Assembly: GCA_964016885.1 (NCBI GenBank)
Contig: CAXHJY010001428.1
Coordinates: forward strand, 1 to 44,199
Length of the DNA stretch: 44,199 bases
Origin: Eledone cirrhosa
Lineage: Eukaryota
Direction: 5' to 3'
Shown here: positions 1 through 44,199 of the stretch, piece by piece
How positions within the stretch are numbered: position 1 is the stretch's first letter
Layout: each line of letters begins with the position of its first letter
The notes under the pieces: model-generated
Database searches by the model: none
Told to the model about the DNA's origin: nothing
What the model saw: only the letters and a program-made list of their open reading frames with translations
Position numbers and translations under genes: made by a program

Positions 1-639
1 AGTGAATAATTTCATTTTATTTTATTTAACCTCCAGCTGTGTTAAGAAATTGAATAACTCCATCGAAAAATTAAAACATTTCCCTCATATTTTTAAAAAA
101 TCTATGTGAATATAATTTGCAAAAGAAATAAATCAATAGATATTAATAAGAGGTGGGGGACGGGAGAAAACATGTTCTTGTATTTTACCTCATCAAAAAT
201 ATAATATTTATTCAATATTTTCTATAATATCTATCGTTTTTAAAAATCTCGTCATAAACAAAACCTAGCATTACGTCTGCCGCTTAATAGGGGCGGTGAA
301 GAATTTAGCTGATTTATGTGGTAAGGAGAGGAAAACCCCCAATGACTCATTTTCATCTGATGTTGCAAAAGTATCTTTGACTCTTTCCCTAATATACGCC
401 TACTTTCTCCCCCCCCCCCCCCCCCCCCCATCTCTCTCTCTATATATATATATATGGAAAGAGTTAGTTCCCTTTTGGGTATTTTTTATTGTTTATTTAC
501 TTTTTGGTATTCTCCATCACTTCCTCTTTATCATCATCACAAGATTATCATATGGTGTGATACGACTTTTGTAGAGATCTGTAGTAATTTACATCACAGA
601 GACAGTAATGTTGCTTACTTTACAATTTTATTGTTTGTA

Positions 640-1000
640 AAGATTTTCGAGATCTGGAAGTTATATGTGGTGAGGCTTAGTTTGCTCTTGTGGACTTAAG
701 TCTGACAGTATGTTGACATTTCATGACATCTGTCATATTCAGGGTTGCCAGATTGGGATATAGTACATATTGCACGCTACACCTTTTCTCTAATTTTGCG
801 CTAATTGCTATTTTAAAAATTCAAAGGTAAAAAATTCTATTCAATATCATTAAATTATCAACACAGTAAATTAGAACCGACCTACAGGCACTTCTGCGAT
901 ATCTTGCACAACTTTTTTTATGAAATCGATCTGGCAGCCATGGATATATTTCACATTCTGTCTATATTGATTTGTAATAAGTATTATTAATATATTGATG
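640..1000 (+). promoter_or_regulatory. Shared ZNF leader module, copy A (putative non-coding 5' exon), interrupted by a MITE; donor altered
   Basis: 943-998 GATATATTTCACATTCTGTCTATATTGATTTGTAATAAGTATTATTAATATATTGA aligns with the copy at 37786-37838. GTGGTGAG...GTGGACTT at about 667-698 matches the upstream part of the module. Confidence 0.6.
740..942. mobile_element. About 203-bp MITE, hAT-like, with 8-bp target-site duplication
   Basis: Terminal inverted repeats CAGGGTTGCCAGAT and ATCTGGCAGCCATG match at 12 of 14 positions. Flanks GTCATATT (732-739) and GATATATT (943-950) each differ by one base from GACATATT in the uninterrupted paralog. Confidence 0.7.
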
Positions 1001-2496
1001 CTTATAATTCATCTGATCTTTTAACCTCGTATGTTTCTTTTTAAATGTTTATTTTTCGCAAACGAATTTATCTGAGAGGTGGTGGTGGTAAATAAATAAA
1101 AAAAAAAAAGGTCTAATCTATATGAAAGTTTGGGTGCATTAGTTAGTCCTGTACTAGGATTGGGTTTTTATGTATTATTTTTATTTTTGATCGCTGCCTG
1201 CGAAAGATATTTTTCTAGCAATGTGCTGCTGCCGGCTTGTTTGTCTAAGAGTATTTTTTTCTTTTCTTTTGTTTTTTTTCGGTTAACCGTATTTCACGAA
1301 TTTATTCGATTAATTTTCTTTTAATTATATAAAATACGATGAAGCACACCACTTAATTAACCATAATTTTTTTCTTTTTTGTCGAAAATTTCTTAGGTTT
1401 CTACATTTTAAACATAGATTACGTTTCTGTAAAAAAAATTTTTTTTTTCTTTCAAAATTTCAAATTTTTAAATGTGTCATTTTTCCCCCCTGCATTAAAA
1501 TGTTTAAATATCGCAAATCATGATTCTGCATAAAAAGAAAACGAAAGAAATATCTACAAGATTTTAGGCACCCTTCCTTTTGTTTTTAGAGGTTTCTTCT
1601 ATTTAAAAAAAATCTTACAAAGTACCTCAGTTGTTAGTAGGCCTAGGTAATCTCTTTATACACACACACATACACAGTCCGTTTAAAGTACCTCTAACAT
1701 ATTCTTTCTTTATTTCAGGATATCATGATATGGAGATGAAGATAGTTCAGCATATGTATACATTTTTTAAGATGAAAGGAATTCTATATGAAGAGCGCAT
1801 GTAAACAGTCATGTTCATTAAATCCTGGATTAAATTAATAATCATCCTCTACATTTTAATGTCCATTCTTTCCACACTGCCATAGGTTTGTTAGGCTATG
1901 GCATACATCACCAATAATTTTTATCAGTTTTCAATACTTCTTTTAAAGCACAGCATTCTAAGGAGATCTGATATAGTCTCTTTCATACTTCTGGATAATT
2001 TTGTCTACTGATTAATATCTTTATATTTTACCATACACAATTAACTGGCTTCTGGACAAAACTTTTTATATAGAATCTACATTGATAAGTAGAAATATTT
2101 TAGTGATGTCTTTTTTACTTTCTAGTTTCTTATTACAAGGCAGAGTTCGGTCATAATAAGTCATTTTAGGATAATTATCTCAGAAATGATTGTATCCTAA
2201 TAAATCAAAGGAAAATATATTGTGTGATGAAAATATATTAAATAAAAGAAACTATAAAAATTGTTAAGATATTGATTTATATAATCAGATGCTAAAGAAA
2301 GACTTAATTGTATTTCACAATGTTTCACATTTCATTGTGAAGTCATCCACTGCTGGAAATAAATAATTCAACATAAATTAACTTAATTAACTTAACTGAA
2401 GATCATCATCATCATTTAACATCCGTTTTCCCTGCTAACTAGGGTTGGATGGTAAATACATTGTAATAGCAATTTTTATAGAAAACAACATTCACG

Positions 2497-3645
2497 ATGA
2501 GCAATTTGGTATCTCAACCCAAACGTGTTGCGACAGGAGACAATCGATATCACTGTGATATCTGTGGTCAAACATTCTCGCAGAGAAGAGTTTTAACAGC
2601 ACATAAATTCAATCATATGCGAGAAAATGCATCTCTCTGCGATATCTGTGGAAAGACTTTCTCTCGGAGAGGTAGCTTAACTCGACATAAACATATTCAT
2701 ACAGATGAAAAGACATATCACTGTGATATTTGTGGTAAATCATTCTCGCGAAAGTGTCACTTGTCTACACATAAATACATTCATGGAGGAGAGAAGCCAT
2801 ATCATTGTGATATTTGTGGTAAATCCTTCTCTGAAAGAAATAACTTAACTAAACATGTACTGATTCATACTGGAGAGAAACCATACCAATGTGATATATG
2901 TTTTAGATCATTCTCTCAGAAAAGTAACCTAAATACGCACAAATATATTCATAAAGAAAAGAAGCCATATCACTGTGATATCTGTGGTAAATCGTTCACT
3001 TGTGTTAGCCAAATAACCCATCACACACGTATTCATACTGGAGAGAAGCCATTTCAGTGTGATATATGTGACAAAGCATTTCCTCAAAGAAGTGGCTTAA
3101 CTAGACACAAACGGGTTCATACAGGTGAGAAGCCATTTCACTGTGATATATGTGATCGATCATTCTCTCAGAAAACTGCCCTAAATAGACATCAACTTAT
3201 TCATGCTGAAGAAGGGCCATTCCGTTGTGATATCTGTGGTAAATTCTTCGTTGATATGAACCAAGTAAACAAACACAAATGTGTTCATATTGAAGAGAAA
3301 CTGTATCAATGTGACATCTGTGATGAGTCATTCTCTCATAGAAACATCTTAGCTACACACATACGTATCCACACAGAAGAGATACCATATGAATGTGATA
3401 TATGTGGTGAATCATTCACTGAAATCAGTCCATTAATGAAACATGCACGTATTCATACTGAAGAGAGACCATATCATTGTGAAATATGTAATAAATCATT
3501 TTCTCAAAAATGTCACTTAGATACACACCAAGAAGTTCATGTGGGAGAGAAGTTTAATTGTGATACTTGTGGAAAAATATTTTCTCAAAAGGGTCAGTTA
3601 ACTAAACACAAAAAACTTCATATGGAAGAAAAGCTAGATAACTGA
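2497..3645 (+). CDS. Tandem C2H2 zinc-finger protein (ZNF-1), 382 aa, 13 fingers, no recognisable effector domain
   Basis: Intact ORF with 13 C-x2-C-x12-H-x3-H repeats and TGEKP-type linkers. Upstream acceptor TTCTTTATTTCAG ends at 1718. Confidence 0.93.
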
Positions 3646-3915
3646 TATCTGTTGGCAAATCATATCCTGAAAGAATTTATGGAACTAAAGACAAACAGGA
3701 GAGAGGCCACATTGCTGTGATGTCTGTAGTAAATCTTTCTCTCATGGATATCAGGTAAATCACACAAATATACTTATACTGGAGAGGAAGCCAGCCACTG
3801 TTATAATTTGTTGTTGCAATTCATACTCTGAAAAGATATCGTTTAAATTTACATAGATTTATTCTTTCAAAATAACAAAGATTATTACAGAGAAGAGAAA
3901 CCATATTACTATTGA
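3646..3915 (+). other. Degenerate zinc-finger-coding remnants 3' of the ZNF-1 stop
   Basis: ACAGGAGAGAGGCCACATTGCTGTGATGTCTGTAGTAAATCTTTCTCT, ACTGGAGAGGAAGCC and GAAGAGAAACCATATTAC are linker- and finger-like sequences with frameshifts. Confidence 0.75.
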
Positions 3916-4173
3916 TGTAATTCATCTTTTATAAACTATTATTTCAGAATGGTGTTGTACTCTTTTCTGAATTATTATTAGTTCATTTTTTTTATCATTA
4001 CCATATGGATAAAAACATGCACTCAGCAAGATTCTAATTTTAATTGACTTGTACAATGAGCTGATATTTCAAACATACTTCATAAACATATAATCAGCAA
4101 CGTCTTCATGCATTTCAATCCAACTTCCATGACAAGGAATAAAAAAACAACAAAAAACAAAGGGTGAATGGTA

Positions 4174-4300
4174 ATAATTGTTTCTACTATTGGCACAAGG
4201 CCAGCAATTATCCAGTACATTACTGGTACTTTATTTTATCGGCCCCCGTAAGGATGAAAGGCAAAGTTAACCTCGGCGGGATTTGAACTCAGAATGGCAA
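4174..4300 (-). mobile_element. Partial tRNA-derived SINE (family with TTTGCCTTTCATCC..GATAAAATAAAGTACCAG body)
   Basis: Reverse complement matches the 8745-8932 copy, including the B-box GAGTTCAAATCC. Confidence 0.8.
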
Positions 4301-4761
4301 GGTGAATGGTAATAATGAAACATACACAGAGATGTACAAACAAAGGAATTGAACCTAAAAGTGACCAATGGTAACCCATGTTAAATGGTCAAACAATAAA
4401 TATGCAGTAGACTTGTATGTCCGAAACTTTAACAACAGAAACTAACCAGGGACTAAATTTTCAACAATTACAGTGGAATTGTCTGACCAAGTTGCAGAAG
4501 TATGACAAAAAGTTTGACACCAAGAACAGTGAATATAAAAGAATTTTTTGTGTGTTCTTAAATGACTAAAATGGCTCTTCCATCATTATCATCATCATTG
4601 TTTTTATATTTACTTTTTCATGCTGGTGTGGGTATGATGAGACTATTGAAGCAGTATTCTACAACTGGATGCCCTTCCTAACACCAGTTTTTTTTTTTAA
4701 GGCACTGATCTTCACAAATCAAACTGCTGAGCTTTTGTTATCAAATGTGTAGTGAAGACAT

Positions 4762-4794
<33 letters not shown>

Positions 4795-4796
<2 letters not shown>

Positions 4797-4947
4797 AAGA
4801 CAGGTTTTCTTAATGGTTTCTTTCTACTTAATTCACTCACAAGGTATTGATCAACCTAAGGCTATTGTGTCTAATGTGACACACAATGGGATTGGACTTG
4901 AAACCACATGGTTGTGATGTGAACTTCTTAACCACACAGCTATGCCA
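4795..4947 (-). mobile_element. tRNA-derived SINE, second family; related fragments at about 5440-5575 (-), 6790-6890 (+) and 26285-26410 (+)
   Basis: Minus strand begins GGCATAGCTGTGTGGTTAAGAAG (A-box-like), followed by a degenerate B-box AGTCCAATCCC. Confidence 0.6.
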
Positions 4948-5642
4948 AATACTAACGGTAAATCCTTGTTGAAAAGACAGGGAATAAACTTTATCTCTAT
5001 GAGATTTAAATATATTTTACAAATAGTTGGTCAATATGTCATATATGCATTCACACAGGAAAAAAAAAAAGACATCTCCGCAATATTTGTAAGAAAACAT
5101 TCTTTTAGCACAATCAATCATTTGCTTTATTTACAAAGCATATATCTTAATATGTGGGAGTTCTATGACAAAATAACCTTCCAACAATAATTTATATAAC
5201 CACAGATATATCAAAATTGGTGACTAAAGTTTATAGCTTAATTAGTGGTGGAATGAAGCTGAATGCAAGACCTCCCTGGAATAAACCATGAATTTTGTAT
5301 TGATGTTGCAGTGGGAAGCCGCACATGAAGATTTCAAGTTATATTCAGACTTGGTCAGAATGTTTGCAATAGAGTTGACTCCCCTAAATGCACCAAAACG
5401 TGAGAGAATGGTGAAGGTTTAAATTTACCCACCAAGAACAAGTATAGTCCATCAGACAGTCTTCCACACAGTTCCAGTCTACACACTATACGACAAGACA
5501 CTTGTCCAAGGTGCAGATAAATCATACTCAGAATCACATGATTGCAAAGCAAACTTCTTAACCAGATAGTTATGTCGATACAAACAAGAAGCAGAATCTG
5601 TTAATTCTCTCAGAAACTATAGATTAAAGAAAACAAACAATT

Positions 5643-5795
5643 GCAGTCTATGCTCATGTATAAGTCACACCTTTTTTTAATGAAAATATGATCCACAACC
5701 TTATCTACTGGACTTACAAACCTCAATTGAAAATACATGGTGTATTCTCAATACATGTAAACTGGCGGTGCAACTTCAATACAAGTATATACAGT
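5643..5795. mobile_element. Old short TIR element (pogo/Tc2-like MITE)
   Basis: Degenerate inverted termini GCAGTCTATGCTCATGTATAAGTCACACC and GGTGCAACTTCAATACAAGTATATACAGT, about 60% identical by eye. Confidence 0.4.
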
Positions 5796-7196
5796 TATTC
5801 TACGATAATAGGAAATACATGTGAGAGATATTCTTTGTTAGATTTTATTTTGTGAATAACATCGAAAGAATTATTCCAAAGCTTGGAAGATTTATATACA
5901 TTTATTTGCAGCAGGTTTTCTTCAAAAGTTGATGGTTAAGCTGAATGTAAATTTACATGTCTTAACATTTAATTTAATGAAAATAAATAAATGGTAAATG
6001 TAACCTGTAAATTATGGTCATCATCCATGTGTTAATGTTCATTTTTCAAATCATAAGTTGGACTGATCTATTCATTATCATCCTCATCATAACTTTTTGT
6101 CTTCGGTTTTCCACATTAGCATTGGTTGGATTGATTTTCAAGTTCTGAGACTAGACAGGTCAGAAAGCCATGTCTTACTCATATGTTTCAGTTTGGCATG
6201 GTTTCTATAGCTGGATGCTTTTCCTAATGTCAACCACTTTAAATGTACTGGGTGTGTTATAGTGGCACCAACACAACCACTTAATAGAGTAGATTGGGGG
6301 CATTTTATTGTGACGCTGGCACTACCGATATACATTATATAATTACTTCTCAATCTATTTTAATGTACGAAGCCACAGTATCCTGATAAATACATTCACC
6401 TCTCTTTTTTCTTTATTCTTTAGAAAGTTGTGAATAATGTTAATCAAAACTGCTGTTTGAAAACGTAATTCTAAGTTAATCATGATTTGGACAGATCTGT
6501 TCTACATTGTATCATCATTTTTTATTTGTCATATGAAGCTCCAGGGTCCTGATATCACTTCACTTCTCATTGGTCTTTATTCTTTAGAAAATATGTAACT
6601 ATAAGTTAATCTAAAGTAAATTATACTGTAGATTATCTGTTATCTCCTGTCTAGTTACAAATAGACATTGACATCACTATTTTGTTTTCTGATTTATTAC
6701 ATTCGCTTTATTTACTTTGGATGGACTTGTGCTTTACAAACTAAACTAAAACATATCAGTTTAAAACTACCCAGGTAATAACGAAAGTATATGGCCTAGT
6801 TCTTAGAGTGTTGCACTTGCAATCATAAGGTTGTGTGTTCAATTCCTAGTTTGGGTGCTGTGCACTTGAGTAGGTTACTTCATTTCATGTTGCTTTTCAT
6901 GAAAGCACTGGGGTCCCCATCATTAAAACACCCAAGAAAGCTCCTATGAGATGCAACCTCGTTGGAAGTCACCTAAATCTGCATATGTGTAAGCTTTAAC
7001 TTTTAAAGGAGTAGCAGATAAAAGGCAGTATATTTTTGGCACTCAAAGAGCTATTTCATTTGTAGTGTAATTATTTAAGATTAATGATGTAATAACTTTT
7101 TAAACTTAATGTACAATAATAATTAGTTCTATGAAGAGAAATATCAAAGAAAATATTTTGCTATGTATATGTGAAGTTAATTCTATTGCTAGAGTA

Positions 7197-8051
7197 CAAG
7201 GTTTGTCACAAAAGTAAAGGTACTGATTTTTCTATGTACGACATGGTAACACAGAACTACATTGGTATATAGGTTTGTCTGATATGACCTTAGCTGCATA
7301 TAGATACTTATTTCAATATGATCGAATGAGTCAGTCGTGAATTATTGGTGTTTATGTACAGACGTGTTTATAACCTATTATTTTTGCGATGCAGGAAAAT
7401 ATCGAACAACAGTACGCAATCAAAGTTTTTCTGTGTAACTCAACAAATTTGCCACCAAAACTTTTAATTCTTTAACACTCTATTGAGAAATAAGGTTTTT
7501 AAGTCACACAAAGCTTTCAAAGAGGGTCAAGAAAATGTTTGAAGACGAATCTCATTCTGGAAGGCTAATCTTATGAACAAAATGTGGAAGTGGTATGAGT
7601 GGTGATGCTGAATGATCACTGATTAGGTGTTGGGATGGTTGCAGAAGAAATGAGCTTGGATAAAAACTCAGTTTATAGAATTTTAATAGACCATTTGCAC
7701 ATGTGAAAAAAAAAGCTAACGAGCTGGAAATTTATCAGGATTTGCCAGAAAAACACTCTGTCTTCCATATCCTCCCTACAGCCCAGATCTAGCTCAGTGT
7801 AATTTCTACTTCTTCCCTAAATTGAAATCGAAGTTGAAGGGTCATCGTTTTGGGACTGGAAAAATACAAAAAAAATTGTAACCGACAAGCTAAGGACACA
7901 CACGAAATGACTTCTGGTACTCCTACAAACATTAGAACCACTGTATAACTTCCCTAGGTTGGTATTTTGAAGGAGTTAACTTGTAATTTCATGTACATCT
8001 AATATATATTTAAATAAAACATCAGTACTCATACACTTGTGACAAACCTTG
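7197..8051 (+). mobile_element. Internally deleted, decayed mariner (Tc1/mariner) DNA transposon
   Basis: Termini CAAGGTTTGTCACAA...TTGTGACAAACCTTG with TA on both sides (7195-7196, 8052-8053). Transposase remnants MQENIEQQYAIK (about 7389), KAFKEGQENV and PPYSPDLAQCNFYFFPKLKSKLKGHRF (about 7770-7850, the mariner YSPDLAP motif). Confidence 0.9.
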
Positions 8052-8744
8052 TATAACAATAGTTAATCTTTTATATTTGCTTAAACTGACACAAGATAAA
8101 AAATATTTAGATCCAACCTTGGAAATCAAATAAATCTGATCATTTTGTATAACTTTTTTACAATGTGATTTTTTTTCATTTCTGGATATTCTAATTCTGT
8201 TTGTGTTATGCCCAACAACAAGAATTTATGTTGTTCACAGCTTCTGTATATACTGTTGCTAATGTGGATACAGGGTATTTGGGATTGTTTCTGAATGGAA
8301 TCATCATCATTTTATGTCCACTTTTCCCTGCTTGCAAGGGTGGGACGGGAACTGATTCTGGCTTGATTTCTACAGCTGGATGCCTTTCCTAACACCAATC
8401 TCATTTACAGTGAGTGCTGGGTGCTTTTTTTCCGTGGCGCCTACACGTCCACTTTACAGTGTGGGCTGGGTGCTTTTTTGCCATGGCACCTCCACGACCA
8501 TATATAAAATATTATATTGGTCTCCATTTTTGCAATCATAGTTGTAGTCAACAACCTGAAATCTGAATAAAGATAGTTTAATTAACTATAAATTATTGCT
8601 CATTGATTGCATGTGTAAAACATTTTACCATAATTTGTACAAAAAGAACCAGAAACAGGAGAATTGATAAACTAACTCCAAAGTGATTTTCACAAACTGT
8701 TTACTTCAAAGTTATACAATTGGTTGACATTATTTGATACTAAA

Positions 8745-9135
8745 GGGCGGTGTATTGGCAGTATTGGTAGAGGGTCAGACGCCATGCTTTGCAGCAAAGA
8801 GTTACGGCCCTTTATGGTCTGAGTTCAAATCCTGCCGCGGTTAACTTTGCCTTTCATCCCTACGGGGTCGATAAAATAAAGTACCAGTAATACACTGGGA
8901 TAATTGCTGGCCTTGTGCCAAAAGTAGAAACAATTATTTGATACTAAAGGGTGTTGGATTAGCAGTATCGGTAGAGCATCAGATATCATGCTTTGCAGCA
9001 GAGTTATGGCCCTTTACATTCTGGGTTCAAATCTCGCCAAGGTTAGCTTTGTCTTTCATCCTTACAGGGTCAATAAAACAAAGCACCAGTAATGCACTGG
9101 GGTTGATTTAATTGACTTTCTCCTCTGCCAAAATC
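8745..9135 (+). mobile_element. Two head-to-tail tRNA-derived SINEs (8745-8932 and 8949-9135); other copies at about 9160-9360 (-), 11960-12140, 17604-17663 (-), 19880-20010 and 25631-25818
   Basis: A-box TGGCAGTATTGG, B-box G(A/G)GTTCAAATC and a shared body. The 16-mer ATTATTTGATACTAAA occurs at 8729, 8933 and 9136. Confidence 0.85.
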
Positions 9136-10379
9136 ATTATTTGATACTAAATACTAGATATTGATTTCTAATTTAAGCTCAAAGCCAGCAAAATTGATTA
9201 AATCAACCTCGGTGTTGGACTAGTACTTTATTTTTTTAACTCTAAAAAGATAAAAAGAAAAGTTGACCTTGATAAGATTTGAATTCAGAATGTAAAGGAC
9301 CAGAACAAATACCGCAATGGCATTTTATACAAGGTTCTACCAATTCTGCTTATCCACCACCTTTGTAAATATTATATATTAGAGGATGGCATGCTGTGAA
9401 TATGTGTCAAACAGGATAACTTTGTACATGTGATGTGCTCTATGTTTATGACACATACCATTCTCTGCTGGTATCTGAAAATATATTAAATATATATATG
9501 AATATGAATATGTGTAAATATCATCATCATTTTCGTTTTACGTCTGTTTTCCACGCTAGCATGGGTTAGACGGAAAACAGACGTTAAACGAAGGTGATGA
9601 TGATGATTATAAAAAATGATGATGATATTTACATATATATATATATATATTCATATTTAGAAACCTATCCGATATTTTTATCGATTTTAATCAATAAGAG
9701 ACAGTCCAGGTTTGTTTTTAACATTTCTGTATTTATCGTGGTTGTGGTATACGTCAGTGACGAAGAGTAACCTGGAATGCAGGGCATGCAGTCCAATCGC
9801 CATGGCGAAAAGTGGGGCTGTGCAGCCTTATATACATAGGTGTCAAAAGTATATGTTTTCGGCTTTATTGAATTTTAGTTGAAAGTGAGGTTAGGGGTGC
9901 ATTGCCTTGATAACAACCATCAGTCAGAAACAGCCATTGGTAATTTCCTCCCGCTGGAACACATTAGATGGTGCTCTGCCATCAGATTCCAAAATTCATA
10001 GCTAAAGGCTTTCAAATGTTTATTCATAAACATACCATATATCATTAGATATACAAAATACACACACTTATATGTATACAGCTATGTTGGAGTGAACACC
10101 TTAATTTTAATTCTCTTTCTTGTTGAGGCCGAGCCGGCCTACAGCTCCATATGCAAATGAGGCTAATCAGCCCATATAAAATCCTTAGCTTCACACACTA
10201 ACTTCCTGACAGCAATCTACACGTCCAACGAACTTGCCAAAAATCATGCATTCTCATGAATGTAAGCAACCCCACTGCACACAAAAAGTTTCCATTTTCC
10301 ATGTTTGCATGTGAGAATGTGTCTGTGTTAATGTTTACTGTTTGCCTAGTGAGGAATTTAGTGTGTAAAAGGGTGTCTA

Positions 10380-10685
10380 TCTGAGCTCTCCTCACTCCTT
10401 TCCTGTTTAATATAGTTCTCCAGGTCCTAACAGAAGAGTTTAACACAAACTGCTCGGGGAACTCTCATATGCCGGTCACCTAGTTCTTGCAGCTAAAACT
10501 GCAGAAGGCTTAGAGAAGAAATTTCAAACATGAATGCAAAATTTAGAACCAAGAGATCTGAAAGTAAATCTAGCAAAGACTAAAATTCTAGTTAACAGGA
10601 TGAAAGCTAGGACTCTATTACCATGGGGAAATTAGTCATGTAGGATATGCAAAAACGAAGTAGGTAACATTCCATATTGTGTAGT
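10380..10685 (+). mobile_element. RTE-like LINE reverse-transcriptase fragment (decayed)
   Basis: Translates as IVLQVLTEEFNTNCSGELSYAGHLVLAAKTAEGLEKKFQT*MQNLEPRDLKVNLAKTKIL, homologous to the fragment at 33100-33280. Confidence 0.8.
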
Positions 10686-11115
10686 GGGATCAACTCCTTC
10701 CTGTATGTGGTTTGCACGGCTTTCACATGTCATTCTCTAGTTTAGTTTTCTTAGCAATCGCTAGACTAGTGTGTGTGAAACCCTTCATGCCAAAAAATGT
10801 TTGATATAGTGGCTTAGCAAAAAACCTTTCTTGTAGTTGTCTCACTAGGAAGAGGGTGTCAGTGTACCTTGCCTTGGCATAAACTCAAGCTGGTATCTCA
10901 TCTAAACTAATTGTCTTTCAAATTAGTTGTTTTATAACTCTTTTTATTACTTTCATCAAGGAAAAAAGATGATACTTTTTATTTTTCTCATTTTTCTGTA
11001 AACCAAATAAAAGGTTAATTAATATAGTATCTTATGCAACCATTTTTTAGTGTACTCATTAAAATATCTTTTTTTTTTTCGTAAATAAATCTTGATAGAA
11101 AAAAAATTATAATAG

Positions 11116-11346
11116 TGTGGGGCTGCCCTGGGAGGAGATTGCCGAAAGTTGCGGGGACACCTGACCGGAAGCATGAGGACGAGTGACGTCACACGAGGGT
11201 CAATGGGCTACTCTCCTGCACCTTTGTACTAGCAGTTCATGTTCTGTGAAGGCAGACTGAGTTGGACGTATCGCACGTGGAGAGTGGAACGACTCTGGCC
11301 AAAGTGATTCGAAGACGCAAGGTAAGTCCAAATGCCTCCGGCTACA
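11116..11346. mobile_element. Candidate solo LTR (231 bp)
   Basis: Sharply bounded GC-rich island in AT-rich DNA. It starts TGTGG, ends CTACA, and is flanked by AATAG and TATAG (4 of 5 matching, TSD-like). Confidence 0.5.
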
Positions 11347-12222
11347 TATAGCATATTACCAAAATTATTGCCACATCATAGAGACATGTTATCAATATAA
11401 ATGTGATAAAACAATGAGTAGAGATACCTTGCAAAAAATCTCCACACTTCTGATACTGTATACTACTGTATTACATGGAGTAATGAAATAGCACATGTAT
11501 TTCTATGGAATGGTCTACTATATACATTAATTTATTTTCTCTCATGTGTTTGAATATATTCGATATTAAAACATCTGAACAAAGTTAAACTTCTGATTGA
11601 CTTTGTTTAAGAGTATACAATTGTGATTATAATTGTTTGTGTTTGTAAATCAGAATGGATATTAAAAATAATCACAAGTAAACCAAATATTGTAGAGAGA
11701 GGTTTATATATATATATTTATAAAATATTTGCACAAACTATACAGACTCTTATATCATTTAAAGTAGGGTTGAATGTCTCAATGTCAAAAATATGTTTGT
11801 GTTCAGTTCAACAATGTTGGGAAAGAGTCCTACAATAAATCTAAATATTAATAATATAATGAAAAATTTATCATATATACAACTTTCTTTAGTTTGTTTC
11901 AAACCAAAATGACTATAGTATGTTTGAACAATTATGACATGTTAAATGAACATTTGAACATCATCCGCCTGAATTCTGGTGTCAACTCTTTCTGTCAAGG
12001 TTGACTTTACCTCTCACCCAACTGATGTTTATAAAATATGCACCAGGCAGAGAACTAGGCCAATTGACTAAATCCCTTGACGGTGGCACTCTAATTTAGC
12101 TGCAGTCCTATGACGTAAACCGGTAAAAGAATAAAATACATGAACATATACAAAATCAGACAGCTGTAAATAGTTTTGTCCACAACTTCCATTCAGTGTT
12201 AAATTGAAAAATCTCAACTGTA

Positions 12223-14379
12223 TTATTTCTCCTTTTTGTGAATAAGTTTGTGACGATACAAAAAACTATTATAAGAAAATGTCTTACCACACTCATCACA
12301 GCGATATGGTTTACCTCCTGTGTGAGTACGTTTGTGGTTAGACAAACTACAGCTCATAGAGAATGTTTTACCACAGTGGTTTAGTTTCTCTCCTGTGTGA
12401 ATTCGTTTGTGGAAATATAAATCACTAGTTGCAGAAAATGATTTACCACAGATACCACAGTGGTAAGGGTTCCCGCCTGTATGAGAACGTTTGTGGTTAA
12501 TTAAGCTACACCTCATAGAAAATGTTTTACCACACACACCACAATGATATGGTTTCTCTTCTGTGTGAGTTTGTATGTGGTTAGATAAAGTAGAACTCAT
12601 AGAAAATGTTTTACCACAGATATCACAGTGTGGTTTCTTCCCTGTGTGAGTTCGTTTGTGAAAATACAAGCCACTAGCTGCAGAGAATGATTTACCACAG
12701 ATACAACAACGGTATGGTTTCTCTCCTGTGTGAGTATGTTTATGTATAGATAATCTACAGCTCCTATAAAATAGTTTACCACAGATATCACACTTGTGTG
12801 GTATCTCTCCTGCATGGATTCGTTTCTGGAAAGATGAACAACTTGCAGTGGAAAATGATTTAGCACAGAAGTTTTGTTTGTCTTTTTTATGTAAACGTTT
12901 GTGGTTAGACAGAGAGCTACTTCTAGAAAATGTTTTATTACAGATATTACAGGAATATGGTTTCTCTCCTGTGTGAGTACGTTTGTGGTAAGATAATCTA
13001 CAGTTCAAGGAAAATGTTTTACCACAGACATCACAGTGGTGTGGTTTCTCTCCTGTATGAATTTGCTTATGGTTATATAAATTACTATTGACAGAGAATG
13101 ATTTACCACAGATATCACAACAATATGGTTTCTCTTCTGTATGAGTTCGTTTGTGGTTTGACAAACTACAGCTCATGGAAAATGTTTTACCACAACTATC
13201 ACAGTGGTATGGTTTCTCCCCTGTGTGAGTTCGTTTATGGTTAGATAAAACACTTCTGACAGAGAATGATTTATCACACACATCACAGTGGTATGGTTTT
13301 TCTCCTGTGTGAATTCGTTTGTGGGTATGTAAATTACTGCTGACAGAGAATGATTTACCACAGGTATCACAATAGTATGGTTTCTCTCCTGTGTGAGTAC
13401 GTTTGTGGATACATAAAATACTACTAGTAGAGAATGATTTACCACAGATATCACAACAATGTTGTTTCTCTTCTTTGTGAGTACGTTTATGAAAAATTAA
13501 ACTACTGCTGGTAGAGAATGTTTCTCCACAGATGTCACAGGGATATGGTATATCTCCAGTATGAATACGTTTGTGACTATTTAAACAACTCCTGTAAGAG
13601 AATGATTTACCACAGACTTCACAATTGTAAGGTTTATCTTCTGTGTGACTATTTCTGTGATTATATAAAACATATTTCCTAGAGAATGCTTTACCACATA
13701 TGTCACATTGGTATGGCTTTTCTCCTGTGTGAATGCGTATATGGCGAGATAAATTAGCACTGATTGAGAATGTTTGATTGCAGATATTGCACTGGTATGT
13801 TGAGTTCTCCTCTGTATGAATACGTATGTGTCTATATAGATGACTAACTTCAGAAAACGTTTTGTCACAAATATCACATTGATACGGTCTCTCTCTAGTG
13901 TGTATACGTTTGTGCCGAGATAAATCACTTTTTCCAGTAAAACTTTTATCACAGATATCACAGTCATATGGTTTCTCCCCTGTATGTGTACGTTTATGTC
14001 GAGATAAATCACTATTTCCACTGTACCCTTTACCACAGATATCGCAGTGGTATGGTTTCTCCCCCGTGTGGATATATGTGTGTCTATGTAAACTATTTTC
14101 TTGTGAAAACAATCTACCACAAATATCACAATGGTATGGCTTCTCTCCTGTGTGAATAAGTTGGTGGCGTTGTAAAGAACCATTTCTGGTAAACTTTTTC
14201 CCACATTCTTTACACTGGAATGTCTTTAATCCAGAGTGAATTAATTTATCTTGCTTTAAATTATTTTTTGATGTGAAAATATCACAAGAGAGGGATTTAT
14301 TCTCAGCCTCTTCCTGTGTCTCCTGAGAAAAATCAATATTTTCTCCATGAAGCTGACTTTCAAATGATTCTTCTTCCAT
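12223..14379 (-). CDS. Tandem C2H2 zinc-finger protein (ZNF-2), 718 aa, about 22 canonical and 3 degenerate fingers, short acidic N-terminus
   Basis: Intact ORF with repeated YxCDICGKxFS..L..HKRxH-TGEKP units. Minus-strand acceptor CCCTTCTATTTCAG with its AG at 14911-14910. Confidence 0.95.
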   Translation of the reverse strand: MEEESFESQLHGENIDFSQETQEEAENKSLSCDIFTSKNNLKQDKLIHSGLKTFQCKECGKKFTRNGSLQRHQLIHTGEKPYHCDICGRLFSQENSLHRHTYIHTGEKPYHCDICGKGYSGNSDLSRHKRTHTGEKPYDCDICDKSFTGKSDLSRHKRIHTRERPYQCDICDKTFSEVSHLYRHIRIHTEENSTYQCNICNQTFSISANLSRHIRIHTGEKPYQCDICGKAFSRKYVLYNHRNSHTEDKPYNCEVCGKSFSYRSCLNSHKRIHTGDIPYPCDICGETFSTSSSLIFHKRTHKEEKQHCCDICGKSFSTSSILCIHKRTHTGEKPYYCDTCGKSFSVSSNLHTHKRIHTGEKPYHCDVCDKSFSVRSVLSNHKRTHTGEKPYHCDSCGKTFSMSCSLSNHKRTHTEEKPYCCDICGKSFSVNSNLYNHKQIHTGEKPHHCDVCGKTFSLNCRLSYHKRTHTGEKPYSCNICNKTFSRSSSLSNHKRLHKKDKQNFCAKSFSTASCSSFQKRIHAGEIPHKCDICGKLFYRSCRLSIHKHTHTGEKPYRCCICGKSFSAASGLYFHKRTHTGKKPHCDICGKTFSMSSTLSNHIQTHTEEKPYHCGVCGKTFSMRCSLINHKRSHTGGNPYHCGICGKSFSATSDLYFHKRIHTGEKLNHCGKTFSMSCSLSNHKRTHTGGKPYRCDECGKTFSYNSFLYRHKLIHKKEK

Positions 14380-15529
14380 TATGTTCTCTTTTAATCATAA
14401 AATACAAAAACAAATTTTGTTTCTTTATTCTTTGATCTTGTTTTAGCCATCAAGATTAAGGCCATGCTGGAGCACGTTTTCACAGAAATATTTCTAAAGC
14501 TATTTTTTCTTTAAAGTGGGTCTTTTTCCTTCAAAATCTGAAAATGTCTCTATTGAAATACGTCTACAATATGGTTTATTGTAGGACATAATTTTTGTAA
14601 TTCTTAAACTATGCTGTAAAAGATAACTAATATAATATCCCTGATCCCCCAAATACAATCTATCTGAAGTTATTTAGACAACTTTTCAAATTTAACTTGG
14701 ATACAAAATCATCCAGTCAGTATTCAATATAGCATTCAACTGTTTTTACAGTAAATTGTAATTCAGAGAAAATATTTCACTCTTTAACCAATGTACCACA
14801 AACAATGTCACATGTGTGTTCTATACATAAGTTGCCTGTAGTCATCCAAATATAAATTTCATAACATTACTTGAATATAAAATATTTTATCTCCGTGATT
14901 CCTGATATTCTGAAATAGAAGGGATATTATAAATGTTAACAATGTTAGTTGAGGCAAGAGATATTGAGGAAGAAAAATAACAGAGAAAAAACATATAAAG
15001 GTAGCCATTAAGTTTGTCAATGCAGTACAAAGTCTCCTCATATGACAATTTCTCTCATCTGATCCATATGGAATTCTTTCATTTTAAGAAGACATACCAC
15101 TGAATTTCATTATTCTCTGGCAATTCATCATCATTGTTTAACGTCTATCTTCCACGCTAGCATGGGTTAGACGGGAATTGTCCCATTTAAGTTAAGATTG
15201 GTCGGGTGACTGTGTCTCGCTCGTATAGGACTATCTGGCAGGTTTTCTTTTTCTTGTTTGTAATTGAGAAAGGTGAGCCCTGGTCAAGAATTTACTTTCC
15301 TATTTTCATTAATCATTATCAAACATAATTTAACTTTAAACATTTTTGTTTACTAATAAATCATTTGAAATTTACAAATTTACATACACAGATTACATTA
15401 CCCAAGATTCATGTGCATAGGTAAGGGTTGGCATGAAAACTAAATTGAAGATAACAAGTTTGGCTTTTTATGCCTACCTCACTTCTGATTACTGAATGTT
15501 GAGGATGGCACATTACTGCACCAGCTTTT

Positions 15530-16090
15530 GCAATTCTTGCATTTAATTCACACAAGGAACAAAATTTTACACTGCTTGGCAGTTTCATCATGGGATGCTG
15601 GCACATCCTCCTTACATACCAGTGCTCCAGCCATGGTCTACAGTGCTGCGGAGTATTGCTCTCCATTATGGTGCAGGAGCTCCCATAATAAGAAGCTAGA
15701 TACAACCCTGAACGACACGTTAAGGCTCGTCACCGGATATCTCCATCTTACACCAACTGAGTATCTACCTGTGCTCTCAGGCATTGCTCTTGTACCCTTT
15801 CATAGAGAGCAAAGCTACGAAGCTCAGATATCAACATGCTTCAGATGTGGAGCGTCAGCTGGTAACAAACTTCTCGACTTGCTTAACTGAATGTTAACCC
15901 CAATGCAGCCCTCCTTCCAGGTGCTAACCTCTCTTGTGGGGAGTGGATGTCTCTGAATCGTCTACACAAAGGTGTCAGCAGATTCAATGCAGCCATGCAG
16001 CTTGCCAGTGGGGCTTGCCTGAATCACCACCCACCTGAGAATATGGGCTTCAAGCATCCTAACTGCACTACTGTGGGGGTGGATTTCACG
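15530..16090 (+). mobile_element. Ingi/Vingi-like (I-group) non-LTR retrotransposon 3' fragment, in the ZNF-2 intron and antisense to it
   Basis: TRNKILHCLAVSSWDAGTSSLHTSAPAMVYSAAEYCSPLW..LNDTLRLVTG..TPTEYLPVLSGI and WMSLNRLHKGVSRF resemble post-RT motifs of this clade. Confidence 0.7.
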
Positions 16091-16566
16091 TGCTTAATAG
16101 TTAACATTAAGAAGTGTAATTTACTTGATAAATAATAAACTAAAGCTATATATTCAAATTTTGTTTCATTTTTACTGTTTTTGCCTAGCAGGACAGGGGT
16201 TTTATCCAGTGGGGTTTCTTCCATAGACAGAAGCTAAAAAAAGCTACAGCTTAGTATCTCAACATGATTAAAAAACATATATGCTTTCAATTTTTGCTTT
16301 TATAGCTTAGATGCTCACTAGGTATAAAAACTGGCATTGGTGCCTACTTCTACGCAAGGTAGTGGAGGCGCGTCTATATCGTCGACCTACCTGTTTAAAA
16401 TAGTAGCTAAATCAATAAGTAGCACCTTATTGTAACGGAATTCCTTTGCTCATAAGTCTGCTTAATCACAACTGAAATGTCACTATTTAGCATAAAAATG
16501 ATCTATATAAAAAATCCTATAACACGAAGTAAGCTGGCTGCAACACAATACAAGATAATATATAGC

Positions 16567-16733
16567 CAACACTACACCTAATATACCCCCTCCATACACA
16601 TACACACATGTATATTATGACTCATACACTATTCACTTCCCTGACATTTGTATATTATTCTATGTACTATACATGCACCTTTGACGAGTTGTAGTGCACC
16701 CGAGCACTTTACACAATAATTTCATTTCATTAT
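16567..16733 (+). mobile_element. 3' end of the CR1-like LINE seen at 33626-35970
   Basis: CAACACTACA..CCTGACATTTGTATATTATTCTATGTACTATACATGCACCTTTGACGAGTTGTAGTGCACC..CAATAATTTCATT matches 35832-35953. Confidence 0.85.
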
Positions 16734-16820
16734 ATCGATTCATCGCAGCCGCCAAACAAATACAGAAAAAAATCTCAAAGCAGCTTTATTTTCGTAATAA
16801 TAAAAATAACGAATTTATAA

Positions 16821-16970
16821 TTCAGTATATTTAATACTTAAACATATCAATGCAGTCTGAATGTGAAATATGTTACAAGCCTTCATTAAAATTAAATTTG
16901 AGGTCTACGAAGTCAACAATGACAGTTTCACTACATGATCCATCATTTGTATTTATTTCTAACGACAACG
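16821..16970 (-). promoter_or_regulatory. Shared ZNF leader module, copy B (upstream of ZNF-2)
   Basis: Reverse complement reads GTCGTTAGAAATAAAT..GTAGTGAAACTGTCATTGTTGACTTCGTAGAC..CATATTTCACATTCAGACTGCATTGATATGTTTAAGTATTAAATATACTGAA, closely matching the 37.7-kb copy. Confidence 0.75.
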
Positions 16971-17017
16971 TCTTAACCAAACATTTGCATAAGACTACCT
17001 TATGTTTGATTGGAGAT

Positions 17018-17119
17018 TATAAAACACTTACCCTCTTTTTCTTTCATACTAAAAACAATATACAGATATAAAACACTTACCCTCTTTTTCTTTCATACTA
17101 AAAACAATATACAGATATA
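17018..17119. repeat. Two-copy tandem duplication with a 49-bp period
   Basis: TATAAAACACTTACCCTCTTTTTCTTTCATACTAAAAACAATATACAGA is repeated; AAAACACTTA starts at 17021 and 17070. Confidence 0.95.
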
Positions 17120-17377
17120 TGTTTATATATAAACTGACTATATTCAGATATACGTATATCAATATATACATATTAACCGGTGCTGGAGTGGTAAATTGGC
17201 AACAATCAGGGGAAGTAACTTTTGGTGCATGTAAAAGTAAATAAATGAGGAACTTTCCCAAATTTCTACTTTTTTTTTCTTAAATACTGTTATATGAATA
17301 TCAGTGCCTATACTGTAATATCTCGAATATTTCCTATAAATATTTAAATAAAAACAATTAATATTGAAATGTTTTTT

Positions 17378-17600
17378 GAACCTGTGACGTTTGGAGGAGC
17401 TGGACCGCTGACAACGAAGTTTTTGTTATCGTTGGTGGCTCGCCTGAACGAGGTATCAAGTGATGTCCATGGAGGTGCTTAGTAGTTCCAGCGCCTTAGC
17501 CTCGCTATTACGTGCGGTAACGCTGTTAGTATGATGGCTTGCCTCAAAAAGTATTAGAGGTAGACTGCCAAATGTACTTCCGTTAGTATTTATTCTTTAT
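17378..17600 (+). mobile_element. CRE-clade non-LTR retrotransposon 3' end (decayed)
   Basis: EPVTFGGAGPLTTKFLLSLVARLNEVSSD...FQRLSLAITCGNAVSMM resembles the QRxSxAxxRGNA C-terminus of CRE elements. Confidence 0.7.
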
Positions 17601-17671
17601 ATAATTCTTTCTACTTTTGGCACAAGGCCAGCAAATACCCAGTGCATTACTGGTACTTTATTTGAAATATT

Positions 17672-18470
17672 TGAAGCAAGCCAAAGCACTAACAACATTG
17701 CTGAGGACTATAGCGAGGTGAGGCCACTAGAATAGTCAAGCATTCTCACCATTTACTGCAGCATCCACGTTGTGGGAGGGAGGAAAAGAGTCACTGACTG
17801 AGGAATCCCAGTTGAGACATCTGCCTCTTACGCAGAGGCAAGCTAAGACCATCTGGTCTCTTCCCATCAATTCTGGATAATCCAACTGGCTCCAGAACTG
17901 AGTGGATATTTACTCAAGCTAGAACCTGCTTAATGATCAGGTTTAGCTCGGTGTGGCTAATGAAGCGACCAGCATTTAGGCGGCAAGACAAACCATGGAG
18001 GCCTATGTAGTCGAGGGGCGATCACAGCGTCATCTCAGATCCCCACAAACATCGGCTCCCACTTGGAGTGCAATGGAGATACGGAGCTCGTCCAGACTGA
18101 GAAAACCATCAATGTTGACCACGGGCAGGGCATCAACCCAGTCCCCTGAGATTTTTGCGCTTGCAGAAAGTGACACCTTGAAAACTAATCAGATTAATCA
18201 AAGAGAGTGTTGAAGGCGTTGCTCAAACGCAGATTGTCTCATACTTTCTGCTTCTGTTTATCTTCGTCAGTAACAAGAACTGACAAACCCAACTCTCTCC
18301 ACTGCTTCACCCATCTCCCTGATGGAATTAGTCCATGTTGGAAAGGAGAGGATGCCACCTATTAAAGGAGAGCAAGTGTGGATGGAGGAAAGATCCTTTT
18401 AATTAACTCCTAATGCTAGAAGTGAATCTAAGCTAAACCTTAACACCACCACCTGGTTCTTGGGTGTGTT
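17672..18470 (-). mobile_element. CRE-clade non-LTR retrotransposon fragment (zinc-knuckle and restriction-like endonuclease region, decayed)
   Basis: Minus-strand translation SGDWVDALP..LDELRISIALQVGADVC..GLHGLSCRLNAGRFISHTELNLIIKQVL..SVLEPVGLSRIDGKRPDGL..RGRCLNWD, with stops and frameshifts. Confidence 0.8.
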
Positions 18471-20441
18471 TAGTTCTAATCACTGACTTAACAAGAAATC
18501 CTCCAAATGTTTTATTATATTTAAAATCAATTGAATATCATAAACTGTACAATCCATTAGAAGTATGACGAAGAAAGAGTTAACATAAGTACCACACCAA
18601 GACACCAGTGAGGTACCAATTTCAGTGAAATAATCATGTGTATCACAGTTTTTGGAATAAGTACACCATATCCCTGCATGTTGTAAGAGGTGACTAAAAG
18701 GGTTGGCACCAGGAAGGGTATCTGGCATAAAATATTGTCTCAAAACATCTAGTCCAACCCATCCCAACACGGAAAGTGGAAATTAAAAAAATATGACGAT
18801 GATGAGCTTTGGCCAGGTTTCTCCAGAATTTCATATTTTTAACTACAGTTCTTTGTGTCCATTTCTTATAGAAATAACTATTAAAATGTATCTCTACTAA
18901 CAGTTCAAATATATTATTTCAATGAGATAAAATTTATTGCTGACCATAATATCTATAGATGCAGTATGTTCAGACTAAAGGTAAACACATATTTCATAAA
19001 AATAAACAAAAATTGATGTATAACATTTTATTTAATCGTGCATATAATATTTTGTATGGTTTTAAGTAAATTTCTATATTATTCAAATGTAGGGAGTTAA
19101 CTATTGTAATGTGCTTGCATTAATATCGCTACCCAAGGGTTTCTTTGGCTTAACATCCATTGTCTATATAACTGTGTATGTGTGTCTGTATGTATGTGTT
19201 TGTTTCCACATGTGCTTCACATTTAAGCATGTGGTAACGTTTGTTTGTGTCCAGCATAAATAACATGTCGTAAAGCTTAGGGGTTCAACAGAAATCAAGT
19301 GTAAAAGCTGGTGGCATTAGTAGAGGTATCTGGCTGTAGAAAACTGCCTCAAAATAAGTTTCATCCCATCCATGTGCTTCATTAAAATGCACCCAGTACA
19401 CTCTGTAAAGTGGGTGGCGTTAGGAAGTGCCTCCAATTGTAAAAACGCTGCAAAAATATGGAACTTATGAACAAGATATGGTTAATCAACCATACCTTGT
19501 CACAGACTGTGACGACCCATCCAACCTATGCCAGCATAGAAAACAGATATACAATGATGAGTATTATACTGGGGATATCAATGATATATTTCATTCAGAT
19601 ATGAATGTTTGTGTCGAGATTAAGTACCACTTTGAGAGAAGGTTTTACCACAGATGTCACAGCGAATTTAGAGTCAACATACCATAAAACTCTTCACTTT
19701 GTTTTTCAGTAACAAAATCATATATGTATTTGAACCTCTCATCTCTTAATTAAAACTGATTATATACGTGAGTGGAAAAAACGGTAATGGCAATCTCTAA
19801 TAAACAATAAGGGGAAATAACTGGCCGACCTTAAGAATCGAATATATTTTTCGATTAAATGTTTCCGTTTTCTACGATTGACAGAATCGTCAAAATATCC
19901 AATAAGATGCTTTCAGTATTTACAGCATCTCTTTACGCCGATGTCAACTTTGCCTTTCATCCCTCCGGAGTCGATAAATTAATGTACTTGTCAAGTATTG
20001 GAAACAATATGATCAACAAACTTCTCTTACCTAATAGCTGGTCGTATACCTCTGTAGCATCAATGATGTTAGGGTACTGTTGGAGAGAGCAATACCGTTG
20101 TGAACTCCAGAAGAAGAAAGGAGTATTGTATCGTTATTCACTCATACCTCCTTTTCCGTTCTTCCGGTAACAAGGTGACCGTTTACGATAGGAAAGAAAT
20201 AGACCTCACTCTGAATTATAAACTAATAGACACGAAGTTCTTCGTCGCCATTATTAATTAACATCATCTTTAGTTTGTTTGTCAGAGTTGGGACTGCGCA
20301 TACCTGCTACAATAATTTTACTGAACACCATCTCAACCACCTAAAACATCGCCATCACGAATGACAATTTCTTCACAGAAGAAACATATAATTAACTTAT
20401 TCGTAGCTCAGGATTCACCATCGCTATAAAAAAGCTGTATA

Positions 20442-20481
<40 letters not shown>

Positions 20482-20523
20482 TATTCTTATTTTTCAATTA
20501 CGTTAGATGAACCAGTGTATGTA

Positions 20524-20660
20524 ATTTTGTGGTTAGAAATAAATTCAAGAGGTGGGTGTTGTGGTGAGATTGTCATTGCTGTCCTCGTAGACTTTAACTG
20601 TAATGAAAACATCTGACATTTCATTCTACATTGATATATGTAAGTATTATATATATTGAA
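20524..20660 (+). promoter_or_regulatory. Shared ZNF leader module, copy C, with GTAAGT donor at 20640 (upstream of ZNF-3)
   Basis: GGTTAGAAATAAATTCAAGA..GTTGTGGTGAGATTGTCATTGCTGTCCTCGTAGA..CTACATTGATATAT|GTAAGTATTATATATATTGAA. Confidence 0.75.
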
Positions 20661-20747
20661 TTAACAATTCTCTTATAGTTTTACAAAAATAAAGTTTTAT
20701 TAAAATAATTTTGTTATTTTAATCTGCAGTTGTTTAGTTCCAGGTTA

Positions 20748-21301
20748 GTGCCACCTTCACTCTGTCAAATTCATATTTGTTTTGATGGTAAGCTGTGCAT
20801 TGTTTGTAATCGGGACTGTATTTTGGTAGTTAAAATAGCCTTGTTGCAAAATTGTAATTTTATTACTGCTTAAGTTGTGTGTGTGGTTGTATCAAATTGT
20901 TTACATTTTATTGTTATTCTTCTTCATATTTATGTTCAACACTAACTACTAACAGATTTCATTGCGATTCCTAGCATGTCGAGCGACTGCACAGAGGCTC
21001 CATCGGGATATAGAATAATACAATTATTTAATTCATGAATAAGATCAATAATAATTTTCTTCTGGCAACAATCATTTAAAATAAATTACAATATTGTTAG
21101 AGCTATAAATATTTTAAACAAACGAACATTTTTTGGCCAGTGCTACACAAAAATAGTTAAATGACAATTGCAATATACATATAAACATCAACACAAAAAT
21201 AATTTTTAACTGCAAAAAAAAAAAACAAGCTGACCGTAGCATTGCGTCAAAAACAAAAATTCTGACACCAGCTACAGTTTGACAAAGTGAAAGTGGTACA
21301 C
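20748..21301. mobile_element. About 555-bp non-autonomous TIR element in the ZNF-3 intron, flanked by TA
   Basis: Left end GTGCCACCTTCACTCTGTCAAAT; right end reverse complement GTGTACCACTTTCACTTTGTCAAAC. Homology with the paralogous intron at about 37940-37960 breaks at GGTTA(G). Confidence 0.65.
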
Positions 21302-22503
21302 TATAATCAAATATTACTACATTGGTTTAATAGACTGATATATATGATTGCTCATACATTAAGTAATGTTGTCATCATTGCCGATCTATTATAAATGTTG
21401 TTCTAACTGTGACCACCCCAGGAATTCTTCATCAATTTAATATCTGATATGCTTTTTCTTATTTTGTGTAATGAAATAGTGTGATTTGGTTGCTACTGGG
21501 AACAGCAATCAAATCTCCTTCTAATCACCCTACTGTTTTTAAAAAAGACAATCACGCTGGAAAAATGATGTGTCCCTATAAACATGTCTGAATAAAGATG
21601 ATGAACGCTGACTTGGGACTGAATTGCAACAACTAAGCATTAAAAAATGACATCTTTGGAGAAAAATGAATGTTATGCTACATTGTTCTGTGCCTTAATT
21701 ACAGTTCTCAATGTGAAGGTGTATCTATGATTTACAAATATAAAAACTTATCATTTATTAAAATGACACATGATGTCATTTTAATAACAAATTAAAAAGT
21801 GAAGTTCAATTGTTCAAAAGATTTATATCTACAGTTTAGTAGTATAAAAATATAGTAAAAGTTCTACTGTTAAATCTCTACATTTTAAGTATCATCACTT
21901 TCATATTCTATTTCTTTATTATTTCAGATTCTTTGATGACATTAGCATAAAATAATTCTTTCCTTCATATGCATCAAGATTTGCCATCTGTTAAAGATGT
22001 TACACAGAATAGATACAACCTTGTTTATATAAATCTGTAACTGAATTACTGTGAAATATTTACTGAGATTAGCATCAACATTTCTTTACTTCATTGTCTG
22101 GAATATGTACAAGATAATTTTACATCCTAATTCAACCTGGACAAATTTACCATGAAGATATAACCGATTTTTCTACAAGAAATTTCATGTGGATATGTTT
22201 TGAGAAATGGATCTATTTTGGTTCTAGAATTCTTGTTAGTTCTTATGAGTCAGGGTTGTATCATAAACAATCTTGGAATAACTATTCCAGGCACTATAAT
22301 GATATGATAAAATAATAATGAAAATTATTGTGTACAGTGCTCAAGTGTACTACAACAATAAATCATCATGTAATTGTGTGTAGCATCTTCAGATATTGAC
22401 AACAATCACAGTTTAGGAAAATATAGTTGAAGAAACATTTGTTATTTATATAAAAATAACAAGAAGAAAAATATCTATTTATTGTGGTGAACGAAGTAAA
22501 ATT

Positions 22504-23313
22504 ATGGAAAATGAATTATGTGAGAACCATAACTGTGATATCTGTAAAAAGTCAGTCTCTCAAAAAAGTGACCTAATTAGACATAAACGTATTCATACAG
22601 GAGAGAAACCCTATCAGTGTGATACTTGTGGTAAATCATTCTCTAGAAGTGGTTACTTAACTACTCACATACGTGTTCATACAGGAGAGAAACCATATCC
22701 CTGTGATATCTGTGGTAAATCATTCTCTCAAAGGGGTGAATTGACTACTCACAAACGTATACATACAGGAGACACGCCATATCACTGTGATATCTGTGGT
22801 AAATCATTCTCACAGAATGGAGACTTAACTACCCACATACGTACTCATACTGGGGAGAAACCATATAACTGTGATATTTGTGGTAAATCATTCTCTAGAA
22901 GTGGTTATGTAACAACTCACAGACGTATACATACGGGAGAAAAGCCATATCACTGTGATATCTGTGATAAATCGTTCTCTCAAAGTGGGGACTTAACTAT
23001 ACACAAACGCATTCATACAGGGGAGAAGCCATATCACTGTGAGATCTGTGGTAAATCATTCGCTAGAAGTGGTGACGTAACTACTCACAAACGTATTCAT
23101 ACAGGAGATAGGCCTTATCAGTGCAATATCTGTGGTAAATGTTTCTCTGAGAAAAGTACCTTAACAAAACATAAACGCATTCATACAGGAGAGAATCCAT
23201 ACCATTGTAATAACTGTGGGAAATCATTTTCTCAAACAAGTCACTTAACTAGACACAACCGTATTCATCATGCAGTCAATAAGCCAAATCATTCACTCAA
23301 AGTAGTGTATTAA
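22504..23313 (+). CDS. Tandem C2H2 zinc-finger protein (ZNF-3), 269 aa, 9 highly homogeneous fingers
   Basis: Intact ORF with 9 canonical fingers. Acceptor TTTATTATTTCAG ends at 21927; donor GTAAGT at 20640. Confidence 0.93.
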   Translation: MENELCENHNCDICKKSVSQKSDLIRHKRIHTGEKPYQCDTCGKSFSRSGYLTTHIRVHTGEKPYPCDICGKSFSQRGELTTHKRIHTGDTPYHCDICGKSFSQNGDLTTHIRTHTGEKPYNCDICGKSFSRSGYVTTHRRIHTGEKPYHCDICDKSFSQSGDLTIHKRIHTGEKPYHCEICGKSFARSGDVTTHKRIHTGDRPYQCNICGKCFSEKSTLTKHKRIHTGENPYHCNNCGKSFSQTSHLTRHNRIHHAVNKPNHSLKVVY

Positions 23314-23700
23314 CGACACACTAGCTTATTCATACAGGTGAGAAGCCATATCACTGTGATACTTTGGTAAATCATTTTCTACAATAGGTCTCTTGGCTAC
23401 ACACAAAATAATTCACACAGAAGCTAAGCCATATCATTGTAATATCTGCAGTAAATTTTTTTCATAAATGAGTTTACATGCTTATGCACACTTACCGGGA
23501 ACAAACCATATCACTGTGATATCTGTAGTAAATCTTCTAGGACAAAAAGCACCTACACATGAGAAAAGCCATATTTATAAAATGTTATTTAATTTAACAC
23601 AAATTTAGTCACAGAGGAGAAAAACATTGTTTGTCATACCTGTCATTCTCAGAAAATACTGGGAGTATATTATTTACACAAGAGTAGTCATACCACTTTG
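23314..23700 (+). other. Degenerate zinc-finger remnants (about 4-5 fingers) 3' of the ZNF-3 stop
   Basis: ATTCATACAGGTGAGAAGCCATATCACTGTGATAC.., AAGCCATATCATTGTAATATCTGCAGTAAA and AAACCATATCACTGTGATATCTGTAGTAAA, with indels and stops. Confidence 0.85.
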
Positions 23701-23805
23701 ATATCTATTCTATTAACACTTATCTGAAATTTTGTTAATGTATCTACATTAATGAGATTGACTTGTCTGTGATGTTTTTAATAAAAGTCTTCTTTCAGAA
23801 TACTC

Positions 23806-23875
<70 letters not shown>

Positions 23876-23899
23876 CCCCCACACCCTCCCACTGCAAGG

Positions 23900-24160
23900 T
23901 GGTCGTGGAGGTGCCACGGCAAAAAAGCACCCAGCCCACACTGTAAAGTGGACGTGTAGGCGCTACGAAAAAGTACCCAGCACTCATTGTAAATGAGGTT
24001 GGTGTTAGGAAGGGCATCCAGCTGTAGAAATCAAGCCAAATCAGTTCCTGTATGAGCAAGGCATGGTCAGCCGACCAGACAGTGCCCACAACAGGACAAC
24101 CCGTCTAACCCATGCTAACGTGGAAGAACGGACGTAAAACGGTGATGATGATGATGATGA
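23900..24160 (+). mobile_element. SINE-like repeat with (GAT)n tail; relatives at about 2402-2452, 4582-4690, 6075-6330, 8300-8500, 15126-15175, 18690-18805, 19390-19560, 25825-25980, 29480-29540, 36880-37030 and 38810-38900
   Basis: Shared core GGTTGGTGTTAGGAAGGGCATCCAGCTGTAGAAA and tail CCGTCTAACCCATGCTA..GTGGAA..CGGACGT..GATGATGAT. Confidence 0.8.
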
Positions 24161-24984
24161 TTAGTTGTAGCCCAGTTTTCCTTAGGACATACTGAAACAC
24201 ACACAAACAACCCCCAAAAATCTGTATTCTTTTCATTCATTAGAAAGTTACACTTTAGTTAGTTATAGAGAGGGGAAGATGGAGTAAGTGAGAGGGGGGA
24301 GTAGTATTTCCTTCTCTATGTATCGATAGCTTAATGGACGGACAGGCAGATAGCACTCTTAATAGGTTTCATTTTAGAAATTTCTAGAAAGGAGAAAAGA
24401 CACTATTGTTTTATAGTATATTATTGTAAATAGCTGAGAATTGTATATGTTGTAAATCAGGGATTATATTACTGTACAGTTATATTTTAAATAAAATACA
24501 TAAACCATAACAAAATGTCTTCATCTGATATATGTATGAAATCTTACATATATTCTGTATTTTTTTATGAATTCTTTCATGTTGTATGTACATTCTGGCA
24601 GGAAATTTATAGTATATGTATTTGTACGTATATATATAATTTTCATCATTCTCATCATCATTTTAATGTCTGCTTTCCCTGCTATATATTGGTTTCAGCA
24701 AATTTATATATCAAATGAATGTTGGTCAGAGGGGGTTAAATGTGGCTGCTATTTTTAGCAAGTTGTGATCACTTAAACACCTCCCACTTTGGTTTTACAT
24801 ATATGTATAATGGGTATTGGCCAGAGGAGGTTTTGTTGTGTTGAAGATATCCCTACTTTGTTATGTTAGGAGATTGATGAGAATCATTAATATGCGTTGG
24901 TATTATAAATATATATATATAAGTTTATCCCGAGTTCAATCGGGGGTAACCACAGTAAGGTACTCAATACAAAGCAGAGTATAA

Positions 24985-25113
24985 ATATTTGATATAGAAA
25001 AGGCTTCTACAGGACTAGAACTGTTTCATTCGGGAGAAATCATCAGGAAGCCTGCTGATTTCTCCTGGATGAAACAGTTCTAGTCCTGTAGAAGCCTTTT
25101 CTATATTAAATAT
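24985..25113. repeat. Inverted repeat with 63-bp arms and a 3-nt loop (AAG), about 4 substitutions; probably from a Penelope-like element terminus
   Basis: 24985-25047 is the reverse complement of 25051-25113; it lies in (TA)n-rich DNA. Confidence 0.9.
25001..25053 (-). ncRNA. Type I hammerhead ribozyme motif (candidate)
   Basis: Minus strand AGGCUUC-CUGAUGA-U.UUC.UCCC.GAA.U-GAA-ACAG.UUCUAGUC.CUGU-A-GAAGCCU: 7-bp stem I, intact core, 3-bp stem II closed by U-U, 4-bp stem III, GUA cleavage triplet. Confidence 0.7.
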
Positions 25114-26469
25114 ATATATATATATTATATACACACTTGTGTATAATATATACCACTAACCTAATTGCTCCCCCTTACTCCACCATTGCCTTCTCAGCCA
25201 GGCCTAGGACAACACAATGAATGCCTTAGTAATAGTGTTAGTGCCACAATAAAATGAACTCAGTCCACCCTGTCTGGTGGTAATGCTAGTGTCATGATAA
25301 AGAGCATCCAGTCCATCCTGTCAGATGGTACTGCAAGTGCCACAATAAAAAGCACCTGGTACATGCCAATGAAGTAGCTGACATTAGGAAGGGCATCTAG
25401 CTGTAGAATGAAATATATAAGCAAGATACAGTCATCTGACCTGTCATAACCTTCAACCTTTATTTGTATGAGATGGAATGGTCTGTGTTGCAACATATCA
25501 CCATCTTGCCTTGCTCTTGTTTCAACTGTGAGGCCCATAATCCTAGAATATGAAATCATCACACTTTGGTCTATGTAAATATATTGTAATAAAGAAGTTA
25601 ATATTCAGCATAAAGTGTCTGAACTTCTCTTGTGGATTGGTAGTATCGTTAGAGAGTCAGGCGCCATGCCTTGCGGCATAGAGTTACTGCCCTTTGCGTT
25701 CTGGGTTCAAATCCCACCGAGGTTAACTTTGCTTTTCATCCTTACAGAGTTGATAAAATAAGCACCAGTAATGCACTGGGGTAATTGCTGGCCTTGTGCC
25801 AAAAGTAGAAACAATTATTTTCTTACACCCACTTTCCATGTTAGTATGGGTTAGACAGGTCAGAGAACCATACCTTGTTCATATGTTCCATTTTAGCATG
25901 ATTTCTATGACTGGATGCCCTTTTTAATACCAACCACTTAGCAGATCATACTTGGTTCATTTTATCATGGCACCATCACCAAAGAGCTTGTCATGTACTC
26001 AGCAAGACGGAAGAACCTGTTCTATCCTATATTGTTTCCATTCAATCGCCAACCATTTTACAAAGTGTACTGAGTACTGTTTATCTTGGCACCAACACTG
26101 GAAAAGTTATCAAATCCTTGACAGGACTAAAGGGTCCCTTCTATCGTATGTTGCCTCAATTTATTCATTCACTACTGAGTGCATTCGATCTTATGAAATT
26201 AAATTTTGGTGGTATTAATCTAGAATTGTATGTGGAAAAAATACCAATTACTTCCATTCTGGGTGTAGATAGAAATATATACTTAGACACATGCATGGTT
26301 CTGGGTTCATTGTGCATCACCTTGGGCAGGTGTTTTCTACTATAGTCTTGGTTTGACCAATGTCTTATAAGTTGAATTTGGTAGACAGATCGTGTGGGGA
26401 AGGCCGTCGTATATTTATATATATATATATATAGACCGCCTTACCTAAATACATAGTAAAACCTACTAC

Positions 26470-26818
26470 AGCCAGTAGGCATCTCTAACAAAATACACCC
26501 CGTCCCACCCACACCACCCCGTTCTATGTAAAGTTATGTTGGTGCCGCGCCATCCGGGCCGAAACAAATGAGATCGTGTAGGTGTCACGACAAAAAAACA
26601 CACAGTCCACGCTGTAATGTGGCCGTGTAGGCAACACGGTAAAAACCTCCCAGACCCACACTGTAAATGTGGTTGGTGTTAGGAAGGGCATCCAACTGTA
26701 GAAAACCTGCCAGACAGTCCTATGCGAGCAAGACAATCACTCTTGCCTCAAGTGGGACTACCCCCGTCCAAACCCATGCAAACGTGGAACACGGACGTTA
26801 AACGTTGATGATGATGAT
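26470..26818 (+). mobile_element. Composite (GAT)n-tailed repeat, same subfamily as 39960-40547
   Basis: Near-identical blocks CAGTAGGCATCTCTA..GCCGAAACAAATGAGATCGTGTAGGTGTCACGAC..GACAGTCCTATGCGAGCAAGA..CGTGGAACACGGACG. Confidence 0.85.
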
Positions 26819-26852
26819 ATATAGTTATATAATAAACAACATTAGGCAATTA

Positions 26853-26913
26853 TTTCATTTACCAGTGGTTTCTTAAAAGCAAAAAAATTTTGCTTTCAAT
26901 CATCAGAATGAAA
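26853..26913 (-). ncRNA. Identical hammerhead ribozyme copy on the minus strand (left arm of the palindrome)
   Basis: Mirror image of 26991-27051 by the palindrome symmetry. Confidence 0.8.
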
Positions 26914-26990
26914 AAATCCTGGCGTATTTATTGATGTTGGATTTTAAAAACCCTTTTTAAAATCCAACATCAATAAATACGCCAGGATTT

Positions 26991-27051
26991 TTTCATTCTG
27001 ATGATTGAAAGCAAAATTTTTTTGCTTTTAAGAAACCACTGGTAAATGAAA
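26991..27051 (+). ncRNA. Type I hammerhead ribozyme with minimal stem III (Penelope-like type)
   Basis: UUUCAUU-CUGAUGA-[UUGAAAGCAAAA.UUU.UUUUGCUUUUAA]-GAA-ACC.ACU.GGU-A-AAUGAAA: 7-bp stem I, 12-bp stem II, short near-palindromic stem III, predicted cleavage after A27044. Confidence 0.8.
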
Positions 27052-27141
27052 TAATTGCCTAATGTTGTTTATTATATAACTATTAAGCTCTGTTACCTAC
27101 ATAGAGCACTCTTTTTTCCTGGACTTTTCCGACGGAATTAC

Positions 27142-27768
27142 TTCATTCATACATATATATATATATATATCACTCGCAACAACACAGCACGCCATTTTTT
27201 CATTCATATATAATTTTTCCCCTCGCTGTGGTTTGTCTTTTTTCTATCACCTTACTGCTATCCTCTTTCTCTCTCCCCCTTCTCTCTCCTTGTACCTCTT
27301 GCTTTCATTCACCCCCTCTGCTGGTCACACACTCTCTCGGTTGGCCTCTTCCTCACACTTTCACTCGCTCACTCTCTGCTTCTCCCCCTCTCTCACTTCC
27401 TCTCGTCTGACCTGTGTGAAATCCTTTTCTCTCTCACTTTTTGCGTGGTTCAGACGTGTCTTCCTCTTCTCGTCGATTGATTTGTTCGGACTTCAGTCCA
27501 CAAGTATCATTGACTTGTCTCTCTTTTCCTCTCTTTACGTTGCATTACTACTGTTGTTTGTTTACTGTCCTTCTTTCCCCATCCAATTCGCCCTGTCCCA
27601 ATAACTTATTTTAGTTATTGCTCGCACTGATTTTGAGGTATCTGGTCTTAATGCAAAGAAATACCAATGATAGTCAGCAGATCACTGATGATGGACAGTC
27701 CTGTTTCTCGGTCTATTTTCATTCATATATATCACACTCGCAACAACGCAGCACGTCATTTTTTCATT

Positions 27769-27790
<22 letters not shown>
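27142..27790 (+). mobile_element. Possible Penelope-like element remnant bounded by about 65-bp direct repeats
   Basis: TTCATTCATA..CACTCGCAACAAC(A/G)CAGCACG(C/T)CATTTTTTCATT at about 27142-27212 and 27718-27785. Pyrimidine-rich interior and a CTGATGA-hairpin motif at 27685. Confidence 0.4.
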
Positions 27791-27801
<11 letters not shown>

Positions 27802-28167
27802 TTCTTTCTGTACCGTAACGTAGCAGTTCGGTAGAAAGAGATCGATAAAATAGGTGTAGTGGCTGAGATGGTCGCTTGGTAACTAGCCTCCCCTTAACTT
27901 GCCTCCCCTTAACAACCCTTCAGGGAGGGGAGGCAAAAATACACCCGGACACAGCCACAGGTTCACTCACTCTTTTTGGACCACGGACATGAACAGACGT
28001 GGAAAGATCCGCTCCTCAAAATATTGACGTTGTAGGAAATTTACTAAATTATTGCATTAAATAAAATGATTGTTAGACTTGATTGTGCATTTATTTATTC
28101 GACAAAGAGAAACATCACTTTTCTTTATAGGTATCAAGTTTGAAAAAGAAAAATCACTGGGGGGCGA

Positions 28168-28248
28168 TATGGCCGTCTAAATACCGTCAAGGAGGTGCTC
28201 CACTATGGCCGTCTAAATACCGTCAAGGCGGTGCTCCACTATGACCGT
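28168..28248 (+). repeat. 36-bp tandem duplication (about 2.2 copies) inside a SINE 3' part
   Basis: TATGGCCGTCTAAATACCGTCAAGG(A/C)GGTGCTCCAC at 28168 and 28204, with a partial copy at 28240. Confidence 0.9.
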
Positions 28249-28529
28249 AGTCTAATGAATGAAAACTGTAGAAGAGTAAATAAATAACTAGTCTGAGAGA
28301 GAAAGAGTTATTTCCCCTGATAACTTTAGGCATCGTTATTCTCGGCTACTGTTTACTTAATACATATAAATATTCTTATATAATTAGTTTTTAAATCGAG
28401 AGATGGGGAATGAAAATATATAGGTATTAACGATTACACTAGACGCTATGAATTTTGTTATTTGAAAGAAATTGAAATGTTTTGATTATAATGAAACTCA
28501 CCGTCCACTGAACGATTATTAAAAATGAT

Positions 28530-28575
28530 TTCACATATTTCACGTTCAGGCCACACTGTTGTGTAAGTATTTTTT
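28530..28575 (+). promoter_or_regulatory. Shared ZNF leader module, copy D (diverged), with GTAAGT donor at 28563 (upstream of ZNF-4)
   Basis: CATATTTCACGTTCAGGCCACACTGTTGT|GTAAGTATT compared with CATATTTCACATTCAGACTACATTGATACGT|GTAAGTATT in copy E. Confidence 0.6.
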
Positions 28576-28847
28576 TATATATCAATGTTTAGTTTAGAAG
28601 TTGTTTTTCTACATACATTGATTTATTATATATCACAAAAATAAACAGACTAATATGTAAGACAAAAGAAAAAGATGAAACGTACGAAAATATCGTTGTT
28701 GCGTAAAATTGAATCTGCTATCATACTGGCACGTTCATTGTTGGTCGAAGGACTAGTTGTGACCCACAGTTCTATTGTGCCAAACATAACATTCCTCCGC
28801 CAGACTCAAAACAAGACTACACGACAGTTCTCTTTGCGTATTCCATT

Positions 28848-28991
28848 TAAATGTGTGTATATCACGACTCGTATACTGTTCACTTACCTGACATGTGTAC
28901 ATTATTCTATGTACTATACATGCACCTTTGATGAGTTGTAGTGCACCTGAGCACTGTACATAATAATTTCCATTATTATTATTATTATTAT
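28848..28991 (+). mobile_element. 3' end of the CR1-like LINE with (ATT)n tail, in the ZNF-4 intron
   Basis: Matches 35866-35970 and 16620-16730. Confidence 0.85.
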
Positions 28992-30134
28992 AAAATCAAA
29001 AACTGAATGCAAAAGAAAATGTTTAAAAGTGTTCTTTTCATTTATAACATATTCATGTTGTGTATTTCTTTACTGCACAATCACCGCGTGATAAACATGT
29101 ATTTGTTACATCGCACTCATCGTGGTGCTGATTAAAATCGCATAGCATAGTGGTCGTAATTCAGTGAGTTCGATTCCTTGACCGGATGAGCCATTGTAAT
29201 GCTTTTTTAAACGTCATATGTATGTCCAATATAAGACTAAGATGTTTTAGTCTAGAATTGAGCTGTATCTGTAGAGTCTGACAACTAATGTTTGTACCAA
29301 GTTAAGTAATCTTACTCACATCTATTATGGTGTATATTGTATTACGAAAATTATATAACTCCACAACAGTAAGACTTATGTTATACCTGGGTATTACCGA
29401 CGTTATCCAGGCGAGGCACCATAAAAATAGTGAGTTTGGGAGGACAGTAATGCTGATTAAGTAAGGAATAGGTCTATGATGGCCCATCCAACCCATGCCA
29501 TCATTGGAAAAGTGGACGTTGAATGATGATGTTGATGTCTAATTATTAAGTAACAATATCAAAAGCCAAATATAATATTAACACAACAACATACGTGTGT
29601 ATTTTTGTTTTCTTGGATCAGATGGAATATATAATAATCTTAGAATGTTCTGATGAGCTTGAAATTGTAATCAGGAATCTGAAGATCTTCAATCCAAGAT
29701 CCACATCCATAGTTATCATCATCCATTTCCATTATAACTCTATACCAGAGTGTCTTCTATATAATATGTTCTGACACTTTCTTGCTATTCCAACTTTCAA
29801 TAAAAGTGAACAAATATTTCCTCTCCAATAATCTTTGTTATCATTTCATTGGTTCTTATGTCTTATATTGTATTTTTTTAATTTCAGGTTCTCATATGAC
29901 ATTGAAATAATCATACCTAATTGAAGATGATAAACATAATTATAAACTAAAAATAACTTCACCTTTAGTGTCAGCTTATTTATACAACTATTGGTTGAAT
30001 GTTTGAAACATTTTCTTGGAGTTGAGATTATTTTCAAAATTCCTACACAAATGTTTGGTACAACATCAGACTTATCTTACAGCCAAAACATCATCTGATT
30101 TTATACAGGGAAATATAGATTAGACAAGAAAACT

Positions 30135-31304
30135 ATGGATGAGAGAGCACAGTCTGAAAATATTGACTCATCTACTCACACACAGGAAAATACAGAAATG
30201 AAATCACACCCATGTAATATCTGTGAGACGTTTTTCACAAAAGAGGATTTAATTCAACATAAATTAATTAATTCAGACACCAAGCTGTACCACTGTGAAG
30301 TTTGTGATAAAACAATCACTACAAATAGTTTACCTTGCCATAAATGTAGTCACACAGAAATAAAACTACACCACTGTGATATTTGTGGTGAACACTTTTC
30401 CACAAGTGACAGTTTATCTTCCCACAAATGTATTCACAAGCGAAAAAAATCACATAACTGTGATATCTGTGGTAAAACATTTCCTAGAAGTTGTGATTTG
30501 TCTTCCCACAAAGTTACCCACACAGGAGAAAGAGCATATCACTGTACTATCTGTGGGGAAAGGTTCACTAGAAATAGTTCTTTAACTCGCCACAAACTTA
30601 TTCACACGGGAGAAAGACCATTCAGCTGTGACATTTGTGGTCAAACATTTTCTAGAAGTTCGGATATGTCTACCCACAAACTTATTCATACAGGAGAGAA
30701 ACCATATCACTGTGTTATCTGTGGGAAAAGTTTCTCTCAACATGGCAATTTATCTTCACACAAGCGGTTGCATACTGGGGAGAAACCATACCAATGTGAT
30801 ATCTGCAATGAATCATTTTCTAGAAGTGGTTATTTGACTTCTCACAAACGTATTCATTCAGGAGACAACCCACACCAGTGTAATATCTGTGGTGAAGCAT
30901 TTCTTGAAAACAGTGCCTTATATACCCACAAACTTACCCACACAGTGGATAACCTATATGAATGTAATATATGTGGTAAGAAATTCACTAGAAATAGTTC
31001 ATTGACTCGTCACCAACATATTCACACGGGAAGAAAGAAATATAACTGTAACATTTGTGGTAAAGCATTTTCTAGAAGTACTGATATGTCTATTCATATC
31101 CGCATTCATACAGGAGAGAAACCATACCACTGTGATATCTGTGATAAAAGTTTCTCTCAAAAAGGTAATTTATCTTTACACAAACAAATCCATGTTGGAG
31201 ATAAACCATACCAATGTGATATCTGCGATGCAACATTTTCTAAAAGGGGTCATTTGTATTCTCACATAAATATTCACACAAGAGAAAAATCATTGGCAGT
31301 GTGA
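30135..31304 (+). CDS. Tandem C2H2 zinc-finger protein (ZNF-4), 389 aa, about 12 fingers plus 1 degenerate; N-terminus homologous to ZNF-2
   Basis: Intact ORF. Acceptor TTTTTTAATTTCAG ends at 29887; donor GTAAGT at 28563. Confidence 0.93.
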   Translation: MDERAQSENIDSSTHTQENTEMKSHPCNICETFFTKEDLIQHKLINSDTKLYHCEVCDKTITTNSLPCHKCSHTEIKLHHCDICGEHFSTSDSLSSHKCIHKRKKSHNCDICGKTFPRSCDLSSHKVTHTGERAYHCTICGERFTRNSSLTRHKLIHTGERPFSCDICGQTFSRSSDMSTHKLIHTGEKPYHCVICGKSFSQHGNLSSHKRLHTGEKPYQCDICNESFSRSGYLTSHKRIHSGDNPHQCNICGEAFLENSALYTHKLTHTVDNLYECNICGKKFTRNSSLTRHQHIHTGRKKYNCNICGKAFSRSTDMSIHIRIHTGEKPYHCDICDKSFSQKGNLSLHKQIHVGDKPYQCDICDATFSKRGHLYSHINIHTREKSLAV

Positions 31305-32944
31305 TGTCTGTAGTAAAACAGTCTTCCAAAATGGTTGTTTATTTCAACACATCTATTCACACAGGAGATAGACCATGGCAGTGTGATATCTGTCGTAAAA
31401 ATATTCTTTATAAGTAACAATATCTTTTATGGTAAATAAAATTGTGTTGAATTTTTATCATATTGTCATTGTTGTCATCAATGATGTTTTGACCTTTTTG
31501 ATACCAAACTGCCTGATGAAAAAATAGCTACACTGGTCATTAGGAATAACATTTTTTCATGTTCTGTTCAATTAATAAACAAAAGGGCTTCTACCATCTT
31601 TGTAGAATCCAGCTTTTCCATTTCTTAACTATGATGGTTCTTAGTACTACCACCTGGCTGTTGGATGCTTTTAGCAGAGTCTGCTTGACTAAACAATAAA
31701 AAAAGTACCCCCAACATACAAATTTTCAACAATTGCTACCCATTTCAGACTCAATTCTACGCTGTACACACTTGGTAAATATCCCCCAAAACTATCCCTT
31801 TCCATTCCAATAGTCTGATTATTTCTGCCAATCTTCTTTATATACAACTGTGTAATACACATGCGCCATTTAGGTGACTTTTTTGGAGAATATTTTCATA
31901 GTATTTATTGATTTCACTCAGACCAAACCTATGGCCAATCATTTCAACTTTTATTTCCCCTGAATGTGGGTACAATGGAGTATTCATTCAATAAAATGTT
32001 GCACCAAACAGCATTCTAGTTCTGTTTTTGTTAGCATTTCTATAAAACTATACTAAATACATAATGTGTATGTGTGTTTGCTTCGTAATGTGTATATCAA
32101 TGCATACAAATATATGAAAAAAGAAAACTACATTTGTAACATGAAAACAATACTAACTTGCACTGACATATTTGAATTTGAGATTTATTTAATTTAATAT
32201 AACATTTATTCCCTACAAAATGGTGACCCTGATGTGATTAAGCAGAGGCAGAATATGAACTAGTGCCCAAAGCTATATCTGATGTGATAAACACACACAA
32301 TTGAAACATCTTAGCATAACACTACCAATGAGATTTGAACTGATACTGACTTTCAAGTATATGATCTTTTTATCAACCATTGATACAACACAACTTCAAT
32401 TTTAGGGGTTTGACATTTTCAATATTAGTGAATTGCTTGTGAATGATATGAACTCACATCAATATATTGTATTTGGGGCTTAATTAATTTAATACTCTAG
32501 TAGAATAAATATATTTCCATCGTTATTGACAGCACATGTATACTAATATATACACATTTACAAGGTCTGTAAAAAAAGTATCTGATCTTCGGCTTCTTTG
32601 TGCACTTATTCCTGGGAGGGTTGTGGGGGCAGTCCTTAAGCATGCCTTCCAGCAAGTCCTGTGTGAAGCAGCCATCTTCAATTGATCTGGCTGGATCCTT
32701 AAATGAGACCAGCCAAGCTATTGGCTGTTATCCAACCATCTTGCTCTGGGTCTCCTGTGAAAATAAATTATGTACTTTGTGGGGATAATCCCCATTAAAG
32801 TAAACCCTTTTGTGCTGCCTCACACTTAGACCAGTGATCCTTCTACTGTTTGAAGCACATCTGGACTACTGTGTTTGGAATGGCTCTCAGCTCCACTGTT
32901 GCAGTCTGTGGAAGCCTTTCAGTGGCATTGTTATTTTGGGGAAG

Positions 32945-33625
32945 ATGCACAGGAGCAATCGACTTCGGAAACAAGGGGTAGATGAGTGGCTTGTGAGGGT
33001 GTTACAAGCCATGTACAGATTGCAGTCAGCAAGGTTAGTGTAAACAATGAGTATCGTGAGGAATATGGCAATCCACCATGGCTCTGTTCTCAGCCTTCTG
33101 TCTATTATCATCCTCTAGGCCATAACATTAGTTTTAAACAAGCTGCCTGTGGAAACTCCTATATGTCGATGATCGTGTCCTTATGGTTGAATCTGCAGCA
33201 GAATTAGAGAAGAAATTCCCGGTCTGGAAACAAAATTTTGAATCAAAAGGTTTTAAAGACTAAAGTCCTAGTAAGTAGAATGGAAAATAAAGCCCTGATT
33301 TTTCAAAGGAAATGGCCTTGCTCAGGGTACACAAGAAATGTAACGGAATCCCAGGCAGGCTATAAAGAATATAGACTTTGTGTGTGATCAATGCCCAAGA
33401 GCAGTAAACATCAAGTTCCCACATGAATAAAGCTCTATCAAATGCTCAGAGGGCTCCTATGAAGTAGTTGATAACTTCTGTTACCTGGGTGACTAAATTC
33501 ATAGTGCAGGTGGGTGTTCTGAAATACAGCAGCCAGAGTGAGAATGGGGTGGAATACATTCAGGGAGCCACTACCACTGTTAGTTACTAAAGGTTTTGCC
33601 CTCAAAATAAAAGGCAGATTGTATA
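32945..33625 (+). mobile_element. RTE-like LINE RT fragment, 5' piece (decayed), interrupted by the CR1-like LINE
   Basis: LRKQGVDEWLVRVLQAMY.., HHGSVLS, WKLLYVDD, ELEKKFPVWKQNFESKG, NFCYLG and KGFALKIKGRLY, with frameshifts. Confidence 0.85.
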
Positions 33626-35970
33626 CGACAGTCTAATTCACCACTACTCCTGAAACGGTCATTAGTGTTACTGCTGAGGAACCTTTAGGTGACTCTGATC
33701 ATGCTATGATCATTGCCAATCTATCCCTCATGGGCAGTAACAAGAACCACAACCATCTCCAAACTGCTCACTTTGACTGGAATAAAGCAGACTGGAACTG
33801 TTACTGCACCGAGTTGCAACGGCCAAACTGGCTTGAGTTCTATGACTCTGGAGATGTCAACACTGTACTCCAGAACATCCTGAGCTCAATATGGACAGCA
33901 TGTGCAGCATCAGTGCCACGTAAGCGGAAAAAACATCCCAAAAGCGCAATTTGGGAGACTGCAGCAGTCCGTCTTGCCAGATATGAACGGCGCAATGCTG
34001 AACGTGAGTACAAACTTCACAAATCAGACATTAATAGGAAGAGGCGAAATAGATCATCCAACCACCTCAAACAGGTGACAAAAAAGGCAGTGCTTCAATT
34101 TGAGCAGCGCATAGCAACCAGCCCTGACAGTAAGGTGTTCTGGAAGTATGTTCACTAAAAGCAGAGGCCTCACTCTCCAGTTTGGTGATGCAAATTCTAA
34201 GTGTGGTTACTGACGACCCCAAGGAATGCGCAGAGCTCATTGCTGAATGCTATGCAGGCATTTTCACTATTGAAGACCAGAGTGTATCATCTCCACCACC
34301 TATGACACCGGACTCTATTACAACCATGGAATTTACACCTGCAATGCTGCGACGTCACCTAAAAAATAAACGCAACCATGCCTCTCCTGGTCTTGATGGT
34401 GTTACGTACCTGCTTCTTAAACGTGGTGGGTACTTCCTTCTATACCAGTTATCACGCTTCTTCCAATTCTGTCTGAACAACAGTGCTACTCCAGAACAGT
34501 GGAAAACTGCCAGTGTCATTCCTCTGTTCAAAAAGGGTGACCGCATATCACCTGTGAACTATCGTCCAGTCAGTCTTACTAGTTGCATTGCCAAACTGAT
34601 GGAATTCTGTGTCAGAGAAACACTTTGGAACTTCTGGAGCTCTCACAGTCTTATCCGGCCCTCGCAATTTGGATTTATCCCCAACTCCAGCTGCTGTGAT
34701 CAACTTATAGAGTTTCTTGAGGACATCACCCGGATCACTGCTGGCGGCTCATGGGTGGATGTTGTTTACTTTGACTTTGCGAAGGACTTCAATTCTGTGC
34801 CACACAAAAGGCTTATGGAAAAACTCTCTGCAATGGGTGTGAAGGATGATCTTTTTAACTGGTTGAAGTTCTTCATTCTCAGTCGAAGAGAGGTAGTCAC
34901 GGTTCTGGGACAGCATTCCTCACCATATGAGATGTCATCTGGCGTACCACAGGGACCTGTTCTTGGCCCCCTTTTGTTTGTGGCATATATTAATGACATA
35001 GATGCCAACTTAAGGAATGCCACAGTACTAAAGTACGAAGACGACATCAAGCTGTACCTTGAGATAAAAAGGACAGATCCTGAACACTATAGATCTTGCT
35101 TCCAGTCTGACCTGGACACAATGCAACAATGGATCTCAGACTGGCAACTCAAGCTAGCTGTGGACAAGTACACCACCATGCATTTTGGGAGTAAAAACCC
35201 AGCGTCCACATACTCCCTCCACAGCACTAATATCAAGAAGTCTTCCTGTGAACGTGACCTGGGCATTACGGTCAGCAACGATTTGCGTTGGACGAGGCAC
35301 GTCTCTAAAATTGTCAAGAGGGCCGAGGGTGTCTTAGCATCACTCAGCAAGACCTTTGTCAGCCGCTCTCCAGATATCTATTTAAGGCTGTATACAGCTA
35401 TGGTGCGACCACACTTAGAATTTGCATCACCAGTCTGGAACCCCTATCTTGCTCAGGACATTGACCGCCTGGAAACTGTTCAGAGACGTGCAACCAAGCG
35501 AATACCCTCCATCAGGCATCTACCATACTCTGAGCGCCTTGCTTCCCTGGGCATGGATTCATTGAAGCTCCGACGCCTGGCAACTGACTTGGTAAACACC
35601 CACAAAATTGTTAACCATGTTGCCAACAACAACCCTGAGTACCTTTTTGATTTCCATGTGTCTCACACACGTGGACATGCCCACAAAGTAAGAAAACAGC
35701 ACAGTTCCCATGACTTTCGGAAACATTTTTTCACGCTCAGAGTTGCTGAAGCATGGAACAAACTACCTGCATCAGTTGTTAGCTGTCGAGACACTGCATC
35801 CTTTAAGGCCTCCATGCTTCCCGAGATCCGCCAACACTACAGCTAACACATACACACATGTACCTCCCTGACATTTGTGTATTATTCTATGTACTATACA
35901 TACACCTTTGACGTGTTGTAGTGCACCTGAGCACTTTACACAATAATTTCATTATTATTATTATTATTAT
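33626..35970 (+). mobile_element. 5'-truncated CR1-clade LINE; ORF2 pseudogene (end of APE endonuclease plus RT) with 3' UTR and (ATT)n tail
   Basis: PLGDSDH endonuclease end (about 33682-33702). Stop at 34156-34158 and a frame change. RT motifs PLFKKGDR..NYRPVSLTS, GVPQGPVLGPLLF, YEDD, ERDLGI, VRPHLEFASPVWNP, TRGH and WNKLP in 34182-35846. Confidence 0.92.
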
Positions 35971-35971
35971 A

Positions 35972-36290
35972 ATAATTGTTTGCAAACAGCAATACTGCAT
36001 GGAAGAGTAGTAGTATACATAAACCACATATCATTAGTGAACTGAGAGAGAAACTGGGAATATGAGGAGTCACATGCAGTGTGCAGAAGGAGATTGCAGT
36101 AGTATGGATATATGATGTGTATGAAAGATGCAGTACACTCGAAGGTGGTGGGAAATAAATATGGAAGAAGAAAACCTAGGAAAGCTCCTGATGATGTGGA
36201 AAAAGGTGACCTCATACAATTTAACTTATCAAAGGAGATGACACTGGATTGAGTCCTCTGGCGAAATGCCATACTGCAAAAACCTGCCTT
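35972..36290 (+). mobile_element. RTE-like LINE, 3' piece continuing after the CR1 insertion
   Basis: CLQTAILHG.., ELREKLGI*GV.., GRRKPRK and LSKEMTLD*VLWRNA continue the reading broken at GRLY. Confidence 0.8.
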
Positions 36291-37702
36291 CCCATATTTA
36301 TAGGATGAAACAAACAAGGAGAGGGCAGTAGTCTGCCTTAATCTCCCTCACACACCTCCCCTATTTTAATACCCATCCCAACCTCTCTCATTATCTAAGT
36401 ATCCTACCTTAGTCCTCCTCCACCTTGCCCATCCAATAACTCTTACCAGCATGGAAACAGCCCTCCATCTGCTCGTCCAATTCCTTCCAGCATGGAAAAG
36501 CAACCCTCGCCTTCATCTCACCTCCTAAACCAGCCTAACCCATACCAACATACAAAGACGGACGCCTGCACCCTTCCACATCCAATCCATGCCCACATGG
36601 AAAGCCGGATATTCCCCACCTTCTACCACAATAAAATTCTTAGTTGAGGATCAGAAATGCATCTTGCTATGGAGATCATGGAAAAGGAAGAAAAAAAAAA
36701 AAGTATGAACTAAGCATGGTCTTCTGTCTGGCCACGTCTCACAGCGTGACATTCCGTCTGGCCCAGGTAGGCATGGGAAATAGATGTTTAAGGATGGTGA
36801 TGATGATGTATTCCCCATCCTCCATATCGCTGATACACCTGTCCTATCCATCCCATGCATAGAAAGTTGGACCCTGGTTAGTGTTAGGAAGGGCATCCAG
36901 CCGTAGAAAACCAAGCCAAAAGCAGATCATCGATAATGAGCAAGACGTGGTCACCCGATTTGGCTAGCCCTATAACGCGCCAACCCGTCTAACTCATGCC
37001 AGCATGGAAAATAGACTTCAAATGATGATTAATTCAATATGTATGTGTGTGAACAGTTCCAACACCGCATTCTACTCAGGGGATTACTATAAATATTCTC
37101 CAAGCATACACTTTATATATATATAACTTAGGTTGCTAAGCCCGACTATTACGTAAACATGTAGTTTAACTTGGTATTCAGATATCCTTTGTTCGTAGTT
37201 TTCGCGTGTAGGTATACGCGCTACTGTGTGTGTATATGTATGTGTATATATATATATACATACACACACATACATATATACATTCATTTATATACATACA
37301 TAGATTCAGAATAATTCGCTCGTTACGTCATTTCCGTTTTCATTCTTCCGGGAACTAGCTAACAGTTAATAATGAGCAGGAAATATATTTCCTTCTGAAT
37401 CAGAAATTGAGTTTAGGATGCTGTCGTTACCATCATTGATTCGAATCAGCCTTTAATTTTGGGCTTGTGATTTACAATAATTCTACTATACATTAGATGT
37501 CCGTCCATCTTAACTACGGAACATCATCACCAGTATTTAAGACAATTCGACCGATATAGAAACACATACTATATATCCTCTCTAATTTGATGATTCACTC
37601 CATCGCTACACAAAATTATATAGATATATCTTGTTATTTTACATTTCAACACTACGTAATCTCGTGTAAAAATCTGTAAGAAAGACATTGATGTTGTCTT
37701 GT

Positions 37703-37840
37703 TTGTGATTTTGTCGTTAGAAATAGATCCAAGAGTGAGTGTTGTGGTGAAATTGTCATTGTTGTCCTCGTAGATGTCACGTTTGACATATTTCACATTC
37801 AGACTACATTGATACGTGTAAGTATTAAATATATTGAAAT
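37703..37840 (+). promoter_or_regulatory. Shared ZNF leader module, copy E, with GTAAGT donor at 37818; no ZNF exon follows within the window
   Basis: Closest to copies B and C. Homology with copy C continues into the intron (about 37936-38000 versus 20724-20747 and about 21408-21430). Confidence 0.72.
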
Positions 37841-38464
37841 ATCAATTCGATATATTATTTTATTTTTACGAACATAAAACTACATTAAGATGTGTTTTTT
37901 TTTTTGTTTTGTTTTTCATTATTATTTTAGTCTGTCTGTAGTTGTTTATTCCCTGGTTAGCCTTCATTTAGCATAATTTGTGACCATCCCGGCAACTCTT
38001 TGAGCAGAGTTCATTCATATCGGACTAGATTATCTATAGCTGCAAATTATTTTTAGTTCGACACAGCTGTGTTATTTGGCAGTTATTTCCAGGTAGTCCG
38101 TTGTTTCAGTGTTAAAATGTTCGGACTATTCTGAATACGTGTTCAAAGGGAAACACCAGCTTTCCCTGTTGTAGTGTGTAATAGAGTATGCATGTCTTTT
38201 CCTTTTTCTTCTTTCTCTGACTAATTTCTATTGATTTGTTTATATATATAGACACACACATAGCTTTATTAATATATATATAAAATAAGGTCTAGGATTC
38301 TTTACCACGCTCCTGTAACTATATATATATGGCGAATTTATTGTTGAACAGAAGTATACAATAATGAAAGTATTAAAAAAAAGATTAAAATAAATAAAGA
38401 AGGGTGGAGGGGAACTTAATGATATGGGAAGGTACTACACCCCTGGCTAGGTGGTATATCTCAT

Positions 38465-38650
38465 GTACCCAACGAATAAGATAGCGAAAGCATTGCTGTG
38501 GAGAACAGGCAGTAACACCTACTACATCAGCCATTCCACGTCGCAGGGCTCTTTGTTCAAGTAGAATGCACTCCTAATTTTGTGGATAAAACTCGCAGTC
38601 ATGAGAACCATGGACACCAGATGCCTCAACAGCAACTAGCTCAAAAAGGA
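38465..38650 (-). mobile_element. Third CRE-like 3' fragment (decayed)
   Basis: Minus-strand translation VAVEASGVHG..SFIHKI..EPCDVEWLM**VLLPVLHSNAFAIL resembles the C-terminus at 17378-17560. Confidence 0.55.
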
Positions 38651-38968
38651 AAGAGTCAGTCAAGTCTCAGTATTTGGATATTTTCTGTTCCTCTGTTTTA
38701 TGTATGGCAGTGTCCAGGCAACTGACTTGTGGAGGATGTTATTTGGTGAAATCTTCAAACCGTTGCCCATACACACACACACATATATATATATATATGT
38801 ACACACACACATCATCACCATCATCATTTTACGTCCGCTTTTCCCTGCTTGCAAGGGTGGGACGGGAACTGATTCTGGCTTGATTTCTACAGCTGGATTC
38901 TCTTCCTGGACTGTGTTTTTGTCGTGACAACTGTTGAGAAGTGCAAACTCGACTGTCACCACATATCA

Positions 38969-39008
38969 TGAACCTGAAGATTGCGAAAGCATGAAAGTAC
39001 TTGGTTCA
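38969..39008 (+). ncRNA. Near-canonical minimal hammerhead-like motif (stem I out of register by one base)
   Basis: UGAAC-CUGAAGA-U.UGC.GAAA.GCA.U-GAA-AGUACU-U-G-GUUCA, with palindromic stem III AGUACU. Confidence 0.45.
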
Positions 39009-39124
39009 ATTAACACTTAGAATTTAATATTCTATCATACTATTTCATTATAATACCATATTATATATATTTTAAAGGATTGTAAATAAAACGAGTAAAT
39101 CAGACAAAGTTGGAATTCCTCTTA

Positions 39125-39176
<52 letters not shown>

Positions 39177-39907
39177 TGTATATGTATATATATGTATATA
39201 TATATATATACATATATGTATTGTATATGCATATATTATATATATATATATATATATACATATACATATCTGTATATGTATATATATGTATATATATATA
39301 TATACATATATGTATATGTATATGCATATATATATATATATACATATATGTATATGTATATATATATATATACATATATGTATATATATGTATATATATA
39401 TACATATATTTATAATATATATATATAAACTATCTGTATATATATATATACATATATGTATATATATATATACATATATGTATATATATATATACATATA
39501 TGTATATATATATATACAATATATGTATATATATATACATATATGTATATATATATATATATACATATATGTATATATATATATATACATATCTGTATAT
39601 ATATATATATACATATATTATATATATATATATACATATATGTATAATATATATCATATACTATATGTATATATATATATATTACATATTGTATATTATA
39701 TATATATACATATCTGTATATATATATATACATATATGTATATATATATATATATACATATATGTATATATATATATATACATATATGTATATATATATA
39801 TACATATATGTATATATATATATACATATATGTATATATATATATACATATACGTAGTATATATATATACATATATGTATATGTATATATACATATATAT
39901 ATATACA

Positions 39908-39953
<46 letters not shown>

Positions 39954-39959
39954 TATTTA

Positions 39960-40580
39960 CAGTCAGTAGGCATCTCTATCAAAACACACCCCCGTCCCAC
40001 CACCTCCACCCCATCCACACCGCCCCTTTCAATGGAAAGTTATGTTGGTCCCACAACATCCAGGCCGAAACAAATGAGATCGTGTAGGTGTCACGACAAA
40101 AAAACACAGCCCACGCTGTAAATGTGGCCGTGTGGGCAACACGGTAAAAACCTCCCAGCCCACACTGTAAATGTGGTTGGTGTTAGGCAGGGGCATCCAT
40201 CTGTAGAAAACCCGCCAGACACGGTCCACGCTGTAATTGTGGCCGTGTAGGCAACACGGTAAAAACCTCCCAGCCCCACACTGTAAATGTGGTTGGTGTT
40301 AGGCAGGGCATCCAGCTGTAGAAACCCGCCAGACGGTCCACGCTGTAATGTGGCCGTGTAGGCAACACGGTAAAAACCTCCCAGCCCCACACTGTAAATG
40401 TGGTTGGTGTTAGGAAGGGCATCCAACTGTAGAAAACCCACCAGACAGTCCTATGCGAGCAAGATAACCACTCTTGCCTCAAGTGGGAAAACCCCGTCCA
40501 AACCCATGCAAGCGTGGAACACGGACGCTAAACCTGATGATGATGATATATATACATATATATATATATACATCATATAT

Positions 40581-40616
<36 letters not shown>

Positions 40617-40946
40617 CTATATACATATATACATTTGTATATATACATATATATATACATATATATATATACATATATAGATACATATATACATATATAT
40701 ATACATATATACATATATATACATATATAATACATATATACATATATACATATATATATACATATGTACCATATATACACACTGTAAATGTGGTTGGTGT
40801 TAGGCAGGGCATCCAACTGTAGAAAACCCCGCCAGGACAGTCCTATGCGAGCAAGACAACCACTCTTGCCTCACGTGGGAAAACCTCCCGTCCAAACACA
40901 TGCAAGCATGGAACACGGGACGTTAAAACGATGATGATGATGGTGA
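39960..40946 (+). mobile_element. (GAT)n-tailed composite repeat with an internal unit of about 120 bp present three times (about 40110-40445), plus a further 3' copy (about 40777-40946)
   Basis: CCACGCTGTAA(A)TGTGGCCGTGT.GGCAACACGGTAAAAACCTCCCAGCCC.ACACTGTAAATGTGGTTGGTGTTAGG..GGGCATCCA.CTGTAGAAA occurs three times. Confidence 0.85.
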
Positions 40947-40975
40947 TATATATATATACATTTATATATATATAC

Positions 40976-41072
<97 letters not shown>

Positions 41073-41087
41073 AATATATAAATATAG

Positions 41088-41141
<54 letters not shown>

Positions 41142-41150
41142 TAACATATA

Positions 41151-41186
<36 letters not shown>

Positions 41187-41220
41187 ATAACATATATATA
41201 TTATATATATATATATATAT

Positions 41221-41324
<104 letters not shown>

Positions 41325-41382
41325 CTATACATATATTTATATATATATATATACATATATATATAGTATATATACTATATAT

Positions 41383-41473
<91 letters not shown>

Positions 41474-41541
41474 GTATATATACACTATATAATATATATA
41501 TATATATATATATACATATAATATATATACATATATATATA

Positions 41542-41574
<33 letters not shown>

Positions 41575-41620
41575 ATATTATATATATACATATATATATA
41601 ATAATTATATATATATATAC

Positions 41621-41651
<31 letters not shown>

Positions 41652-41681
41652 CATATATATATATACATATATATATATAAT

Positions 41682-42140
<459 letters not shown>

Positions 42141-42183
42141 GTATCTATATATATGTATATATATATATATATGTATATATATG

Positions 42184-42220
<37 letters not shown>

Positions 42221-42221
42221 G

Positions 42222-42525
<304 letters not shown>

Positions 42526-42530
42526 TATAC

Positions 42531-42579
<49 letters not shown>

Positions 42580-42598
42580 TATACATATATATATATAC

Positions 42599-42629
<31 letters not shown>

Positions 42630-42630
42630 C

Positions 42631-42742
<112 letters not shown>

Positions 42743-42746
42743 GTAC

Positions 42747-42820
<74 letters not shown>

Positions 42821-42824
42821 GTAC

Positions 42825-42934
<110 letters not shown>

Positions 42935-42938
42935 CTAT

Positions 42939-43140
42939 CTAAGGCGGGTAAAATTCCCGAGATCCATCGACGAGTTCTCTCCAGCGGTCTCTGTCCCTCA
43001 TTATCGCTGCCATATCCTGCATCTCCAACAGACCGGTGTCTGTCTTTAGGGCATCAACATATGTTAACCTTGGTCTTCCTCTTCTAGTGTGTCCATGTAG
43101 GGGCTCCCAAAGGAGCACTGAGTGCAATGTCAACTCTGGA
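42939..43140 (-). mobile_element. 3' end of an RTE-like LINE embedded in the TA satellite
   Basis: [49 protein letters not shown] is an RGRP / DR..WR C-terminus, followed directly by (TA)n. Confidence 0.8.
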
Positions 43141-43148
43141 TGTATATA

Positions 43149-43201
<53 letters not shown>

Positions 43202-43256
43202 ATTTATATATATGTATATATATGTATATCTGTATATTTATATATGTATATATATG

Positions 43257-43289
<33 letters not shown>

Positions 43290-43308
43290 GTATATATATG
43301 TATATATG

Positions 43309-43353
<45 letters not shown>

Positions 43354-43372
43354 GTATATATATGTATATATG

Positions 43373-43421
<49 letters not shown>

Positions 43422-43424
43422 ATA

Positions 43425-43756
<332 letters not shown>

Positions 43757-43777
43757 CATATATATACATATATATAC

Positions 43778-44012
<235 letters not shown>

Positions 44013-44015
44013 TAC

Positions 44016-44138
<123 letters not shown>

Positions 44139-44156
44139 CATATATATATACATGTT

Positions 44157-44188
<32 letters not shown>

Positions 44189-44199
44189 TATATACATGT

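Follow-up and report, generated by a model that had tools for sequence, protein, structure and literature searches.

A hammerhead-bearing palindrome in the Eledone cirrhosa genome is probably a head-to-head pair of Penelope-like element ends left by target-primed reverse transcription

The window analysed here is the whole 44,199-nt stretch of Eledone cirrhosa contig CAXHJY010001428.1. It contains four ORFs encoding C2H2 zinc-finger arrays, at 2482–3645 (+), 12223–14394 (−), 22417–23313 (+) and 30099–31304 (+). A LINE-type reverse transcriptase (RT) frame in two pieces (33637–35846, +) was recognized by eye, and very long (AT)n arrays lie at 39128–39956 and 40946–44194, one exceeding 3 kb at the contig end. 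A very high-copy repeat ending in (GAT)n, which we take to be SINE-like, occupies 26441–26819, with other copies at about 23900–24150 and 39915–40942. The structure under study, a stub of a Penelope-like element (PLE), sits in the TA run at the end of this repeat, between the third and fourth zinc-finger ORFs as a sequence-only reading had stated. A pyrimidine-rich stretch at approximately 27190–27600 could be the fourth zinc-finger ORF's promoter or first exon.

The sequence-only reading had described a 263-bp palindrome with 130-bp arms and a 3-nt loop, and this description was borne out. The arms (26821–26950 and 26954–27083) are exact reverse complements with 130 of 130 positions paired around a CCC loop, and pairing falls to background outside both of them. 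A window-wide repeat search was dominated by (TA)n; among stems of at least 14 bp outside AT-rich repeats (GC >15%), the only one besides the palindrome was a single 14-bp hairpin. Both arms, the left on the minus strand and the right on the plus strand, correspond to positions 1–130 of the same PLE pseudo-LTR end. On the right side only, the element continues for a further ~64 nt of unpaired tail (27084 to ~27147, +), which was overlooked in the earlier reading and which runs on into the ORF leader in full elements; the left arm is tail-less. The junction at 26951–26953 reads GGG on the minus strand, i.e. one element-native G plus two extra G residues before the tail-less arm, at what proved to be a family-wide 5' hot spot. 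The target is represented by a short TA run at the left boundary (26817–26823), which comes after the (GAT)n end of the high-copy repeat, and by (TA)n at the right boundary (27153–27170).

Each arm contains an outward-pointing type I hammerhead motif, so that one is present on either strand. The plus-strand motif (26991–27051) consists of a 7-bp stem I (26991–26997/27045–27051), CTGATGA at 26998, a 12-bp stem II, GAAA at 27032, a near-palindromic stem III, ACCACTGGT (ACC-ACT-GGT), and a GUA site. Its mirror image lies at 26853–26913 on the minus strand, with a predicted cut at 26860. A descriptor scan of the window returned two matches only, one per arm, which agrees with the earlier description of the same outward-oriented hammerhead, with these stems, on both strands; the cut predicted after A27044 coincides with the position given by the re-derived motif. 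The arm motif has the conserved core, the three helices and, in GUA, a site that follows the NUH rule for hammerhead cleavage (PMC4191386). Rfam scans, a check proposed with the sequence-only reading, returned no hammerhead match, just generic hairpin and miRNA matches that were all under gathering scores.

The arm is a dispersed repeat in its own 3.0-Gb genome. A search with it gave 1,253 candidates and, among the best 40 scored, many were 97–98% identical. Two words taken from the arm had 2,170 and 5,441 exact genome matches, and the reversed controls had 0. In these copies the unit extends beyond the arm on both sides, with a microsatellite-rich region upstream and the ~64-nt tail downstream. 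One of ten loci that were extended (L037) carries a broken RT and GIY-YIG frame beside an inverted arm 97% identical to that of the window. A query with this RT fragment yielded 29,426 candidates, and all of the best 150 scored had at least 90% identity. The genome search for a Penelope parent that the sequence-only reading had called for thus recovered one with RT and GIY-YIG motifs, and its proposal of a Penelope-type origin was upheld by arm homologues flanking intact RT/GIY-YIG ORFs. At 20 intact-ORF loci, selected for long frames, arm homologues were present in all 20. A sense copy of the arm lies 220–236 nt before the ATG in 13 of the 20, and a copy lies 1.8–2.3 kb after the stop codon in 19, in the manner of a pseudo-LTR, and the hammerhead motif of the family lies within this pseudo-LTR. 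As these homologues are mostly 86–89% identical to the arm of the window, the intact-ORF loci represent a sister subfamily rather than the direct source.

The parent element has a single ORF of ~710 aa. In three of three ORFs inspected for motifs, we found YRDD at 350 and YVG at 598, together with RWK at 41, DKT at 118, CxCX5C at 559, and CxxC..E and CxH (662 and 693). The RWK, DKT, CxCX5C and CxxC/CxH set is diagnostic of the Hydra clade according to the accessible part of PMC8557442. DKG was absent from the three ORFs, and CCHH was judged absent by eye, as the interval from VVY to YVG is free of Cys. The insertion flanks of the family show a preference for (TA)n, as in the Hydra clade. Pfam searches of the intact ORFs found neither the RT nor the GIY-YIG family, and PDB sequences gave nothing relevant to the intact ORF; the family was assigned from the motifs and from a resemblance to published Hydra proteins judged by eye. 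A homologue search with an intact ORF found 1,339 proteins at E ≤ 1e-20 among 8,000 scored, and nearly all of the 120 listed were unnamed. From these motifs we conclude that the arm flanks intact ORFs with RT, GIY-YIG and Hydra-clade signatures. In one pseudo-LTR (L049:1301–1325), ~35 nt ahead of the arm, there is a strong polypyrimidine tract that terminates in CAG, possibly the 3' splice site of a retained intron.

Head-to-head arrangement of the arm is a habit of the whole family. Counted by eye on chromosome 1, pairs within 300 bp numbered 12 among the first 100 of the 2,170 matches and 15 among the first 100 of the 5,441. We assembled 30 short fold-backs from 80 loci, of which 60 were taken in position order and 20 were fetched as such pairs; two of the fold-backs look duplicate. 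The tail was present on exactly one arm in 29 of the 30, as it is in the window, and at least one arm started within −7 to +2 of the position of the window's centre in 18 of the 30. Inverted pairs with a one-sided tail thus recur across the genome. Forty genomic sites match the junction type of the window exactly, and 13 sites match an overlapped form. With homopolymer and loop columns set aside, no substitution separates the two arms in 11 of 39 fold-backs. The idea that the structure is singular or special does not survive these counts; the palindrome is an unremarkable remnant, without genes, of a PLE family present in very many copies. The earlier suggestion of a very young insertion is plausible, yet three minority letters are common to both arms, and two of these co-occur at one other site only. 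Gene conversion between arms was not demonstrated, with 0.22 shared rare variants per locus against 0.05 (P=0.11). Other hammerhead motifs with a canonical G10.1-C11.1 pair were seen at L051:309 and L056:2412–2576, and the presence of another head-to-head pair at the latter locus suggests that further PLE families may make the same stubs. A second very abundant PLE family with an ORF of ~785 aa (L116–L125; 57,881 first-look candidates) is likely young, as many copies are identical. The descriptor found no hammerhead in 10 of 10 loci of this second family, which therefore gives no cross-family support.

Many copies of the element have the same start position, at which extra G is present. The element has one native G ahead of the T run of the arm, and copies starting there usually carry a second. 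By eye, an extra GG was present at 30 of the 40 window-type junctions and at 38 of 68 distinct (TA)n junctions. Solo mini-copies (L209, L216, L221, L228 and others), ~130 bp long and embedded in (TA)n, also start with GG at the position of the window's centre. After six chance matches and one untruncated copy had been dropped from the 26 inspected, 15 of the remaining 19 solo copies had the extra GG, and 14 of these 15 were without the tail. At other positions, which provide few controls, the extra GG was found in 0 of 10 as-matched sites and in 0 of the 26 assessable among 38. The hot spot was present as well in a subfamily that lacks a perfect TTTTAAAA palindrome. In fold-backs the extra GG occurred on the tailed arm, on the tail-less arm or on both (both in 3 of 15 junctions), which allows either of the two primings to have come first. 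Untemplated G residues in L1 and SVA insertions have been ascribed to copying of the cap (PMC3287187), and the PLE promoter has been located in the pseudo-LTR (PMC2377424), as far as the accessible text of these papers goes. The fixed start with extra G is likely to be the capped start of the element's RNA.

Intact elements contain a second hammerhead. It lies 330–520 nt after the ORF stop codon in 19 of the 20 intact-ORF loci, with G at the cut position (e.g. L042:4238–4297); its core is intact in 17 of the 19 and changed in two. A word specific for this variant had 702 exact matches, and 29 of the 30 inspected were internal. As hammerheads do not cleave GUG sites according to the accessible text of PMC4191386, the internal site is expected to be uncleavable. 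Selection on the internal core was looked for and found no statistical support, as lineage changes fell in the core in 0 of 12 cases (P=0.19), and stem III has drifted in the intact subfamily (predicted duplex stability of −7.0 versus −8.2 kcal/mol). The internal copy is most simply explained as a silenced self-insertion of the 3' end of the element. It is improbable that it acts as a built-in partner, such that one RNA unit would dimerize and only the terminal site would be cut.

Folding predictions were carried out for the arm hammerhead in several contexts. As an isolated 61-mer its predicted fold is essentially that of a hammerhead, with a stem III pair probability of ~0.5. The predicted stem I probability was ~0.17 in the whole arm and 0.01 once the tail was added. 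The full palindrome folded at −198 kcal/mol, compared to −11.7 kcal/mol for the ribozyme. The sequence-only reading had proposed a switch between self-cleavage and dsRNA; these values speak against it, as the antisense arm would be transcribed first on either strand and the hairpin would be favoured by ~185 kcal/mol. Read-through RNA of either strand is predicted to bury the hammerhead in a 130-bp hairpin. Recurrent subfamily changes were mostly confined to N7, loop II and pair-compatible stem positions; none of the 12 variable columns with recurrent change fell among the 11 core positions, which is suggestive only (P=0.089). Covariation did not exceed that of shuffles: 98.3% of cells were paired, 304 of 500 shuffles scored as high and no pair had changed on both sides. 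The motif is probably the ordinary pseudo-LTR ribozyme of this PLE family, and its activity is predicted to depend on dimerization and perhaps also on the protein encoded by the element. A cleavage footprint in insertions was also sought and rejected: among 38 distinct (TA)n junctions at element positions 81–93, counted by eye, 13 fell at 81–85, 12 at 87–89 and 13 at 90–93, with no pile-up at the predicted cut. This absence is consistent with the use of uncut RNA as template in vitro (PMC11167929).

The most likely explanation for the palindrome is that it consists of two hammerhead-bearing pseudo-LTR ends of a PLE, one of which has the tail, joined head to head within a TA repeat, and that it is a dead-end by-product of target-primed reverse transcription (probability about 0.9). 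In vitro, a lizard PLE protein extended both strands of the target and began synthesis at two sites inside the RNA, which define the tail; the protein is predicted to be dimeric (accessible part of PMC11167929). By analogy, the RT/endonuclease of the element would cut a (TA)n target, and cDNA synthesis would begin at two internal RNA sites, position ~130 and position ~194 (the tail). Initiation so close to the 5' end of the RNA would lead to run-off after 130–195 nt and to addition of C, likely opposite the cap. The two cDNAs, primed on opposite target strands, would then be joined at their 3' ends, which we consider somewhat favoured as the joining step. The arms in the window would be such run-off cDNAs, one per start site, with the GGG at 26953–26951 preceding the tail-less arm; we infer this from the G added at the cap in L1 and SVA, the promoter in the pseudo-LTR and the two-site start of the lizard enzyme. 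The more specific proposal that the palindrome is centred on the capped 5' end of the element's RNA, with one cDNA reaching this end from the tail site and one from the tail-less site before head-to-head joining, is put forward tentatively, at rather less than even odds.

The joining step could have taken another course. The sequence-only reading had pointed to the AAAAA-CCC-TTTTT centre as a possible primer for fold-back; plain snap-back of this kind does not account for the 64-nt tail on one arm only or for the C/G run that is repeatedly found added on to a constant 5' end. A modified version, in which the cDNA folds at the TTTTAAAA palindrome to template its own extension and one arm is subsequently cut back to the tail boundary by the endonuclease, was weighed within the PLE explanation and for the joining step only. 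The overlapped junction of the 13 sites is what self-priming at TTTTAAAA would produce, short microhomology is found at the centre of other fold-backs, and self-priming has been proposed for rotifer PLE palindromes in the accessible part of PMC3846280. However, the centre in the window is non-overlapping and its CCC is unable to pair with the adjoining A run, the GG start point is shared by solo copies and by the subfamily without the perfect palindrome, and some junctions have GG on both arms. Moreover, five fold-backs (L067, L068, L076, L197 and L200) carry the tail on the arm whose 5' end is shorter, and simple copying could not have provided that tail. Self-priming is thus the less probable course for the window, although it fits the overlapped junctions and remains a fair rival for the joining step.

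Explanations outside PLE integration fared worse. Perfect palindromes are a known class of assembly artefact, and this one lies on a 44-kb unplaced contig. Nevertheless, a 63-nt contig spanning the loop (26921–26983) with 0 differences was recovered in three of three short-read contig runs, at depths of 9.2, 12 and 10.6, which match the single-copy level indicated by unique flanks in two of these runs (9.6 and 13.2). The three runs derive from one sample, possibly that of the assembly itself, and a RAD-seq run had no coverage of the loop. The earlier reading had asked for reads across the loop; the short-read contigs supply the unchanged junction, so we conclude that the palindrome is not an assembly artefact, and a long-read fold-back, which is not expected in short-read contigs, is unlikely here. 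The sequences past the two arms also differ, the left/right asymmetry coincides with the tail boundary of the family, and similar junctions occur on chromosome-scale contigs, leaving a fold-back from assembly or polishing hardly credible. Co-option of the locus as a regulatory RNA switch, or as a source of dsRNA for ADAR or Dicer, on behalf of the neighbouring zinc-finger genes draws on its position between ORFs 22417–23313 and 30099–31304 and on the perfect 130-bp duplex that read-through RNA would form. It is very unlikely, as many equivalent structures lie at unrelated genomic sites and the hairpin is predicted to dominate on either strand, with no second state. An equally slim chance attaches to a MITE-like or retrozyme-like unit, in which the entire palindrome would propagate itself: 40 sites do share a junction type, but the junction letters vary by site, the arms come from different subfamilies, the centres vary widely, the tail occurs on one side only and the arms are parts of units that carry an RT. 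MITEs and TIR elements have symmetric TIRs and a uniform interior, whereas here we found a one-sided tail, variable centres and attached RT ORFs. The matches listed for the arm words were dispersed or inverted, and no head-to-tail hammerhead array of the retrozyme type was present at the locus. A DNA-transposon TIR reading, prompted by widely spaced inverted pairs, was dropped once the 4-kb spacer had been identified as the microsatellite 3' region of the PLE itself and the ORF loci had come to light.

As one among many similar leftovers, the single locus is of little weight. The family, in contrast, constitutes a large natural data set on the way in which inverted ends and one-sided tails arise in PLEs. 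If the tentative reading of the centre as a twice-copied capped RNA end is correct, the stubs would be a genomic record of PLE integration, the transcription start of a PLE would be fixed from DNA alone, and two-site priming would explain inverted pseudo-LTRs and one-sided tails. The family also implies that many near-perfect hairpins of up to 130 bp may exist across the genome as potential dsRNA substrates. The open literature, as distinct from Repbase and most subscription papers, yielded no description of this PLE family, no G-marked 5' hot spot in PLEs and no internal GUG hammerhead. The family is absent from the Hydra table in the supplement of PMC8557442, and the kind of by-product is already known.

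The following comparisons refer to the accessible parts of the cited papers. The closest known system is the Hydra clade of PLEs with a C-terminal endonuclease (Craig et al. 2021, PMC8557442), and the nearest listed family is Hydra-1_Obim, the N-terminal protein sequence of which is visibly similar by eye. Our family has in common with this clade the RWK and DKT motifs, the CxCX5C linker, CxxC and CxH around a conserved E and N, the lack of CCHH, (TA)n targets and a hammerhead near the 3' end with a near-palindromic stem III. Hydra hammerheads tabulated in the supplement of PMC8557442 have the same overall architecture, and the published octopus one has acca-a-tggt as stem III, compared to acca-c-tggt here. 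Stem II of the listed Hydra motifs is 3–7 bp, whereas ours is 12 bp and AU-rich, and the other stems differ too. The unit is also longer (~4.2–4.8 kb, with a ~2-kb microsatellite 3' region) than published Hydra elements, which are generally <3 kb, and it has a second internal hammerhead and clear pseudo-LTRs, whereas Hydra-1_Obim is listed as 'no pLTR'.

An inverted 5'-truncated copy with a one-sided tail is the published layout of PLE insertions (PMC8557442, PMC3846280 and PMC2377424), and the head-to-head copies, the tail at one end and the AT-rich target of this standard unit are all found here. However, the copies described here are cut to ~130 bp without an ORF, the tail is ~64 nt rather than 30–40, and the 5' ends cluster at a single position, where extra G is found. 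Metazoan PLE hammerheads (Cervera and de la Pena 2014, PMC4209133) are likewise of type I, with a long helix II and a short palindromic helix III, for which dimerization is predicted to be required; the G10.1-C11.1 pair is missing from our motif, which has U-A instead. In Schistosoma, hammerhead pairs on opposite strands lie 100–700 bp apart (PMC4209133). The recently described non-LTR retrozymes (bioRxiv 10.64898/2026.07.22.740005) resemble the stub in being non-coding, PLE-derived and equipped with a type I hammerhead, but they form head-to-tail tandem arrays, whereas the structure in the window is a dispersed head-to-head stub.
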